A stretch of DNA of 64,000 bases, from contig CAVZEZ010000020.1 of NCBI GenBank assembly GCA_963774425.1, forward strand, positions 29,555-93,554. Direction: 5' to 3'. Made by a program: the position numbers and the translations under genes. A model generated the notes under the pieces. It was not told where the DNA came from and did no database searches. It saw only the letters and a program-made list of their open reading frames with translations. Of the stretch, positions 1-64,000 are shown one piece after another (position 1 is the first letter of the stretch; the number at the start of each line of letters is the position of its first letter). Origin of the DNA: an uncultured delta proteobacterium. GTDB lineage: Bacteria > Desulfobacterota > Desulfobacteria > Desulfobacterales > JAFDCJ01.

Positions 1-47
1 TTATGAATGATGTCAGAAAAAAGTATTGACGATGCATTAACAATATA

Positions 48-71
48 ATATATGAACATATGTGCATATAT
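48..71. promoter_or_regulatory. ArsR/SmtB-type operator palindrome overlapping the promoter of the arsR-like gene
   Basis: ATATATGAACAT|ATGTGCATATAT is a 24-bp inverted repeat with 1 mismatch. TTGACG lies at 26-31 and TATAAT at 44-49, just upstream of an ArsR-family gene. Confidence 0.75.
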
Positions 72-84
72 AGGGGATTAAAAT

Positions 85-459
85 ATGTCGGAAGCCAAAG
101 CCAGACAGATTGATGCAGATGGATGCCGCAAGCGGGTGATACATCTTGACCGTGTTGAACGCGCCCGGAAGGAAGTGGCCTCAGACGGGGATACGGAACG
201 GCTGTCCTCTATTTTCCGGGGGCTGGGAGATCCGACCCGACTCAAAATAGTAATGGCGCTAAAAAACGTCGAAATGTGTGTGTGCGATCTGGGAGTATTT
301 ATCGGTTTGAGCGAATCGGCCGTGTCCCACCAATTGCGGCGGCTTAAAGATCTGGCGTTGGTCAAAAGCCGTCGTGACGGTCAAATCGTTTATTATTCCC
401 TGGATGATGAGCACGTCACGGCATTGCTGGAGATGGGTTTGGAACATGTGAGGGAATGA
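85..459 (+). CDS. ArsR/SmtB (CadC-like) metal-sensing transcriptional repressor
   Basis: Motifs LGDPTRLKI, EMCVCDL, SESAVSHQLRRL and RRDGQIVYYSLDDEHV are typical of the family. Confidence 0.93.
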   Translation: MSEAKARQIDADGCRKRVIHLDRVERARKEVASDGDTERLSSIFRGLGDPTRLKIVMALKNVEMCVCDLGVFIGLSESAVSHQLRRLKDLALVKSRRDGQIVYYSLDDEHVTALLEMGLEHVRE

Positions 460-548
460 TTGCGAGTTTTTTTTGCTCGTGAATGCGAGGCCCTGTCGGC
501 CGGATTCCGGTTCAGGCAGATTCTATTTTTTTTTCGGGAGGACATATC

Positions 549-1679
549 TTGAATTTTGCGATAAACGTTTGTATGGAATCCTGGCGCCTGCTGCTCGAGG
601 CAGCCCCATATATTATCTTCGGCCTGGCGGTCAGCGGCCTGCTGAGGGTTTTTCTCAATCCGGGTGCGGTTGTGCGCCATCTGGGCCGCGGCCGGTTTTC
701 CTCGGTGTTCAAGGCCGCCTTTCTGGGCATTCCAATACCATTGTGATCGTGCGGCGTTCTGCCCGCAGCCGTGTCGCTGCGCAAACAAGGCGCCACCAAA
801 GGCGCAACCACCGCTTTTTTGATTTCAACGCCGGAGTCCGGCGTCGATTCCATTTCCATCACTTATGCCCTGTTGGATCCTGTCATGACGGTGGCACGGC
901 CGGTTGCGGCCTTTTTCACAGCCGCGGCGGCGGGGGTCGCCGAAAATATCTTCAACCGCGACGAAAAGATTTCGCAAATCGCACCGGATTTAAGCTGTCC
1001 GGTAGACGGCTGCTGCAGCGGCGTTGATTGCGATCCGGCCCAACACAGCCGCCACCACACGTTGCCCGAAAAACTCAAAGCCGGATTCGGCTATGCATTT
1101 GGCGAGTTATGGGAAGATATCGCAAAATGGTTTCTTTTCGGGCTGTTGCTGGCCGGCTTGATTACGGTATTGATCCCGGACGATATCTTCAGCCGATATC
1201 TTGCAGGGGGTTTGCCGTCTATGATGCTGATGTTGATCATCGGGATCCCATGGTATATATGTGCCACCGCCTCGACTCCCATCGCTGCGGCACTGATATT
1301 GAAAGGCGTCAGCCCGGGGACGGCTCTGGTGTTCTTGTTGGCGGGTCCGGCCACGAATATGGCATCCCTGACGGTACTGACCGGTCATTTGGGCAAGCGC
1401 GCGACGGCCATCTATCTGACTTCCATCGCGATATGCAGTGTCCTTTTCGGTTTGCTGGTGGATCAAGTTTATTTGCAGTGGGGGATTTCGGCCCGGGCGA
1501 TGGCAGGCCAGGCTTCCGAAGTGTTGCCGGTGTGGTTGCACTGGGGAGCTTCTTTGCTGGTGTTGCTTTTTTCGTTCAGAACTCTGTATACCCGGCTCGC
1601 CGCATTTTTCAGGACCGCCACCCCGCCGCAAACCGCCGCCGAACCCATTGCGGATACGCCAAGCTGCGGTTCGACATGA
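549..1679 (+). CDS. SO_0444/DUF318-family metal efflux permease, selenoprotein (UGA 744-746 = Sec); may extend to 1691 through a second UGA
   Basis: ORFs 483..746 and 771..1679 are in the same frame, joined by GIPIPL-UGA-SCGVLPAA where the family has PLCSCG. GGAGG RBS precedes TTG at 549. Also ISTPESGVDSI, IPWYICATASTP, FLLAGPATN and a Cys/His-rich loop. Confidence 0.88.
756..786 (+). other. Candidate bacterial SECIS hairpin for UGA 744-746
   Basis: Stem CGCAGC(764-769)/GCTGCG(776-781) with loop CGTGTC. G is at loop position 2 and the loop starts 23 nt after the UGA. Confidence 0.55.
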
Positions 1680-1691
1680 GGATGTTCCTGA

Positions 1692-1706
1692 GAACCGGTC
1701 GGGTTC
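1692..1706 (+). other. Candidate SECIS hairpin for UGA 1677-1679
   Basis: GAACC-GGTCG-GGTTC: a G-starting loop 18 nt after UGA 1677-1679. Confidence 0.4.
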
Positions 1707-1775
1707 AAATATAGCCACCGCCTGGCATTTGTCCCATTCGCCATATGGGAAAACCGAGTACCAGCCGGGCTACAG

Positions 1776-2576
1776 TTATTGGCCGAGCCGCTGCGCACCG
1801 CAAAACAGATATAATCCGGGGCCGTCCGCCAAAGACGCCAGGGTAATATTCAATTCCGAGGCCAGATAGACCGCCAGAGCCGTCGGCAGCGACAGGGCCA
1901 GGATGATCGGAATGCGCGCCCGGGCCGCCTTTTGTACCAGCTCGTAGCTGATGCGCGAAGACAGGATCAGGACTTTAGCCCGTTGCAGTTTGTGGTCCAG
2001 AAACACCTTGCCGATGGCCTTGTCAAGGGCATTGTGCCGACCGACATCCTCGGCGGAGGACAAAAAGTCCAACTTCGAATCGTAGAGGACGGCGGCATGC
2101 GCTGCCCGTGTCTGCGCCCGCAGCGGCTGGTGCCGGGAAATCGTTTCCAGGCAGGACAAGGCTTGCCCGGCATCGATCCGGATATCATCGCTGAGAGGCT
2201 TCAGGAGTTGAAAAAGATCTTGTACGATCTCTTTCCCACAAAGTCCGCAGCTGGATTGACTGATAAACCCCCTGCGATCCAGGATTTCAGCAATCTTACC
2301 GCGGCGGTTTGGTTTCAGCGTCACCGCGATCACATTGGTATCCTCCGCATCGCAGAAGGCGATCGAGACATAATCCTCCGGTGAATCGATGATGCCTTCG
2401 GTCAGACAGAATCCGGCTGCCAGGGGGATTTCATCTCCTGGCGTGCGCATCATGACGGAGTATGGATTTCCTTCCACTCGAATTGAAAGCGGTTCTTCTC
2501 TTAAAAGCGCCTTTTCATGGGCCTTTCCGGCTGCCGTGTCCCAGTGGATCAGAGGATGGACGATGGTCTTTTTCAA
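1776..2576 (-). CDS. fdhD: Formate dehydrogenase accessory sulfurtransferase FdhD
   Basis: EEPLSIRVEG, MRTPGDE, SSCGLCG, EDVGRHNALDKAIG and SRISYELVQKA motifs. Confidence 0.95.
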   Translation of the reverse strand: MKKTIVHPLIHWDTAAGKAHEKALLREEPLSIRVEGNPYSVMMRTPGDEIPLAAGFCLTEGIIDSPEDYVSIAFCDAEDTNVIAVTLKPNRRGKIAEILDRRGFISQSSCGLCGKEIVQDLFQLLKPLSDDIRIDAGQALSCLETISRHQPLRAQTRAAHAAVLYDSKLDFLSSAEDVGRHNALDKAIGKVFLDHKLQRAKVLILSSRISYELVQKAARARIPIILALSLPTALAVYLASELNITLASLADGPGLYLFCGAQRLGQ

Positions 2577-2640
2577 TTGTGCCTCCGAAGTGGTCGATCT
2601 GAGTGCTTAGCCAAACGATTACGAACTAATACTTGTCAAA

Positions 2641-2818
2641 AAGGTTATTAAGCCTTTAGACTGTTTGAGGTTTCAGGTGTCCGGCGTCAGCGACGCGGTA
2701 AACCGCTATAGCGGTTTCTTTAATCGGAAAAAGGACTCCCGGCTATAGAGATTCATCCGAGGTATCAGACAGGGATGGCGCCAAATTCTGACACCTGACA
2801 CCTGACACCTATAACCTT
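2641..2818. repeat. Palindromic intergenic element built from 7-nt units (CTGACAC)
   Basis: 2668-2690 matches the reverse complement of 2788-2810 at 20/23. AAGGTTAT (2641) and ATAACCTT (2811) form an outer inverted repeat. A perfect 18-bp palindrome AAACCGCTATAGCGGTTT lies at 2700-2717. Confidence 0.75.
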
Positions 2819-2963
2819 ATTTTAATTTCGCCATGCCTTTGCTGCCCCTCAGGGGCCATTCCTTCCAGGCTGTCTTGGAAGAAACCCATATTAATTATAT
2901 GGCCGGTTGATGATATGTCCAATTTGATGTAAAATTCAAGCATCTTAATCAGGAAAATTTTGC

Positions 2964-2991
2964 TTGACAAATAGCGTGAAAAAATTAATAT
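2964..2991 (+). promoter_or_regulatory. Sigma70-like promoter of the rplU operon
   Basis: TTGACA-N16-TAATAT upstream of the GGAGG RBS of rplU. Confidence 0.55.
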
Positions 2992-3043
2992 TTACTGATT
3001 TTAATAAAAAGAGACTCAAAATAAGTTACAGGAGGCCGACCCC

Positions 3044-3478
3044 ATGTATGTGGTTGTAAATTCAGGTGGAAAACAATACAAAGTCCAGCAAGGTCAAATC
3101 TTGAGAGTCGAAAAGATTCCGGGAGATGTGGGTACCCCCATGACCTTTGACCGGGTCCTGATGTTTTCAGACGGTGAAAATGTCAGCATCGGTCAGCCGT
3201 TGCTGGAAAATATCGAAGTCGAAGGACACATCGTTGAACAGGGCAAGGCCAAAAAGGTAATTGTCTTTAAGTACAAACGTCGAAAGCGCTACCGGCGCAA
3301 GCAGGGCCATCGCCAGGCATTCACGGCCGTGCAAATCGACAGCATTCAAGCCGGGGACGCCGCAACGCGGCAGGAAGCCGAATCGCAGGACGAATCCGCG
3401 GCGGCGGCAACAGTGAGCGAAGCAGGGGAAAGCGCTCCCCAAAAGCCGGAAACGGGCGCGACTGCGACAGAGGAATAA
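3044..3478 (+). CDS. rplU: 50S ribosomal protein L21 with an acidic/Ala-rich C-terminal extension
   Basis: GGKQYKV and KVIVFKYKRRKRYRRKQGHRQ motifs. Confidence 0.97.
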   Translation: MYVVVNSGGKQYKVQQGQILRVEKIPGDVGTPMTFDRVLMFSDGENVSIGQPLLENIEVEGHIVEQGKAKKVIVFKYKRRKRYRRKQGHRQAFTAVQIDSIQAGDAATRQEAESQDESAAAATVSEAGESAPQKPETGATATEE

Positions 3479-3585
3479 AGAAAACCGAAATCCGTTCCGA
3501 ACGGCGGCAATGCACCCGGGTTTATTGACTTATATCCGGCAGGCGTGAGCTCGGGATGGTATTGCAATGTATAAGGAGTTTTATC

Positions 3586-3840
3586 ATGGCTCATAAAAAG
3601 GCAGGCGGCAGCTCGAAAAACGGCCGCGACAGCAACGCACAGCGACGCGGCGTCAAGCGTTTTGGCGGTGAAACCGTAAAAGCCGGCAACATCCTGGTGC
3701 GGCAGTTGGGAACCAGAATCCATCCGGGGGAAAATGTTGGCATGGGCAGGGATTACACCCTCTTCGCCAAAATCGACGGTACCGTTTCCTTTGAAAGAAA
3801 AGGGCGCGCAAATAAAAAAGTCAGCGTTTATGCCGAGTGA
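3586..3840 (+). CDS. rpmA: 50S ribosomal protein L27
   Basis: [17 protein letters not shown]-terminus. AAGGAG RBS precedes ATG 3586. Confidence 0.98.
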
Positions 3841-4838
3841 AATTTTTTGATGAAGCGTCAATTGCCGTCCAATCTGGAAACGGCGGCCGCGGCTGTGTAA
3901 GTTTCAGACGTGAAAGATTCGTCCCCCGGGGCGGACCGGACGGCGGCGATGGCGGTAAAGGCGGCGATGTCATTTTAAAAAGCACATCGCAACGGCGCAC
4001 CTTGTATCAGTTCCGATTTAAACGCGAGTTTAAGGCGAAAAACGGGGGCCACGGCCAGGGAAAGCAAAAGACGGGCAAGGATGCGAATGACCTTATCATT
4101 GAAATTCCGCCGGGTACGCTGATCAAAGATGCCGAAACCGATGAAATCCTGAAAGATTTCAGTCAGCCCGGCGAGGTATTTATCATTGCCAAGGGCGGAC
4201 GGGGCGGACGGGGCAACTCCCGCTTCAAAACTTCCACGCATCGTACACCGCGATTCGCCCAACCCGGGGAGCCCGGCCAATTTCTCAAACTGAAACTTGA
4301 ACTTAAGCTCATCGCCGATGTGGGCCTTATCGGTTTGCCCAATGCGGGCAAATCCACGCTGATCAGCGTCATCTCTTCCGCAACTCCCAAAATTGCCGAA
4401 TATCCCTTCACCACCCTGGTCCCGACCCTTGGCGTGGTTCAAACAGACAAGCCTTTCGTGGTAGCTGATATTCCCGGATTGATCGAAGGCGCCCATCGGG
4501 GAATCGGCCTCGGAATTCGGTTCTTGCGCCACATCGAACGCACGCGTATATTGATTCATCTCATCGATGTAACGGCCATCGATCCCCAAAATCCGTTGAA
4601 GGGATATGAAACCATCAACAGGGAACTGGCCGGTTACAGTCCGCTGCTTCTGAAAAAGCCCCAGATTATTGTTTTGAACAAACTGGATATACCCGGGACC
4701 GAACAGACAGCCCAAATATTTAAGTCCGCAGTCAAGAACCGGGAGGTCTCTCTGATTTCGGCCGCTGCCCGCAAAGGGATTCAGCCACTCGTGTCCAGGA
4801 TTGCTGAACTGTTGGATCGGTTCCATGAGGAAAAATGA
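3837..4838 (+). CDS. obgE: GTPase ObgE
   Basis: [38 protein letters not shown] and NKLD motifs. Confidence 0.97.
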
Positions 4839-5967
4839 CACCCTGAATTTCATGCACGCCAAACGAATCGTCGTCAAAGTGGGCAGCAACGTGCTGACCG
4901 AAGATAACGGCTTGAATTTGAAAGCCATACGCTCTCTGGCCCGTCAGATATGCCGGTTGATTGAAAGTGGATTGGAGGTGATTCTGGTATCCTCCGGGGC
5001 CATGGCTTCAGGTATCAAGAAAATCGGACTTGCCCGCCGGCCGGATGAACTTCCCAAACGTCAGGCGGTGGCCGCCATCGGCCAGGCCGGTCTGATGATG
5101 GAATACGAAAAAGCATTTGGCCGCTATCATCGTCAGGTCGCCCAGATTCTTCTGACCAGCGAAGACCTCTCCAGTCGCAAACGATACCTGAACGCCCGTA
5201 ACACCCTTTATACCCTGCTGTCCTGGAAGGTGGTCCCCATAATCAATGAAAATGACACCGTATGGGTCGAAGAGATCAAACTGGGTGACAACGACAACCT
5301 GGCAGCCATGATCACGCTATTAATGGATGCCGACGTCCTGATCAACCTGACGGATATAGATGGTCTGTACAACAAGGATCCAAGGGTGCATCCCGGTGCC
5401 GAACTGATCGAATCGGTTTCCGCTATTAATAGAGAAACCGAGAAACTGGCCGGCGATATTCCGGGCGCCTTGGGAACCGGGGGCATGATCAGCAAGATCA
5501 AGGCCGCTAGAAAAGTCAATTCCGCCGGAGTGCCCATGGTGATTGCTGGCGGCAGCCTCCCCAATGTATTGCTGAAATTGTTTGCAGGCCAGAAACTGGG
5601 GACATATTTTGTTCCCGGCGTCCATAAATTGGCCAGCCGCAAATGCTGGATCGCCTTTTCGCTTAAGCCCAAAGGCATTATCAGAATCGATGACGGGGCC
5701 GTCCGGGCGCTTTTAAAAAACGGAAAAAGCTTGCTGCCCAGCGGCATTACGTCGGTGGAAAAGGATTTCGGCGTCGGTGCCCCGGTAGAATTCCGGAACC
5801 GCAACAACGAACCCCTGGGAATCGGACTGGTTAACTACAGTTCGGCTGAAATCAGAAAGATCCAGGGTTTAAAAAGCAGCCACATAAAGCAGGTGCTGGG
5901 CCACAAGTCCTACGATGAGGTTATTCATCGGGACAACCTGGCGGTTACGGCCGCCTGTGAAATTTAA
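4825..5967 (+). CDS. proB: Glutamate 5-kinase with PUA domain
   Basis: RIVVKVGSNVLT, NENDTV, GDNDNLAA and GTGGMISKIKAA motifs. Confidence 0.96.
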   Translation: MRKNDTLNFMHAKRIVVKVGSNVLTEDNGLNLKAIRSLARQICRLIESGLEVILVSSGAMASGIKKIGLARRPDELPKRQAVAAIGQAGLMMEYEKAFGRYHRQVAQILLTSEDLSSRKRYLNARNTLYTLLSWKVVPIINENDTVWVEEIKLGDNDNLAAMITLLMDADVLINLTDIDGLYNKDPRVHPGAELIESVSAINRETEKLAGDIPGALGTGGMISKIKAARKVNSAGVPMVIAGGSLPNVLLKLFAGQKLGTYFVPGVHKLASRKCWIAFSLKPKGIIRIDDGAVRALLKNGKSLLPSGITSVEKDFGVGAPVEFRNRNNEPLGIGLVNYSSAEIRKIQGLKSSHIKQVLGHKSYDEVIHRDNLAVTAACEI

Positions 5968-5999
5968 ATAAGGATAGATATCGATTGGAAATTTGAACC

Positions 6000-7256
6000 A
6001 TGACCCTGGAATCAACCATCAAAGAAATGGCAGTTGCGGCCAGACATGCAGCCAACGATCTGGCCCGGGTTTCCACCGCTCAAAAAAATGCAGCCCTGAT
6101 GTCCATTGCGGCCGGACTCGAAAAAGGCTCCGCCTTCATTAAAACGGAAAATCGAAAAGATCTCACCAGAGCTGAAGAAATGGGGCTATCCGATGCCATG
6201 GTGGATCGATTGACCATCAGGGACGAAACTATCATTGCGATGGTTTCCGGACTCAGGGAGGTCGTGAGTCTGCACGACCCGGTGGCGACCATGGGTCCGA
6301 GCTGGATTCGGCCCAACGGTCTGCAGGTGGCCCGCATGCGGATTCCGTTGGGAGTCATCGGCATCATTTACGAATCGCGGCCCAATGTGACCGTTGACGC
6401 CGCCGGATTGTGCCTGAAAGCCGGCAATGCCGTTATCCTGCGAGGCGGCTCCGATGCATTTCATTCAAACCAGGCCCTGGCCGCAATCATTCATCAGGCG
6501 CTGGAGCAGGTGGATATGCCGACTGATGCCGTGCAGGTGGTGCCGGTCCGGAACCGGGAAGCTGTCTTGATGCTTTTAAATCAGGAAGCGTTTGTCGATC
6601 TGATCATCCCCCGCGGTGGTGAAGGGCTCATCCGTTTTGTGGTGGAAAATTCGAAAATTCCGGTATTGAAACATTACAAAGGGGTTTGTCATATATATGT
6701 AGACGCCGACGCCGACCTTCAAATGGCAGAGAATATTTGCTTCAATGCCAAGGTTCAACGGCCCGGCGTCTGTAATGCCATGGAAACTCTGCTGGTGCAT
6801 CGGTCGGCCGCCGAGGTCTTCCTGCCGTCCATTGCCGCACGCTTCGCACAGGCGGATGTGGAGATCAGGGGATGTCCCGAAACATGCCGCATACTGTCCA
6901 ATGCCAAAATGGCGCAAGAAGCGGACTGGTCGACGGAATACCTTGACCTGATTCTTTCCATCCGAGTCGTTGCCGATATGGATGAAGCTATAGGGCATAT
7001 TACCAGGTATTCGTCTCAACACACCGATGCGATTGTGACCAGCGATTATGATCGGGCCGGCCGCTTTGTCCGTGACGTCGATTCATCGGTGGTGCTGGTC
7101 AATGCCTCTACACGGTTCAATGATGGCGGTCAACTGGGACTGGGCGCTGAAATCGGCATCAGCACCTCCAAGTTGCACGCTTTCGGTCCCATGGGGGTGG
7201 AAGAGCTGACGACCACCAAATTCGTAGTAATGGGGCATGGACAAATTCTCGAATAG
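6000..7256 (+). CDS. proA: Glutamate-5-semialdehyde dehydrogenase
   Basis: [29 protein letters not shown] and [18 protein letters not shown] motifs. Confidence 0.97.
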
Positions 7257-7333
7257 CCAGACACTTAACGGCACCGCATCGACAAAAAATTGTCGATAGT
7301 TTGTCCTTACCTTCAATAAACGGGTTTAATGTC

Positions 7334-7999
7334 ATGCGTTTCGGTCTTTTCGGCGGTACTTTCAATCCGGTTCACATAGGGCATTTGCGGTCCGCGCTGG
7401 AAGTCAGGGAGGGATTCGATCTGCAGAAGGTTTTTTTGATACCGGCCGCCCTGCCGCCACATAAAACATCTGCTGAAGTGATGGACGCTGATGACCGCCT
7501 GCGGATACTCACTCTGGCATTGGAGGATACCCCCGGCCTCAGCGTCTCCGATGTCGAGTTGAAACGATCCGGCCCATCTTACACCATCGATACCGTGCGG
7601 CATTTCAGAAGCGCATTACCGGACAAATCGGAGCTATACCTGATTATGGGTCTGGATGCCTTTCTCGAGATCGATTCCTGGAAATCCTATGAGCAGTTGC
7701 TGATACAGATACCGGTTATCGTGATCGGCCGCCCGGGGGCGGGCGGCAATTCGGACCGCCACGGATGGAAGGTTCTGGATGCGTATTTAAAATCCACTCT
7801 TTCGAGTGGCTACAGGTTCTCCCAGCAACGGTCCTGTTATCTTGCACGAGACAGACAGCCGATTTACACCTTTGGGATAACCGCGTTGGACATTTCTTCG
7901 ACCATGATTCGCGGCCTTTTAAAAAAAGGCCGGTCGATCGGGTATTTAGTGCCCCGCCGGGCAGCGGAATTTATAAACTCCAGAGGACTTTATTTATGA
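7334..7999 (+). CDS. nadD: Nicotinate-nucleotide adenylyltransferase
   Basis: GLFGGTFNPVHIGH, SYTIDT and DISSTMIR motifs. Confidence 0.95.
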   Translation: MRFGLFGGTFNPVHIGHLRSALEVREGFDLQKVFLIPAALPPHKTSAEVMDADDRLRILTLALEDTPGLSVSDVELKRSGPSYTIDTVRHFRSALPDKSELYLIMGLDAFLEIDSWKSYEQLLIQIPVIVIGRPGAGGNSDRHGWKVLDAYLKSTLSSGYRFSQQRSCYLARDRQPIYTFGITALDISSTMIRGLLKKGRSIGYLVPRRAAEFINSRGLYL

Positions 8000-8370
8000 C
8001 CCAAAAACCAGATCCGTCTTTGGATCTTTATATCAAGGCGATTTTAGGAAGAAAGGCTATCAATGTCGTGGCACTGGGCGTGGGGGACCTTACTTCATAT
8101 GCGGACGTTTTCATCATATGCAGCGGCCGATCAAACCGTCAGGTCAGCGCCATTGCGGATTTCATTAAATCCGATTTAAAAAAACATGATATAAAACCGC
8201 TCAGTGTGGAAGGCACCCAGGACGGTCATTGGGTGTTGCTGGATTATGGGCATGTGATCATCCATGTATTTTATGAACCGGTGCGTGAATTTTACGATCT
8301 GGAGGGGTTGTGGTCCGATGCCAAACGAATTACGACGCCGTCATTGAAAAAAGCGGCATCCGCATCCTAG
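7996..8370 (+). CDS. rsfS: Ribosome silencing factor RsfS (Iojap)
   Basis: WVLLDYGHVIIHVF and REFYDLEGLW motifs; follows nadD. Confidence 0.94.
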   Translation: MTQKPDPSLDLYIKAILGRKAINVVALGVGDLTSYADVFIICSGRSNRQVSAIADFIKSDLKKHDIKPLSVEGTQDGHWVLLDYGHVIIHVFYEPVREFYDLEGLWSDAKRITTPSLKKAASAS

Positions 8371-8716
8371 CCCCCCAGACGGTTTCAACATCCTGTTAGC
8401 GTCTCGAAAGTAAGCCGGAGCCGGAGCCTCTGAAATACATAGGAAATTGCGCTTTGCCGGAATAATGGCCCGCAGAGCGGGAAAATACATGATCACCGGA
8501 TTAACTGCGGTGGACCGATTTACGCTTGCTGAATTGTCCACAATGTGTAAATTCCAAATTTCAAGCACCCAATAACAAATAAATCTCAAATCACAATAAT
8601 TAATGACCAAAACCGGCCGAACCCAGAAAGTGCAGCGATTCTCATTTTTCGTGTCCCAGAACTTTCTTGCGATCGTGATGAAAGGAATGAAACCGCTTCC
8701 ACCCGATTTTCCGTCC

Positions 8717-9442
8717 TCACTCGGATGCCGAGCGGATCTTTTTAAGCGTGTCGATCAACTGAATGCCGGATTCGGGGGCGGCGGCTTTGCCTGACAGGAT
8801 CTCTTCCGGCGTATAAGATGCATTGTAATAGGCTCTGTTTAAATCCTCCTGGGTTGCAATGCCGGCCCCTTCTATGGATAAACCGATAAACGCGCCCTTG
8901 GTTTTGGAATAAGAGTATATGCCTCCTTTTAGAAAAATCTCGGTAGCTGCCGACGCCTGAGCGCCTACGGGACCTGCCGCAACCGCAATATCGGCACCGA
9001 GTTTAAACTTGGTTTTCAAAAAGGAGTTCATGGTGCCGTTGCCAAGGATAACCAGAATCAAATCCACAGACTGCCCGCCGAGCTGAAGACCGAAGCTGCC
9101 GGCCCCGATACTGAAAAATGCCGGCCCCGTCCATACCCCTCTTTCATGTTTCAAAACGACCCCTTTGCCGTAGGATCCGCCGACAAGAAAGGCACCTTTG
9201 AACATGCCAGGCACAATTGCCACCCCGGCGCAGTTTTTGATCAGATCGATGGGTATGGCCTTCTCTTTCTCCACGTTGATCATCATTTCTTCCACCACGA
9301 TACGGGATTTTTCGACAATCATGCGAGCCTTATCCGCATCCAGCCCCGTCGCGTTTTCCTGCCCGGCGAAAACAACAGATTTAAACCCGCCCGACAAGAT
9401 CAAAGCTGTTATCAAAAACAAAATTACCGCAATCCGTTTCAT
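8717..9442 (-). CDS. Secreted lipid-binding SYLF (Ysc84-like) domain protein
   Basis: Signal peptide; GGSYGKGV, GAGSFGLQLGGQSVD and YSYSKTKGAFIGLSIEG motifs. Confidence 0.88.
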   Translation of the reverse strand: MKRIAVILFLITALILSGGFKSVVFAGQENATGLDADKARMIVEKSRIVVEEMMINVEKEKAIPIDLIKNCAGVAIVPGMFKGAFLVGGSYGKGVVLKHERGVWTGPAFFSIGAGSFGLQLGGQSVDLILVILGNGTMNSFLKTKFKLGADIAVAAGPVGAQASAATEIFLKGGIYSYSKTKGAFIGLSIEGAGIATQEDLNRAYYNASYTPEEILSGKAAAPESGIQLIDTLKKIRSASE

Positions 9443-9601
9443 TTAACATTTCTCCTCAATAGAGTTCAGCGCAATCGGACCGACACGAAACCCAGGCGGG
9501 CATCGCCCGGGAGCCGCGCCCAGTACCCGGGGGTGGTCCGAGCCGCACAACAGCGGTTGAGCATTAATACAAAATGCGTGCCTGAATGTCAATTCCACAT
9601 T

Positions 9602-10252
9602 CTAACCGGCAGCCGGGTCCTGGGTCTTATTCGGCCATGGACACAGATCGCATAGGGGGCAGACAGGGCATTTGGGCTTTCTGGCCGTGCATGTTTCCCG
9701 GCCGAAGAAGATAAGGCGCAAGCAGAAATCCTGCCAGTCTCTTTTCGGGACGATTTTCATCAGGTCGGATTCGATTTTGACTGGATCCCGGTGTTCGGTC
9801 AGCGCTAACCTTCCGGAAATTCTGGCCACATGAGTGTCCACCACGATCCCCGGAATACCGAAGGCGGCCCCCAGAACGACGTTGGCGGTTTTACGTCCGA
9901 CCCCGGGCATTTTGACCAGTTCCTCGAGAGTCTGTGGGACCTCGCCGTCATGGGTCTGCAAAATTGCCTGGCTGCAATTTTTAATGTTTCGGGCTTTGTT
10001 GCGGAAAAAGCCGGTGGACCGAATATAGCGCTCAATGGTATCCAAAGGCGCCGCATTGAAGTCAGCCGGTGTCTTGAGGCGATCGAACAAAACACTCGTC
10101 ACCCGGTTGACTTGTTTGTCGGTACACTGGGCCGAGAGAATCGTGGCTATCAGAAGCTGAAAAGGTGTCTCATAAAAAAGCTGGGTTTTTGCATCGGGAT
10201 AGCATTTTTTTAGGATTTTGCGAATTCTATCCGTTCGTGTTTTCAGCCGCAT
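9602..10252 (-). CDS. nth: Endonuclease III
   Basis: LIATILSAQCTD, HhH motif PGVGRKTANVV, VDTHV and an FeS cluster motif CTARKPKCPVCPLCDLC. Confidence 0.96.
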   Translation of the reverse strand: MRLKTRTDRIRKILKKCYPDAKTQLFYETPFQLLIATILSAQCTDKQVNRVTSVLFDRLKTPADFNAAPLDTIERYIRSTGFFRNKARNIKNCSQAILQTHDGEVPQTLEELVKMPGVGRKTANVVLGAAFGIPGIVVDTHVARISGRLALTEHRDPVKIESDLMKIVPKRDWQDFCLRLIFFGRETCTARKPKCPVCPLCDLCPWPNKTQDPAAG

Positions 10253-10374
10253 GCCCTTTGCCTGTTATGGGTGGGTCGTTGCGATCCACAGATTGTACGA
10301 TGAATGGCGTTTGTTGTATGCTGCCCGCTGGGAGTTGTTTGTTGTTCTAAACACAAGACAGCCTGCCCGCGGTA

Positions 10375-10473
10375 TTCAATTCCCAATCAGCGACCACCCG
10401 CAGAGCCGATGGAATGAGGCATGTTCCCTGGAGGTGACCAAGCTCTGCGGGTGCCCGCTGATTTACAATTGAA
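10375..10473. repeat. Long imperfect palindrome/rod-like hairpin in the intergenic region
   Basis: Nested stems TTCAATT/AATTGAA, AATCAGCG/CGCTGATT and CACCCGCAGAGC/GCTCTGCGGGTG. Confidence 0.7.
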
Positions 10474-10721
10474 AAAATAAGGCAACTGATCTATAGTTAC
10501 TGATTTTGGCAACATTATTTGATCCCTCATGGATCTGATCGGTCTGGACCGATGATTATTTGAGTTTGGCATCATTGTCAAACATCTTGTTTGCTTCGTC
10601 CCGATTCCGCACTGCCGGCTCTGCCGGTCCATATTATCTCCAGTCAAGATCTAATTTATTGCAGCCGATTTCGCGAACGCGCAAGCGGCAAATTAAACCG
10701 ACACCACACAGCTACCGTTTT

Positions 10722-11717
10722 ATGAATTCGAAATTAAGAAATACACGCGCCTTAGGATTGTGTTCCGGCGGGCTCGACAGCATCTTGTCGGGGCTCGTAC
10801 TTCGCAGGCAAGGCATCGAGGTTGAATGGGTGACCTTTGAAACCCCTTTTTTCAATGCCGCCAAAGCTCGCAAGGCTTCCAGCCTGACCGGCATCCCGCT
10901 GACCGTCAAGCCTATATTCGACGTTTATCTGAACATGCTGAAAACTCCTCCTGCCGGGTACGGAAAGTGCATGAACCCCTGCATGGACTGTCACGCGCTG
11001 ATGTTTAAACTCGCCGGTGAAATGATGCAAGAACAAGATTTCGATTTTCTTTTCAGTGGTGAAGTCCTCGGGCAGCGGCCCATGTCTCAGAACAAGTCTT
11101 CCTTGGGCTATGTGGAAAAGCATTCCGGATTCAAAGGCTATATTGTGCGTCCGTTGAGCGCCAGGAATCTGCCGGAAACGATTCCGGAAAAAGAAGGGCT
11201 TATAGACAGGCAGCAGCTTTTGGATATCGCCGGCAGAGGCCGCAGCCGCCAGATTCAGCTCGCCCGCGAATACGGAATAACGGACTATCCGGCCCCGGCC
11301 GGCGGATGTCTGTTGACCGATAAAGGTTTTTCCAGGCGTTTGAGGGACCTGTTTGAACACCAGGATAATTGCACCGAAGAAGAACTGCACCTGCTCAAGT
11401 ACGGCCGCCATTTTCGGCTGAATACGGACGTCAAATTGATTGTCGGTCGAACCGAACGGGACAACCAGGAGATTTTGAAATACCGCGATCCGGCGCGCGA
11501 TACCATCATTGATGTCAAAAACTATCCGAGCCCGATTGGGTTGGCGCCCCGCGGCGCCGACGAAGATGCCCTCTATCTGGCGGCCGCCATTTGCACGGGA
11601 TACAGCAAGGCGCCCACGATGACGCCGGTGGATGTCAGAATCAAGACGCCCACCGACAAAAAAATCATCCAGGTGATCGCGATTCTTCCTGAGGATGTGG
11701 CCGGCAAGTTGCTCTGA
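10722..11717 (+). CDS. ThiI/MnmA-like PP-loop tRNA thiolation protein with a C-terminal NFACT-R-like domain
   Basis: SGGLDS, NPCMDCHALM, GEVLGQRPMSQ, PAPAGGCLLTD and GRHFR motifs. Confidence 0.8.
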   Translation: MNSKLRNTRALGLCSGGLDSILSGLVLRRQGIEVEWVTFETPFFNAAKARKASSLTGIPLTVKPIFDVYLNMLKTPPAGYGKCMNPCMDCHALMFKLAGEMMQEQDFDFLFSGEVLGQRPMSQNKSSLGYVEKHSGFKGYIVRPLSARNLPETIPEKEGLIDRQQLLDIAGRGRSRQIQLAREYGITDYPAPAGGCLLTDKGFSRRLRDLFEHQDNCTEEELHLLKYGRHFRLNTDVKLIVGRTERDNQEILKYRDPARDTIIDVKNYPSPIGLAPRGADEDALYLAAAICTGYSKAPTMTPVDVRIKTPTDKKIIQVIAILPEDVAGKLL

Positions 11718-12741
11718 GCTGCCCGCAAGCCGCCGAGATGTCCCGGCCTTTACTCATCCGGATCATGACCGTATAATTTTTGGCGATCAGAATATCCTGA
11801 AATCTTTTTGTCGCCGCTTCGTCCGGACGTTCGTAATCGCATCCGCCGTGCTGGTTGAATGGGATGAGATTGATTTTACAGCGTATGGGTCGCAGTATTT
11901 GGGCCAGACGCCCGGCGTCATCTTCCGAATCGTTGATCCCCTTGATAAGGATATATTCAAAGGTGATTCTGCGCCCGGGCGCGGGAGGATATCGACGACA
12001 GGCCTCCAAGAGTTGTTCCAGGGGATATTTGCGGTTGATCGGCATCAGGTTGTCGCGGGTTATATTATCGGTGGCGTTCAACGAAACCGCCAGATTCACC
12101 CGGCTGTCCCGGCCGAGTGCCGCAATTTTCGGCACCAGGCCGGCGGTGGAGACCGTCACCCGGCGGCTTGCAAATCGCAGCCCGATATCGTTATCCGTGA
12201 TGATGCCGAGTGCATCGATGAGGTTTTTATAATTGGCCAGGGGCTCACCCATCCCCATAAAAACGATATTGGTCAGTCTTTCCCCGCCCGACAGTTCGTT
12301 TTTGATATCACGCACCTGGGCCACGATCTCCCCACGCGTCAGATTTCGCTGAAAGCCCCCCACGGCCGTCAGGCAAAACCTGCAGCCCTGGGCACAGCCT
12401 GCCTGGCTGGAAACACAAAGCGTATAATGGTCTCTTTCCGGAATAAGCACACTTTCAATCCGTTGACCGTCGCTCAGCCTGAAAAGATATTTGCGGGAAC
12501 CATCCCGGGAAGTTTCCACCCGTTCGGTTTCAAGACGATCGATTGTAAAATTTTCTGCCAACAAGATCCTGATATTTTTTGCTATATCGGTCATGAGCGC
12601 AAAGCTGTCGGCCTGCCTCAGATAGATCCACTTAAGAATCTGATCGGCACGATAAGCAGCGATCTCCCGTTGGTCCAACCAAGCGACGAGCTTTGGGCGT
12701 GAAACTTCGAGTAAATTGGTCTGGTTGATTTTCGCGGTCAT
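11665..12741 (-). CDS. rlmN: Dual-specificity RNA methyltransferase RlmN (start could be 12759)
   Basis: CVSSQAGCAQGCRFC, FMGMGEPL, NLIPFN and DISAACGQL motifs. Confidence 0.96.
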   Translation of the reverse strand: MTAKINQTNLLEVSRPKLVAWLDQREIAAYRADQILKWIYLRQADSFALMTDIAKNIRILLAENFTIDRLETERVETSRDGSRKYLFRLSDGQRIESVLIPERDHYTLCVSSQAGCAQGCRFCLTAVGGFQRNLTRGEIVAQVRDIKNELSGGERLTNIVFMGMGEPLANYKNLIDALGIITDNDIGLRFASRRVTVSTAGLVPKIAALGRDSRVNLAVSLNATDNITRDNLMPINRKYPLEQLLEACRRYPPAPGRRITFEYILIKGINDSEDDAGRLAQILRPIRCKINLIPFNQHGGCDYERPDEAATKRFQDILIAKNYTVMIRMSKGRDISAACGQLRATCRPHPQEESRSPG

Positions 12742-12909
12742 GGGGCCATAATTTGTCAATGGTTAGGAAAGCCGGAAAATCCGTCGGGCGTTATGCTGAT
12801 AAGAAAAGGCGTCATCCCGCGATAAATCCGAATTCAGAAAACAATACTCTTGACATAACATTTTTAAGATTATATTTTCAAGAATTTATGAAACCAGGGT
12901 AGAATAATC

Positions 12910-14241
12910 ATGTTTGAACGATTAAGCGATAAATTGGACGCCGCATTCAAGAAACTCAAAGGGCGGGGAAAATTATCGGAAAAGCACATCGACGAGGGCT
13001 TGAAAGAAATCCGGATGGCCCTTTTGGAAGCCGATGTCCATTACAGCGTGGCCAAACGGTTTATTTCCGAAGTCAAGGAGCGAGCTCAGGGTCAGGAAGT
13101 CCTGGGAAGTCTAACACCCGGCCAACAGGTAGTCAAGATCGTCAATGAGGAGTTGACGGAATTGATGGGGTCCCACCAGGAAGAGTTGAATCTGTCGGGC
13201 GCCGCTCCAATCGCGTTGATGCTGGTCGGCCTGCAGGGATCGGGTAAAACGACGACCGCTGGAAAACTGGCGCTCTTTCTCAGGAAAAAGGGTCGAAATC
13301 CGTATCTGGTCCCCGTGGATGTCTATCGTCCGGCAGCCATTGATCAGCTCAAGAAATTGGGCGAACAGCTCAATATTCCGGTGTTTCCCGCCAGCGTGGA
13401 AATGGATCCCGTTCAGATCGTCCGTGATGCCAGAACGGATGCCCATCGGCAGGGCTGCGACACGCTGCTGTTGGATACCGCCGGCCGCCTGCATATCGAT
13501 GAAGCGCTCATGGATGAACTGGTGCACATCAGGCAGGCTGTGCAACCGGCGGACATTCTGCTGGTGGCGGATGCCATGACCGGCCAAGATGCGGTAAACA
13601 TTGCTAAATCGTTCGACAAGGCACTGGATATCGGCGGTGTCATTCTCACCAAAATGGACGGTGACGCCCGCGGCGGAGCCGCCCTGTCCATCAAGGAAAT
13701 TACCGGCAAACCGATCAAGTTCATCGGGGTGGGCGAAAAACTGAGCGATCTCGAGCCGTTTCATCCCGACAGACTGGCTTCCAGCATACTGGGGATGGGG
13801 GATGTCCTCACGCTGATCGAAAAAGCCCAGAATGTTGTCGATGAAAAAAAGGCCGCGGAACTGGAAAAAAAGCTGAGGAAAAGTGAGTTTAGTCTGGAGG
13901 ATTTTCGCGACCAAATGCTCCAGATCCGTAAAATGGGATCCCTTTCCGATATCATCAAGATGATACCGGGGATGGGAAAACTCAAACAAATGAAAAATTT
14001 GGATATGGACGAAAAAGAACTCGTCCGGATGGAAGCCATTATCAATTCGATGACACCCCTGGAACGTCGACGTCACGGTATCATAAACGGAAGTCGACGC
14101 AAGCGGATTGCCAAAGGCAGCGGTACCCGGGTACAGGATGTCAACCGGCTTTTAAAAAATTACACCCAACTGCTGAAAATGCTTAAAAAGTTGAATAAAG
14201 GCGGCATGCAGGGATTACAGCAGGGAATGCTGCCGTTTTGA
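12910..14241 (+). CDS. ffh: Signal recognition particle protein Ffh
   Basis: GLQGSGKTTT, DTAGRLHID, TKMDGDARGGAALS and M-domain motifs. Confidence 0.98.
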   Translation: MFERLSDKLDAAFKKLKGRGKLSEKHIDEGLKEIRMALLEADVHYSVAKRFISEVKERAQGQEVLGSLTPGQQVVKIVNEELTELMGSHQEELNLSGAAPIALMLVGLQGSGKTTTAGKLALFLRKKGRNPYLVPVDVYRPAAIDQLKKLGEQLNIPVFPASVEMDPVQIVRDARTDAHRQGCDTLLLDTAGRLHIDEALMDELVHIRQAVQPADILLVADAMTGQDAVNIAKSFDKALDIGGVILTKMDGDARGGAALSIKEITGKPIKFIGVGEKLSDLEPFHPDRLASSILGMGDVLTLIEKAQNVVDEKKAAELEKKLRKSEFSLEDFRDQMLQIRKMGSLSDIIKMIPGMGKLKQMKNLDMDEKELVRMEAIINSMTPLERRRHGIINGSRRKRIAKGSGTRVQDVNRLLKNYTQLLKMLKKLNKGGMQGLQQGMLPF

Positions 14242-14256
14242 AGGAGAATGAAAACC

Positions 14257-14529
14257 ATGGCAGTTAAAATCAGATTGGCCAGACACGGCGCAAAGAAAAA
14301 ACCTTTTTACCGGATAGTGGTGACTGACAGCGAAAGCCCGCGGGACGGCCGGTTTCTGGAGCGGGTAGGCACCTATGATCCTTTGTACGACCCGGCCAAG
14401 GTGACACTGGATTCCGAGCGAATTCGCTACTGGATGGACCAGGGCGCACTGCCCACCATTACTGTTAATAATTTGTTGAAAAAAGAAGGATTTTTTTCAA
14501 CTCCCCTGCAATCCGGGGAAACGGTCTGA
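14257..14529 (+). CDS. rpsP: 30S ribosomal protein S16
   Basis: [23 protein letters not shown]-terminus. Confidence 0.97.
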
Positions 14530-14555
14530 ATAAGAGCGCTCAAAAGCCGGGCCAC

Positions 14556-15050
14556 GTGCTTATCGGAAAGATTGTCGGCGTCCATGGTTTCAAGGGAGCC
14601 CATAAACTGTGTTCCTATGCCGAGTCTTTAGAGGTATTCGTCCCGGGCAAGTCGATACTCATTCGCGATCATCGCAGCCGGGAAGATTTCTATAAAATAG
14701 ACTGGGTCAAGCCGCACACCGGCACCCCGCTGCTTTCGCTTAACGGCATTGTAAATCGCGAGCAGGCGCTGGCCCTCGTGGGCGGTGAGTTGTTCATACC
14801 AAAATCGGAATTGCCGGAATTGGAGGAGGACACCTATTACTGGCACGACTTGCTTGGAATCGAAGTGTACACCCCTACGGATCGATTACTGGGAGTTATC
14901 GAGTCGATTATCGATACCGGAAGCAACGACGTTTACGTCGTCAAAAACAAAAAAAAGGAATTGCTGATCCCGGCACTCGAATCGGTGGTTTTGGAAATCG
15001 ACCTGGATCGGGGACGGATGCAGGTCAACTTGCCCGAAGGGTTGGAATGA
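14556..15050 (+). CDS. rimM: Ribosome maturation factor RimM
   Basis: GKIVGVHGFKG, YYWHDLLG, TGSNDVYVV and ELLIPA motifs. Confidence 0.95.
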   Translation: MLIGKIVGVHGFKGAHKLCSYAESLEVFVPGKSILIRDHRSREDFYKIDWVKPHTGTPLLSLNGIVNREQALALVGGELFIPKSELPELEEDTYYWHDLLGIEVYTPTDRLLGVIESIIDTGSNDVYVVKNKKKELLIPALESVVLEIDLDRGRMQVNLPEGLE

Positions 15051-15801
15051 ACTTTGTTGTACTGACGATTTTCCCGGAAATGTTCGATCCATTCTCAAAA
15101 CACGGGATCATTCGCAGAGCAATCGAAAACGAAAAAATCGGCATCGCTGCTGTTAACGTTCGAGATTTTACCCGGGACCGGCATCAGGCTACCGATGACA
15201 AGCCTTACGGCGGCGGCAGCGGAATGGTCATGAAGCCCGAACCCCTGGCAGCGGCGATTCGGGCGGTCAAAAAAAAAAACCTTCGGCTGTGGCCGTCTTG
15301 TTGACTCCCCAGGGACGGATTTTCAATCAGGAAATGGCCGGGGAGCTGGCGGCGTTTGAGGAACTGGTTCTGATTTGCGGTCGCTATGAAGGGGTTGATG
15401 AGCGGATCTGTCACGACCTCATCGATTATGAAATCTCAATCGGCGACTATGTCCTCACCGGCGGCGAACTGGCGGCGATGATTATTGTCGATGCGGTCAC
15501 GAGACTGATTCCCGGTACCCTCGGCGGGGAGGGAGCGGCCGAAAACGACTCGTTTTCAGACGGCCTGTTGGAGCACGCTCATTACACGCGGCCAAGGATA
15601 TTTGAAGGACAGGAGGTCCCAGAGGTTTTGCTGTCCGGCCATCATCGCGAAATAGAAAGATGGCGCCTCGAATCTTCGCTGATGCGGACCTTGTTGAAGC
15701 GATCGGACTTGCTTCAGAAAAAAGATCTGAACCGGGAGGAAATCGAGATTTTGGCTAAGTGGCGCTCACAGATTGACAACATTCTGGAGTCCCCGCGCTG
15801 A
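15047..15801 (+). CDS. trmD: tRNA (guanine-N1)-methyltransferase TrmD, split by a -1 frameshift at A11 (15269-15279)
   Basis: The N-part (15047..) has [17 protein letters not shown]. The C-part (15289..15801) has [26 protein letters not shown] and [10 protein letters not shown]. Adding one A restores a continuous frame. Confidence 0.93.
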
Positions 15802-15811
15802 GAGAGAATTC

Positions 15812-16372
15812 ATGCCCAATCTTTACGTGGCATTGACCCATTATCCGGTCGTCAACAAGCGTGGCGAAATTATCGCTTCGGCCCTGACCAATCTGGATCT
15901 GCACGATATTGCGCGTGCGGCGAAAACATACGGAGCAAAATCGTTTTATGTGGTAACCCCGCTTTCCGATCAGAAATTGCTTGCACATAAGATTGTTTCG
16001 CATTGGACGCAAGGGGTCGGAGCGGCATATAATCCGGCAAGACGCCAGGCCCTCGACCTGATAAGGATCAAGGATTCGATTTCAGAGGTCGTCGAAGACA
16101 TCCGGTTGGTTGAAAACAGGTCCCCCAAAACGGTCATTACCTGTGCTCGAAGGCATCCGCAAAGCATCGGATACCCCGAATTCAGAGGAACTCTACAAAA
16201 CGGCAGACCGTATCTTCTGATTTTCGGCACCGCATGGGGGTTGGCGGAATCGTTTATCGCCGAAGCGGATTACGTACTGGAGCCGATTTCCGGCACGACG
16301 GGATACAATCATCTGTCGGTGCGCTCGGCGGCGGCCATCATACTGGACAGGCTGCTGGGGCTGCGAAAATAA
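15812..16372 (+). CDS. SPOUT-class RNA methyltransferase (the family usually found after trmD)
   Basis: LYVALTHYPV, TNLDLHDIAR, FGTAWGL and YNHLSVRSAAAIILDRL motifs. Confidence 0.85.
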   Translation: MPNLYVALTHYPVVNKRGEIIASALTNLDLHDIARAAKTYGAKSFYVVTPLSDQKLLAHKIVSHWTQGVGAAYNPARRQALDLIRIKDSISEVVEDIRLVENRSPKTVITCARRHPQSIGYPEFRGTLQNGRPYLLIFGTAWGLAESFIAEADYVLEPISGTTGYNHLSVRSAAAIILDRLLGLRK

Positions 16373-16418
16373 GCAATCGCGTCGATAAGGGTGCGCGAAA
16401 ATTTTAATTGGAGGAGAT

Positions 16419-16766
16419 ATGAATAAAATAGCGCTATTGGAAAAAGAACATCTTCGCATGGATTTGCCCGCTTTCGGGCCGGGTGACACCGTCAAGGTCC
16501 ATGTGAAAATAAAAGAGGGCGAGAAAGAGCGGATTCAGGCGTTTCAAGGAGTTGTCATCAGCAAACGCAATGGTGTCACCAATGCGACATTCACCGTACG
16601 CAAGGTTTCTTACGGAATCGGCGTGGAGCGTATTTTCCCGACGCACTCACCCGTTATCGATAGAATTGAAATTGTAACCCGGGGTCGCGTGCGGCGTGCC
16701 AAGATTTATTATCTGCGTAAACTCAGGGGAAAAGCCGCCAGACTCAAAGAGCGACGGTTTAACTGA
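16419..16766 (+). CDS. rplS: 50S ribosomal protein L19
   Basis: [22 protein letters not shown] and RRAKIYYLR motifs. Confidence 0.98.
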
Positions 16767-16811
16767 TACAGGGCGGAATTTGGAAGGCGGACAGCAAAGG
16801 CTTGGGTTCAG

Positions 16812-16969
16812 GGATTCAAGGGTTCCAGGGGTCAAGTGAAAAGACCGGCCAGGCTTTTGCTTGAAATCTTGACCCCTCGAACCCTTGAATCCTTGCCCAT
16901 CATCAAACATCAAAATAAAGTCTTCGCCTGGAGGCCAGGGTTTTTCTCCGATTCCCCGAGTGGGACAAT
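16812..16969. repeat. 158-nt dispersed palindromic repeat, copy 1
   Basis: 25-nt arms at 16812-16836 and 16868-16892 (24/25 complementary). Homologous over its length to 61034-61191. Confidence 0.88.
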
Positions 16970-17018
16970 CACGCCGGATCTTTTTATGCTTTCAGATTTA
17001 CGCATTCCGAATTCCAGC

Positions 17019-17678
17019 ATGGACTTACGGATTTTCGAGAAAAAAGCCCTTCGAAATGGTTGCAATGATATCGCCGGAGTCGATGAGGCCGGTCGCGGCC
17101 CCCTGGCCGGTCCTGTTGTTTCGGCGGCGGTCATACTGCCGGCCGGATTCCGCCATTGCGACATTATCGATTCGAAGAAGCTCACTGACGGAAAAAGGCA
17201 GCAGCTATATGATGTTATCTATACGCATGCCGTCTCGGTCGGCATCGCCATTGTCGACCCTTTTGAAATTGATCGGATCAACATTCTGCAGGCGTCACTG
17301 CTGGCCATGGCCATCGCAGCTGCGAACCTATCCCCCCGCCCTGATTTTCTCCTGATCGACGGTAATTTTACAATTCCGGCCGACTTTCCCCAGCGAGCGA
17401 TCATTAAAGGAGACAACCTGAGCATCTCAATAGCCGCGGCGTCCATCGTCGCCAAGGTCACCCGCGATCGCCTGATGCAGAGCTATCACCACTATTATCC
17501 TCAGTTTGATTTTGCCCGTCACAAAGGGTATCCGACCCCGGCCCACCGGGAGGCAATCCGCAAATACGGCTGCTGTCCTATTCACCGCAAAAGTTTCAGA
17601 GGGGTCAGGGAGTACATCTGTTCCCCTATGGCTGCAGTCACTCACCCAACCGGCGCAAATCGAAAAAGTTTGAAGTGA
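17019..17678 (+). CDS. rnhB: Ribonuclease HII (start could be 16986)
   Basis: AGVDEAGRGPLAGPVV, DSKKL, LIDGN and IAAASIVAKVTRD motifs. Confidence 0.96.
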   Translation: MDLRIFEKKALRNGCNDIAGVDEAGRGPLAGPVVSAAVILPAGFRHCDIIDSKKLTDGKRQQLYDVIYTHAVSVGIAIVDPFEIDRINILQASLLAMAIAAANLSPRPDFLLIDGNFTIPADFPQRAIIKGDNLSISIAAASIVAKVTRDRLMQSYHHYYPQFDFARHKGYPTPAHREAIRKYGCCPIHRKSFRGVREYICSPMAAVTHPTGANRKSLK

Positions 17679-18005
17679 TGCAAATCCCCATTCGAACGCG
17701 TCTCCTTTCCTTCCAGTACGCGTATTATTTTCATACGAGCCAGATTGAGCGATCGCTGGTGGTGCCGCAATTTTCAGCTATGATTCAGCCTTGACATATT
17801 TTCGGTTTAGGAATAAAAATTACTTAGTTTGACAGTTTACAACACCATTAGCGGTTCTATGGTCTCATAATAAGTATCTTTAATCTCTTCCGCGTCGCCG
17901 GAATCACTTGCCAGCAGCCTCTCGAGCCCTGCAGCCGTCAATGTGCCTTGTCATTCAATCTCATTCATTTCGGTAAGGAACCAAATTAACGAAGGAGGAG
18001 ACCTT

Positions 18006-21000
18006 ATGAAGGTTAATCGACGGCAGTTTATCCAGATCAGCGGTGCGGCGGCGGCCGGCTTTTCAGCCGGTAGCCTGGGTTTTGACCTGGGTCCGGTCAA
18101 AGCCCATGCCCAAATGCTCAAAACCGCTTATGCCAAAGAAACCAACACCATCTGCTGCTATTGTGCGGTGGGCTGCGGTGCCATCGTCCATACCAGCAAA
18201 AAAGGCGACGGACGGGTCATCAATATCGAAGGCGATCCGGACCACGTGATCAACCGGGGGGCGCTGTGTTCCAAGGGTGCGGGGTTGGCTCAGCTGGTGG
18301 AAAATGACCAGCGGGTCACCGAACCGATGTATCGGGCACCCTATTCAAAACAATGGCGGAAAGTGTCCTGGGACTGGGCGCTGGGAGAAATCGCCAAGCG
18401 CGTCAAAACCACTCGGGATGCCACGTTCGAGACCACCAATGCCAAGGGGCAGGTCGTCAACCGCACCGGTGGCATCGCCTCGGTCGGCAGCGCCGCCCTG
18501 GACAATGAGGAGTGCTGGATATACCAGGCATTGATGAGAACCGTGGGATTAACCTATATCGAGCACCAGGCTCGTATTTGACACAGCGCCACAGTTGCGG
18601 CTCTGGCAGAGTCGTTCGGACGCGGCGCGATGACCAATCACTGGATCGATATCAAAAACAGTGACTGCATATTGATTATGGGCAGCAATGCTGCCGAAAA
18701 CCACCCGATTTCCTTCATTTACGTTACCGAGGCCCAGCGCAGGGGCGCCAAACTGATCAGCGTAGACCCGCGTTTCACCCGGACCTCGTCCAAAGCCGAT
18801 ATCTATGCGCCCATCCGCTCCGGTGCGGATATCGCGTTTTTAGGCGGTATGATCAAATATATTCTGGAAGACAATCTCTATCACCGGGACTATGTGGCCA
18901 ATTATACCAATGCCGGCTTTATCGTTAATGACTCGTTTGGCTTCAGCGACGGATTGTTTGCCGGTTATGATCCCAAGACCCGCAGCTACGATAAGAGCCG
19001 CTGGGCCTTTGAAACGAATGCCGCGGGCGTGCCCAAAATGGACCCCACCCTGCAACACAAACGCAGCGTGTTCCAGCTGCTTAAAAACCACTTTTCGCGT
19101 TATAACACCAAGGTGGTGAGTGAAATCACCGGAACGCCGGAAAAAGATCTGCTTGAAATCTACCGCACCTATGCGGCCACCGGTGTGTCGGGCAAGGCAG
19201 GCACGATCATGTATGCCATGGGCTGGACCCAGCATACCGTCGGGGTTCAGAACATCCGGACCATGGCCATCATCCAGATGCTTCTGGGGAACATGGGAGT
19301 GGCCGGCGGTGGCGTCAATGCCCTGCGCGGAGAATCCAATGTGCAGGGATCCACCGACCACTGCCTGCTGTGGCACATCTGGCCCGGCTATCTGCAAACT
19401 CCCCGGGCATCCAAAACTTCGCTGGCAACTTACAACGAATCATCCACTCCCAAAAGCAACGATCCGCTCAGCGCCAACTGGTGGCAGAACTATCCGAAGT
19501 ATTCGGTCAGTTTACTGAAATCGTTTTTCGGCGACAAGGCAACCGCTGCCAACGAATTCGGCTACCAATGGCTGCCCAAAGTGGACGACGGGAAAGACTA
19601 TTCCTGGTTGTCGCTGTTTGATGAGATGTACAACGGAACCTTTAAGGGATTTTTTGCCTGGGGTCAGAATCCGGCTTGCAGCGGCGCCAATGCCGGTAAA
19701 AACCGCCAGGCCCTGGCCAAGCTCGACTGGATGGTCAACGTCAACATCTTCGATAATGAGACCGGGTCCTTCTGGGAAGGCCCGGGGATGGATCCCTCCG
19801 CAGTTAAAACCGAAGTGTTCTTTTTGCCGGCGGCGGTTTCGGTGGAAAAGGAGGGCAGCATTACCAATAGCGGGCGCTGGATGCAGTGGCGCTACCCGGG
19901 CCCCGCACCGATGGGCAATAGTTTGCCTGACGGTCAGATGATCGTGGAACTGGGCGACCGGATCAAGGCCGAATATGAAAAGGACGGCACGTTTCCGGAA
20001 CCGATTGTCAATCTGAAGTGGGACTACGTGACCGGCGGGGAGTATGATCCTCACAAAGTTGCCAGGGAAATCAACGGCTACTTTCAAGAGGATGTCACCA
20101 TCAAGGATCAGACCTACAAGAAAGGCACCCTGGTTCCCAGCTTCGCCTATTTGCAGGCGGATGGTTCGACCTCATCGGGCAACTGGCTCTATTGCAACAG
20201 TTACACCGAAAAGGGCAACATGGCGGCCCGCCGCAGCCAGAAGGATGCTCCCAACAACATCGGGCTGTATCCGGAATTTGCCTGGTGCTGGCCGGTGAAT
20301 CGACGCATCCTTTACAATCGCGCTTCGGTGGATCTCCAAGGCCGACCCTGGAACAAGGAACAGCCCGTCATTCAATTCGCCGGCGAGGTCAAGGACGGCA
20401 AGTATGTTTCGAACAAGTGGCTGGGGGATGTGCCGGACGGCGGATGGTATCCCTTGCAGAATCCCGACGGCTCCCCGCGCACCGATGCCAAATATCCTTT
20501 TATCATGCGCAAACACGGCCACGCCCAGATTTTCGGCCCGGGCCGGGCGGACGGCCCTTTTCCCGAGCATTACGAACCGCTGGAATGTCCCATCGAAAAA
20601 AATCTGCTCAGCAGCCAGCGCATGAACCCGACCGCACCGGTCTATGGAAGCCAGGCGGACGAATGGGCCTCCTGTGACCCGCGCTATCCATACGTGGCGT
20701 CGACCTATCGGGTCGTAGAACACTGGCAAACAGGGGTGATGACCCGCTGGCAGCCCTGGCTTCTGGAGTTGCAGCCCCAGGTATTTGTGGAGATGAGCGA
20801 AGAACTGGCCAAATTGAAGGGATTTAAAAACGGGCAACGCGTTAAAGTCTCATCGCCGCGGGGGGCGCTCGAAGCGACGGCGATTGTCACCAAGCGTCTG
20901 CAGCCGTTTAACATTGGCGGAGCCATCGTGCACCAGGTCGGATTGCCGTGGCATTACGGTTGGCGCATGCCCGCCAACGGTCGGGAGGAAAGCGCCAACC

Positions 21001-21080
21001 TGTTGACTCCGGCCGCGGGCGATCCCAACACGCGTATTCCCGAAACCAAGGCCTTTATGGTGAATGTAAGCAAAATATAG
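18006..21080 (+). CDS. fdnG: Formate dehydrogenase alpha subunit, Tat-exported selenoprotein (UGA 18579-18581)
   Basis: RRQF Tat motif, CCYCAVGC FeS motif and HQARI-UGA-HSATVAALAESFGRGAMTNHW. The two ORFs are in frame. Confidence 0.96.
18597..18615 (+). other. SECIS element of FDH alpha
   Basis: GCGGCTCT-GGC-AGAGTCGT hairpin, with the loop 24 nt after the UGA. Confidence 0.8.
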
Positions 21081-21089
21081 AAGGAGGTG

Positions 21090-21812
21090 ATGGCGATGAG
21101 CAAATCTTTTTTAATTGATACTACCGTATGCACGGCCTGCAAGGGCTGCCAGGTAGCCTGCAAGCAATGGCATGATCTGCCGGCCGAAAAAACCGTCAAT
21201 CATGGATCTTACCAGAACCCAGCCGATCTGTCCTTCGACACTTATAAACTGGTGCGCATGCGCGAAGAGGTCATCGACGACAAGCTGAGATGGTTGTTTT
21301 TCCCGGATCAATGCCGCCATTGTCTGGAGCCTCCCTGCGAAGCCACCGCCGGAGATCCGGCCGCCATATTCATCGAGGAAACCGGCGCCGTCATTTACAC
21401 GGCCAACACCAGACGCCTTGACCCCGTCGAAATCCGGGAATCCTGTCCGTATGACATTCCCCGTGCCAATGAGGGCGGGGTCCTGGCCAAATGCGATATG
21501 TGCAACGACCGGGTGGAAAACGGACTGGAGCCGGCTTGCGTCAAGGTATGCCCGACCGGCGCCATGAACTTCGGTGAAAGGGAAGAAATTATCGAACTGG
21601 CCGCGCAGCGCCTGGCCCTGGCCAAAAAGAAGTTCCCCCAGGCCCGGCTGCTGGACCCTGAGGATGTCCGAGTCATTTTTTTAGTTGGATTCGACCCTCA
21701 ACACTACCATGATGCGGCGGTAGCATCCATTACCGGCAAAGGGATGACCCGGCAGGCCGCCCTCAGAAAGATGTATCGTCCTTTCCACCGGGCGTTGTCG
21801 TCTTTCAGCTGA
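21090..21812 (+). CDS. fdnH: Formate dehydrogenase beta (4Fe-4S dicluster) subunit
   Basis: CTACKGCQVAC, CRHCLEPPC and CDMCNDRV...PACVKVCP motifs. AAGGAGG RBS. Confidence 0.92.
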   Translation: MAMSKSFLIDTTVCTACKGCQVACKQWHDLPAEKTVNHGSYQNPADLSFDTYKLVRMREEVIDDKLRWLFFPDQCRHCLEPPCEATAGDPAAIFIEETGAVIYTANTRRLDPVEIRESCPYDIPRANEGGVLAKCDMCNDRVENGLEPACVKVCPTGAMNFGEREEIIELAAQRLALAKKKFPQARLLDPEDVRVIFLVGFDPQHYHDAAVASITGKGMTRQAALRKMYRPFHRALSSFS

Positions 21813-21845
21813 GAAGGAGTACCGAATTAACATTTAAACTGGAAG

Positions 21846-21879
21846 AAGGGGAGAGGCAAAAAAACCTTTCCTCTTTTTT
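21846..21879 (+). terminator. Rho-independent terminator after FDH beta
   Basis: AAGGGGAGAGG/CCTTTCCTCTT stem followed by a T run. Confidence 0.6.
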
Positions 21880-21892
21880 AAATGAAAACCAT

Positions 21893-22810
21893 ATGCTAAT
21901 AGATCATAGAAAAGGTAAAGGAAGACGTGTTGCAACAAAATTTGACCTTACATCCGATCAGGTCAGAAGCGTGGTGGAAAGTGTCACAAAAACCAAACCG
22001 CATTATGCGGACATCCTGGGATTTTACGGCCGGCTATTCGTGGCCCAGGAAGAAAGCAAAAATCGCGTCCGGCTCGACCCTTACCCTATCCCGGACGATG
22101 TGCGCATCGCCAAAGCGGAGAAAAAGCGTCCTTTGATTGAAATCGAGGAATTCACCTATGACCGGGTGGAATCCGCCGATCTTTTCGTCGCCATTGCCGA
22201 GCTTGCCGGAACCGCAAACCCGCACCTGGCACGGTCTGCGGCTGTATTATTGGAGGCCGGGATTGTAAAATTGAAATCCGAAGCACTGTTCAGTGCTTTT
22301 TTAAATGGTGATGAAGCCTTTTTCGAGACCCTGGCAGAGGCGCATAAAATAGAGAAGCAAATTTTGGGGTTCATTACCTATAACAGCTTGAAGCCTTCCC
22401 TTTGCACGGGGGCCGCTCAACTTTCAGGCTTTTTGTCCGACAGCGATCCATGGCTGAAAGGGGATTGCCCGGTATGCGGCAGTGCCCCAACGCTTGCGAT
22501 TCTGGACGCTGATGGGGCGCGCAGTTTGGTCTGCGGCTTCTGTTGGCATATCTGGACGGTGAGAAGAGAAATGTGTCCTTATTGCGAACACCCGGGGCAA
22601 ACTGAACGGCATTATTTTTTCGATGAGAAGGAGAAAGAATTCCGAGTTTACCTGTGTGGCAATTGCAACAAATATCTCAAGACCATCGACGCACGGCAGG
22701 CGGATCGGATGATTTATCCGCCGCTGGAGCAGGTATTGACGCTGCATCTGGATTATAAAGCCCGTGAAGAAGGCTTTGAACCGGGCATCGCGCTTTCCGC
22801 GCTGCTTTGA
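21893..22810 (+). CDS. fdhE: Formate dehydrogenase accessory protein FdhE
   Basis: CPVCGS, CGFCW, CPYC and CGNCNKYLKTID motifs. Confidence 0.93.
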   Translation: MLIDHRKGKGRRVATKFDLTSDQVRSVVESVTKTKPHYADILGFYGRLFVAQEESKNRVRLDPYPIPDDVRIAKAEKKRPLIEIEEFTYDRVESADLFVAIAELAGTANPHLARSAAVLLEAGIVKLKSEALFSAFLNGDEAFFETLAEAHKIEKQILGFITYNSLKPSLCTGAAQLSGFLSDSDPWLKGDCPVCGSAPTLAILDADGARSLVCGFCWHIWTVRREMCPYCEHPGQTERHYFFDEKEKEFRVYLCGNCNKYLKTIDARQADRMIYPPLEQVLTLHLDYKAREEGFEPGIALSALL

Positions 22811-22840
22811 ATTCAAACCGAATGGACGCTGATTGGCGAG

Positions 22841-23332
22841 ATGATGATACGACTAAAACTCGGCAAATGGATGCTGGCATCCGTAACCACTTTGGGACTG
22901 TTGTTATTTTCCGCAGGTATAATGCCGGCGGAAACCGGGGTGGTCGTGACGACGATAGAGGAAGAAAGCCTCGACAACCTGATCAAAAATAAAAACAATA
23001 AGCTGATCATTGGATTTATGGCCGCATGGTGCGGGCCCTGTATCGACGAATTGCCGGTTTTAAACAATCTGTATCGAAAATATAAGGATCGAGGGCTGCA
23101 GTTGGTGGGAATCAGCATTGATCTTGAAGGGGCGGCTGCCATACAGCCGGCCGTTTCCGCCCACAAGGTAGAATTTCCCGTGTACTGGTACGGCGAGGCG
23201 GCAATCCAAAAATTTAACCTCAGTGCCATACCCCTGCTGCTGATCATCAAGCAGGGGAAAATATGGGAGCGCATACCTGGACGCCGAAACCAGCAATTTC
23301 TGGATAAAAAGATTCAGCAAATCCTGGATTGA
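22841..23332 (+). CDS. Exported TlpA-family thiol-disulfide oxidoreductase
   Basis: Signal peptide, FMAAWCGPCIDELP and a cis-Pro AIP motif. Confidence 0.88.
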   Translation: MMIRLKLGKWMLASVTTLGLLLFSAGIMPAETGVVVTTIEEESLDNLIKNKNNKLIIGFMAAWCGPCIDELPVLNNLYRKYKDRGLQLVGISIDLEGAAAIQPAVSAHKVEFPVYWYGEAAIQKFNLSAIPLLLIIKQGKIWERIPGRRNQQFLDKKIQQILD

Positions 23333-23363
23333 CCGGGTGCAGAGAATTTACTTTGCACCCGGT
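23332..23363. other. Strong intercistronic hairpin
   Basis: ACCGGGTGCAGAG/CTTTGCACCCGGT 13-bp stem with no U-tail. Confidence 0.6.
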
Positions 23364-23421
23364 TCCCGAGCCCGATAAAGCCCCCGCTTTGATTTTCTAA
23401 ATCCCGGAGGAGGATGCTGCC

Positions 23422-24000
23422 ATGAAAAACATGATCGGTCTTTCGTTGATCTTCGCGGTTGTCCTGTTGGTCGGCAGTGCTTTCGCCGTCGCCGGAAATC
23501 AGCCGCCGACAGAAGGCGGTGTCTTGCCGGATATCGAGCTGCCCGTGCCCGAAAATCCCGCACAGCGGCAATATCTGGGGCTGGCCGTTGCAGATGGCGC
23601 CTTTAAAATCCCGGACATCCAAGCCGAAGTGGTGATCATAGAAATTTTCAGCATGTACTGACCGTTTTGTCAGAAGGAGGCTCCTTCCGTCAACCAGATG
23701 TATCGCATCATTGCAAACGACCGGACTCTGCAGGGTAAAGTTAAATTAATCGGCATCGGCGTCGGCAACTCGGAATTTGAAGTTGCATTTTTTAAAGAAA
23801 AATATGATATCGTGTTTCCCTTGTTCCCGGATGGTGATTTTTCAATTCATCAACAAATCGGCGAAGTCAGAACGCCTTATTATATCGGTGTCCGCCTGAA
23901 GCCGGACGGCACTCCCCAGGTGTTTTATTCCCAGCTCGGTGGTGTGCAGGACGCCCACAAATTTCTGAAAAAGTTGCTGAAAAATTCAGGATTGATGTAG
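23422..24000 (+). CDS. Exported TlpA/redoxin-family selenoprotein (UxxC; UGA 23659-23661)
   Basis: ORFs 23422..23661 and 23698..24000 are in frame. The junction reads [18 protein letters not shown]; RTPY cis-Pro; signal peptide. Confidence 0.9.
23673..23687 (+). other. Candidate SECIS of the UxxC redoxin
   Basis: GAAGGA-GGC-TCCTTC has the same GGC triloop as the FDH SECIS, 18 nt after the UGA. Confidence 0.7.
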
Positions 24001-24194
24001 AGCCGCAGGTGCTGTGTCGGGGCAAATGATCATTTCTTTTTTGTATTTTCGCCTGCCTCGTCAAACTATTTTTTTTGTTTTACCAGGGTGCTTTCGTGAT
24101 TAACTTTATTGTGATGCATTTCCTTGCACCAAAATCATTATATTTCAACGCCACGGGATACCGTGGCTCGGACATGATGACAGGAGCCCAGACC

Positions 24195-24794
24195 ATGAAA
24201 TTTTCATACGCCATCGCTCCGACCGCCTGTTTGCTGGTAATCCTGCTGATCTTGCCGGCATTTGCCGGATCGGCGGCATTCCAGGATAAAATATATGACC
24301 CCGGACAGTTAAAGCCAATCGACAGCACCTTGAAAGTCAAGGTAGGTGATATGGCTCCCGATTTCACATTGCCGTCAGTAGCCGGAGAGGAAGTGACCCT
24401 GAGCCAGTACCGGGGCAAAAAAAATGTAGTGATCTCCTTTGTTCCGGCTGCCTGGACGCCGGTGTGTTCGGATCAATGGCCCGGATACAATATCGCCAAA
24501 GAAATGTTCGATAAAAACGACGCGGTTTTGCTCGGTGTGACGGTGGACAACCTTCCCACCCTGTATGCGTGGACCAGACAGATGGGAAATTTGTGGTTTC
24601 CAGTGCTATCGGATTTTTGGCCGCACGGTGTCGTCGCAGACAAATATGGTGTTCTACGTTCCAGCGGCGTGTCTGAACGGGCGCTGTTTTTTATCGACAA
24701 AAATGGCGTTATTCAGGATATTCAGGTGTCGGACATAAATAAACGACCTGATCTGGCCCAGTGTAATACTACGCTGAAAAAAATGAATAAGTGA
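24195..24794 (+). CDS. Exported AhpC/TSA (peroxiredoxin-like) protein
   Basis: APDFTLP, FVPAAWTPVCSDQ, VLSDFWPHG and ERALFFID motifs. CAGGAG RBS. Confidence 0.88.
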   Translation: MKFSYAIAPTACLLVILLILPAFAGSAAFQDKIYDPGQLKPIDSTLKVKVGDMAPDFTLPSVAGEEVTLSQYRGKKNVVISFVPAAWTPVCSDQWPGYNIAKEMFDKNDAVLLGVTVDNLPTLYAWTRQMGNLWFPVLSDFWPHGVVADKYGVLRSSGVSERALFFIDKNGVIQDIQVSDINKRPDLAQCNTTLKKMNK

Positions 24795-24902
24795 TTTCGG
24801 GCCTCGACTCCAGGGGTCTGCGAAAACAAATTGACGGATTCAGGCGTTAACGCGCACTCCGGCCGGATTGCCTAGAATATTATGCATGTTAAACAAAAGG
24901 AC

Positions 24903-25439
24903 ATGGAAATCGAAGCCCGCTTTTTGGCATGCGGCGACGGCTGGCGGGGCAAAGGACCGGCGGTTGAAATCTTTCAGGGATATCTGGCAACCGATAAGAA
25001 TATGTTTCTTCGGATTCGAATCAGCGAAAATTCCGCCGTGCTCACCATCAAGGGCAAAACCGAAGGGCTATCCAGAAGGGAGTTTGAATTTGAAATCGAG
25101 GATATGCAAAAAGCCCTGCGGGTAATTGAGGAATTCTGTGAACATCCCATCGAAAAAACAAGGCATACCATCGCGCATGGAAAGTTTTTATGGGAAGTTG
25201 ACGAATATCGGGGTGAAAGCCAGGGTCTGGTGGTGGCGGAAGTCGAATTCGAACACGAAAACGCATACCACGAGATGCTGAATCTTGGCAAACCCCCCTG
25301 GGTTGGCAAAGAAATAACACATGATGCCTGGCAGTACACCAATGCCCGCTTGGCGGTCCGGCCGTTTTCGATGTGGCGTGTGGAGGAAAAAAGAGACATG
25401 TTAAGTCACTCAGCCGCCGCAGCGGCTGAATGTCTATAA
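24903..25439 (+). CDS. CYTH domain protein
   Basis: EIEARF, QGYL, LRIRI, LTIKG, EFEFEI, WEVDEY and VAEVEF motifs. Confidence 0.9.
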   Translation: MEIEARFLACGDGWRGKGPAVEIFQGYLATDKNMFLRIRISENSAVLTIKGKTEGLSRREFEFEIEDMQKALRVIEEFCEHPIEKTRHTIAHGKFLWEVDEYRGESQGLVVAEVEFEHENAYHEMLNLGKPPWVGKEITHDAWQYTNARLAVRPFSMWRVEEKRDMLSHSAAAAAECL

Positions 25440-25508
25440 ATATCGAAGTAAACTAGCTTCCGACAACAACTATACGAGTCATCACTAATATACTTAGGGA
25501 GATAACCG

Positions 25509-25688
25509 ATGACCAGCGAAGAACAATCCCGTTACGAAAGTCCCTGTGCCAAATATATATATGATCCCGAAACAGGAGATTACGAGCACAACATTCCCCC
25601 GGGCACCCCGTTTGAAAACTTGCCCGAAGATTGGTGTTGTCCCAGATGCGGCGCTCAAAAAGAGTTTTTTGAAAAGCTGGACGACTGA
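25509..25688 (+). CDS. Rubredoxin-like protein (59 aa) with an atypical N-terminal knuckle; absent from the ORF track
   Basis: [59 protein letters not shown], with a GGGAG RBS. Confidence 0.9.
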
Positions 25689-25797
25689 CTGAACGGCCAC
25701 CGGCCTTTAAAATCTTTGAGAGGCTTGCCGGGTTCAGGTTCTTTAAGGGTGCGCCCCCATGACGGTGTGCCCCAGCTGGCCCGGTCCCTCCTGAATC

Positions 25798-26754
25798 TCA
25801 ACGTTTCACGTCCCAGCGTGCGAGTTGCATCGCCAGACTGCGGATATGCCGGTCGTCGGTTCCGCAGCAGCCTCCCAGGATCTTCAAACCGAAGTCCGCG
25901 TGAAGTCCGGCCACCGTTTGCCCGAAAACCTGCGGATCCTCCTCGATCAGGCTGTCGCTATCGTCCAATTCTTCCGGCGTCAGTGCGGCCGTGTTGGCGA
26001 ACAGGCCGATGATTCGCTTCCTGACATGGTCGGAAGAATGCTTGCTGTGCGCGAGCGCGCTTTTCAGAAAAGAAGCGTGAGTGCAGTTGGCCATAAAGGC
26101 CCGGGGTCCTGGGTCCACCGAGTCCTCGATGGCGGCCAGGGCCTGATTGAGAGGAGTTCCATCAAGCAGGGTGCCCTCGGGCCTTATCACAAAAGAAACC
26201 ACATAAGGCGTTCCCGTGGCGGCCAGGGCGGCGGCCAGCCCAAGCGCCTCGCTGAGCGCCGGCAAGGTGGCCGCCAGCAGAAAGTCCACCCCGGCTTCGG
26301 ACAGTCTTTCAGCCTGCCAGGTATGAAATCGAGCGGCTTCTTCTGTTTCCAGGGCCTCGGCCGGGTCATAGGCGTTGCCGCAGCAGCTCAACAGACCGCA
26401 GATCGCAACTTTACAAGCGTACGAGCCGTAGCTTGCGCGCAGCGCATCCAGAAACCTGAAATTATCGGCGTTCAAATCACGACCCCGGTAACCTGCGGCT
26501 TCGATGCGCTCTCTGCTGGCGCGCCAGGTCGGGGTGGAAAGCACCAGCGGCAAATCGCACTCGTATCCGATATCCAAATATTGACGATAGATATTTTCGA
26601 TGGCTGCACGGTTGGCATCGTCATAGATGAACGCTGAATTGACCACCTGGGAATCGAGATCATAGCCGTCGCGGCGCAAACGTTCGATAACGGCGCCCTC
26701 GCCGAGGATGCACGGATTTTGGTCGAAAAACTGATGGATGTCGATTCGCATCAT
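25798..26754 (-). CDS. Stand-alone homocysteine S-methyltransferase family protein
   Basis: EGAVIERL, TPTWRAS, ANCTH and ILGGCCGTD (Zn ligands). Confidence 0.88.
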   Translation of the reverse strand: MMRIDIHQFFDQNPCILGEGAVIERLRRDGYDLDSQVVNSAFIYDDANRAAIENIYRQYLDIGYECDLPLVLSTPTWRASRERIEAAGYRGRDLNADNFRFLDALRASYGSYACKVAICGLLSCCGNAYDPAEALETEEAARFHTWQAERLSEAGVDFLLAATLPALSEALGLAAALAATGTPYVVSFVIRPEGTLLDGTPLNQALAAIEDSVDPGPRAFMANCTHASFLKSALAHSKHSSDHVRKRIIGLFANTAALTPEELDDSDSLIEEDPQVFGQTVAGLHADFGLKILGGCCGTDDRHIRSLAMQLARWDVKR

Positions 26755-26880
26755 TTCCTTTCCTCAGTAAAAGTGTCGGCCGGCCGACAGCAGAAAAGTA
26801 TGTCATCCTGTCGCAGCCGGCCCCTGTTTTTCCGGGCGGAAAGCACCGGGAATGCGATTCCGCCCTTGCCAGCGAACGGG

Positions 26881-28416
26881 TCAGGCGGCCTGGCGTCCTT
26901 TGAAACGATCCCGAAGCTGATATTTAAGCACCTTGCCGGAAACATTCATGGGAAGCGCCTCCACAACCTCGAGGAGCCTGGGAATCTTGTAGTCGGCAAT
27001 GCGCGGTTTTAAAAATTCACGCAATTCATCCAGGGTGAGTTGCTGCCCTTCATTGAGGGTAACCACCGCCATGACGGTTTCTCCCCATTCCGAATGGGGA
27101 ACGCCGATAATAACGGCCGCGGCGATTTTCGGATTTTCGAAAATGGCATCTTCAACCTCTTTGCTGTAAACATTCTCACCGCCGGTGATGATCATATCCT
27201 TCTTGCGGTCCACCAGCGTGATATAGCCTTCATCGTCCATGACGCCCAGATCTCCCGAGCAGACCCAACCATCCTTTATGACGTCCCGGGTGGCTTCCGG
27301 ATTCTTGTAGTATCCTTTCATGGTGGTTTCGCCTTTTATGGCCAGCTCCCCCACCACTCCGGGCTCGGTTACGGTGGCGCCATCGGGGGCCACCAGGCGC
27401 GATTCCATGTTGACGATGTACTTGCCCCCGGCTCCCGCTTTTCTAATCTGATCTTCGGGCTGCAATGCGATCCCCCCGGGTCCGGCTTCGGTGAATCCGC
27501 ACAGGCAGAAAAACCGGTCTGTTTTAAATTTTTCAATCATCTGTTTCACGGACTCGGCGGCCATGGGGGCAGCACCATATCCGTAATAGCGCACGGAGGA
27601 AAGATCGTATGTGTCAAACCCGGGCGTCCTCATCAGGAAAGAAAACATGACTGGGGCACCGAAAAACTGGGTGATTTTCTCCTTTTCGATCAAACTCAGG
27701 ATTTTGGCCGGCGCAAATTCCTTGATCACCGTCTGGGTGCAGCCCAGATAGGTGCCCGGGTTCATGTAAAGATTCAGCTCCGCAGAGTGAAACAGGGGCG
27801 CGGCGTGCAGCAGCCGGTCCGTCGGTCGCAGCCCGATGAGCGTCGCCATGGTGTTGACCACGGTGATATGGTTGTGGTGCACGAACAGCGCCCCTTTGGG
27901 CCTTCCGGTTGTGCCGGAAGTGTAAAGAATTTCACTCTCATCAAATTGGTCCACATACACACCCGGTTCTCCGATATCGCCGGAGCTCAAAACGTCCGCC
28001 AAGGGATCGAAGGTTTCGAATCGTTCGCTGCCGGCGGAAAGATAATACCGGATATTTTTTAACCGCGGCTTCATTTCCCGCATCGCCGGCTCGAAGACAT
28101 CGTCGAAGATGACTGCCATCGCGTCGCAGTTGCCGAAAATAAATTCGGCCTCCCGTGACGCCAGGCGAAAGTTTACCGGCACCGCCACCCCACCGGCCTT
28201 CAAAATTCCGTAGAAGGTAAAAACGAACATATCCGTGTTGAACATCCACATGGCCACCTTGTCGCCTTTTTTGAGTCCGGAGCTGATCAGGGCGTTTGCC
28301 ACGGCATTCACCTTTTCATTCACCGTTTCCCAATCGTAGCGGTTGTGCTCGCAGATAATTGCCTCCTTGTCCGGTATCATCCGCGCGTTTCGTGCAACCA
28401 ATCCCCCAAGATCCAT
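26881..28416 (-). CDS. Long-chain acyl-CoA synthetase (AMP-binding)
   Basis: YTSGTTGRPKG, GFTEAGP, SGDLG, DRKKDMIITGGENVY and SGKVLK motifs. Confidence 0.93.
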   Translation of the reverse strand: MDLGGLVARNARMIPDKEAIICEHNRYDWETVNEKVNAVANALISSGLKKGDKVAMWMFNTDMFVFTFYGILKAGGVAVPVNFRLASREAEFIFGNCDAMAVIFDDVFEPAMREMKPRLKNIRYYLSAGSERFETFDPLADVLSSGDIGEPGVYVDQFDESEILYTSGTTGRPKGALFVHHNHITVVNTMATLIGLRPTDRLLHAAPLFHSAELNLYMNPGTYLGCTQTVIKEFAPAKILSLIEKEKITQFFGAPVMFSFLMRTPGFDTYDLSSVRYYGYGAAPMAAESVKQMIEKFKTDRFFCLCGFTEAGPGGIALQPEDQIRKAGAGGKYIVNMESRLVAPDGATVTEPGVVGELAIKGETTMKGYYKNPEATRDVIKDGWVCSGDLGVMDDEGYITLVDRKKDMIITGGENVYSKEVEDAIFENPKIAAAVIIGVPHSEWGETVMAVVTLNEGQQLTLDELREFLKPRIADYKIPRLLEVVEALPMNVSGKVLKYQLRDRFKGRQAA

Positions 28417-28515
28417 GATCTTTCTCCTTTATGTTCGACGATTAGCAATGCCCGTGAGCCCGGCCGCCTCTTCCATCCGGAGCAAATCACCAATGGACGA
28501 AGCGCCCCCTAACTA

Positions 28516-28656
28516 GTTTCCATCCACAAATGGCCCTTTTGCCCAAGTTCAGCGTCAATCTGCGCCCTCGCTTGTGCGGCGTAGTAAACTGCGCCTCCGC
28601 GCAAGGACCTGATTTCCTTGAACTTGGGCAAAAATTCGCATTTCTGGATTGGAAAC
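28516..28656. repeat. 141-nt palindromic MITE/REP-like element
   Basis: Ends are GTTTCCATCCACAAATG / CATTTCTGGATTGGAAAC. A perfect inner 15-bp inverted repeat is TTTTGCCCAAGTTCA (28537) / TGAACTTGGGCAAAA (28619). Confidence 0.8.
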
Positions 28657-29020
28657 ACCATCCGGTGCCCATCATGGTAAAAGACCCTTTGATGGATGGG
28701 CACTAACTATATAAAACCGAACGTGATTTTTATCTTCCCATATGATTCCAATTCTTCCCGGCAAACTGGTTTGTGAGCGAGACGGCTGTGATATCAGTTT
28801 TTTTCGAGGCCATGCGATAAATTACCTAATCTAATATATAAAACCTGTCAAACAATAAATGCCAGCGAAAAAAGAGTCAATTAAGAGAACTGCGGCGAGG
28901 GAGGATAAGTCATTGGGATTGGAATATGATTGAAAGAAGTATGAAAACCATGAGCATCCGGGTGTGGAAAAACAGAAAAAAACGCCCTGACGATCGCCGG
29001 ATACCTGCAGGCGAATTCCG

Positions 29021-29845
29021 CTATAAAAAAAGTGAATCCTCTGGCAATCCCACTATTTCCTGCTCCAAACCGGCATTGCACTGTTCGATCAGCTTGATGA
29101 CCGGACGACATTCCCGATTGCCGGCATCAAACAGGGACTTGCGGGTTTGCCTTTCTAACAATTTCCGGTCGCCGAACTGCTCGAAAAGGGCTTCGATATT
29201 TTCCGGGATATAAAGTCGGGCCCAAGGCATCATCTTTTGCAGACGCTGAAAAATATAAAGCCCCTCCCAGTCGTAATCTCCGAAATGCAGGACCGATTCA
29301 GGTGGAGAATTGAAGGTTTTCAGCGCATTCATCACGATCTCCGATGCATTTCCGCCCAAATAGGCCGCCATGACCGGAACCGACACCCCGGTGTAATCCG
29401 CCCGGATAAACGGCTCCCAGTTTTCGATCGTAAGGAGGCGCCATTTGGGGGGCAATCCCAGGTTCGACAGTCTGTCGGTCAGCACCGTCGCGACGCCATA
29501 TGCCCTGGTCAATCGGGTCCAGAGGACATCTTCCCGGTCGAACCATTTGAATTGAAATGGAAGGACCTCATGGGCGCTTTTGCCGATTTTGCTGCCGCCG
29601 CTGCGTACGATATTTACCATCCGGACATATGCCGGATCCGGATCGATGGCATGATGCGGATACCTGGCCTGAAGCCATCTGTGCAGTTGAACGGGGTCGG
29701 TTGCAACCACCGTTCGACGCAGGCCGGCAGTTTTGACATCCACGATTCCCAACGTAAACAACTCGCTTAATATTTTAAGGTTGGCGGCGGAGTATCCCAC
29801 CGACCCTTTATTTGCCAGAACGGTCAACCAGGACGGCGGATTCAT
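29021..29845 (-). CDS. JetD/MksG-like Toprim (DUF2220-type) nuclease
   Basis: LTIENWEPF (catalytic Glu), HFGDYDWEGLYI (DxD) and LEQE. Last gene of an SMC operon. Confidence 0.82.
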   Translation of the reverse strand: MNPPSWLTVLANKGSVGYSAANLKILSELFTLGIVDVKTAGLRRTVVATDPVQLHRWLQARYPHHAIDPDPAYVRMVNIVRSGGSKIGKSAHEVLPFQFKWFDREDVLWTRLTRAYGVATVLTDRLSNLGLPPKWRLLTIENWEPFIRADYTGVSVPVMAAYLGGNASEIVMNALKTFNSPPESVLHFGDYDWEGLYIFQRLQKMMPWARLYIPENIEALFEQFGDRKLLERQTRKSLFDAGNRECRPVIKLIEQCNAGLEQEIVGLPEDSLFL

Positions 29846-32576
29846 TTTTCACCGGCTGCGGTTTTCTTTCAGAAATCCTCACGACGGAAGCCAGATAACT
29901 GCGGCTGCCGTTGCGTCGGAAAAGATAATTATGGGAGATGTCCTTTCGAATTTCCGGGCTCGCGAAAATCGGCAGGAAGTTGTTACGCACACAGTAGACG
30001 ATAAGCTGATTCAAATTGTCCGAGTCAATACTGCCGACCTCGTCCAAAAAAAATGGGATTCGCGTTCCAACGACGTTTTTGCGCTCCTGCAGCAAACCGA
30101 TCAGCCCGAGATAAATCACGATCTTGACGCCGGTCTCGGTCCCGTTGGACTCGAAACGATGAATTTCGTATCTCTCGACTGCTTTGGCTTGATAATTGAA
30201 CTTCACGGCGAACTTGAGCCTGAACATATCTTTCAGATTGATATCATTGCCATACTGTTTGATGTGGTTGAAATAGTCCTCGACCTGTAAATGGGCCTCT
30301 TCAAGGGATCCGGTGTCGGTCCGCGCGGCAAACAGATCGAGTTGACCGGGAACGCTTCGATCGATGGCATCCAGCAGGGTTGTTTTTTCCAGGCCGATGC
30401 CGATCTGTTCGATATTGGAGATCCGCACATTTCGGATGGCCTTGTTCAAGGCTGCCACCTGAGCTTCCACACTAGCATAAGCCTGGGTGATCTTGGACAG
30501 CTTGGCCCGCACCACCGTAAATATGCCGTCGTATTCACGCTGCAGCTGCGCTGCCAGTTCCACGATTTCCCCGGCCAGATCCGCTTTGAGCGCCAGCCAT
30601 TGCGCAAAGGGAACATCCACCCCTGACTTTTCGTAGAGAGTCTCCAACTCGGCTTTGGGTTCGCTCAATTCATTTTCATGCCGTGCCCGGGATTTGATAA
30701 TCTCCGCAAGTTCTCCGCAAACCAGATCATATTCACCTCGCAGGACTTCCAGGCTGAAATGGTTCAGGTTCTCCGGCGGGGCGGACTCAAAAGCCTCGAT
30801 CTTTTCATGATCCTGGTGGAGCTGCCGCCACTGCGTTTGCGCTGTCTGCAACGCGCTGTGGGTACGATGCTGCGCCTGGCGCAAGGATCGGATGTCCGCT
30901 TCCTTGCCGGCGACCGCGTCGTTCAGTCGTTTTAATTCAGCGGCCAGTCTGATCCGTTCAGCTTCGATATTTCCCGAAGTCTTCCACCTGGCGGTTAATT
31001 GCTGCAATTCGGCAAGATGATTGAGCAGACGCTCCTTTTCTTGGATAGCCGCGGTCAAAGACCCCAGGTCCTGCTGTTTTTTTCCCAGATTTTCGGCGAT
31101 TTCGATTTCGGCGCGGATTTTCGCCATGTGGTCTTCCAGCCGGTCGCGCTGGGCAGCAGGCGGTTCGTGATCCTTTTCCGGTATATACCACACCGACCGG
31201 GGTATGGTGAGTCCAAAGCCTATAAACTGCCCTCCGGCATCCAGGTAGTCCACCACCCGGGCCGAAGCCTCGATAAACGCCGGTCGATTCGTCAGGGCGT
31301 CGGAAGTCGCCAGACTGGTGAGGCCGTTGGATATCAGAAAGTTCAGAAGCGACCGGTGCGTTTCATCGAATCCGGCTTCAATCCATACCTGCTGCAGGGT
31401 TTTCACCTGAAGTCGGCGCATCACCCCGTCGAATTCCCTTCCGAGCGCATTGAGTTGTCTTTTCAGTTCCCCGATGTTCTGCGGTTGGGCGGCGGCCAGC
31501 GCGTTTTGAAGTTCTACCCTCGCATGAGTGAGGTCGTCGCGTTCTTTTCGGATGAGGGACTCGGAATCGTGTCGGCAAATTTCCATCAAGGTTTCAAACC
31601 GTGCTTTTGCCTGTTGGACCTCCACCATGGCGGTTTCGGTATCGCCAATGCGCTTCATGCGGGCTTTGACCTCATCGCCGAACTCCTCGAGCTGTGCCTC
31701 CTGTGTTTGGAACTTCCGGGCCAGGCTTTCTTTTTCGGTGGCCAGACGGTTCAGATAAACCGAGGAAACATGAAAAAGCCGTTCGGCATGCCGTTGCCGG
31801 TTCGCTTCGGCTTCCGCGATACGGGTGACGATCTTCTGGTAACGGGCCAAGACCGGTTTTAACGCCTCCAGGTCACGCAATTCGACCCTCAGCTGATTGA
31901 TGTGGCGGTATTTGGGCTCAAAATCCTGCAGCAGGTTGAAACTGGTCTTGACGGCGCCTTTCTCCACAATCTGGATCAGAAGCCGCTGCACATCGGCCGC
32001 ATCGATGCGGTCTAGCCGGAGCAGGCCCTGCATCAATTTCCGCAGAAGTCGAAAATTGGTCTTGGAAAGATCGAACATGGGCACATTGTATTCGCCATGG
32101 GTATGTAGCCCCAGCAGCGCTTCCTCATAGCGTTCGAATTTTTCGAACCGCCTGAAATCCCGCTTGAAAAACTCGGCCTGCAGCTTCTGAAGCGGGATGG
32201 GAGTATGGTCTCCATCGAGAAAGTCCTTCAGATCAAAGGAGCCGTTGAATACAAAATTGACCCGGCTGTCGGAATCCCCGGTGCCGAATATGCCGACGGT
32301 TCGGATACTGCCGGTGATGGTGCGCACCTCGAACAGAACGTAGGAGCCCTCCGGTCGGAAGTAAAAACTCATGGACTCCCCGGCCGACTTGATAAACGTC
32401 ATTTCATTGAGCGTGGGAAAAAACAGGAACTGGATCAACGCGATCAGGCTCGTTTTGCCGACATTATTGGCACCCACCAGATGAATGGCTTTGACGTCAA
32501 AATTCAGGACGAGGGTATCGAACATGCCGCTGTTGATCAGTCCGATTCTACGAATACTGCTGGTGTAGTCAGGCAT
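29808..32576 (-). CDS. MksB/JetC SMC-family ATPase
   Basis: Walker A GANNVGKT, long coiled coils, signature ESNGTETG and Walker B FFLDEVG. The start overlaps the upstream stop (ATGCCTGA). Confidence 0.9.
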   Translation of the reverse strand: MPDYTSSIRRIGLINSGMFDTLVLNFDVKAIHLVGANNVGKTSLIALIQFLFFPTLNEMTFIKSAGESMSFYFRPEGSYVLFEVRTITGSIRTVGIFGTGDSDSRVNFVFNGSFDLKDFLDGDHTPIPLQKLQAEFFKRDFRRFEKFERYEEALLGLHTHGEYNVPMFDLSKTNFRLLRKLMQGLLRLDRIDAADVQRLLIQIVEKGAVKTSFNLLQDFEPKYRHINQLRVELRDLEALKPVLARYQKIVTRIAEAEANRQRHAERLFHVSSVYLNRLATEKESLARKFQTQEAQLEEFGDEVKARMKRIGDTETAMVEVQQAKARFETLMEICRHDSESLIRKERDDLTHARVELQNALAAAQPQNIGELKRQLNALGREFDGVMRRLQVKTLQQVWIEAGFDETHRSLLNFLISNGLTSLATSDALTNRPAFIEASARVVDYLDAGGQFIGFGLTIPRSVWYIPEKDHEPPAAQRDRLEDHMAKIRAEIEIAENLGKKQQDLGSLTAAIQEKERLLNHLAELQQLTARWKTSGNIEAERIRLAAELKRLNDAVAGKEADIRSLRQAQHRTHSALQTAQTQWRQLHQDHEKIEAFESAPPENLNHFSLEVLRGEYDLVCGELAEIIKSRARHENELSEPKAELETLYEKSGVDVPFAQWLALKADLAGEIVELAAQLQREYDGIFTVVRAKLSKITQAYASVEAQVAALNKAIRNVRISNIEQIGIGLEKTTLLDAIDRSVPGQLDLFAARTDTGSLEEAHLQVEDYFNHIKQYGNDINLKDMFRLKFAVKFNYQAKAVERYEIHRFESNGTETGVKIVIYLGLIGLLQERKNVVGTRIPFFLDEVGSIDSDNLNQLIVYCVRNNFLPIFASPEIRKDISHNYLFRRNGSRSYLASVVRISERKPQPVKNESAVLVDRSGK

Positions 32577-33150
32577 CGCTCTCATCTTCCGCCGCAGCCG
32601 CCGCTCCTTCGGCATTGATCAGCTGGTACAGCCGCCGCGCCATGTTGATCAAACGTTCCGACGGTCTGCGAAGCGTCAGGGTTCGCGCTTCGGCGTTATA
32701 TTCCAGAAATCCCTTGTTGGCCAGGCGTCTGAACAGTTGTTCCAGCGCCCCGTCACTGTCGCTGTCGATGCCGACCTGATTCAAATACTCCTTGCCGTAA
32801 CCGTCGCGAAACCAATCCAACTCGGACCAGGGAATGCTGAGCTGAAATAGATCGCCATAGCTCTTGCTCTTTTCAAGCCACAGATCGGTCAAAAGAAAAA
32901 GAACCACCACAGCCTGCTTTTCTTCCTGGCTGAGCAGTTTGTTTTCTTTTTCCAGAAATATCACCTGATGATCACGGGTCAGGGAAAATCCGCTCAGTCT
33001 CAGATGCTCGCGGAACCAGTCGAAGTGCCGGTCCAGAATGTTATACCAGCGGTCATAGTCCTGCTTGAAGAGGTCGTTATCACTGAATTGATAACCACGC
33101 AGCAGAATCTGAACGATTCGGGCGGTCTCTTCCGGAGGATCAGTGCGCAT
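32569..33150 (-). CDS. MksE/JetB-like KITE subunit
   Basis: About 193 aa between a kleisin-sized gene and the SMC gene. C-terminal winged-helix-like LFRRLANKGFLEY. Confidence 0.72.
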   Translation of the reverse strand: MRTDPPEETARIVQILLRGYQFSDNDLFKQDYDRWYNILDRHFDWFREHLRLSGFSLTRDHQVIFLEKENKLLSQEEKQAVVVLFLLTDLWLEKSKSYGDLFQLSIPWSELDWFRDGYGKEYLNQVGIDSDSDGALEQLFRRLANKGFLEYNAEARTLTLRRPSERLINMARRLYQLINAEGAAAAAEDESDA

Positions 33151-34390
33151 GGCCAACCTCCCAGATAACATCGAAATCGTTCAGTTCCACCGTGAACTCG
33201 GTCAAATCTCCTGCAAAGGTCCTGTCGGTCATCCGAACGGTAAACGGTGGGTTGGGCATTATCAGCGGAAGCGCAATCGCTTTGAGTAGCTCACCGGGCG
33301 GATAATCCGGGAATTCACGGATTACAAAACCCGGCCAGCCGGAGATATGCCGGCCGGTTTCCATTCGCTCCAGCAGCAAATCATCGAAAAGCAGCAAGTG
33401 GTCCGCTTTTTCTTCTTTCGGCGGCAGGATGGAAAGCGGCCGTGGACAGATAATAAATTTTCCGTGAATCACATCATTGAAAAAACTACCCAGTTTGTCC
33501 AGAGACGTCGTCTGGCTCGTCTGCAAACCGGTGAGCACGATGGTTTCCGCCGACAACCGCCTCCATACTTCCTCCAGATTTGCAAGGCACCCGGCCAGGG
33601 CGTCCTTGATGTTTTTTTCTTCCATCAGCGAATTGAGCAGCGACCGGCTGGTATCAATCAGGGTTTCAAAATGGCGGATCAGCGTATAATCAATATACCG
33701 GATATCGGTATTCAACCGTTGCCGGCGGGTATTGAGCTCCACGGATTCTGCCAGCAGGCCGGAGGCGGCGCCCAGATCGGCCATGCGGCGGCGAAGCAAC
33801 GCCATCTTTTGCACGGGCACGGAATTGGGATCGATCAGTTCCTTTAACGGTTCGATATATCGCCGATAAACGGTTTTGAGCTCCTGGATACGGGTCTCGA
33901 TCGATTTGGCCCCGCTGTTGCGTTTCATATCGCCGAAGGTGCGCATACAGGCCTGGTAATGCTGAAAGCCGCTTTCGCGCACTTCCCGAACCACCAGATA
34001 TAGATTGTCCACCGTATCGGTGATCATTTCCGTTGCCGGGTTTTCGGAAAACAGGAGCTGTTGCAGGGCATCGGTCAGTTTTCCGATTTCAATAACCTGA
34101 TCCCTTAGAAACCCCGCATGGGTCAACTTGCCGCGCCGCTCATAAAAGTTCACCAACCCGGCGACAATCGGATTGACCGAGTATTCGAAGTCGGTTTCTT
34201 CATACAGGATGGAAGCGCGGCAATAGCGCTCGATCAACCGGTCTTTATCCGCGGGTGCGATCGCGTGGCGTTCCATGTAGGTCAGCAGCTTCGCGCGGCT
34301 GATCATGCCCTGTTCGGCACACAGGTCCACCAAAAGACCGTGATGCAGGCCGGCGGTCGCTAAAAATCCCTGGAAAGTGGTGATGGACAT
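33140..34390 (-). CDS. MksF/JetA-like kleisin subunit
   Basis: 416-aa helical first gene of the operon, with N-terminal winged-helix-like VNPIVAGLVNFYE. Assigned by size and position. Confidence 0.7.
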   Translation of the reverse strand: MSITTFQGFLATAGLHHGLLVDLCAEQGMISRAKLLTYMERHAIAPADKDRLIERYCRASILYEETDFEYSVNPIVAGLVNFYERRGKLTHAGFLRDQVIEIGKLTDALQQLLFSENPATEMITDTVDNLYLVVREVRESGFQHYQACMRTFGDMKRNSGAKSIETRIQELKTVYRRYIEPLKELIDPNSVPVQKMALLRRRMADLGAASGLLAESVELNTRRQRLNTDIRYIDYTLIRHFETLIDTSRSLLNSLMEEKNIKDALAGCLANLEEVWRRLSAETIVLTGLQTSQTTSLDKLGSFFNDVIHGKFIICPRPLSILPPKEEKADHLLLFDDLLLERMETGRHISGWPGFVIREFPDYPPGELLKAIALPLIMPNPPFTVRMTDRTFAGDLTEFTVELNDFDVIWEVGHAH

Positions 34391-34890
34391 CGGCGGCGCC
34401 TTTTTGAATATCGCTCCAATTTCAAGAACCGATCTGAATTTAACACATCATACCACATGAGTACAAGCTGTTGCCATCCCGGCACATACCGGCGCAGTCT
34501 ACGAAATGAACAGGTATCCTCTCCGGATGTCTATCGGCTTTTCAACATCGGTCGCTTTTTGCTGTCGGATTTCAGATGCCCGGCACTGGTCATCCGTGTT
34601 TACCGTCCCCCGCCTGGAACCCCGGATGAAACGCATCCTTCAAGAGGCTTCGGTTATCGGCCTATTCTAACCACGGACAACCTTAAAATATCCCTGGATT
34701 CGTCCTCTGTCAAAACTTCGTCATTCTCGGGATGAATTATATCAATTTCAGGTCCGAATGGACGATTAAGCTTTTGAAAATATGGAACAAACGCAAATAA
34801 ACAAAGTGGCATGCTTTTTGAATGACCGTCTATAGTTGAAAAGAAACCGCATGTGCAACTCACAACAGCTCGCTATGAGGGATAGATCCT

Positions 34891-35079
34891 ATGAAACTGA
34901 CGACAATCGGGATGGGAGTATTATTGTTGGGTGCGTTTCTGGTATTCACACGCAGGAACGAACGACGCGCAAGCTGCCGGACAACGAACGCCCTTGCATC
35001 GGGCCATAGACATCAATTAACCGATCAATATCAGACAGTACACATCACTGATTTTTCGGACGCTGTCATCATCTTGTAA
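34891..35079 (+). CDS. Small hypothetical membrane-anchored protein
   Basis: GAGGGA RBS and a hydrophobic N-terminus IGMGVLLLGAFLVF followed by RR. Confidence 0.45.
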   Translation: MKLTTIGMGVLLLGAFLVFTRRNERRASCRTTNALASGHRHQLTDQYQTVHITDFSDAVIIL

Positions 35080-35224
35080 AAAGATATTTTCTGCCGGACT
35101 ATCGTCCGACCCGATCATGGTGCGCCGGATGCCTCAAAATCCGGTCGACATGCTGGTCATCCGTTGCAAAAAGAAGTGGGGCGCTTCCGATTGTTCTTCG
35201 ACGATCAGATGGAGTTACTTTTTT

Positions 35225-35863
35225 TCATGCCTTTCCGGCAAGTGAATTTCGGACGGCTTCCAGCCCCTTGTCGAAAGCTGTCAGATTGATATTCACCTTG
35301 TCAGAGGGCATGGAGCGGGCAATCACCTCACGAAAGCATTCCCGGTTCAGCGGGAGATCACCGATACCGGCCAGCGCGCCCACCAGCAGGACATTTCCCA
35401 AGATGGGATTTCCCAGTTTCACGGCTTCGTTCGTAGCATCGATAAACCAGAAGGCCCTGGTGAGCTTTTGCATCCAACCCCGAAGGTCCTCCTCGACGGG
35501 GTAGGTTATTTCGCCGCAAATCACGCCCAGCGAATAAACGGGTCGGGTATTGGCGATTACCTTTACCTCCGGATTGCCGTAATGCTGCAACACGCGCAAT
35601 GCCTCCGTCGGCTCCAGGGCCACCACGACATGGGCCCTGCCCCTGGGAATCTGGGGAGAGAAGGCGGACTCCGCACTGATCCGTAGATGGCTCATGACCG
35701 AGCCGCCCCGCTGGGAGGCGCCGAAGGTTTCGCCGATGGTGACATGGTAGCCCTGGTCGGCAAGCATGTTGCCGATCAGTTTGGAGGCCAGTACATTGCC
35801 CTGACCGCCCACTCCGGTGATGATCAGGTTGAAGGGGTCTGCTGAAAGCGACGGGTCTGTCAT
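35225..35863 (-). CDS. iorB: Indolepyruvate:ferredoxin oxidoreductase beta subunit
   Basis: IITGVGGQGNV, GASQRGGSVMSHLR and NVLLVGAL motifs. Confidence 0.9.
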   Translation of the reverse strand: MTDPSLSADPFNLIITGVGGQGNVLASKLIGNMLADQGYHVTIGETFGASQRGGSVMSHLRISAESAFSPQIPRGRAHVVVALEPTEALRVLQHYGNPEVKVIANTRPVYSLGVICGEITYPVEEDLRGWMQKLTRAFWFIDATNEAVKLGNPILGNVLLVGALAGIGDLPLNRECFREVIARSMPSDKVNINLTAFDKGLEAVRNSLAGKA

Positions 35864-35864
35864 G

Positions 35865-37823
35865 TTATGCGGTCTCCTTTTTCCGGATAGCGCCGGAAGG
35901 ACATATGGATGCACACACACCGCAACCCGAACAGATAACATCGTCGATGCGGGCGGTTTTGTTTTTCGGATCCCATTTGAGCCCCGGGCACTTGAACACC
36001 CGGGTGCAAAGCTTGTTGCAGCCGCAATTTTCGCCAGCGCATACGGTTTCATCCACACTCACATCGAACAGCTTACGGCCCTTTTTATCCGGGCCCAGCG
36101 CACAGCTCTGCTTGAGGATGAAAACGCTCACGCCGCCTTTGTCCAGCAACGCCAGCAGCTTCTTTCGGGTTGCTTCTATCTCGAAGGGATCGGACTGTTC
36201 CACATGCGCCCCCATCGCCTCTGCGATCCGGCCGATGTCCATTGCCGGGACTGCGTTGCCCGCGGCATCCTCACCGGAACCCGGGTGCGGCTGGAAGCCG
36301 GTCATCGCTGTCCCCGAATTGTCCAGCACTACCAGGGTCATATCCGCCTGGTTGTGGATGGCGTTGACCAGCGCGGGCATGACCGCGTGGAAAAAAGTCG
36401 AATCGCCGCAGACGGACAATACCGGCTGATTCAGGCCGAATCGCTTGAGTTGGCCGAACCCGCTGGCCAGTCCGGTTCCCGATCCCATGGCATGCAGGGT
36501 TTTCATGGTGCCAAACCCGGTAGGCAGAAGTCCCAGAGAATAGCAGCCGATGTCGCCGCACAAAAAGCCCTCGCGCCCATCCATTTCGAGGGCATTGTGA
36601 ATGGTCCAGAAGCTGGCCCGGTGCGGGCAGCCTGCGCAGAATGCCAGGTCCCGCGCTGGAGCGGCCGAAGCGCCGGCTGTGGTTGCCAGCTCACTATAGG
36701 CGGCAGGCATCGGCTGATAGTCTATCGACAGTATTTTGGCCAATCCGGCGGCCACCAGGTCCGGGGTCAATTCATTGATCGACGGCAGGGTTCCGTCGCT
36801 GCGGCCGTGGAACTTCTTGATTCCGATCCGCCCGGCCATTTCGGCCGCCAGGATCTTTACGCTGTCCTCCAGAAACGGCAGGACCTCTTCCACGGTGTAG
36901 ATCACCGGACTCCTGGAAAGATAAGTTTCCATATACCTGGGAGGCAGCGGCCAGGTGGACCCCAGCTTGAGCAGGCCCACCCGCTCGTGTACCCCGAGCA
37001 AACGGATGGCCTCCTTTGAATACAGATAGCAGACGCTGCTGGTTACGATGAGCACTTCGGGAGCTTCCGGCCCCTCGTAACGATTGAACGGGCAATCCTC
37101 GAAAATCGACACTGCCTGACGCAGTTTTTCCTGCATTTGATTGTGTCGCAGGTTTACCGGCAGCGGCACCAGAAATCCTTTATCCGGGTCTAAAAAATCA
37201 CCTCTGTGTTCGAACTTTGCTTTCGGGGTATTCCCGGGCAGCTCCCCCAGGATGACATTGCCGCTGGCGTGCGACAGGCGCGTCACCGAGCGGATCATTA
37301 CCAGATTGCGAATCTGCTCAGAGAGCCCGAAGGCCCAATTGGTCATGTCCTTGGCCTCCTGGAAGTCAGCCGGTTCGACCAGCGGCACCTCGAAGAGCTT
37401 GGCGAAAGGACGGCTCTCCCCCTCGTTGCCGGAAGACAACGCGCCCGGATCCTCGCAGGAAATCAGCACCATGCCGCCCCGGGTGCCGGTTTCCGACAAA
37501 TGCAACATAAAATCGGCGGCCACGTTCACGCCGACCTGCTTCATGATGGCCGCCGCGCGCAGCCCCGCAAACGATGCCGCCGCCGCCACTTCCATGGCCA
37601 CTTTCTCGTTAATCGACCACTCGACGTAGATGTTTCTTTCCCGGGAGGCCCGGGCCAGATTCTCCACGATTTCGGAAGACGGAGTTCCCGGATAGCCGGC
37701 GGCCACTGCAATTCCGGCCTCCAGAGCCCCGCGCGCGAAAGCCTCGTTGCCCTGCATCAACCGGGTGTCGCCGGGCCGTCCGTCACATATCGTTTTCATA
37801 ACGATCTCCTGATGTTCAGACAT
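35865..37823 (-). CDS. iorA: Indolepyruvate:ferredoxin oxidoreductase alpha subunit
   Basis: GNEAFARG, GYPGTPSSE, NEKVAME, FCAGCPHR, GDIGCY, GDSTFFH and a C-terminal ferredoxin CSGCGVCASICP. Confidence 0.93.
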   Translation of the reverse strand: MSEHQEIVMKTICDGRPGDTRLMQGNEAFARGALEAGIAVAAGYPGTPSSEIVENLARASRERNIYVEWSINEKVAMEVAAAASFAGLRAAAIMKQVGVNVAADFMLHLSETGTRGGMVLISCEDPGALSSGNEGESRPFAKLFEVPLVEPADFQEAKDMTNWAFGLSEQIRNLVMIRSVTRLSHASGNVILGELPGNTPKAKFEHRGDFLDPDKGFLVPLPVNLRHNQMQEKLRQAVSIFEDCPFNRYEGPEAPEVLIVTSSVCYLYSKEAIRLLGVHERVGLLKLGSTWPLPPRYMETYLSRSPVIYTVEEVLPFLEDSVKILAAEMAGRIGIKKFHGRSDGTLPSINELTPDLVAAGLAKILSIDYQPMPAAYSELATTAGASAAPARDLAFCAGCPHRASFWTIHNALEMDGREGFLCGDIGCYSLGLLPTGFGTMKTLHAMGSGTGLASGFGQLKRFGLNQPVLSVCGDSTFFHAVMPALVNAIHNQADMTLVVLDNSGTAMTGFQPHPGSGEDAAGNAVPAMDIGRIAEAMGAHVEQSDPFEIEATRKKLLALLDKGGVSVFILKQSCALGPDKKGRKLFDVSVDETVCAGENCGCNKLCTRVFKCPGLKWDPKNKTARIDDVICSGCGVCASICPSGAIRKKETA

Positions 37824-37862
37824 AAAAATATAAAAGCGATATCTATTCGTTGGGCGGGGACT

Positions 37863-38975
37863 TCAGCCCAGCAGCCTGGCCAACACCCCGGGCGGCACCC
37901 TCAAGGCCGGCCGGCAGCCCTTGTCGTCCTGGCGAAGATAACCATGGCGATCGGCATTTCTGAACGAACGCTCCTTTTTACTCATGGCCGAACTTGCCAG
38001 CACCCTCACGTTGTCTTCGGGAAAGGCTTCGGTGATCAGCCAACCATCCGCCACGGCATCGTCCACCAGCTCGACGCCGACGCGGCTGCGGAGCATCAGG
38101 GTATTCCAGCCCGGCCGTCCCTCATACATGCCTACCGACAAGTCCGCCCACTCAGCGGTCATGTCCGGGCAAATAAAGCAGGTGTGCGGTATCAGACGCC
38201 GGATCTCGCTCAAGGAAAATCGCTGCTCATTCGTAGGGGTCTTCACCACCAGCACCTCAGCCGGCGGAGGCGGAATGTCCATACCCGTGATCTGGTCGAT
38301 GTCCATTCGCTCCGATAAATAGCCCACCAGTTGCCGATGATCCAGAGCCCAGTTGCAAAAAACCCCGACAGCGAGGGCCACCGGATCTTCAAAATCGTCC
38401 CTGCCCAGGGGATTCATTCGCATTTGGGCCACGGCGGTCATCTGACAGGATGTGCCCACCACGGCCAGACGGCGCTGACCCTCCCCAGCTGCCTGATTCA
38501 AGACAGACAGGGTCGGAGCGGCGATAAATTTGGACCCGGCGCTGGCTGCTACCTGCTCCGGCGTCGTCACCAGGCGGGCAACGGGCGCGATACCTTCGGC
38601 CCCCGTCAGAATTGCACCGTTAACCATTTGGTTCTCAAGGGCGTATGCGACGAGGGCCGATACGGTACCGCCGCCCTGAAAAGCGCCTTTGACCTTGTTT
38701 CCGGCTTTTGAAGCGACAATTCGCTCGAAACGGCCCAGGGGCGATCCGTCGTAGGGCGCGTCCCAGAAAAACCGGGAGAGCGCATCGAGGTCCACCTCTG
38801 TTTTCGGGCAGTGGGCGTTGCAGCGGCCCTGCTCCAGCGTGCAGGGGAACAGCAGGCCGCTTTTACCCTTGTAGATTTTAAAATACGGGCAGATGTTCTC
38901 GCACATGCCGCAGCCGATGCACAAATCGCGGCCGGCCACATCGTTGACAAGTTCCTTCGATCCATAAATTCGCAT
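37863..38975 (-). CDS. FrhB/FdhB (coenzyme F420 hydrogenase/dehydrogenase beta) family protein with an N-terminal ferredoxin
   Basis: CIGCGMCENICP, QGGGTVSAL, GSKF, VGTSCQ, GVFC, CFICPD and ADLSVG motifs. Confidence 0.88.
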   Translation of the reverse strand: MRIYGSKELVNDVAGRDLCIGCGMCENICPYFKIYKGKSGLLFPCTLEQGRCNAHCPKTEVDLDALSRFFWDAPYDGSPLGRFERIVASKAGNKVKGAFQGGGTVSALVAYALENQMVNGAILTGAEGIAPVARLVTTPEQVAASAGSKFIAAPTLSVLNQAAGEGQRRLAVVGTSCQMTAVAQMRMNPLGRDDFEDPVALAVGVFCNWALDHRQLVGYLSERMDIDQITGMDIPPPPAEVLVVKTPTNEQRFSLSEIRRLIPHTCFICPDMTAEWADLSVGMYEGRPGWNTLMLRSRVGVELVDDAVADGWLITEAFPEDNVRVLASSAMSKKERSFRNADRHGYLRQDDKGCRPALRVPPGVLARLLG

Positions 38976-39227
38976 CACACACCAATCTCCTTATCGTCAG
39001 TGGTGCTTTCTGAGCTTATGCCATCCAGTTTTTATATATTACTATAGAATTAGATATCAATAGAAAAACCTGAATTCAGGCATCGTATATAGGATATGGA
39101 TTCAAAAAAATAGCATGGCCTGAATTGATAGGAAGCGTTGGGAAGAGAAAGCGAGACAAAAACCGCTGCCGGTATTGACGCTGACGACGTGTCTGTACAA
39201 TCCTGAAGTTAATTTGGGCCGTTTTAT

Positions 39228-39653
39228 TCACGTTTCCATTTTATCGACCGCAGATTCAATCATATCGGCTAATTTGGCGTCAACATGTTTAAACGCGACA
39301 CCAAATCCTGTCGAAGTCACAAAAACGATTTCGCCTATTATTTTCATCGGATTCGATAGCCCATCCAGCTTGAAATCCAAAAGAATTTCTTTTGTTACAA
39401 TTTTTGAGTTGTCTGATTCTATGAAGATACCATTTCTGCTGATATTGCTGATGTAGTTTGAAAATATTCGGTCATCTATCGCATATCTTACCGGTACTCT
39501 GCAGGCTATGCGTTTCGAACCACGTCTTTCAACAAAAAAAAGCTTTTCCGCCTTTTTCAAAAGCTCCATCTGTTGGCCTTCATTCATCTTAAGAATCAAG
39601 TCAAACAATTTGGCAATCGCAACATTATACTTCCTCAAAGAGCCATCGTTCAT
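39228..39653 (-). CDS. PilZ domain protein
   Basis: ERRGSKR (RxxxR) and NISRNGIF (D/NxSxxG) motifs. Confidence 0.85.
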   Translation of the reverse strand: MNDGSLRKYNVAIAKLFDLILKMNEGQQMELLKKAEKLFFVERRGSKRIACRVPVRYAIDDRIFSNYISNISRNGIFIESDNSKIVTKEILLDFKLDGLSNPMKIIGEIVFVTSTGFGVAFKHVDAKLADMIESAVDKMET

Positions 39654-40063
39654 ATGAATTCCCCGAGTTTAAAATTCACGATGCAAGCAACAAATAGAAT
39701 TCGTATCCATCTGAAGGGGATATGATGATGAATAGGATCAAAACCGTGTCCCCGCTTACCGAGAATCGCAAAAGCTGAAGCCCTCCCTTCGGAGCGCGAT
39801 GATAAAAGCAAATCCGCGTAACATCTTGTTTGATATACCAGGCCCGACTCATATATCGGTCGCTGTATAGGGGATACTTTAAGCTTTTTTATTCACCATC
39901 GGAATTATTATCAATAAAGCAGAATTAGGTATCGCATGGAAGAAAAAGGTCCACTTTCCGACTTTCTTCAGACTCAAGTATTGACAACTACTTGGAATGT
40001 TATTATCCAAAGCATAATATTCATTATTCAGCTGTGTGGAATTTAAACTTAAAGGAGGAAAAG

Positions 40064-40492
40064 ATGATGGGAAGGAGATTCAATTTTGCACTATTTGCGG
40101 TGATATTTGTGTTCTTAGTTGCATTAGTCGGCTGCGCAACGATGGAAAAGGATACTTCAAAGGATACTTCAATGGATACCGAACGGCTGTTGTCGGCTTC
40201 CGGATTTCAGATGCGAATGGCTGATACGCCTCAAAAACTTGACAAAGTAAAATCGATGACACAGAAAAAGTTGATTCAACACAAAGAAAAAGGGAAAGTC
40301 GCCTACATCTATGCGGATGCAGACGACTGCAAATGTCTCTATGTAGGTACTGAGAAGGCATACATGAAATTTAGGGATCTGGCGGCAGACAGACTGGAAG
40401 CGGATGACCTGAACGCCAGAAATGAAAATGTGATGATGGACTGGGATGTTTGGGGAGGCGATCCGGGATCTGCCTGGGAGTATTGGCAGTAG
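40064..40492 (+). CDS. Hypothetical lipoprotein
   Basis: AAGGAGG RBS, lipobox LVGC and YADADDCKCLYVG. Confidence 0.8.
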   Translation: MMGRRFNFALFAVIFVFLVALVGCATMEKDTSKDTSMDTERLLSASGFQMRMADTPQKLDKVKSMTQKKLIQHKEKGKVAYIYADADDCKCLYVGTEKAYMKFRDLAADRLEADDLNARNENVMMDWDVWGGDPGSAWEYWQ

Positions 40493-40797
40493 AGGCATGG
40501 ACTGCTCCTGCTTGGAGAATATCTGATTGTGAAAGGGTCATCACGGATCGCGCGGCAGCAGCCCACAAAAACTCCGTTCCATCCGGCTTACTTTAAGCTA
40601 TCTCAAAATAAAAATTTTGGTTCAAGATCAAGGTGCAGGCATACTCAAGTATGTTGCCCCGGTTGAGCATAAATCAGGACAATTCCTGCGGCCGAGAGCC
40701 TCCCATGCTGCCGGCATTGCCCACCGGGTTGAAACGACGACCCTTCGTTTCGGATCGCGGTAGAAGCCAAAGGACATCGATATGACCACCGCAAGGC

Positions 40798-41229
40798 TTA
40801 AAACGCATCCGCTAAATACGAAGCGCCGCCGCCTTGCGGACCGGTTGCATTTACCCTGAATAATGCATAATATTTTAAAACTTTTTTGATATACATTCTG
40901 GTTGCCTTAAACGGCGGAACATCACCGTATTTTCTTACGTTGCGGCTGCCGGCATTATACGCGGCCAGTGCCAGTTCGATGTTGCGATCAAACCGGTCCA
41001 GCAGTTTTTTGAAATAGCGCGTACCCCCTTCGATATTGTGGGCCGGGTTAAAAGCATCCTTGACACCGAGATATTACGCCGTTTTAGGCACCAATTGCAT
41101 AAGGCCCCGGGCGCCTCTATGGGACTTGGCATTGGGATTAAAACCGGATTCCGCCATGATGACCGCTTTAATCAGGGCCGGCTCTACCGGCTTCCTTTTG
41201 GCCGGAGGCTTAATCTCAGGGGTTCCCAT
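40798..41229 (-). pseudogene. Lytic transglycosylase (SLT) remnant with a premature TAA
   Basis: My translation is [79 protein letters not shown]. The stop is at 41074-41076 and the N-terminus is missing. Confidence 0.88.
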
Positions 41230-42278
41230 TGCAAAAAGTAGAGATTGGACGCCCCGGCGGTCACCGGCGGCTTCAAATAAAAGAATGCCCGCTCCCGACG
41301 CCCGGCGACGATGAGGTTCTGGTGGCGGTAAACGCGGCCGGGGTCAATTTTGCGGATGTGTTCATTCGATTGGGCCTGTACAAATCCGCCCGGGAATTTG
41401 TGGGCTGGCCGATCACACCGGGGTTTGAATTCTCGGGCCAGGTAATCCTGCCGGGCCGAGATGTGGCCGATCTCGACGAAGGAACGCGGGTTTTCGGGCT
41501 GACCCGCTTTGGGGCCTACGCTTCTCATCTGTGCGTTCCCCGGCGGCAGGTTTATGCAATTTCCGACGACTCGAAATTCAGCGCCGATCAGTGGGCGTCT
41601 TTCCCGACAGTATTTCTGACTGCCTATCACGGGCTTTTTCAGAACATCGTGCTGCGGCCGAAAATGAAAATCCTGGTTCATTCGGCCGCCGGCGGCGTCG
41701 GGGGTGCCTTACTGCAATTGGGCAGGATCGCAGACTTTTACATGGTGGGGGTGGTGGGCGCCGGCCACAAAGTCGATACCGCCCTCAAATACGGCGCCGA
41801 TCACGTCATCGATAAAAGCACCGGCAGTCTCTGGCGCCAAGCCGCACGAATCTGCCCGGATGGTTTCGACGCTATCTTCGATGCCAACGGGCCGGCCACC
41901 CTGAAGCAAAGCTACCGCCACCTGGCCCCCAGCGGCAAACTGGTGAGCTACGGCTTTCACTCCATGCTGTCGATGCGGGGCGGGCTTTTCAATTATTTCA
42001 GACTTGTCTATGAGTATTTGCGGATCCCGCGCTGGAACCCGCTAACGATGACCGCTGACAACAAAAGCCTGATCGCATTTAATCTGTCGTATCTCTTCAA
42101 CAGATTGGACCTTTTGGATGAGGCCATGCATGATCTGCTGAAATGGGTGGAGGAAGGCAAAATCCTGGCGCCGCCGTTGCAGGCGTTTTCATTTGAAAAT
42201 GTCGCCGACGCCCACCGCGCACTTGAATCCGGTCAGACGGTGGGAAAATTGATCTTGACGTTTCCGCAAGGGCGGTAG
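41229..42278 (+). CDS. Zinc-independent medium-chain dehydrogenase/reductase (VAT-1/quinone oxidoreductase-like)
   Basis: [23 protein letters not shown] and GQTVGKLIL motifs. Confidence 0.88.
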
Positions 42279-42415
42279 TCGGCCTTGAGGCTGAATCACT
42301 CACGTTCTGCAGCCCAAGCCCCTTACGCGCGCGGCAAAAGCGCCATATCGTCAGGTGTACACCGGCTCGATCTGATTGCCGGGATTGCCGATCTCGAGTT
42401 CGCCGCTGCCATTGA

Positions 42416-43600
42416 TCAGGATTCAAGCTGCCGTGCATTCGCCAGAGCGCGCCTGAATCCCGCCAACGATTTTTCGAGGGTTGACTCGGGGACGGCAAAC
42501 GACAGCCGGAAATACCCCGGCGCGCCGAAGGCGATGCCCGGGATCGCCAGGATCAGCTCTTCCTGGAGCAAATTCACGAATCCGACGTCGTTGGAAATCG
42601 GGCTTTTGGGAAACAGGTAGAAGGCGCCCTGGGGTACGTTAAACTCATAGCCGGCTTCCGACAGCCCCCGGCAAAGCATATCCCGGCGCCGTCTGTAGGC
42701 TATTGCATCCACCGCGACCCCCTGCAACTGCGCCACGGCCAACTGCGCCAGGCTGGGGGCATTGACGCTGTGCATCGTGTTGACGGACCCTGCGGCGCCG
42801 GCAACCATCACGGCATCCTCGGCGGCCGGATGGACCGCCAGATAGCCGATTCGTTCGCCCGAAATCGACAACGATTTTGAATAGGAGTTGATCATGATGG
42901 TGTGCGGATAGGCTTTAAATACGGAGGGGACTTCCATGTCATAAACAATTTTACGGTAGGGTTCATCCGACACCAGATATATCCGTCGACCGTATTTATG
43001 GGAAGCCCGCTCCAGAATATTGCCCAACGCTTCCAATTCCGCAGCCGAATAGACGGCGCCGGTAGGATTGTTCGGGGAATTGATGAGCATCACCCGGGTA
43101 TTTTCGGTTATGGCGGCCTCGATCGCCGCCGGGCTCAGATGAAAACCGGCGCCCGTCGGCACCGTTTTGAGGACGACGTCCGTCATGAAGGCGTACTGGG
43201 TATAACCGACAAAATAGGGAGCCGGCACCAGAATTTCCTCGCCGGGGTTCATCAGGGTTTTAAAAATGACATTCAATGCCCCGGAGGCGCCGATGGTCAT
43301 AACGATCAAATCCGATGTGAGATTTACCCCGTGCTCACCGCTGAGAAAATCGGCCACGGCCTGGCGGACATGGGTGTGGCCCGGACCGGGGGTATAACCG
43401 TGGCTCAACGAATCGCTGTTTACCAGCTGCCGCAGCACTTTTTTGAATTCCGGCGGCGGGGGGACATCCGGATTTCCGATGGAAAAATCGAAAACCTTTT
43501 CCATTCCATGTACGGCTTTTAATCTGGCACCTTCTTCGAACATCTTTTTGATCATGGTTGAAACTTCGACCATTTTGACCAGTTTTTCAGCAAGCGGCAT
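42416..43600 (-). CDS. PLP-dependent class I/II aminotransferase
   Basis: NSPNNPTG, SDEPY, SYSKSLSISGERIG and GAFYLF motifs. Confidence 0.93.
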   Translation of the reverse strand: MPLAEKLVKMVEVSTMIKKMFEEGARLKAVHGMEKVFDFSIGNPDVPPPPEFKKVLRQLVNSDSLSHGYTPGPGHTHVRQAVADFLSGEHGVNLTSDLIVMTIGASGALNVIFKTLMNPGEEILVPAPYFVGYTQYAFMTDVVLKTVPTGAGFHLSPAAIEAAITENTRVMLINSPNNPTGAVYSAAELEALGNILERASHKYGRRIYLVSDEPYRKIVYDMEVPSVFKAYPHTIMINSYSKSLSISGERIGYLAVHPAAEDAVMVAGAAGSVNTMHSVNAPSLAQLAVAQLQGVAVDAIAYRRRRDMLCRGLSEAGYEFNVPQGAFYLFPKSPISNDVGFVNLLQEELILAIPGIAFGAPGYFRLSFAVPESTLEKSLAGFRRALANARQLES

Positions 43601-43977
43601 CTTTTTTTCCTCGCAGGTATTGCTACCCTGAATAATTGTAGCGGCAAATGCAGAGAACGACATTTTTAATAATCATTGCGTGCATTGCACGATACAAATT
43701 GTAGGTGGTTTCAATGAGTTTATTCGCACAATCAACCGCCGAAATCAACCCGAAACGAAACATTTCAATCTTTTCCAGACAGAGCCGGATGAACATGGAT
43801 CGTGCAGGTCTGTATAGGATCTCAGGGTCCGAAAAAAACCCTCAAAATCAGAAAAAATCCGTATCCCTTTATTTCAAACAGCTAAATTGTTACCTTCAAA
43901 AGGCAAATTCATCAGCAACCCTTCGATTTCCCTCGCATATGCTTTATATTAACTTTAAAGAAAAATGAGGAGGAGCA

Positions 43978-44250
43978 ATGATCGCCTATTATGTGCATGA
44001 CCCAAAAAAGGAAAACGATTTGATCGTGCTGCCGAAACTGGGGTGCCGGGTTGCGGTGGATGCGGATCGCATGGAAGCTTTTATTTCAGTAAAACCGGAG
44101 TTTGCAAAGTGGTCGGGTGATGCCTGCGGTGTGTTGTCGCCGGAAGATTTCGGAACGATTGTGGCCACTCGCGATGACAGGGGAGATGTCTGTATCGTGA
44201 ACCCCGATCTGTGGCGTCGGCGCATGACCCATTATTTGGGAGCGCCGTGA
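43978..44250 (+). CDS. Hypothetical protein (90 aa)
   Basis: Strong GAGGAGGAG RBS and a globular-looking composition. Confidence 0.65.
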   Translation: MIAYYVHDPKKENDLIVLPKLGCRVAVDADRMEAFISVKPEFAKWSGDACGVLSPEDFGTIVATRDDRGDVCIVNPDLWRRRMTHYLGAP

Positions 44251-44847
44251 AAATGATGCTGGCAAAGGCAGCGCCAGAATGACCAAGGTAAAGGTTGAAT
44301 AATCGCCTGGGCAGGACCACGCCATGCCGCGATTTTCATCCCGTTGTGATTGAAGGGAGGAAAATTATTTGCTGAATCCTTTTTTTTGCCTCTTTCCCTA
44401 TTTTAAATTGACAAAACCCATTCAATTCAATATTCAACGAACGTTGCCGCGCATCGTATTTTCTGAGCCCTCGACATCAAAAATCATGCTTGCCCGGTGA
44501 AAAACCAGTGAACAGTGAATACCTGCCAGTAAACCGCCTGCCCTGAGATGGAGATCTGTTTCATCGGGTCTGCGCCTGATTCGGCGGGGCGAGACTGACG
44601 GCACGGCAGCGGCAATCCATTGTGCCTTGTTCATATATATTTATTGTCATATTTGACTTTAAATCGGGTCTGCAGAAGACAATCAATCGCAATACAAATC
44701 TTGGCTTCCCGGGTGCGCGTGCATCTTTTCGCGGTGAACTTCCTTTTCTTTATAAATGAGAAGCCGGCCGGGTGAAAATAACGGCATTTCGGGAAGCAAA
44801 TATAAAAATAACAAACGAAGCCATTTTCAAGCAGTTTTAAGGCATAC

Positions 44848-45318
44848 TCAGGGAATTTTATCCTCTCTGACCAGCTGCTTGACATCCGGCACCTGCAGAT
44901 TGGCAAAATCGATCAACCATTCTCCCTGCTTGTTTTGTCTGCCGACCCGTCGGCCCTGCTTCAGCCATCGCCGGACGCCGGATTCAGTTAAGTAGGTCAC
45001 ATCCGCGAATTCAGAAATTGTATATGCCTGTCCTGAAACGGATCCTGTTTTTTCCTCGGCTGCCGCTGACTTCGGAGGCCGGGCCACGGCCTTTTTGCTT
45101 GGGGTGTCAAAAGCAGCCTTTTGAGGGCGTTTGATGCGGTCCGGCACCGGTTTCTGTAAAATTTTGGCCTGCAGCTGCCCGAAGGGAATCCGCCATTTGC
45201 CGGATTTTTTAACGGCCTCGATTTTCCCCTCCCGGATCAGTTTAGAAAGCCGGGAATTCGAAATACCGGACCGGGATGCAAATTCTGCTGTTGTCAGAAA
45301 ATGGTTATCCTGCGCCAT
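44848..45318 (-). CDS. Protein with two excisionase/MerR-like helix-turn-helix domains
   Basis: LTTAEFA...IREGKIEAVKKSGKWRI and YTISEFA...RRWLKQG...GEWLI, joined by a Pro/Lys/Ala linker. Confidence 0.75.
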   Translation of the reverse strand: MAQDNHFLTTAEFASRSGISNSRLSKLIREGKIEAVKKSGKWRIPFGQLQAKILQKPVPDRIKRPQKAAFDTPSKKAVARPPKSAAAEEKTGSVSGQAYTISEFADVTYLTESGVRRWLKQGRRVGRQNKQGEWLIDFANLQVPDVKQLVREDKIP

Positions 45319-45503
45319 ATTTTCCCCTTTCATATTTGATTTGCCAAGCCGGCACTTCAAGCTGATATTTATTCAATTGACGAACCACCTGTCAATGGTT
45401 CATTCGGAACATAAGGGGCACTTTTCATTGCGGCGGGTGCAACAGCCAAAAAATAGAATTGAGAGAGCTTCCATTCCGGTGATGGCAGCGGAACAGGCCA
45501 GGC

Positions 45504-46697
45504 TCAATTTTCGATGAACGCCTTGAATTTGCCGAGACCTTCCCTTATCTCTTCCGCATCGATCCCCGAATAGGCGATGCGGATGTAGCGGTTGTCTTCC
45601 CCTTCCAGGGGACGCCCGAAATGCAGCCGCGTGCAAAAGGAGACCCCTGTCTCGCGCAGCAGCATTCGGCGGAAATCATCGTAATTGGTCAGTCCCGTCT
45701 TTTTCATGGCTCCGGTGACATTCGGCCACAGGTAAAAAGTGGCATTGGGGCGAATGCAGCGGACGCCCTCGATATCGTTCAGAAGGTCCACGGCCAGGTC
45801 TCGGCGTTCTTTCAGGATTTCAAGAACCTGTCGGGTCTCGGTCTGATCGCCGATCAATCCTTCGATCGCTGCATACTGAACAAAATGATTGGAACAGGAC
45901 TCCTCGTTCACGTTGAGTTTGATAATGACGTCGATGATGTCCTTGGGCCCGATGCTGGCGCCCAGACGCCAGCCGGTCATGACGAATTTTTTAGAAAACG
46001 TATACAGTATCACGCAGCGGTCGGCCATACCGGGCAAGGAAACCAGGGATTTACTGCGGCTCCCATAACGAATGTCGAAATAGGCTTCATCGCACAGCAC
46101 ATAGAGATCGTACTTTAGCACCAATTCGGCAATCTTTTCAAGTTCGGCCTGCGAGCACTCGGCACCGGTTGGATTTTGCAGATCGTTGAGGACCAGCAGT
46201 CTGGTGCGGGGACTGATCTGTCTTTCGAGCATATTCGTATCGATTTCAAAGTTGTCCCGGCCCTCGATGTATCCGTAGGGAACCGCCCTGCCGCCGTGGA
46301 ATTCAATTTGTGATTCATAGATCGGATACCCCGGATTGGGATACAGCACCTCATCGCCCGGATTCATCATTGTCAGCAAAAATTTACTGATAGTCGGCTT
46401 TCCTCCCGGCTGAATGGCTACATTTTCCATCGCGTACCGAACATGACGGGTGGCACTGACGTCGTCGGCCAGCAGTTGCCGTAATTGGGGGACACCGGCA
46501 TTCGGGCAGTAATTGGTACGCCCTTCCTGCATGGCCCGGATACCGGCCGCCAGTACATTGGCCGGTGTTTTCAGGTTCAAATCCCCTAGGTGAAAAGGAT
46601 ACACCTTGTTGCCCTGGGCGGCAAAGGCGGCGGCCTCGGCCGACACGGCAAAGGCGGTTTCGGTTCCCAGACGCGTGATTCTTTCGGCAAGTCTCAT
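45504..46697 (-). CDS. PLP-dependent class I/II aminotransferase
   Basis: QNPTG, DEAY, TFSKKFVMTGWRLG and ATFYLW motifs. Confidence 0.93.
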   Translation of the reverse strand: MRLAERITRLGTETAFAVSAEAAAFAAQGNKVYPFHLGDLNLKTPANVLAAGIRAMQEGRTNYCPNAGVPQLRQLLADDVSATRHVRYAMENVAIQPGGKPTISKFLLTMMNPGDEVLYPNPGYPIYESQIEFHGGRAVPYGYIEGRDNFEIDTNMLERQISPRTRLLVLNDLQNPTGAECSQAELEKIAELVLKYDLYVLCDEAYFDIRYGSRSKSLVSLPGMADRCVILYTFSKKFVMTGWRLGASIGPKDIIDVIIKLNVNEESCSNHFVQYAAIEGLIGDQTETRQVLEILKERRDLAVDLLNDIEGVRCIRPNATFYLWPNVTGAMKKTGLTNYDDFRRMLLRETGVSFCTRLHFGRPLEGEDNRYIRIAYSGIDAEEIREGLGKFKAFIEN

Positions 46698-46720
46698 GGC
46701 AATTTCCCTCAAAGTTTTTC

Positions 46721-47866
46721 TTATCCTTCAAACAGCGGCAGAGCCAGGGCCTCCGCGTTGACAATGCTCGGCGCGGCTTTGGGCGGATCGTCGGTCAAAA
46801 AAGGCAGAATATCCGTCTTGTCCCAGACCGGGTACCCCAGCAGGATAGCGGAGACATTGCGGGCCGCCAGGGTGGCCATGCCTTCGCGTGTCCAACGGGT
46901 TGCCGAGGCAATATGGGGGACAATGACCACATTGTCCAGTTGATTCAAGCCGGGTTTCAGCTCCGGCTCATCTTCGAACACATCGAGACCGGCGCGAAAA
47001 TCAGGGTGCGTGCGGCAATGGGCGACCAGTGCCGCTTCGTCGATCACCGGCCCACGGCTGGTATTCACCAAAACGGCATTTTCCTTCATCCGGGAAAGCC
47101 GTTGCGCATTTATCATATGGTGCGTGGAATCGTTCAGCACGGTGTGAACGCTGACACAATCGGCATGCTGCAGCAAATCCTCGAGATTTTCCGCACGCCG
47201 GCAGGAAACCGGTTCCTCACCCCGGGATTCAAGATAACCCCCGTAAGCGGTGATGCTATCCTCAAGGTCCTTATTGGCGGAGACATCATGGTAGATCAGA
47301 TTCATCTTGTGGCCTTCCACCATCATGCGTGCATAGGTTGATCCGATACGTCCGGCACCGATGACTCCCACGGTCTTGCGCCACAACAACTCGCCCAGAA
47401 AAAGGGTCATCAACCATCCTTTATATTTGCCTGCCCGCAGAAACCGTTCGGCTTCGCCGGTGCGCCGGGCCGCTGCAAAAGTGAGTGCAACGGCCATCTG
47501 GGCTGTGGTTTCGGTTAGCACCCCCGGTGTATTGCCCATCGGAATTCCATGCCGGGTGGCTGCCGCCACATCGACGTTGTCATAACCCACCGCGACATTG
47601 CTGTAGGCGGTAGTTCCGGCGGCCTTCAATGTGCTGAAAAGCGCTTCGCCCCAGTCTTCCGTCAGTTGACCTAGAACGGCATCGCAGCGCTTGCCCACGG
47701 AGGTCTTTATATCGTCCACGCTGAGTACATCGGTGGCGGTACAGATTTCGACCCGGCATCCAGCACCGGTCAGTATATCCAGCCATCGGGTGCCCGGCAA
47801 TTCTTTGGTGACGACAACGCGTCTTTTTCCGGAAGGATTAACTGTTCTCCAGTCTTTTGAGTCCAT
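46721..47866 (-). CDS. Hydroxypyruvate reductase/D-glycerate dehydrogenase, plant HPR1-like
   Basis: PGTRW...CRVEICT, GQLTEDWGE, GNTPGVLTETTA, GAGRIGSTYARMMVEG, PHIASA and WTREGMATLAA motifs. Confidence 0.9.
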   Translation of the reverse strand: MDSKDWRTVNPSGKRRVVVTKELPGTRWLDILTGAGCRVEICTATDVLSVDDIKTSVGKRCDAVLGQLTEDWGEALFSTLKAAGTTAYSNVAVGYDNVDVAAATRHGIPMGNTPGVLTETTAQMAVALTFAAARRTGEAERFLRAGKYKGWLMTLFLGELLWRKTVGVIGAGRIGSTYARMMVEGHKMNLIYHDVSANKDLEDSITAYGGYLESRGEEPVSCRRAENLEDLLQHADCVSVHTVLNDSTHHMINAQRLSRMKENAVLVNTSRGPVIDEAALVAHCRTHPDFRAGLDVFEDEPELKPGLNQLDNVVIVPHIASATRWTREGMATLAARNVSAILLGYPVWDKTDILPFLTDDPPKAAPSIVNAEALALPLFEG

Positions 47867-48151
47867 TTAAAAATCTCCTTCACTTTAGGGGTACCGTGAC
47901 CTCGATTAAACGGCACATTGGTGATTTTGTCAATATTTTTTAATTTTTCTATGTTTTATTCAAAATCGAGACGATTACTTGTTGATTTGTTCAATTCAGG
48001 TTCACACAACGACAAATTCACGATCTCAGGCGAAGTGGCATATTCCCGGCCAAAAGCTCACTCAAAACGGAATCATCGGATACGCTGAGGTTTCAGCCCA
48101 ACCGGGAGGAGTACAGGAGTGAATAAAATGGAAAATATCCGGTATGAGTCC

Positions 48152-48745
48152 TCAGATCCGGGAAAAGCTGATCTCATCCGACGGTCTGATATCCGCTTTA
48201 AAGGCGGTCTGCATCACCGCCAGCGCCTGTTTATTTTGCCGGTGATCGACGGATACGATACAATCCGAAGGAATAAGGAGTTTGAAATCGCGCATATACG
48301 CATCACTGGCAGTGGAGAGCACACACATATTGCCGCTCATCCCGGCTAAAATCAAGGTATGAACGCCGAGATGCTTTAGCAAAATTCCGAGGGGCGTGGA
48401 GTAAAAACCGGAAATTTTCGGTTTTAAAACAAAATAGTCATCTTTGTCGGGCCGCAACAATTCCACCATCGATTTTCCACACACGTTTTGCTCGAGGCAG
48501 CGGTTGACAATGGTATTGAAGTCGGAGCGCCACTTTCCGAAGTTGTCGTTTACATAAACTACCGGAATGCCGTCCCTTTTTGCCCGTTTCTTCAAAGCGG
48601 CGATTTTTTTAGCCATGGGCAGGGCATGCTTCAATACTTCCTTGCCTTCTTTAAACTCAAGATCGTTGATGACATCGATCAGCAGAAGCGCAATGGATGC
48701 TTCATCAGGTGCGTTGCCATGCAGATCCTTGGTCCTTATGGCCAT
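48152..48745 (-). CDS. Isochorismatase-family cysteine hydrolase
   Basis: LLIDVIND, LKPKISGF, GNMCVLSTASDA (catalytic Asp/Lys/Cys). Confidence 0.9.
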   Translation of the reverse strand: MAIRTKDLHGNAPDEASIALLLIDVINDLEFKEGKEVLKHALPMAKKIAALKKRAKRDGIPVVYVNDNFGKWRSDFNTIVNRCLEQNVCGKSMVELLRPDKDDYFVLKPKISGFYSTPLGILLKHLGVHTLILAGMSGNMCVLSTASDAYMRDFKLLIPSDCIVSVDHRQNKQALAVMQTAFKADIRPSDEISFSRI

Positions 48746-48841
48746 TTGGGTTTCTCCTTGCCGCTCGGGATCGGCCGCATGCCCACTCACTGAAGCAATA
48801 CAATCAGCATATGCGAACAATTATTCTCACCGCGGGCCGCA

Positions 48842-49108
48842 TTACGCGTCCCGGCGAGAATCGCGCAGCGCTTTTTTGTATATCTTGCCCGAACCGGTTT
48901 TGGGAAGTTCCTTCAAAAAAACGGGCTCTTTAGGCGCCTTGTATGAGGCCTGGTGTTGCTTGCAAAATTGGATAATTTCAGCGGCGGTCGCGCTTTCATT
49001 TTCCCTGAGAACCACGGCCGCCGGCACCGCCTCGCCCCATTTTTCATCCGGGATGCCGAATACGGCCGCTTCCAGTACCTTGGGGTGCATACAGAGCGCA
49101 TTCTCGAC
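48842..49108 (-). pseudogene. C-terminal fragment of an acyl-CoA synthetase
   Basis: VENALCMHPKVLEAAVFGIPDEKWGE...LPKTGSGKIYK, preceded directly by an in-frame TAA and AT-rich DNA. Confidence 0.82.
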
Positions 49109-49154
49109 TTAGTATTTTAATAATAAGTCATAAGGTTCGCTTTTCAATGCAGGC

Positions 49155-51815
49155 CTATCTCTTCGAAAGCTCGTTCTTTACTGCCAGCCCGAGGTATTTT
49201 ATGGTGTATGGTTTTTTTACATATTCTCCCGCGCCGAGTTCCTGGGCATTTTTGACACTGTCGGTTTCGGAAAAACCACTGGTTATAATTGCCTTCTGGC
49301 CGGGTTTGATTTCAAGCACCCTTTTGTACGTTTCAAGGCCATCGATTCCCGGATCCATAATCATATCCAGCACCAACAGGTCCACTGCTTGTGCCTTTAG
49401 ATACGCAACGGCTTCCAAACCGTTTGACACGGTTTCTACTGAATATCCCAATTGAGACAGGATGGAAGCCGCTATGATCCTCTGTTCCTCAATATCGTCC
49501 ACCACCAGCAGAGATTGGCCGTTTCCTGACAGATCTCTCAGGTCGTAGGCGTCTTCTCCTTTAGCGGGCTCTTTTCTGGTCACAGGAAAATAGAGTATGA
49601 ACCGGGTTCCGGAATCGATTGTACTCTCGATATCGATAAATCCGTTATGATCTTTGACCGTTCCCCACACCACCGACATTCCGAGTCCTGTTCCGCTGCG
49701 GCCCATTTTCTTTTTGGTGTAAAAGGGCTCGAAGATCTGCTCGATATCGTTTTCGGATATCCCCAGGCCTTCATCGGATATCTCCACTACGACATAATCC
49801 CCCTGCTCGATTTCATTGAGGCCGACCGGGGCTTTGTCGACATATTTGTTTAAAGTGACGATTTCTACCTTCCCCCCCTGGGGCATTGCTTCGGCGGCAT
49901 TGGATACCAGATTCATAATGGTTTTCGACAGGTGTATGGGCGAACCCTCGATGCATAAAAGATCTGATGCAAGGTTCGTCTGCAATTTCACATCCGGGTG
50001 GTGAAATTCGAGTTTTTTGAATTCCGGACTGCTCAAATAATCTTCAATGATCTTGTTCAGATCAACAACTTCAATGGTGGCGACACCTCTTCTGGCCAGT
50101 GTGAGCAGGTCAAGGACAATTGCAGATGCCTTTATGCCCGACTGTAAAATGGTTTTCAGCGGTTTATGCAGGGAACTGTCTTCAGGCAATTGCATCAGCA
50201 GCAGTTCGGGATAGCTTACGATCCCGGACAAAATATTATTCAGATCATGGGCCACGCCACCCGCAAGCGTTCCGATCGCCTCCATTTTTTTGGCTTTATG
50301 CAGCTTTTTTTCCAGTTCCCGCTTGGCTTCTTCGGCATTCAGCCGTAGGGTGATATCCTTTCCGGAGAGGACGGTTCCGATATTCTCATTTTTCCCATTA
50401 ATCAATGGATTATATGCAATTTCATAAACCCTGGTTCCCTCTTTCGTTTCTATATTTATTTTGACAACGTTTTCCTTTAAATGGTCCGCCGGTTGGTTTC
50501 CGAATCCGAAATTCCGCGGAAGATTTATTAAGCAGTCAAAAATTGGCCGGCCGGCGGCATTTTGACCGGATGTATCCATGAGATCCCGGGCTGCTCTGTT
50601 TGAGCGTATGATCCTGTTTTGTTTATCCAGCAAAAAAATGATGTCATCCACAGAATCGAACGTATTTTCCCAATCCGAAAGAGATTCGTGCAGCGAAATC
50701 ATGACCTGGTTCAGATTTTCATGCATCGTTTTAAATGCAACGACAAGGTCGCCGATCTCGCCGCCCTCTTTAATCTCATCCAGTTTTTGGTTGAATTCCC
50801 GTTGGTTGGCAGTTAATCGATACTGGTTATCCGTTCGAAGCCCGAGGAGTTGGCTGGCCTCCTGCAATTTTAAAAGCGGACCGGTGAATTTTTTCATAAA
50901 AAGGGCGGCTGCAAATACGGAAATGATGGCGGCAATAACCATGGCCATACATATTCTAAAACGGGCCTCGCTAATTGGTGCATATGCCTCCTGTTTAGTC
51001 TGTTGGGCGGCCACAATCCAATGGGTGCCCGGAATATGTTTTAGACTGATCAGCATGGGAACACCGCGTGAATTTACAGTTTCGCCGGCACCTTCGAACC
51101 CATTGATAGCGGCATCGAAAAGCGGATTGGATCCCACGGGAACATCGCTTTTAAGGATTCGTTCCTCTTTCGGATGCAGGATCATGAGCCTGTCCTTTGA
51201 ATAAACATAGATATAGCCCGTTTTTCCGATTTTGGTAAGCCGAATCCCTTCAAGCGCCTTGAGGGAGGTTAATTGTACCGAGCATCCCAGCAACCCGATA
51301 ATCCGGTTGTCTGTACCTTTCAAAATGGCCGTGAATGTCAACACGGGTTCTCCGGTTCGCGCCGATCTGTATGGGGTGCCGACGATACCTTTTTTTCCCT
51401 CCAATGTTTCCCGAAAGTACTGGCGAAAAGCAAACGACTTTCCTCTGACTTGCGGATGGGCCGGGTAGTCGCTCCATATTGTCCCCTCCCGGTCGAGTAC
51501 AAACATGCCGTTTTCAAATTTTGAAAAAATTTGTGAAAAATCTTTAAGATGGTCTTCGATCACCTTCGCATCTCGGCTTTCGAGGGCGTGTTTAGGCAAT
51601 GCCTGAGCAACCGCCTGAGCCTCCATCAGTGTATCCGATAAAAACCGCGATATGACCTGCGAGGAGGCATCGCTGACACCTGAAAGACCCTTCTGGATCG
51701 AATCGCGCAAGGACATTTCGAAAAAATCAAGGTAAAAATAGCCCAATAGCCCGATGGTGCAAGTAATTAAAATACCTAATAGAATCGATGCCTTTGCACG
51801 CAAGGTCATTTGCAT
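49155..51815 (-). CDS. Hybrid sensor histidine kinase (Cache-HAMP-PAS-HisKA-HATPase-REC)
   Basis: Two TM segments, AGGVAHDLNN, FYTKK...GTGLG, VVDD, LDMIM and KP motifs. Confidence 0.93.
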   Translation of the reverse strand: MQMTLRAKASILLGILITCTIGLLGYFYLDFFEMSLRDSIQKGLSGVSDASSQVISRFLSDTLMEAQAVAQALPKHALESRDAKVIEDHLKDFSQIFSKFENGMFVLDREGTIWSDYPAHPQVRGKSFAFRQYFRETLEGKKGIVGTPYRSARTGEPVLTFTAILKGTDNRIIGLLGCSVQLTSLKALEGIRLTKIGKTGYIYVYSKDRLMILHPKEERILKSDVPVGSNPLFDAAINGFEGAGETVNSRGVPMLISLKHIPGTHWIVAAQQTKQEAYAPISEARFRICMAMVIAAIISVFAAALFMKKFTGPLLKLQEASQLLGLRTDNQYRLTANQREFNQKLDEIKEGGEIGDLVVAFKTMHENLNQVMISLHESLSDWENTFDSVDDIIFLLDKQNRIIRSNRAARDLMDTSGQNAAGRPIFDCLINLPRNFGFGNQPADHLKENVVKINIETKEGTRVYEIAYNPLINGKNENIGTVLSGKDITLRLNAEEAKRELEKKLHKAKKMEAIGTLAGGVAHDLNNILSGIVSYPELLLMQLPEDSSLHKPLKTILQSGIKASAIVLDLLTLARRGVATIEVVDLNKIIEDYLSSPEFKKLEFHHPDVKLQTNLASDLLCIEGSPIHLSKTIMNLVSNAAEAMPQGGKVEIVTLNKYVDKAPVGLNEIEQGDYVVVEISDEGLGISENDIEQIFEPFYTKKKMGRSGTGLGMSVVWGTVKDHNGFIDIESTIDSGTRFILYFPVTRKEPAKGEDAYDLRDLSGNGQSLLVVDDIEEQRIIAASILSQLGYSVETVSNGLEAVAYLKAQAVDLLVLDMIMDPGIDGLETYKRVLEIKPGQKAIITSGFSETDSVKNAQELGAGEYVKKPYTIKYLGLAVKNELSKR

Positions 51816-51917
51816 TTTCCTTTAAATACGGTGTCCGGAGTTATTGGCTCCGAGCTGTGGTATTTAACTGAAGAAAGCCGTTATCGGCCTTCTTTGCCGT
51901 TATGTAAGTCGCGATTG

Positions 51918-51947
51918 TTGACAAAACAGATAGGATTTAATTATAAC
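51918..51947 (+). promoter_or_regulatory. Sigma70-like promoter facing an ORF-free intergenic region
   Basis: TTGACA-N18-TATAAC. Confidence 0.45.
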
Positions 51948-52257
51948 ATCCCGCTTTTTTTTGGGATAGAATTAATTCAATTTTAACCGGCGGTAGGAGC
52001 AACGCTGCGGGGTGGACCGCCATCGCTTATCTGCCATGATGAGCGACGGCCGTTTGCCCAGGGGATGGGGGCATTCTTTATATCAAACACCAAATACTAA
52101 ACACATGATGAATTCGAGTTTTACGAATTCATCAAATTTAAATTTTTTATCTCTCGAGTCCAGTTCTTTCCATGTTCCAATTTTCGTTTTGGTTCCGGTG
52201 CGTCCGGTTTAGGGTATTATCGGCAATTTCCAGAGGAATCAGTCGGCTAAAACCGCT

Positions 52258-53481
52258 TCAGTGAACCTTGCCGCCGCGATATTCGACCCCCAACAGACTG
52301 ATGTCATCTTCCGGTTTTGCTCCCTTGCGGAAATTTTTGGCATATGAGTAGGCTGCATCGACCATCTTTCCCACAGGCTCACTCCGGCATTCCTGCAGGA
52401 TGTTATAAAAACGTGCCTTCCCGAAAATTTCTCCGGACGGACTTCGATTATCTATCAGGCCGTCCGTGTATAGGATAATCTTGTCGCCTGCCTTCAATTT
52501 GATTGCCTGGTGTGAGAGCACCTGCTTGCTGCCGATACCGATAGTGGGGCCCCGCTGATCGAGTATCTCTATGGATCCGGTCGGATGCACCAACAGCGGC
52601 GGCGGATGTCCGGCGCTGCTGTAAGTCAGCAATCCCTCGGTGACATCGATGGTCATGCAGATAATGCTGAAGAAACTGTCGAATCTTTCGAACGGGAAGG
52701 CTTCATCCAGCCGGTTCAAAACAATCTCCGGCGATACGAGTTCACACTTGTTGCCCAAAAGGCCGTCGCCACTGTTTAAAAACTGCGAGACTGCTACCGA
52801 AATCAGGGCCGCCGGCACCCCGTGGCCGCATACGTCGAGCATGTACAGACCGACATTGCGTTCGTCCAAATTATGGATGTTGAATATGTCACCGCCCACC
52901 TGCTCGCATGGTTCAAATCGCCATGCAATCTGAATGTTGTCGATTTTCGGTGACCGATCCGGCAACAAACTTTGTTGGATGGCTGCCGCAGATGCCAGGT
53001 CCCGATTGATAAGTGCCTGCTTTTTCTGAAGCTCGATTTTCTGCAGTTCGATCGCGGTCACGTCATAGATGATGATCAGGAACATGCGACGCCCCTGAAA
53101 GGTAATCGGTCGGGTGCTGAACTGAAAATGTTTCTCAACGGGCTTTCCGTTGATATAAAATACCCGATTCAGCGGCTGGTTGTCCACCGGTGCGCTCTCG
53201 ATGAGATTTTGCAGCAGGGATTTGCGCAGGATGCATTGCGAGCATTTCGAAGTTTCACCGCATGGTTTTTTTTCAAGGATGGCATTGACACACCCAACGG
53301 CATCGCCGAAGGTGGTCTCCAAAACGGATTCGGTCGCGCTGTCGAATAAATTGTGAAAGGAATGGTTGAACTGGTGGATGTGCAGGTCTTCGTCGGCGAT
53401 GAGCACGGCAGAGTTGATATTATCGAGCAAAAGGTTGAGAAATTCGTTGGATTCCTTTAAGCTTTGTAGTTCCGTCCACAT
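52258..53481 (-). CDS. PP2C/SpoIIE-family phosphatase with an N-terminal PAS-like domain
   Basis: IQQSLLP, GGDIF, DVCGHG, AGHPP, YTDG and DDISL motifs. Confidence 0.92.
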   Translation of the reverse strand: MWTELQSLKESNEFLNLLLDNINSAVLIADEDLHIHQFNHSFHNLFDSATESVLETTFGDAVGCVNAILEKKPCGETSKCSQCILRKSLLQNLIESAPVDNQPLNRVFYINGKPVEKHFQFSTRPITFQGRRMFLIIIYDVTAIELQKIELQKKQALINRDLASAAAIQQSLLPDRSPKIDNIQIAWRFEPCEQVGGDIFNIHNLDERNVGLYMLDVCGHGVPAALISVAVSQFLNSGDGLLGNKCELVSPEIVLNRLDEAFPFERFDSFFSIICMTIDVTEGLLTYSSAGHPPPLLVHPTGSIEILDQRGPTIGIGSKQVLSHQAIKLKAGDKIILYTDGLIDNRSPSGEIFGKARFYNILQECRSEPVGKMVDAAYSYAKNFRKGAKPEDDISLLGVEYRGGKVH

Positions 53482-53866
53482 GATAAAAGACCTTTGATAA
53501 GGTGTACTTAGGACTTTAGGGATTCAGTCTATCCTGGTATTAGAACGTTTTCCTTGATGTAAATCAAGAACAATTCAAATCCTCCGCCTGTTTAACGTGA
53601 TGGTAATCATTGTTTTCATGATTACAAAAAAAAATTGACATCCCCGGGATTCCCATGAAAAGATCTGCCAACCTAGCGGCTCCCGGTTCGACCGCTCCGA
53701 TGGAGGTGCGTTTTTATAAGATAACTATCCCTGCTTTCATGATTAATCTTATTTGGGTTCCCGTTTGACCGGATTTGGTATTTAAAACAGTAAACAGATC
53801 GTGTGAAGCGCTAAAGGTCCCCGACGCTTTTATGCTGAATGACAAATTTAATCGCCGGGGGGATAC

Positions 53867-55174
53867 ATGCCGAAACTAAATTGTAAAAAAAACGACCTGC
53901 TCACCGCACTGGTTGCCAATCAGGCCGGTGAAATATTTGAATTGGAGGGATATGCAGCCGTGGGAATGGCGGACACTTGGTTGCAACCGCTAACCGACGG
54001 ACAAACCCGCAAATTACCGTATGGCAGTGAATTGATGTATCTGCCGGGCCGCAAGCCGGTTCTGTTCAACCTCGAAACCGGCAGACTGGACGCGTTGAGT
54101 AAAAATCCGTATGCACCGCAAGAAACCATTTTTCCGGTCGCCGCCTTTAATTCACCGGGATATGTCATTACCCGCGTCAGCGCCTTTCGCGAATCTGGAC
54201 CGGTCCAGACCTTGCCTCTGTTTTCCTACGGTGCCGTCGGATGGTGCAATGAAGGTTTTCGATCCGCCGTCGTGCGGGTGGATTCCGAGCCGCGCCAGGA
54301 CCTGCGGCGCATGCCGCGTGAAAAAGTTGCGGCCGGGGTGAAGCGGATGCGCCGTCGGATGCCGGGCAACCGCCTGCGAGCTCATCTGGAAAAGTGCGCC
54401 TTGACTTACGGCTGTCCGGCCGCAAAAAATTTTTTTCTGGGCCGCTACGAGGCGCCGCTGCCCACATCCGGGCAGTGCAATGCCCGCTGTCTGGGATGCC
54501 TGTCGCTTCAGGGAAACACCGGAATCCCCCACAGCCAGGACCGGATCGCATTTACGCCCTCTGACCAGGAAATCGCGGAGATCGCCCTGGTGCACATCGG
54601 CCGGGTGGCCAACAGCGTGGTCAGCTTCGGCCAGGGTTGCGAGGGCGATCCCCTGCTGGCGGCCGACGTGATCGAGCCGGCGATACGCCGCATTCGGCTG
54701 CAAACCGGCGACGGCACGATCAATATGAACACCAATGGGGGGCTGCCCGCCATCTTGAAACGACTGTTCGGTAGTGGCCTGGACAGCGTTCGCATCAGTA
54801 TGAACAGTATCCGGGAAAAATGCTACCATGCCTATTTTCGGCCCAGAGGCTACCGGTTTGGAGATGTCCTTAATAGCATCGAGATTGCCCGGACGCATAA
54901 TAAATTTGTTGCCATTAACTATCTTAACTGCCCGGGATTCAGCGACACCCCCCGGGAAGTGGACGCCTTGATCGAATTTTTGCACAAATTCCCGATTCAT
55001 ATGATCCAGTGGCGCAATTTGAATTTTGACCCGCTGCGCTATTGTAAAGACATGAACACCGTCAGCCGCAACGGCAAACCCATGGGTATGGAAACCGTGC
55101 TGAAGCGGGTGAAGGCCGAGTTTCCAAAGCTGAAATTCGGATATTTCAATCCACCGAAGGAACATTTTTTTTAA
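53867..55174 (+). CDS. Radical SAM protein of unknown function
   Basis: CNARCLGC (CxxxCxxC), FGQGCEGDP and NTNG motifs. Confidence 0.88.
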   Translation: MPKLNCKKNDLLTALVANQAGEIFELEGYAAVGMADTWLQPLTDGQTRKLPYGSELMYLPGRKPVLFNLETGRLDALSKNPYAPQETIFPVAAFNSPGYVITRVSAFRESGPVQTLPLFSYGAVGWCNEGFRSAVVRVDSEPRQDLRRMPREKVAAGVKRMRRRMPGNRLRAHLEKCALTYGCPAAKNFFLGRYEAPLPTSGQCNARCLGCLSLQGNTGIPHSQDRIAFTPSDQEIAEIALVHIGRVANSVVSFGQGCEGDPLLAADVIEPAIRRIRLQTGDGTINMNTNGGLPAILKRLFGSGLDSVRISMNSIREKCYHAYFRPRGYRFGDVLNSIEIARTHNKFVAINYLNCPGFSDTPREVDALIEFLHKFPIHMIQWRNLNFDPLRYCKDMNTVSRNGKPMGMETVLKRVKAEFPKLKFGYFNPPKEHFF

Positions 55175-55218
55175 AGGGAATAAACTTGACATCCATATAT
55201 GTCTTCGTTATCACAAAG

Positions 55219-55538
55219 TTCTACGTCCAGCCAGCGGTGGAACTCGGTGGCGAACACGGCTTTGCCAACGGCACGCTGTTGCGTCCCAAACTGATCGTGG
55301 GATGACCCGGTTTCTCACCACTACCGATCCTTCGGTGGAGGCCGCGTTCTGCAACTCACCGGCCGGCATCGGAACGTTCAAATCCGAAAGCAAGCTGGAT
55401 CGCACTTATGTCGATGTTGCCGCGGGTGTGGACATCCTCACAACCCGGGATTGGGTGGTCAGTGCCAACGCCATCGGTCAGTTCTCAGCCGACACCACCA
55501 CCTATGGGGGCTACCTGAAACTGTCAGTCGCGTTCTAG
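55219..55538 (+). pseudogene. C-terminal remnant of an outer-membrane beta-barrel (autotransporter-like), frameshifted
   Basis: FYVQPAVELGGEHGFANGTLLRPKLIVG* shifts frame near 55300 into TRFLTT...YVDVAAGVDI...YGGYLKLSVAF, which ends in Phe with alternating beta-strand periodicity. Confidence 0.6.
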
Positions 55539-55990
55539 TGGACTGATGAAAAATCCGATTCCATAAACAGGGCCCGGATCCGGTCGGTCCGTTTACGGTT
55601 GACCCCCAGATCCCAATAGCCCACGCGCGACGCCGAGCGGACATGGATCTGCGACGACCTCTCCGGGAACCAGAACTCCACGTCATCGATAAATTTCAGC
55701 CAGCGGGATCTGACTTCGACATGCAGGTAATCCTTCATGTCGGTGAGGATCCTGGCATTTTCAATCTTTGCGATGGCGGCCTTGAGTTTTTCTCGGGCCT
55801 GATCCCGGCTACCCTGGTATGACAGCGGCGCGATCCGATGTTTCTCATCGTGGGCCTGGCTGCTGACGCAATTGGGGCTTACGGGGCAGGGTGCGAGCCC
55901 TCCCTCCCGAAGTCCGATATCGGCGGCACCACAGCCGCCGATAGAGCCATGTCCTCCGCAAATGCCAAAAAAGCTTACGATAGATTTCAT
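55535..55990 (-). CDS. DUF1499 domain protein
   Basis: LAPCPVSPNCVSS, FIDDVEF and RSASRVGYWDLGVNRKR motifs. Confidence 0.9.
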   Translation of the reverse strand: MKSIVSFFGICGGHGSIGGCGAADIGLREGGLAPCPVSPNCVSSQAHDEKHRIAPLSYQGSRDQAREKLKAAIAKIENARILTDMKDYLHVEVRSRWLKFIDDVEFWFPERSSQIHVRSASRVGYWDLGVNRKRTDRIRALFMESDFSSVH

Positions 55991-56202
55991 AATTACCGAT
56001 TCAATTGGAAAGCTGCGTATTGAACGGGTTGCGACCGGGTGGTATTATACCAGGTACTGGCGTTTTTTGGGCTGCTGGTCCCCCGAATTGCGCCAGCTCC
56101 GCCGCCCGCATATTTGTCGATTCTATAAACGTGAAGTTATTTTTGAGTGAGCCCCAAGTTTCAATAAGGTTTAATCTTTGCGCATAAGCGCGGAATAAAT
56201 TA

Positions 56203-56229
56203 ATAAAATCCGGGTTACAGGTAACCCGG
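56203..56229 (-). terminator. Rho-independent terminator after the PAS gene
   Basis: CCGGGTTAC/GTAACCCGG stem followed on the minus strand by ATTTTATT. Confidence 0.55.
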
Positions 56230-56314
56230 CGTGGGTGCCACTAATGAGGATGACGGCGGGCTCGGGGCCGGCATTGGGATATTATAAAACGGATCTGTGG
56301 TAACACCCGGTCTG

Positions 56315-57532
56315 TCATTGATCGCCATAGATTTCAGGATACAGCTTTCTGGCGCATTCCGGACAAATGCTGTGGCTGAATTTGGCATCCGTGCGGTTGT
56401 GAATATAGACTTCAATGCGTTCCCAGGATCCCTTGCCGTTTTTTATCCGGTTGCAGGAAGCACAAATGGGCAGTAACCCCCGCAGCGTCTTAACCTGGGA
56501 GAGAACCTGATTGAGCCTGCGAATCAGGGTCTCACGTTCTTTTTCAGCTTTTTTGCGCACTGTAATTTCGGAGATAAGGCCGTCGGCATAACTTCCGCCG
56601 TCTTTATGGGCGGCAACAGTGGCCTTGTCCTGCAGCCAGACCCACCGGCCATCTTTTTTTTTAATGCGATATTCGATATTGTAAGCGCCGACGCCGTTAA
56701 ATAGAGATTGCCAGGATTCCCGAACATACCGGATATCATCGGGGTGTACTTTTTCAGACAGGAATTCCACCCCCTTATGACATATTTCTTCACTTGTGAA
56801 TCCGGTAATGTCGTAAACTTTGGGGCTGATATATGAAATATTTCCTTGGCAGTCCGACCGCCAGGCGATATCGGGGATATTGGTTATCAGGGATCGGTAT
56901 TTTCGTTCGCTCTCGGCGAGCGCATCTTGTGTCCTCTGGAAATAAATCAGCAAAAGGCCGGTGGCCAACATCATGGCACAGTATCCCCCGATCAAATATC
57001 CCCAGGGAGCGAAGGCTGGGATGTTTCGCAGGAAAGGATAATCGATTTTATGGATGCCCCACAAGATGAATACCCAGCCGGTAAAATATTTTCCCAACCC
57101 TTGCACTTTGCCGGATCGCAGGACCACCGATCCGGCCCAGATATGTACGATTCCAAAAAAAGTAAAGCAGGGAAACACGCGTACGAAAAATGAGTGGCTC
57201 AACAGCGAGGAGGCTATTATCCAGATGGCCACCGCCACAAAAGCGATCGTCCATAATTCGGATATCTTTTTGTCCAGAAAGATAAACGTACCTCTCAAAA
57301 GCAAATAGACGCTCAGAAAAGAGGCACAAAAATCGATGGGGATAAAACCGCCCGGTTTTTCGCTGAAGTACCACCAGATTGTCAGCGGAGCGAATAGAAA
57401 ATAGACGAGCCAGGATGCCGCCCAAAATCCGAGATACCGTTCGCGATTCTGTAGGAAGAAATAAAGATAAACAATGGTCAGAAAGACCGGCACGCTCAAT
57501 CCAGTCAGTATGGCAGGCAGGGCTAAAGGCAT
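56315..57532 (-). CDS. Multi-TM sensor with a PAS domain and a C-terminal CxxC...HxxCPxC module, no catalytic output
   Basis: About 7 hydrophobic segments, PAS (VHPDD, EYRI) and LPICASCNRIK...FSHSICPEC. Confidence 0.82.
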   Translation of the reverse strand: MPLALPAILTGLSVPVFLTIVYLYFFLQNRERYLGFWAASWLVYFLFAPLTIWWYFSEKPGGFIPIDFCASFLSVYLLLRGTFIFLDKKISELWTIAFVAVAIWIIASSLLSHSFFVRVFPCFTFFGIVHIWAGSVVLRSGKVQGLGKYFTGWVFILWGIHKIDYPFLRNIPAFAPWGYLIGGYCAMMLATGLLLIYFQRTQDALAESERKYRSLITNIPDIAWRSDCQGNISYISPKVYDITGFTSEEICHKGVEFLSEKVHPDDIRYVRESWQSLFNGVGAYNIEYRIKKKDGRWVWLQDKATVAAHKDGGSYADGLISEITVRKKAEKERETLIRRLNQVLSQVKTLRGLLPICASCNRIKNGKGSWERIEVYIHNRTDAKFSHSICPECARKLYPEIYGDQ

Positions 57533-57649
57533 AGTTTGCTTCCGAGCTAAATTATGGTACCCAATAAGCTGTTCGATATCTTTTTTGCGCTTGAAGAATT
57601 TGTAGTTATAATAATCATTATTACATGTCAATCGGTTAAGGTTATCGGT

Positions 57650-58588
57650 ATGAAATGGATTGAAGCAAAAATCAATTTTGATCACCCGGATAAGGATCTG
57701 GCCTTCGATATGATCGCCGACGTGTTTTACGATTTCGGACTGCAGGGAGTTGTGGTGGAAGATCCGCGAATCGAACCCGAGGGAGGATGGCCGGAAGATG
57801 TGCTCGCACGTCCCGACCATTATACGGTGACCGGATATTTGCCGGCCGACGACCGCATTGAGGAGCGCTGTCAGGTGCTGGAAGAAAGACTGCGGGGTTT
57901 GAAAGAAAAGCTGGGCCTAATCTACCAGATGAGCTACAAGGAGCTTGATGAAGAAGATTGGGCCCATTCCTGGAAAGCATTTTTCTGGCCGCAAAAACTC
58001 GGCAATAACTTGGTGGTTAAGCCGACCTGGCGCGAATACCCGACTGATACCGGTGAACTGGTTATTGAACTGGACCCCGGCATGGCGTTTGGGACGGGAA
58101 CGCATCCGACCACGACCCTGTGCGCGGTCATGATTGAAAAATACTTGAAGTGGGGCGATACTTTTTTGGATGTCGGAACCGGATCCGGAATCTTGATTAT
58201 TGCCGCGGCCATGCTGGGTGCCGGCAGGGCCTGCGGAGTGGACAATGACCCCCTTGCGGTTGAGATTGCCGCCCAAAATTTAAAATTAAATGGTTTGCAG
58301 GGCCGTCACATTCAGGTGCTTTGCGGAGACCTGACTACAAATATTCGGGAAGAATATGATCTGGTGACAGCGAATATCCTCAGCCATGTCATTCTGAAAT
58401 TGCTCGCCGACGTCGAACGGGTGCTCAAGCCGGGCGGCATTTTCATTTGTTCGGGGATAACGGAGGGGAACAAAGAACAGGTGGTGACGTCCATGCAAGA
58501 GAAAGGCTTCAACATTCTGGAAATCGAATCCAAAGACGACTGGGTGGCTATTGCGGGAAGACTGAAGGCAATGGCCGATCGTCTGTAA
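57650..58588 (+). CDS. prmA: Ribosomal protein L11 methyltransferase
   Basis: EEDWAHSWK, DPGMAFGTGTHPTT, DVGTGSGIL and ANIL motifs. Confidence 0.96.
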   Translation: MKWIEAKINFDHPDKDLAFDMIADVFYDFGLQGVVVEDPRIEPEGGWPEDVLARPDHYTVTGYLPADDRIEERCQVLEERLRGLKEKLGLIYQMSYKELDEEDWAHSWKAFFWPQKLGNNLVVKPTWREYPTDTGELVIELDPGMAFGTGTHPTTTLCAVMIEKYLKWGDTFLDVGTGSGILIIAAAMLGAGRACGVDNDPLAVEIAAQNLKLNGLQGRHIQVLCGDLTTNIREEYDLVTANILSHVILKLLADVERVLKPGGIFICSGITEGNKEQVVTSMQEKGFNILEIESKDDWVAIAGRLKAMADRL

Positions 58589-58914
58589 TGATGCGGTTCG
58601 CCCTTTTGTCAAATAGACCCCAACGTTACAAAAGCCGGAGGGCTTCAGAGACCAGGCGTCAAGGATGAAGCTGTGGTCGTCTTACCGCAATTGCTTGACA
58701 ACGCAGTATCTGAAATTCTCCGGCTTTCCCGAAGGGTAAACAATATGGCAAAATAAACCCCATCCTTCGACTTCACAAAATGGGATGTCCAACGAGGGTT
58801 TGTTTTTCTAAAATATCGTTTATATTTACGGAACATTAGATATTATTTGCCATATTGTTTATGCAACTAAGGGGTAGAGTAGAAAAGTTGTCACCCTGTT
58901 TTGGGGAGAATGTG

Positions 58915-59586
58915 ATGAGAATACTACTGGTGGAAGATGACGACAAAATTGCTTCTTTCATTATAAAGGGCCTCAAAGCCGAAGGTTTTGCCGTGGACCA
59001 TGCGGGGAACGGCGAAGATGGCCTTCATCTGGCTTTAACTGAACCCTACGACGCCGCGATTATTGATCTCATGCTTCCCAAGCTTGACGGCCTGTCAATC
59101 ATCGATCGAATCCGGCGCGGAAAGATCAAGACACCGGTGATTATCCTGAGTGCCAGAGGATCGGTTGACGACCGGGTCAAGGGTCTGCAAACCGGTGGCG
59201 ATGATTACTTGACGAAGCCCTTCGCTTTTTCCGAACTGCTGGCCCGCGTCCAGGCCCTCATCCGGCGCAGCGGCGATGTCTCGGAGCCCACCAAACTCAC
59301 GGCTGCCGATATCTCCATCAATTTGATCACACGGGAAGTTGTCCGGGCCGGTCAACCCATCGATCTGCAGCCGCTGGAATTTTCACTGCTCGAATATCTG
59401 ATGCGCAATGCCGGCCGGGTGGTTTCCAAAACCATGATTATGGAGCACGTCTGGGATTATTATTTCGATCCCCAAACCAACGTGGTGGAATCCAGAATTT
59501 ACAAACTGCGGGAAAAAATCGACAAAGGATTCGAAAAAAAACTGATTCACACGGTACGCGGAGTGGGCTATGTCCTTAAAGACTGA
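58915..59586 (+). CDS. OmpR-family response regulator (CusR-like)
   Basis: VEDD, IDLMLP, DDYLTKPF and IHTVRGVGY motifs. Confidence 0.94.
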   Translation: MRILLVEDDDKIASFIIKGLKAEGFAVDHAGNGEDGLHLALTEPYDAAIIDLMLPKLDGLSIIDRIRRGKIKTPVIILSARGSVDDRVKGLQTGGDDYLTKPFAFSELLARVQALIRRSGDVSEPTKLTAADISINLITREVVRAGQPIDLQPLEFSLLEYLMRNAGRVVSKTMIMEHVWDYYFDPQTNVVESRIYKLREKIDKGFEKKLIHTVRGVGYVLKD

Positions 59587-60994
59587 TCTGCTTAAGATAC
59601 GGCATACCCTGGCGTTCCGCTTAACCCTCTGGTATGCGGGAATGTTTATGTTTTCCGCATGCGTTGCATTTTTTTTTCTGTATCTGCTGATCAATTCGGT
59701 TCTACGCCAGCAGACCGACCAGGGTCTTTCGAGTGAGGTTCGGACATTTTCTTCAATACTGTCTTCTCAAGGCACCGAGGCGGTGAAGCGACAGGCATTT
59801 TTGGAGGCTCAGGCTGCAGGCGAGAGAAAGATTTTCTTTCGCCTGCTTTACCTGTCGGGTCAGATTTTTTCTTCATCAAATATGTCTTACTGGCGGGATA
59901 TCGGGATCAACAAAAATGCCGTCAAGCACTTGTTGAAAGAGGGGAAACCGCTTTTCGACACCATCAACATCCCCGATCGCACCCACAAGGTGCGGGTCCT
60001 TTATGCCGTCATCGGACCCGGCATGATATTGCAACTGGGCCAGTCCATGGAAAGCCACACCCGCTTTATCGAAATTTTTCGCAAGGTTTTTATTTTAACC
60101 ATGGCCATCCTTTTTGTTCTGGCGGTTGTCGTCGGCTGGTTTATGGCCAGACGTGCACTGGTGGGTGTGGAAACGGTCACCCAAACCGCGCGCAGAATAT
60201 CGGACGGCAGTCTTGAAAAACGGGTTCCGGTGAAAAGAGTCGGTGATGAAATCGATCAGTTGGCAATTACCTTCAACCAGATGCTGGACCGGATCCAGAA
60301 GCTGGTCACCGGCATCAAGGAAATGAGCGACAACATCGCCCATGATCTGAAAAGCCCGATTACGCGGATCCGAGGCCTCGCCGAAGTTTCGTTAACCGCC
60401 GGTTCATCCATAACCGACTTCGAAAAAATGGCTGCCAGTACCATTGAAGAGTGCGACCGGCTGCTGGAAATGATCAATACCATGCTGATCATTTCAAAAA
60501 CCGAAGCCGGTGTCGGCCAGCTGGACTGCCATCGGTTCGATATCTGCAGACTGGTTCGCGACGCCTGCGATTTGTTTCAATCACCGGCCGAAGACAAAGG
60601 GCTTGAACTTGTTTGCAACCCACCTGAAACCGTCGGTATTTTCGGCGACATGCGTCTGATTCAAAGGATGATCGCCAACCTTCTCGACAACGCCATCAAA
60701 TACACGCCGCCCCATGGAACGATCCATGTCGACTTGCACGCCACGGCGAATCACACCATGCTGATTTCCGTGAAAGATACGGGCATCGGCATTTCAGCAC
60801 AGCATCTTCCGCATATTTTTGAGCGCTTTTACCGCTGCGATCCCAGCCGGTCCAATGCCGGCACCGGCTTGGGCCTGAGTTTCGCCCGCGCCGTCGCCCG
60901 CGCCCACCACGGGGACATCACCGTTTCCAGTACACCGGGCAAGGGCAGTACATTCATCGTAAACATTGCGAAAGACAGCCACGCGGAAATTTAG
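59570..60994 (+). CDS. HAMP sensor histidine kinase (CusS-like)
   Basis: Two TM segments, HAMP, IAHDLKSP, NLLDNAIKY, FERFYR and GTGLGL motifs. Confidence 0.93.
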   Translation: MSLKTDLLKIRHTLAFRLTLWYAGMFMFSACVAFFFLYLLINSVLRQQTDQGLSSEVRTFSSILSSQGTEAVKRQAFLEAQAAGERKIFFRLLYLSGQIFSSSNMSYWRDIGINKNAVKHLLKEGKPLFDTINIPDRTHKVRVLYAVIGPGMILQLGQSMESHTRFIEIFRKVFILTMAILFVLAVVVGWFMARRALVGVETVTQTARRISDGSLEKRVPVKRVGDEIDQLAITFNQMLDRIQKLVTGIKEMSDNIAHDLKSPITRIRGLAEVSLTAGSSITDFEKMAASTIEECDRLLEMINTMLIISKTEAGVGQLDCHRFDICRLVRDACDLFQSPAEDKGLELVCNPPETVGIFGDMRLIQRMIANLLDNAIKYTPPHGTIHVDLHATANHTMLISVKDTGIGISAQHLPHIFERFYRCDPSRSNAGTGLGLSFARAVARAHHGDITVSSTPGKGSTFIVNIAKDSHAEI

Positions 60995-61033
60995 TCAACT
61001 CCCTTCGGCTGGCGCCGAAGGCCTGGGGAAAAA

Positions 61034-61191
61034 GGATTCAAGGGTTCCAGGGGTCAAGCAGAAAGACCGGTCAAGCCTCTGCTTGAATCCTTGGGCCCTC
61101 GCCCCCTTGAATCCTTGCCCAACATCAAATGTTAATCTAACGTCTTCGCCTAATGGCAAGGGTTTTGCTCCCCTTCCCCGAGTGGGACAAT
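61034..61191. repeat. 158-nt dispersed palindromic repeat, copy 2
   Basis: The left arm GGATTCAAGGGTTCCAGGGGTCAAG and 3' end TTCCCCGAGTGGGACAAT are identical to copy 1. Confidence 0.88.
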
Positions 61192-61264
61192 AAAGCAGTG
61201 GAAAAATCGCGCTGTTCCCGCTCTTTATGTTTTCCTGGTTAAGCCGCCTCGCCTGCATCATGGT

Positions 61265-63295
61265 TTACAGGACTTTTACAACCACGAAGGTCAAATCATC
61301 CATCGGACTTTTCGATCCCAGAAAGCGCATGAGTTCCTCATTGATTCGTTCGACGATCTCCATCGCTGATCGGTTTGCCAGACGCCGGACCAGTTCACAC
61401 ATGCGCTTCTTGCCAAACATTTCACCGTCTTCGTTGAAAGCTTCCCGCAATCCATCGGTGCTGACCAGAATCACCTGGCCTGAATGGACATGGGTGAAGC
61501 ACTGCTCTTCGTAACGGATCCCTTTGATCAGGCCCAACGACATGCCGCTTCCGTTTAATTCGCAGAATTGGTCGGTTCTGGGGTCATAGACAATCGGCAG
61601 ATCATGACCGGCGGTTGCCCAGCATAATTCCTTGCGCTCGGCGTCCGCCGTCATCAGCAACATGGTCATGAATCGATCGCCTCCCGTGTCTTCCACCAGC
61701 AGGGAATTCAAGTGGGTGAGCAGGTCAGCCAGGGAAGCGGGTTCACGACATCGGCTGCGGAGGATACCGCGGGCGGTCGCCATGAGCATCGCGGCAGCCA
61801 CGCCATGGCCGACTACATCTCCCACCGCGATTGCGGCGGTGGTTTCCGGCAGTCCCGCAATTTTAAGAAAATCAAAATAATCTCCACCTGTCTCGTCGCA
61901 ATAGGTGGCGCAGCCGGTTATCTCCAATCCTTTGATCACCGGATTTTCCGACGGCAGGAGGTTTTGCTGTACCTCCTGGGCCAATTCCAGAGAGGTTCTC
62001 AGCCGTACCCGATCTCGCAGACCCGCGGCCATGGCGTTCAGCTGTTTGGAGAGCCAAACGAATTCGGAGGAATATTCAAGTTTCAATTCATGTGCGAGAT
62101 CGCCTTGATGTATTCGTTGCACAAAGGCCAGAAGATCCATCATCGGCCAGATTGAAATTACCGCCACGCCGGCGCCAAACAGCAACGTAACGAGCACCGC
62201 CAGACCCCCGATTTGGATATGACGATTCCGGCCGGCTTTGATTTCAGCTAAAAAATCACTTTCAGGAATCAGCGTGGCGATGATCAGACTCAAACCGGTT
62301 TCATGTTGGGATGGCGAGATCATCAGAAGGTAGGGCTTTCGGTTGATCGCCAGCTTCAGTTGATATCGCCCTTCGATCGCGTTATATGACCCGAATTCTA
62401 ATTCCAGTTGCTTGGCGGCCGCCGCGATCTGCTTGTCGGCGGCTGCAGAAGCGCGTACAGGAAGATTGTCGGAACCCTTTAAGGAAATACCGGTAGAGGT
62501 GGCAATCAAAAGCCCTCTCCGGTCGATTAAAAAAGCTTTTCCGGTTCGACCTACACTCAGTCGGGCGAGAAACAGGGCGATATTGTCCAATGTCATCTCG
62601 GCATTCATGACGCCCAGGATTTTATTTTCTTCATTTCGAACCGGTTGGGCATACCCCAGCGTCAGCTTACCGCCGGGACGCTCCGGATCTTCTCCCGCAT
62701 AGGACTCCGTCCATATGGCGCTGCCGGTCCGGATCGCGGCTAGGTACCATGGTTTGTCCCGCGGGTCGAAGAGAGCCGGTGCGGTTTTTTCGCGCTCTAT
62801 TTCCCCATTGAAATTACAGAAAAATTTATGGAGCCGACCGTTCGTTTTCTCATCCGATATGCTGAAGACATAGGTGGATTCGCCGGAAACCCGTGCAATG
62901 CCCATATAGCGCCCATCTGCACCGCCCCAGTCGAGACTGCTGAGTCCGAGTCCCCTGAATGAGCGAGCCTGCTCGAAAAGCGTCATCCGCCAGGAACGCA
63001 AGTTTTGCACGGCAAGCAAGCCATGGCTGATCAGATTTGTGTCTACCTCCAGGATCTGATAGGGCAGATTCAGCAGGTCGTCGAGTCGCTCTTTAATTCG
63101 ATAATGTATTTGGACAAGGTTCTGCTCCATAAAATCATTTGCTGCGGATTCGGCGTCTAAAAAGGCGATCGTGGCCAACATGACCACCACGGCGACCACG
63201 GGAGCCGTGATGAGCAACGGCAGGGAAACCTTCATGGGTATCCTGGACAGATTTCGACGAAGCAGCGGCAAATTGAAAATAGTCTTAAGCGACAT
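61265..63295 (-). CDS. Membrane SpoIIE/PP2C phosphatase with Cache and HAMP domains (start could be 63331)
   Basis: TM-Cache-TM-HAMP followed by VQQNLLP, GGDYF, GDVVGHG, AGH, STDG and DDLT. Confidence 0.9.
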   Translation of the reverse strand: MSLKTIFNLPLLRRNLSRIPMKVSLPLLITAPVVAVVVMLATIAFLDAESAANDFMEQNLVQIHYRIKERLDDLLNLPYQILEVDTNLISHGLLAVQNLRSWRMTLFEQARSFRGLGLSSLDWGGADGRYMGIARVSGESTYVFSISDEKTNGRLHKFFCNFNGEIEREKTAPALFDPRDKPWYLAAIRTGSAIWTESYAGEDPERPGGKLTLGYAQPVRNEENKILGVMNAEMTLDNIALFLARLSVGRTGKAFLIDRRGLLIATSTGISLKGSDNLPVRASAAADKQIAAAAKQLELEFGSYNAIEGRYQLKLAINRKPYLLMISPSQHETGLSLIIATLIPESDFLAEIKAGRNRHIQIGGLAVLVTLLFGAGVAVISIWPMMDLLAFVQRIHQGDLAHELKLEYSSEFVWLSKQLNAMAAGLRDRVRLRTSLELAQEVQQNLLPSENPVIKGLEITGCATYCDETGGDYFDFLKIAGLPETTAAIAVGDVVGHGVAAAMLMATARGILRSRCREPASLADLLTHLNSLLVEDTGGDRFMTMLLMTADAERKELCWATAGHDLPIVYDPRTDQFCELNGSGMSLGLIKGIRYEEQCFTHVHSGQVILVSTDGLREAFNEDGEMFGKKRMCELVRRLANRSAMEIVERINEELMRFLGSKSPMDDLTFVVVKVL

Positions 63296-63427
63296 TCCGG
63301 AGACTCCCGCATTATCCCTGGTGTCCGGCACAGGGATGACTGAACTGGATCTGGCAGAGGATTCAAAGGTTCTACTAATTAAATAAGACCCGGATTAAAA
63401 AATACAAGAGTTGCCGATGTGCCCCGA

Positions 63428-64000
63428 TCAGCCCGTCCACCGGGCTTCTTCGGTAAAGAACCGGTCTACTATTTCCATATATGCTCGAATACAATGGATC
63501 CTGTGCACCTTCTTGGCAATCTTGCGGCTGTGCTCGAAGGACTTTGAAAAATAGGTCCAAAAGCCTTTCATCCGGTTCAATAAATGGCCGGGGCCTGAGT
63601 ACCTGCGGCGGTATTGTTCGAAGAGATCATCGTAAAACCGTCTGAATATTTCAACCTTACGAGGTATATCATCCGCACCGGCTTTTATGATTTGTGGTAA
63701 AAACGGGTTGGTTAAGGCGCCTCGCCCAATCATCCAGCCATCGATTCCTTTGAAACGGTTCGCAATCTTGTGAAAGCTATGCAGATCGTGTATATCCCCA
63801 TTGTACACGACTCTGTGAACGGATTGCTCGAGACACTTCTCAAACGCATCCAGGTCCGTCTGACCATCGTACATCTGTTTTCCGGTTCGCGGATGAATGA
63901 TAATCTCCTTCAGGGGATATCGATTGAATATAGGCATCAATTCGAAGATTTCGCTGATGGTGTGACGCCCCAATCGGGTTTTGATTGAAAGCTGGTTGGG
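63428..64000 (-). CDS. tRNA-dihydrouridine synthase family protein, 5' part outside the window
   Basis: The frame is open to the window edge. SIKTRLG, IHPRT, YNGDI and MIGRG motifs. Confidence 0.88.
   Translation of the reverse strand, partial: PNQLSIKTRLGRHTISEIFELMPIFNRYPLKEIIIHPRTGKQMYDGQTDLDAFEKCLEQSVHRVVYNGDIHDLHSFHKIANRFKGIDGWMIGRGALTNPFLPQIIKAGADDIPRKVEIFRRFYDDLFEQYRRRYSGPGHLLNRMKGFWTYFSKSFEHSRKIAKKVHRIHCIRAYMEIVDRFFTEEARWTG

Follow-up and report, generated by a model that had tools for sequence, protein, structure and literature searches.

The window analysed here, a stretch of DNA of 64,000 nucleotides, carries a locus in which a gene for an ArsR/SmtB-family regulator, preceded by a candidate operator, is followed on the same strand by a permease gene whose reading frame is twice interrupted by TGA, with a small hairpin behind each interruption (Table 1).

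Table 1. Features of the arsR-permease locus, with positions counted from the first letter of the window.
Feature	Position	Strand	Details and evidence
Candidate ArsR/SmtB operator, 24-bp palindrome	48..71		ATATATGAACAT and ATGTGCATATAT; 12-nt arms, 92% complementary, no gap; just upstream of arsR
arsR, ArsR/SmtB-family metalloregulator, 124 aa	85..459	+	Pfam HTH_5, NCBIfam NF033788
Shine-Dalgarno-like GGGAGG	536..541	+	Read from sequence; 7 nt 5' of TTG 549
Full permease CDS (predicted)	549..1691	+	TTG start 549; 380 codons; predicted Sec at residues 66 and 377; stop TGA 1689-1691
UGA, predicted Sec66, first position of U-S-C transport motif	744..746	+	Cys column in homologues; TGA in relatives; USC form published
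SECIS-type hairpin 1, within coding sequence	764..781	+	Stem CGCAGC/GCUGCG, loop CGUGUC; fold and synonymous-site conservation
UGA, predicted Sec377, tail C-G-S-T-U-G-C-S	1677..1679	+	52 distinct loci with TGA; Cys-form tails; TGA/TGC pair
Predicted true stop TGA	1689..1691	+	Abuts hairpin 2 directly
SECIS-type hairpin 2, directly 3' of stop	1692..1706	+	Stem GAACC/GGUUC, loop GGUCG; covariance model

Translated from TTG 549, the permease begins MNFAINV, which agrees with the MNFxxxx N-termini of its full-length homologues; these are 374-400 aa long and 62-72% identical to the window protein, whose frame is intact apart from the TGAs. With U changed to C in the query, the read-through protein scored 427.1 bits against NCBIfam NF033936, the model of the SO_0444 family Cu/Zn efflux transporter (cut-off 300), and 158 bits against PF03773 (ArsP_1, cut-off 32.3). 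The only other NCBIfam model listed was SaoE, whose 187 bits lie under that model's cut-off. Both family motifs are present, the P-L-[C/U]-S-C-G motif as PIPL-U-SCGVLP (residues 62-72) and the motif of the second half as WYICATASTP (residues 235-244), and both columns are invariant in the homologue alignment. The automatic gene call, P0001, spans 771-1679 (302 aa) and cuts the permease short at both ends, a truncation that the first-pass annotation of this DNA had expected of annotation pipelines.

The regulator matched PF01022 (HTH_5) with an E-value of 3.8e-14 and 52.7 bits (cut-off 22), and NF033788 with 91.9 bits (cut-off 55), and its metal-ligand motifs are conserved across loci: an N-terminal Cys14, CVC in helix alpha-3 (EMCVCDL) and a C-terminal DxHx10HxxE. 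CadC, SmtB, ZiaR, BxmR and CzrA are ArsR/SmtB repressors with alpha-3N/alpha-5 sites and 12-2-12 operators; the regulator resembles them in its HTH_5 fold, in combining the alpha-3 CVC and N-terminal Cys with DxHx10HxxE, and in its promoter palindrome of the TGAAC-N4-GTTC type. Against the equivalog models it falls under every cut-off, and identification as TsoR, CmtR or BigR was rejected on scores of 48 against 115, 40 against 150 and 40 against 155, respectively. In most related loci the element ATATnTGAAC-N4-GTTCAnATAT recurs roughly 40 nt before the start of arsR, and 103 of the 122 loci with sufficient upstream DNA have arsR immediately before the permease. At the level of sequence, then, comparison shows the partnership of the two genes, and the ArsR linkage that had been proposed is borne out by a regulator with a conserved operator as the usual upstream partner.

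The substrate is assigned as Cu/Zn by family name only, this being the equivalog-level match, and the DxHx10HxxE of the regulator is typical of Zn sensors such as SmtB and CzrA. Selenolates, however, generally prefer soft metals and metalloids, and another reading of the locus accepts both selenocysteines but has them serve the chemistry of a different substrate, such as an organoarsenical or arsenite (as for ArsP), mercury, or a sulfur or selenium compound. The Pfam family ArsP_1, the SaoE match and the ArsR-type CVC motif of the regulator all agree with such a substrate, and Haft and Gwadz tie related permeases to organometallic chemistry. The surroundings of the locus argue against it: the neighbours are fdhD, obg, proB and proA, and no resistance gene (ars, mer or other) adjoins. 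A DUF318 gene adjoining zntR in Shewanella has a fitness phenotype under zinc stress. Overall, we judge a substrate other than Cu/Zn to be unlikely, but to deserve serious consideration.

At the first interruption, UGA-744 occupies a column in which all 34 aligned homologues have Cys (C66), and the frame runs on for 314 codons beyond it. TGA stands at this site in 57 of 151 related loci, and the USC form of the SO_0444 family has already been published (Haft and Gwadz) and is listed by NCBI; the earlier statement that Sec variants of DUF318 permeases had been reported is correct, for site 1 only. Hairpin 1 starts 20 nt past the UGA, with its loop beginning 26 nt after the U. A possible lower stem would widen this hairpin to 753-794. 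Among 41 distinct Sec forms, the third positions of codons +7 to +11 have an entropy of 0-0.4 bits, against 1.9-2.0 bits among 94 Cys forms; codons on either side of this stretch do vary in the Sec forms (approximately 1-1.9 bits), the freezing being confined to the hairpin. Folding energy past the CSC codon does not separate Sec from Cys forms (first 160 loci, Mann-Whitney p = 0.59). The first-pass annotation had placed this UGA at the first Cys of a PLCSCG motif and seen a SECIS-like hairpin behind it; the invariant CSC column and the synonymous sites frozen in Sec forms only support both parts of that claim. Comparison thus establishes the recoding of site 1 and hairpin 1, and we infer that selenium is incorporated there.

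At the second interruption, the window protein reads TPSCGST-TGA-GCS and then stops. This TGA had been read as another Sec codon, lying in a Cys-rich tail and served by a G-loop hairpin, with the reservation that homologues might end at ST without an xGC tail. They do not: 52 distinct loci end in C-x(3-4)-TGA followed by Gly/Glu-Cys-Ser. The codons after the TGA vary synonymously in these 52 loci, with four Gly codons in use, Cys written as TGC in 28 and TGT in 22, and Ser as TCN in 39 and AGY in 5; such variation at codons +1 to +3, including TCN/AGY switches, points to selection on the protein. Strict-class loci have TGA in 53 of 53 cases, whereas the other tails have TGA (50), TAA (25) or TAG (21). 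The true stop in relatives is TGA in 24, TAA in 21 and TAG in 7, and lies 12-51 nt past the Sec codon.

Cys-form orthologues read through this position with TGC or TGT, giving tails such as SPT-C-GCSS (P0018, P0057), GST-C-DCSS (P0092) and GPA-C-GCSS (P0117), and L012 has a Cys-form tail as well. The proteins of loci L161 and L162 are 85% identical; at the tail site one locus has TGA and the other TGC, and GCSS follows in both. Taken with the invariant C66 column, these tails align both UGAs with Cys in relatives, the alignment that the double-selenoprotein proposal had named as a check. In a few loci the tail has no Cys after the U (L007, U-G-S-A; L110, U-G-H; L119, U-N-T-Q; L152, U-S-G-S-S), and thus the U-x-C motif is not universal. 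The two UGA sites occur together in at least 26 strict loci, the window included.

Hairpin 2 starts 15 nt past UGA-1677, and its loop starts 20 nt after the U. A covariance model found a single match in the window, at 1677-1716 with 39 bits, and across loci gave 36 matches at E<0.05, every one of them at a permease 3' end and on the + strand. Changes on both sides were seen in five of five base pairs, 89.7% of cells were paired, and 0 of 500 shuffles reached the observed covariation score. The hairpin begins +13 to +18 from the tail TGA in 52 of 53 loci, and its loop at +20 or +21 in 39 of 51. This phase with the UGA is kept while the true stop shifts over its range of 12-51 nt.

These results bear directly on the reading in which only UGA-744 encodes Sec, TGA-1677 is the true stop, hairpin 2 is an mRNA-stabilising or terminator stem-loop, and the conservation of the next three codons arises at the RNA level or by chance. 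The proposed extension is merely three codons long, the protein ends in ...GST in pipelines and databases, and hairpin 2 occupies the 3' untranslated position that is usual for terminators. However, a T-run follows the hairpin in none of 52 loci and a terminator scan lists none at 1692-1706; on the lack of T-runs we rejected the hairpin as a terminator. Nor does this reading accommodate the uniform TGA of the strict-class loci, synonymous variation indicative of protein-level selection, orthologues with Cys codons at site 2, or a hairpin that keeps its distance from the TGA while the stop moves, and we consider it improbable. The folding energy of hairpin 2 in the single sequence, which might also be cited for it, is no better than that of shuffled sequences (z = 0.08), and the same is true of hairpin 1 (z = 0.39); the hairpins are thus not significant alone, and only position-specific conservation and covariation discriminate. 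When the window was scanned against Rfam at gathering thresholds, no family matched. The comparative evidence on both sites is far beyond chance, whereas single-sequence folding alone is not significant.

That the gene is a pseudogene or misassembled, its TGAs being nonsense mutations or miscalled TGC/TGT codons, would suit a frame with two internal stops and an automatic call of a 302-aa fragment, but is scarcely credible. Apart from the TGAs the frame is unbroken, with 62-74% identity to full-length homologues, and the TGA pair is found again in 26 or more loci that were assembled independently. Active selection is evident in synonymous-site freezing and covariation, and contigs from assemblies of three further public runs match the window at both TGA codons.

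By comparative evidence, then, we regard the tail Sec site as real, and the gene as almost certainly encoding two selenocysteines, one at the known family site and one near the C-terminus. We also think it probable that the locus is a two-gene arsR-permease unit, in which an SO_0444-family metal-efflux permease is made as one 380-residue protein with Sec66 and Sec377, each UGA having its own hairpin. The organism should decode Sec, because the window also encodes a canonical Sec formate dehydrogenase, a Tat-signal FdhA with the sequence HQARI-U-HSATVA and TGA at 18579-18581. ARAGORN found no tRNA, and hence no selC, in the window, and no selA, selB or selD was present among the 20 ORFs scanned there.

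As a mechanism, we propose that the ArsR/SmtB repressor would bind the palindrome at 48-71 and be released on binding a thiophilic metal, and that the permease would then export that metal, Cu or Zn by family name, with Cd, Hg, Ag or As also possible. For each UGA, recoding would presumably depend on SelB bound to a separate small hairpin whose loop is G-rich, and TGA 1689 would terminate translation because it lies too near hairpin 2 for recoding. Sec66 would take the place of the first Cys in the membrane-embedded C-S-C motif, and Sec377 would sit in a flexible tail, C-x3-U-x-C-S-COOH, whose [U]-x-C copies the [U]-S-C of the transport site; the tail would probably act as a swinging arm, capturing metal and handing it to the transport site. 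In mammalian thioredoxin reductase (the Gly-Cys-Sec-Gly arm) and in MerA (the C-terminal Cys pair), a flexible arm shuttles electrons or metal to a buried site, and it is by analogy with these arms that we suggest the hand-off role, although there is no homology, both are soluble flavoenzymes and the eukaryotic SECIS differs.

An AF2 model of the all-Cys homologue P0018 was of moderate confidence (pLDDT 71.6), with the tail disordered. A Foldseek search of the PDB yielded no match with E below 0.03; highest in the list were TRAP SiaQM-type transporters at a TM of about 0.4, a lead only. The protein also has a central Cys/His loop. Simple hydropathy and positive-inside analysis gave no clean topology; a cytoplasmic position of the tail is suggested solely by an Arg/Lys-rich stretch past the last hydrophobic segment.

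Among the closest known systems is the selenoprotein form of the SO_0444 family itself (NF033936; WP_014809615.1 of Desulfomonile tiedjei; Haft and Gwadz 2022/2023), which has the same U-S-C for C-S-C. As published it contains one Sec (UxC), whereas the window protein and many of its relatives have a second, four residues from the C-terminus. The NF033936 HMM stops about 37 residues short of the C-terminus, leaving the tail Sec outside the model, and the table of a 2026 review likewise gives one Sec (UxC) for the family. In the literature examined, which included Haft and Gwadz and the 2026 review, we found no report of a tail Sec in SO_0444 permeases, and no further report of selenoproteins among YraQ/COG0701 permeases.

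C-terminal Sec tails are described in bacteria for SaoC (Cys-Sec-COOH), KCU-star/DUF466, UXX-star, GUXX-star and UXPK-star, in Haft and Gwadz 2023 and, as cited in the review, Haft and Tolstoy 2025. As described there, tails of the SaoC, KCU-star and UXX-star type resemble the window tail in having Sec within the last few residues beside a Cys, with a G-containing-loop SECIS after the stop, and their families, like the window permease, are tied to metals or transporters and overlooked by annotation pipelines. SaoC, in which UGA-UAG is followed after 13 nt by a 7-bp stem capped by a GGU loop, is a precedent for a SECIS past the stop. The likeness appears to be architectural only: those proteins are, in the same accounts, small soluble proteins or lipoproteins of unrelated sequence, whereas the window tail, of the form C-x3-4-U-x-C-S, ends a polytopic permease that has an internal Sec too.

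Whether the tail C-x3-4-U-x-C-S is an unrecognised second Sec site that is the majority state in Desulfobacterota SO_0444 permeases, at which 84 of 118 full-length database relatives appear truncated, with a minimal SECIS at or just past the true stop and a selenolate swinging arm feeding the [U/C]-x-C transport site, we regard as an evenly balanced question. If it is, many public permease entries would be 4-15 residues short at the C-terminal end, and the missing part would include the residue chemically likeliest to matter; the family would also offer a clear bacterial example of a SECIS placed at the stop codon or past it, an arrangement that the NCBI pipeline is said not to handle (Haft and Gwadz). 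Sec is rare in membrane transporters, and only two Sec-containing prokaryotic transporter families, SO_0444 being one, were validated by Haft and Gwadz. All four Cys/Sec combinations of the two sites occur among natural relatives, and the tail UGA is carried by two cultured organisms, Desulfosarcina variabilis str. Montpellier (L020, ...CSGST-TGA-GCSH) and strain NaphS2 (L008, ...CTSPT-TGA-GCS), so what selenium contributes to the capture and export of metal is directly testable. SO_0444 permeases would then be a natural system for learning what Sec adds to metal transport.

The permease gene can be read in a single frame only if two internal TGA codons are translated. Its N-terminal part runs MNFAINV...GIPIPL up to the first of these (744-746, site 1), resumes as SCGVLPAAV... 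and stays open to ...DTPSCGST, where the second (1677-1679, site 2) is followed by GGA-TGT-TCC and a terminal TGA (1689-1691). Reading through both gives a 380-residue product with recoded positions 66 and 377, and three other public runs, when assembled, gave contigs with the same two TGAs. The first-pass annotation had expected pipelines to truncate this gene, and indeed the automatic call in the protein database (P0001) is a 302-aa fragment, 771-1679, shortened at both ends. For the HMM scans U was replaced by C. The product then passed the 300-bit cut-off of NCBIfam NF033936 ('SO_0444 family Cu/Zn efflux transporter') with 427 bits, and Pfam ArsP_1 gave 158 bits. Since the NF033936 match stops at residue 343, the tail lies outside that model.

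Features of the window around the permease and the formate dehydrogenase genes
Feature	Position	Strand	Basis
24-bp palindrome, candidate operator, upstream of arsR	48-71		palindrome scan
arsR-type ORF	85-459	+	ORF list
arsR-permease spacer, 90 nt, GGGAGG at its end (536-541)	460-548		sequence reading
Permease frame, start TTG 549	549-1691	+	frame translation
fdhD, convergent to permease	1776-2576	-	
Formate dehydrogenase alpha subunit, Tat-signal (periplasmic), canonical Sec protein	17943-21080	+	HQARI-U-HSATVAALAESFGRGAMTNHW (HQARI-U-HSATVA), TGA 18579-18581
4Fe-4S subunit, after formate dehydrogenase alpha subunit	21087-21812		
FdhE-like gene, after 4Fe-4S subunit	21893-22810		

At the protein level, 84 of the 118 full-length database relatives stop at C-x-x-[STPAG]-[T...]; just four go on, with a tail reading C-x4-C-x-C.... 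At the DNA level, C-x(3-4) followed by TGA was found at the permease 3' end in 52 distinct loci. The codon is TGA in all 53 loci of the strict class; other tail types have TGA in 50, TAA in 25 and TAG in 21. Across the 52 distinct loci the codon after site 2 specifies Gly in 31 (all four codons) or Glu in 11, the next is Cys (TGC 28, TGT 22) and the third Ser (TCN 39, AGY 5), then comes the true stop. Such synonymous turnover, TCN/AGY switches among it, indicates that the peptide encoded beyond the UGA is under selection.

Just past the true stop lies a second line of evidence, a hairpin (hairpin 2, 1692-1706). Perfectly paired hairpins with stems of 4 bp or more, beginning 13-18 nt past the U of the site-2 UGA, are present in 52 of the 53 strict loci and in 34 of the remaining 96, about ten of these 34 being variant tail-Sec forms. 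Loops are GGUC, GGUCA, GUC, GGGC and similar; stems vary by locus (GGGUC/GACCC, GGACG/CGUCC, GAACC/GGUUC, GAAUCA/UGAUUC, UGAUC/GAUCA). A covariance model trained on 18 sequences and run on 755 kb gave 36 matches at E<0.05, all at the permease 3' end on the permease strand, with one match only in the 64-kb window (1677-1716, 39 bits). In the alignment, which was fitted to the model and so favours structure, with the raw sequences in agreement, both partners have changed in 5/5 pairs, and pairing holds in 89.7% of cells. Slid registers pair less (best 71%, others 17-46%), and the observed covariation was reached by none of 500 shuffles. The first loop nucleotide falls at +20 or +21 in 39 of 51 loci, whereas the position of the true stop ranges from +12 to +51; this shows that hairpin phasing follows the UGA, not the ORF end. 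No T-run follows hairpin 2 in any of 52 loci, and the terminator scan listed nothing at 1692-1706. The window's hairpin by itself has an unremarkable folding energy (z = 0.08); the case for it is comparative. Its geometry matches that of SaoC (UGA-UAG, 13 nt, 7-bp stem, GGU loop).

Cys-form tails also exist, reading SPT-C-GCSS (database proteins P0018 and P0057), GST-C-DCSS (P0092) and GPA-C-GCSS (P0117), and among the related loci CSGPT-C-GCAPGP in L012 compares with CSGST-TGA-GCAPGP in L117. The cleanest TGA/TGC pair is L161 (...AGC CCC ACC TGA GGC TGC TCA TCC...) and L162 (...AGC CCC ACC TGC GGC TGC TCC TCC TGA), whose proteins are 85% identical. Because the TGC orthologue retains the hairpin, UGAUCGGUCCGAUCC, directly after its stop (1760-1800, compared with L161 1760-1800), the pair suggests a recent single-base switch, Sec-to-Cys or Cys-to-Sec. 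Variant tails with TGA and a GGUC-loop hairpin, lacking the usual x-C-S, occur at L007, L087/L096, L104, L110, L119, L121, L136, L151, L152 and L003/L106. They read U-G-S-A, U-G-H, U-N-T-Q, U-S-G-S-S, U-S-R-S-S and U-R-G-S-C, so that a Cys after Sec is not obligatory, and some may be frameshifted assemblies.

When the product is aligned with 34 full-length homologues, site 1 falls in the column of an invariant Cys, the first of PLCSCG; its codon is TGA in 57 and TGY in 94 of 151 scorable related loci from genomes and metagenomes. The Sec forms divide into two sets that differ in their hairpin: CGCAGC-CGUGUC-GCUGCG in every member of the window's set (41 distinct sequences; window 764-781), and GUGCUGCC-GGC-GGCAGCAU in a Desulfobulbales-like set. 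In the window's Sec set, codons +7 to +11 have a third-position entropy of 0-0.4 bits, versus 1.9-2.0 bits in Cys forms; flanking codons of the same Sec forms give ~1-1.9 bits. Because synonymous sites are frozen in Sec forms and free in Cys forms, the codon comparison shows RNA-level constraint after site 1 only with a UGA codon, as a SECIS predicts. The Desulfobulbales-like USC loci (L032, L033, L040, L042, L045, L052, L058, L059, L062, L064, L065, L068, L073) have synonymous sites frozen at codons +4 to +9 after the UGA; either their hairpin was remodelled, or USC Sec was gained twice.

TGA occupies both sites in at least 26 strict-class loci, including the window and its nearest relatives (L001, L002, L081-L093; 69-74% identity). 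Tail-only Sec is found at 24 loci and USC-only loci exist too, so that, judged from these sequences, the two sites evolve independently, all four combinations being found in nature. The 64-kb window holds no tRNA, and no selA, selB or selD was found among the 20 ORFs scanned in it. The window does encode a textbook selenoprotein, the formate dehydrogenase alpha subunit, which supports Sec decoding in this organism and is broken into two ORFs by its own Sec codon. The arsR-permease-fdhD synteny is common to the window and L081.

The arsR product is an ArsR/SmtB metalloregulator (HTH_5; NF033788, 92 bits versus a cut-off of 55) that reaches no NCBIfam equivalog cut-off. It keeps an N-terminal Cys, EMCVCDL and DDxHVxxLLxxGLEHVRE (fitting DxHx10HxxE), which we equate with the metal sites alpha-3N and alpha-5 known from CadC, SmtB, ZiaR and BxmR. 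Of the 122 loci with sufficient sequence, 103 have arsR immediately upstream of the permease on the same strand, and the palindrome ATATnTGAAC-N4-GTTCAnATAT recurs ~40 nt upstream of arsR in most loci. Two long T-runs, GAGTTTTTTTTGCTCG and TCTATTTTTTTTTCGGGAGG, lie in the spacer at 460-548. No separate promoter or terminator was called there. Given the palindrome, the partnership and the lack of a detected internal promoter or terminator, the genes most likely form a two-gene operon, autoregulated and metal-derepressed. In close relatives (L081-L092 and similar) the spacer is often ~350-500 nt, versus 90 nt in the window; that of L081 (2156-2500) has no convincing ORF, and spacers of this length could harbour a regulatory RNA or an additional promoter/operator.

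The family's 'Cu/Zn efflux' name is based on fitness data, and in Shewanella loihica a DUF318 gene adjoining zntR is important under zinc stress. In the permease, CSC and ICATAS, two motifs that open pseudo-symmetric helices, are invariant, as are the tail and a central loop rich in Cys and His (CPVDGCCDGxDCPPExHxxHH). In the AF2 model of the all-Cys homologue P0018 (m4104cc50f8fa) the tail is predicted to be disordered (pLDDT <50, residues 368-392), and the best PDB fold matches are weak (E ~0.03-0.5, TM ~0.3-0.4), being elevator-type transporters with helical hairpins (TRAP SiaQM, NaS1/VcINDY, CNT); these matches hint that the two motifs sit on re-entrant hairpins. The fold search of the PDB found no solved structure of the family. 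An Arg/Lys-rich stretch between the last hydrophobic segment and the tail weakly suggests that the tail is cytoplasmic. As [U/C]-x-C is common to tail and transport site, we propose that the tail may capture a thiophilic metal and then hand it over to the membrane site, where a selenolate would speed up ligand exchange; the analogy is with thioredoxin reductase and MerA and their C-terminal arms. Under selenium shortage, stopping at UGA-1677 would still yield a near-complete permease; stopping at UGA-744 would yield a 65-residue fragment.

There is precedent for site 1, for the permease family and for the regulator type: Haft and Gwadz describe CSC as 'occasionally replaced by ... USC in the SO_0444 family', with the USC form present in PGAP reference data, and a 2026 review gives the family the motif UxC, with one Sec. 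C-terminal Sec tails are known in unrelated families (SaoC, KCU-star, UXX-star). The literature searched contained no report of tail Sec in SO_0444 permeases, and priority is not certain. PGAP was unable to predict Sec residues at C-termini, according to the Haft preprint, and NCBI-sourced relatives end early, for example the NaphS2 protein at ...CTSPT. The tail Sec at site 2 is of moderate to high interest for selenoprotein and metal-transport research.

Follow-up and report, generated by a model that had tools for sequence, protein, structure and literature searches.

Canonical serine:glyoxylate and serine:pyruvate aminotransferases belong to class V, and it is a class-V enzyme (SgaA, SGAT or AGT1) that acts together with a hydroxypyruvate reductase (HprA or HPR1) and a glycerate kinase in the serine cycle and in photorespiration. 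HPR1 of plants and green algae, a peroxisomal or mitochondrial enzyme (e.g., Arabidopsis At1g68010; KEGG K15893, 'hydroxypyruvate reductase 1'), is usually treated in work on plants as a photorespiratory protein peculiar to them; a study on Chlamydomonas, for instance, assigned it to a 'plant subgroup' (PMC8264790). Generic reductases such as GhrB of E. coli, GyaR of Pyrococcus (PDB 2dbq) and human GRHPR fall into the 'GHRB' subfamily of Matelska et al. 2018 (PMC6303947). Glyoxylate is also accepted by HPR1-family enzymes, as known from plant biochemistry and a review of the 2HADH family (PMC6303947). In a sulfate reducer, Desulfovibrio desulfuricans, serine transamination, hydroxypyruvate reduction and glycerate kinase have been proposed as an option within the reductive glycine pathway (Sanchez-Andrea et al. 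2020, PMC7547702). For these steps that paper named a pyruvate:serine transaminase along with generic 2-hydroxyacid dehydrogenases, found them to be poorly expressed and identified neither a dedicated operon nor an HPR1-type enzyme.

Here, the same route is proposed for two adjacent genes on a 64,000-nt stretch of DNA (hereafter called the window) from an uncultured member of the Desulfobacterales. The locus comprises the following features:

46721..47866, minus strand: predicted HPR1-type NADH-dependent hydroxypyruvate/glyoxylate reductase (D-glycerate dehydrogenase), 381 aa; Pfam 2-Hacid_dh and 2-Hacid_dh_C
45504..46697, minus strand: class-Ib (AspAT-like) PLP aminotransferase, 397 aa from ATG, proposed to be a serine:2-oxoacid aminotransferase; Pfam Aminotran_1_2
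46698..46720, minus strand: intercistronic spacer of 23 nt with the aminotransferase ribosome-binding site GAGGG (46710..46706), by direct sequence reading
47867..47933, minus strand: candidate operon promoter and leader, assigned by eye, with TTGACA (47933..47928), a 17-nt spacer, TTTAAT (47910..47905) and AGGAG (47879..47875)

On balance, and from sequence and comparative genomics, we favour the reading that this operon would link serine to D-glycerate through an HPR1-type reductase and a serine/hydroxypyruvate aminotransferase, and that the HPR1 of plants is bacterial in origin.

The two genes probably form a bicistronic operon. Their distance is exactly the 23 nt given by an earlier, sequence-only reading of this DNA, and no terminator-like site was found on the minus strand in the interval of the two genes. 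The promoter scanner accepts –10 hexamers only if their second base is A and for this reason did not return the TTGACA/TTTAAT candidate. No riboswitch was found in the leader (47867..47933); a glycine riboswitch, considered as a candidate, was absent upstream of the operon and in 20 related loci. The window also carries an IOR (iorAB) operon at ~35.2–39.0 kb and a second aminotransferase gene (42416–43663).

The 381-aa dehydrogenase is collinear with plant HPR1 over its whole length. In BLASTP against A. thaliana HPR1 (P0279), 374 of its 381 residues aligned at 59% identity (E 5e-161), and the alignment took in the C-terminal extension, in line with the full-length resemblance noticed in the sequence-only reading. 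Each of the motifs quoted there was found in the protein: the HPR1-type N-terminal block NPxGKxRVVxTKxxPGxRW (NPSGKRRVVVTKELPGTRW, residues 10–28), CRVEICT (37–43), QLTEDWGE (67–74), YARMMVEGHKMNLIY (178–192) and PPKAAPSIVNA (361–371), the last of which corresponds to the PPxAxPSIVN element of plant HPR1. The GxGxxG motif reads GAGRIG (170–175), Asp194 occupies the NAD-specificity position as it does in the plant enzyme, and the catalytic triad Arg271/Glu300/His318 is invariant. GhrB, GyaR and GRHPR share the 2HADH fold family and the catalytic residues with the window enzyme, but they are shorter (~320–335 aa) and lack its 16-residue insertion in the NAD domain and its ~16-residue C-terminal insertion. 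These two segments (residues 208–223 and 345–360) are common to the window protein and its Arabidopsis and Chlorella counterparts and are missing from five generic enzymes. Scores against the curated NCBIfam models for glyoxylate reductase GyaR (232 bits, cut-off 455) and GhrB (179 bits, cut-off 492) remained below the cut-offs. Together with the separate position in the tree described below, these features support the assignment of the dehydrogenase to the HPR1 type and bear out the view of the sequence-only reading that it differs from ordinary GhrB. A PDB sequence search yielded generic reductases as best structure matches (E 1e-51) and returned no plant HPR1 structure; if the assignment is right, soluble bacterial homologues could serve to obtain a first crystal structure of the HPR1 type.

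The plant and bacterial enzymes differ at their C-termini: Arabidopsis HPR1 ends in SKL, whereas the window enzyme ends in LPLFEG and has no PTS1, so the label 'peroxisomal' chosen in the sequence-only reading does not apply. Absence of a PTS1 is expected in a bacterium, the signal being a mark of the plant organellar isoform and not of the enzyme family. Further differences are the shared operon with a class-I aminotransferase and the host, an anaerobe without photorespiration. The anaerobic lifestyle, already presumed in the sequence-only reading, is deduced from a DsrA that scored 620.6 bits (cut-off 392.85) and from relatives named as Desulfobacterales, which together point to a sulfate reducer.

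A genome scan with motifs common to all 2HADHs detected only generic GhrB-type loci, which were used as named outgroups. In the maximum-likelihood tree, 46 HPR1-type rows, window protein included, were separated from 16 generic rows (100/100) by a branch of ~1.3 substitutions per site, and a quick tree agreed. The window protein grouped with plant HPR1 (100/100); a place with generic GhrB/GyaR, which the sequence-only reading had named as refuting its view, was not what the tree gave. Bacterial members of the clade came from Desulfobacterales, Planctomycetota, Armatimonadetes, Thermoleophilia and Myxococcota. HPR1 of Viridiplantae formed a clade (100/97) nested among the bacterial members, its sister position being a trichotomy, and the Desulfobacterales formed a coherent clade of their own (99/99). 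As the plant and green-algal enzymes lie inside a mostly bacterial clade, the tree favours bacteria as the source of the eukaryotic enzyme, and green-lineage HPR1 probably branched from within this large clade.

The reverse history, i.e., an HPR1 type that arose in eukaryotes and was passed to bacteria one or more times, appears unlikely to us. Forcing the bacterial HPR1-type rows into monophyly cost just 24.8 lnL units (p-AU 0.044), a marginal rejection of a hypothesis that was framed after the tree had been seen; the nesting of plants within bacteria depends in part on branches that are both long and deep, and neither Soliformovum nor an MMETSP transcript, the two eukaryotic rows from outside the plants, took a firm position. 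Nevertheless, Thermoleophilia, Armatimonadetes, a Myxococcota group and the group of P0128 branch below the Viridiplantae clade, bacterial and metagenomic members number in the thousands, and the well-defined Desulfobacterales clade extends over 33 of 125 sampled genera. With regard to the 'bacterial sister group or donor' suggested in the sequence-only reading, the bacterial part is favoured by the nesting of Viridiplantae HPR1, but a special role of the Desulfobacterales as sister or donor is not: in the tree they are one branch of the large bacterial clade, one of the nearer bacterial groups to plant HPR1 and not a demonstrated donor.

The aminotransferase, an Aminotran_1_2 protein, does not have the Aminotran_5 fold of class-V SGAT/AGT. 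The PDB entries that matched it best, 6f77 and 1j32 (E ~1e-54), are Ib aspartate aminotransferases and align with it over the full length; these alignments identified the conserved residues GGK100, N175, D203/Y206, SK236 and R373. With the subgroup Ib enzymes of Thermus (1bjw), Phormidium (1j32) and Rhizobium (AatA, 6f77) it thus has in common the PLP lysine, Asn175, Asp203/Tyr206, the C-terminal arginine and the lysine of GGK. It differs from them in carrying HLGDLNL where the consensus has GEPDF (GEPDF to GDLNL), in missing every NCBIfam cut-off for aspartate aminotransferases and in having HPR and GcvT-SHMT as genomic partners. Altogether, 68 NCBIfam models matched, none at its cut-off; among the aspartate aminotransferase models, PRK06107 scored best (226.5 of 617 bits). 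Since the lysine that contacts the distal carboxylate is retained, glutamate/2-oxoglutarate or aspartate/oxaloacetate probably serves as amino-group partner.

Within the host's order, HPR1-type genes were detected in 51 of 201 genomes. The HPR/aminotransferase adjacency was preserved in seven sampled genomes from at least four families, and the order HPR then aminotransferase was seen in L085, L086, G309, G386, G479, G145, G358 and G485. An aminotransferase orthologue occurred together with the HPR1 type in 11 of the 19 genomes that encode it (4.8 expected, Fisher p 0.0015). Strict co-occurrence was rejected: the association is partial, and neither gene strictly depends on the other, because 8 of 19 genomes carry the aminotransferase and 40 of 51 the HPR1-type gene alone. 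A DUF4147+MOFRL glycerate 2-kinase gene comes right after HPR in G264, which points to glycerate as the HPR product. A gene for a GcvT-SHMT fusion lies divergent to the pair in G145 and directly after the aminotransferase in G303, and soxBDAG-like genes come after HPR in G438, a member of the host's genus. Close relatives have an AMP-binding (acyl-CoA) ligase gene upstream of the pair. Other bacteria keep HPR1-type genes in another context (TctABC transporter, TIM-barrel isomerase, split transketolase). Fusions were found in two protists: a Soliformovum transcript (P0122) combines an aminotransferase half (39% identical to that of the window) with an HPR1-type half (56%) and ends in AKL, and in a Chloroparvula transcript (P0230) the partner of the aminotransferase half (44%) is a generic 2-hydroxyacid dehydrogenase.

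Adjacency, the GcvT-SHMT and glycerate 2-kinase neighbours and the eukaryotic fusions argue that the aminotransferase is functionally tied to HPR. What the analysis shows is the sequence family, the catalytic residues, the order of the genes, the phylogeny and the genomic setting in relatives; from these we infer the substrates, direction and physiological role of the pair. The aminotransferase would interconvert L-serine and hydroxypyruvate, and the HPR1-type dehydrogenase would reduce hydroxypyruvate with NADH to D-glycerate, glyoxylate being a probable side substrate. The full route may run from glycine (or methylated glycine) via serine, hydroxypyruvate and glycerate to 2-phosphoglycerate. 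Two MOFRL-type glycerate 2-kinase homologues (contigs C6 and C40), a GcvT-SHMT fusion and a sarcosine-oxidase-like (sox-like) cluster, all encoded elsewhere in the host genome, could complete it; in the host, only HPR and the aminotransferase adjoin, the kinase and GcvT-SHMT genes not lying beside the pair. The serine/hydroxypyruvate/glycerate route put forward in the sequence-only reading thereby gains backing from the gene neighbourhoods of relatives and the fusions, as far as genomic context can tell. A role of the pair as the cell's serine biosynthesis route was ruled out: SerA (643 bits, cut-off 454) and SerC (486 bits, cut-off 253) are both encoded and score above their curated cut-offs, which makes the pair dispensable for serine synthesis. 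The proposed chemistry, here assigned to a sulfate-reducing anaerobe, is that by which photorespiration and the serine cycle of methylotrophs run their return half. It resembles these sets in its two steps from serine to glycerate and in the glycerate 2-kinase and GcvT-SHMT neighbours in relatives, but differs in the class of the aminotransferase (class V there, class I, AspAT Ib-like, here), in the MOFRL 2-kinase type of the kinase candidate and in the strictly anaerobic host.

Other functions were weighed against this serine-to-glycerate reading, which itself has to accommodate a separate class-V BhcA-like gene on contig C35 of the host, class V being the home of the canonical serine aminotransferases. 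The pair might instead handle glyoxylate, the aminotransferase interconverting glycine and glyoxylate and the dehydrogenase turning glyoxylate into glycolate, either to detoxify it or to make use of glycolate, with serine and hydroxypyruvate not the main substrates. The acceptance of glyoxylate by HPR1-family enzymes (PMC6303947) and the glycine-centred neighbours in relatives (GcvT-SHMT, sox-like genes) would fit such a module. We consider it unlikely, as glycerate is the product suggested by the 2-kinase gene that directly follows HPR in G264, SHMT fused to GcvT yields serine and not glyoxylate, and none of the HPR copies examined had glycolate oxidase, glcDEF or malate synthase as a neighbour.

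Quite unlikely, in our estimation, is the absence of any dedicated coupling, in which a general aspartate/dicarboxylate aminotransferase would merely be co-transcribed with an independent HPR1-type reductase. Its full-length similarity to Ib aspartate aminotransferases, the retained distal-carboxylate lysine and the genomes that carry only one of the two genes are compatible with this. Against it stand the fusions in eukaryotes, two independent cases in which this type of aminotransferase is joined to a 2-hydroxyacid dehydrogenase, an adjacency maintained across families of the order, the GcvT-SHMT fusion adjoining the aminotransferase in G303, and the replacement of GEPDF by HLGDLNL along with the missed equivalog cut-offs. 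Reduction of aromatic or other 2-oxoacids, with an aminotransferase that deaminates aromatic or branched amino acids, a dehydrogenase that makes the 2-hydroxyacid and a tie to iorAB and an acyl-CoA ligase, strikes us as highly improbable. The IOR operon and second aminotransferase of the window and the ligase upstream of the pair in close relatives would agree with it, but relatives have no IOR beside the pair, and 59% identity to plant HPR1 with all family-specific elements kept argues for a conserved substrate. In addition, the hydroxyphenylpyruvate reductases known so far fall in other GHRB branches (PMC6303947).

A bolder version of the serine-to-glycerate reading, which we put forward tentatively and regard as rather doubtful, holds that anaerobic Desulfobacterales assimilate glycine/C1 by way of the 'return half' of photorespiration, with a hitherto unrecognised class-I serine aminotransferase in place of class-V SGAT, and that the aminotransferase-HPR1 unit was the source of peroxisomal HPR1 in eukaryotes. 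Two molecules of glycine would give serine through the GcvT-SHMT fusion, and the aminotransferase, HPR1 and glycerate 2-kinase would lead on to 2-phosphoglycerate; the unit may be still fused in an amoebozoan, with its PTS1-like AKL end. If the aminotransferase does act on serine and a 2-oxoacid, the step from serine to hydroxypyruvate would have a solution outside class V, and anaerobes would have a testable route to assimilate glycine/serine, which bears on variants of the reductive glycine pathway. The HPR1 type itself emerges as a large clade whose members are mostly bacteria; it is frequent in one order of sulfate reducers, and it is physically tied to a class-I aminotransferase in bacteria and in fusions of two protists. 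Current knowledge is not overturned, the enzyme chemistry being known and the gene already annotated automatically as HPR1; in IMG, relatives likewise carry the label 'hydroxypyruvate reductase 1'.

An earlier sequence-only reading had placed a 381-aa plant-type hydroxypyruvate reductase (HPR1) 23 nt upstream of an aminotransferase. The ORF coordinates gave exactly this spacer, and every motif quoted from the protein was found where that reading had located it. The operon and its surroundings in the window are as follows:

46721–47866, minus strand: HPR1-type dehydrogenase gene, 381 aa (ORF)
45504–46697, minus strand: aminotransferase gene, 397 aa from ATG (ORF)
47933–47905, minus strand: promoter-like TTGACA-17-TTTAAT, 5′ of the HPR gene (read by eye)
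5′ of the HPR gene, minus strand: AGGAG ribosome-binding site (read from the sequence)
48152–48820: isochorismatase-family gene
49155–51815: hybrid sensor kinase gene
52258–53481: SpoIIE phosphatase gene
44848–45360: excisionase-family HTH protein, between the operon and the two genes below
42416–43663, minus strand: second class-I aminotransferase (NCBIfam PRK06836, 481 bits vs. cut-off 376)
41229–42278, plus strand: PIG3-type quinone oxidoreductase

An alternative TTG start of the aminotransferase at 46712 would yield 402 aa, but the ATG was preferred because GAGGG lies 9 nt upstream of it. The promoter-like element was missed by a consensus scanner because of the scanner's −10 rule. No minus-strand terminator was detected between the two genes by site scan, and a riboswitch search revealed no known riboswitch at the operon. 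The PRK06836 aminotransferase and the PIG3-type oxidoreductase lie ~3 kb downstream of the operon. An 82-aa ORF (48842–49090, minus strand) is a remnant with the AMP-binding_C domain only, 82% identical to the C-terminus of an intact ~520-aa acyl-CoA ligase that sits before the HPR-aminotransferase pair in close relatives.

The dehydrogenase is composed of 2-Hacid_dh and 2-Hacid_dh_C domains (Pfam) and reached no NCBIfam equivalog (GyaR, 232/455 bits; GhrB, 179/492 bits). Its closest solved structures were generic archaeal glyoxylate reductases (E 1e-51), which show a 16-residue gap facing HPR residues ~208–223 in the alignment. As authentic reference we used P0279 ('Glycerate dehydrogenase HPR, peroxisomal [Arabidopsis thaliana]'), the top match, at 100% identity, of a database search with Arabidopsis HPR1. 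In the proposed BLASTP comparison, 374 residues aligned with this enzyme at 59% identity (77% positives, E 5e-161), and the alignment extended into the C-terminal PPxAxPSIVN block. Furthermore, a structure-free alignment was used to compare the window protein and its Arabidopsis, Chlorella and Thermoleophilia homologues with five generic enzymes, i.e. GhrB/GyaR-type 2-hydroxyacid dehydrogenases (2HADH). Common to the former four and absent from the generic enzymes were the N-terminal NPxGxxRVVxTKxLPGxRW, QLTEDWG, a one-residue insertion in MMVEG, a 16-residue insertion at 208–223 and another of ~16 residues at 345–360, before the C-terminal PP..PS(I/L)(V/L). The protein has GAGRIG (170–175), Arg271/Glu300/His318 and, at the position favouring NADH, Asp194; it ends in LFEG and therefore carries no PTS1. 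Judged by these sequence features, the window dehydrogenase is of the HPR1 type.

A word-indexed protein search, in which 8,000 candidates were kept for scoring, retrieved at least 7,910 homologues at E ≤ 1e-30. The best 120 of these 7,910 matches (77–93% identity, 379–399 aa) were mostly metagenomic, several being named 'Desulfobacterales bacterium' and many labelled 'hydroxypyruvate reductase 1' by IMG. When 50%-identity representatives were searched exhaustively, a Thermoleophilia protein (58%) was the top match, and only about ten full-length clusters scored above ~240 bits, where generic reductases of ~320 aa start. Within the order of the host, 51 of 201 GTDB species genomes, from 33 of 125 genera, carried HPR1-type orthologues (E ≤ 1e-80), as did only 9 of 301 genomes drawn evenly across the phylum. 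Since annotation pipelines already name bacterial proteins HPR1, the bacterial presence of this type is known at the annotation level. Matelska et al. placed HPR1 within the heterogeneous GHRB subfamily (PMC6303947), while a Chlamydomonas study assigned it to a 'plant subgroup' (PMC8264790); we found no description in the literature searched of the size of the bacterial clade or of Viridiplantae nesting in it.

For phylogenetic analysis (IQ-TREE, LG+C20+F+G4 with PMSF, 1000 ultrafast bootstraps, SH-aLRT), 62 sequences were assembled, 46 of HPR1 type and, taken from named genomes and representative clusters, 16 generic proteins of the GhrB/GyaR type. The HPR1-type rows comprised the window protein with seven Desulfobacterales-type relatives, 18 rows labelled bacterial, four metagenomic rows of unknown origin, eight land plants (liverwort to Arabidopsis), six named green algae, an MMETSP transcript and the C-terminal half of a Soliformovum protein; red algae, glaucophytes, named stramenopiles and cyanobacteria were outside the sampling. 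One of the 18 bacterial-labelled and two of the four metagenomic rows fell within the green-algal clade and were counted as Viridiplantae in the AU test. The branch between the 46 HPR1-type rows and the generic enzymes had support of 100/100, so that the window protein did not group with GhrB/GyaR, a placement that would have spoken against a plant-type enzyme. Viridiplantae formed a single clade (100/97), one of the three branches of a trichotomy whose node was supported at 90/87. The other two branches were bacterial, one of 15 rows, containing the window's Desulfobacterales clade (99/99), one Planctomycetota sequence and a 'transketolase-context' group, and another of four rows. Armatimonadetes, Soliformovum, P0126, Thermoleophilia, the MMETSP sequence, a Myxococcota group and the P0128 group branched below this node. 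Forcing all bacterial HPR1-type rows into a single clade cost 24.8 lnL units (p-AU 0.044). Because of this p-value, the framing of the hypothesis after the tree was seen and the long branches of several deep rows, nesting of plant HPR1 inside the bacterial HPR1-type group is favoured but not secure. As to the possible bacterial sister group or donor of the eukaryotic enzyme suggested in the earlier reading, the tree showed the window's lineage as one of several bacterial branches of the HPR1 type, with a trichotomy in place of a single sister group.

The aminotransferase (Aminotran_1_2, Pfam) reached the cut-off of none of 68 matched NCBIfam models. Two aspartate aminotransferases of subgroup Ib, 6f77 and 1j32, aligned with it end to end (E ~1e-54). 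The Schiff-base lysine (SK236), Asn175, Asp203/Tyr206, Arg373 and the GGK100 lysine are conserved, whereas GEPDF of the Ib enzymes is replaced by GDLNL. In Ib enzymes, as established for the one from Thermus, the distal carboxylate of the substrate, aspartate or glutamate, is bound by the GGK lysine. The predicted substrates would be a dicarboxylic amino/oxo acid as one pair and a small hydroxy/oxo acid as the other.

The HPR-then-aminotransferase order recurred in two long metagenomic contigs, in same-genus genomes (G309, G386, G479) and in other families (G145, G358, G485). In several close relatives the pair belongs to a larger block of a PPDK_N/response-regulator protein, an AMP-binding ligase, HPR and aminotransferase; in the host, the isochorismatase-family, sensor kinase and SpoIIE genes appear to have displaced the former two. 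Aminotransferase orthologues (≥69% identity) occurred in 19 of 201 genomes, 11 of them also encoding the HPR1 type (4.8 expected; Fisher p 0.0015), with both genes adjacent in seven of these 11. Fused versions were found in eukaryotes, both as single-ORF transcriptome models only. In P0122 (789 aa), a protein of the amoebozoan Soliformovum irregulare, the two halves are an aminotransferase and an HPR1-type enzyme, with 39% and 56% identity, respectively, to their counterparts in the window, and the last three residues are AKL, a PTS1-like tripeptide. The second protein, P0230 (790 aa), belongs to the green alga Chloroparvula japonica and combines a generic 2HADH with an aminotransferase half that is 44% identical to the window's and shares the subfamily signatures H(L/I)GD, QPGGKP, FCTRxHFG and RY(I/V)R(I/L)A(Y/F)SGID. 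The literature searched yielded no description of recurrent pairing or fusion of HPR with a class-I aminotransferase; we rate the pair as a variant of an already known module type.

Further loci were located in relatives and elsewhere in the host, whose genome of 6.46 Mb in 40 contigs encodes a DsrA that scores above the curated cut-off:

C26:74453–77101, plus strand, host: GcvT-SHMT fusion gene, 883 aa (GCV_T, GCV_T_C and SHMT domains)
L142:301–3087, minus strand, relative: GcvT-SHMT fusion gene
L161:6656–9304, plus strand, relative: GcvT-SHMT fusion gene
C13:2–9108, minus strand, host: soxBDAG-like cluster (407-aa beta, 109-aa delta, 972-aa alpha, 232-aa gamma)

The fusion of glycine-cleavage T protein and serine hydroxymethyltransferase (883–929 aa, 63–69% identity among three genomes of the order) adjoins the aminotransferase or the pair in two of the three: a 929-aa version is divergent to the pair in G145, and an 883-aa version directly follows the aminotransferase in G303, which has no HPR1-type gene. 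We know of no described GcvT-SHMT fusion, and the literature searched gave no account of an association with such fusions in sulfate reducers. GcvT lies 3′ of HPR in G297 and G117, and in the complete genome G264 a DUF4147+MOFRL protein of the glycerate 2-kinase family lies directly 3′ of HPR. The host encodes two MOFRL kinase homologues, whose best-scoring models were archaeal glycerate 2-kinase with cut-offs not reached. In the same-genus genome G438, HPR is followed by a heterotetrameric sarcosine-oxidase-like set whose members include the beta subunit (DAO) and an alpha subunit of 971 aa (Fer2_4, SO_alpha_A3, GCV_T), while the aminotransferase still adjoins the AMP-binding ligase. In a congener, the soxBDAG-like cluster (L147:9300–14433) directly follows the HPR1-type gene. 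In the host, a 447-aa FAD protein and two EtfB/EtfA-like genes (named from N-terminal sequences only) lie 3′ of the cluster, which suggests that this strict anaerobe has a dehydrogenase linked to ETF instead of an oxidase.

Taken together, conserved order, co-occurrence, neighbours, fusions and host genes indicate that the operon probably serves to make D-glycerate from L-serine by way of hydroxypyruvate. The aminotransferase would turn L-serine into hydroxypyruvate, which NADH-dependent HPR1 would reduce to D-glycerate. These two steps would be the lower section of a pathway that leads to 2-phosphoglycerate from glycine, and perhaps from glycine derived from sarcosine or betaine. The serine cycle and the return branch of photorespiration use the same chemistry. 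We infer this direction and physiological role; the reverse, serine formation from glycerate, may occur but seems unnecessary because the host has SerA (643 bits vs. cut-off 454) and SerC (486 vs. 253) and therefore a phosphorylated serine pathway. Against conversion of serine to glycerate stands that each gene occurs without the other in many genomes and that usual serine aminotransferases belong to class V; a class-V BhcA-like aminotransferase is present in the host genome. Moreover, HPR1-type genes of other bacteria (metagenomic L089:1–7125 and L090:1–7146) reside in a different island, as the last gene after a TctC-(TctB)-TctA transporter, an AP_endonuc_2 TIM-barrel (hydroxypyruvate-isomerase-like) protein and split transketolase N and C subunits, which suggests hydroxypyruvate chemistry too, but another pathway. 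For Desulfovibrio desulfuricans, the serine-to-glycerate route has been mentioned as a possible, weakly expressed alternative, with generic enzymes named (PMC7547702).

A second aminotransferase-dehydrogenase pair was located in the host at C26:277342–279772 (minus strand), where a 397-aa class-I aminotransferase (33% identity to the window's) lies directly upstream of a ~353–405-aa 2-Hacid_dh protein that reached no curated family cut-off. In G450, a cobalamin riboswitch (L102:3399–3586, minus strand, 107.8 bits) is situated ~800 nt downstream of the HPR1-type gene.
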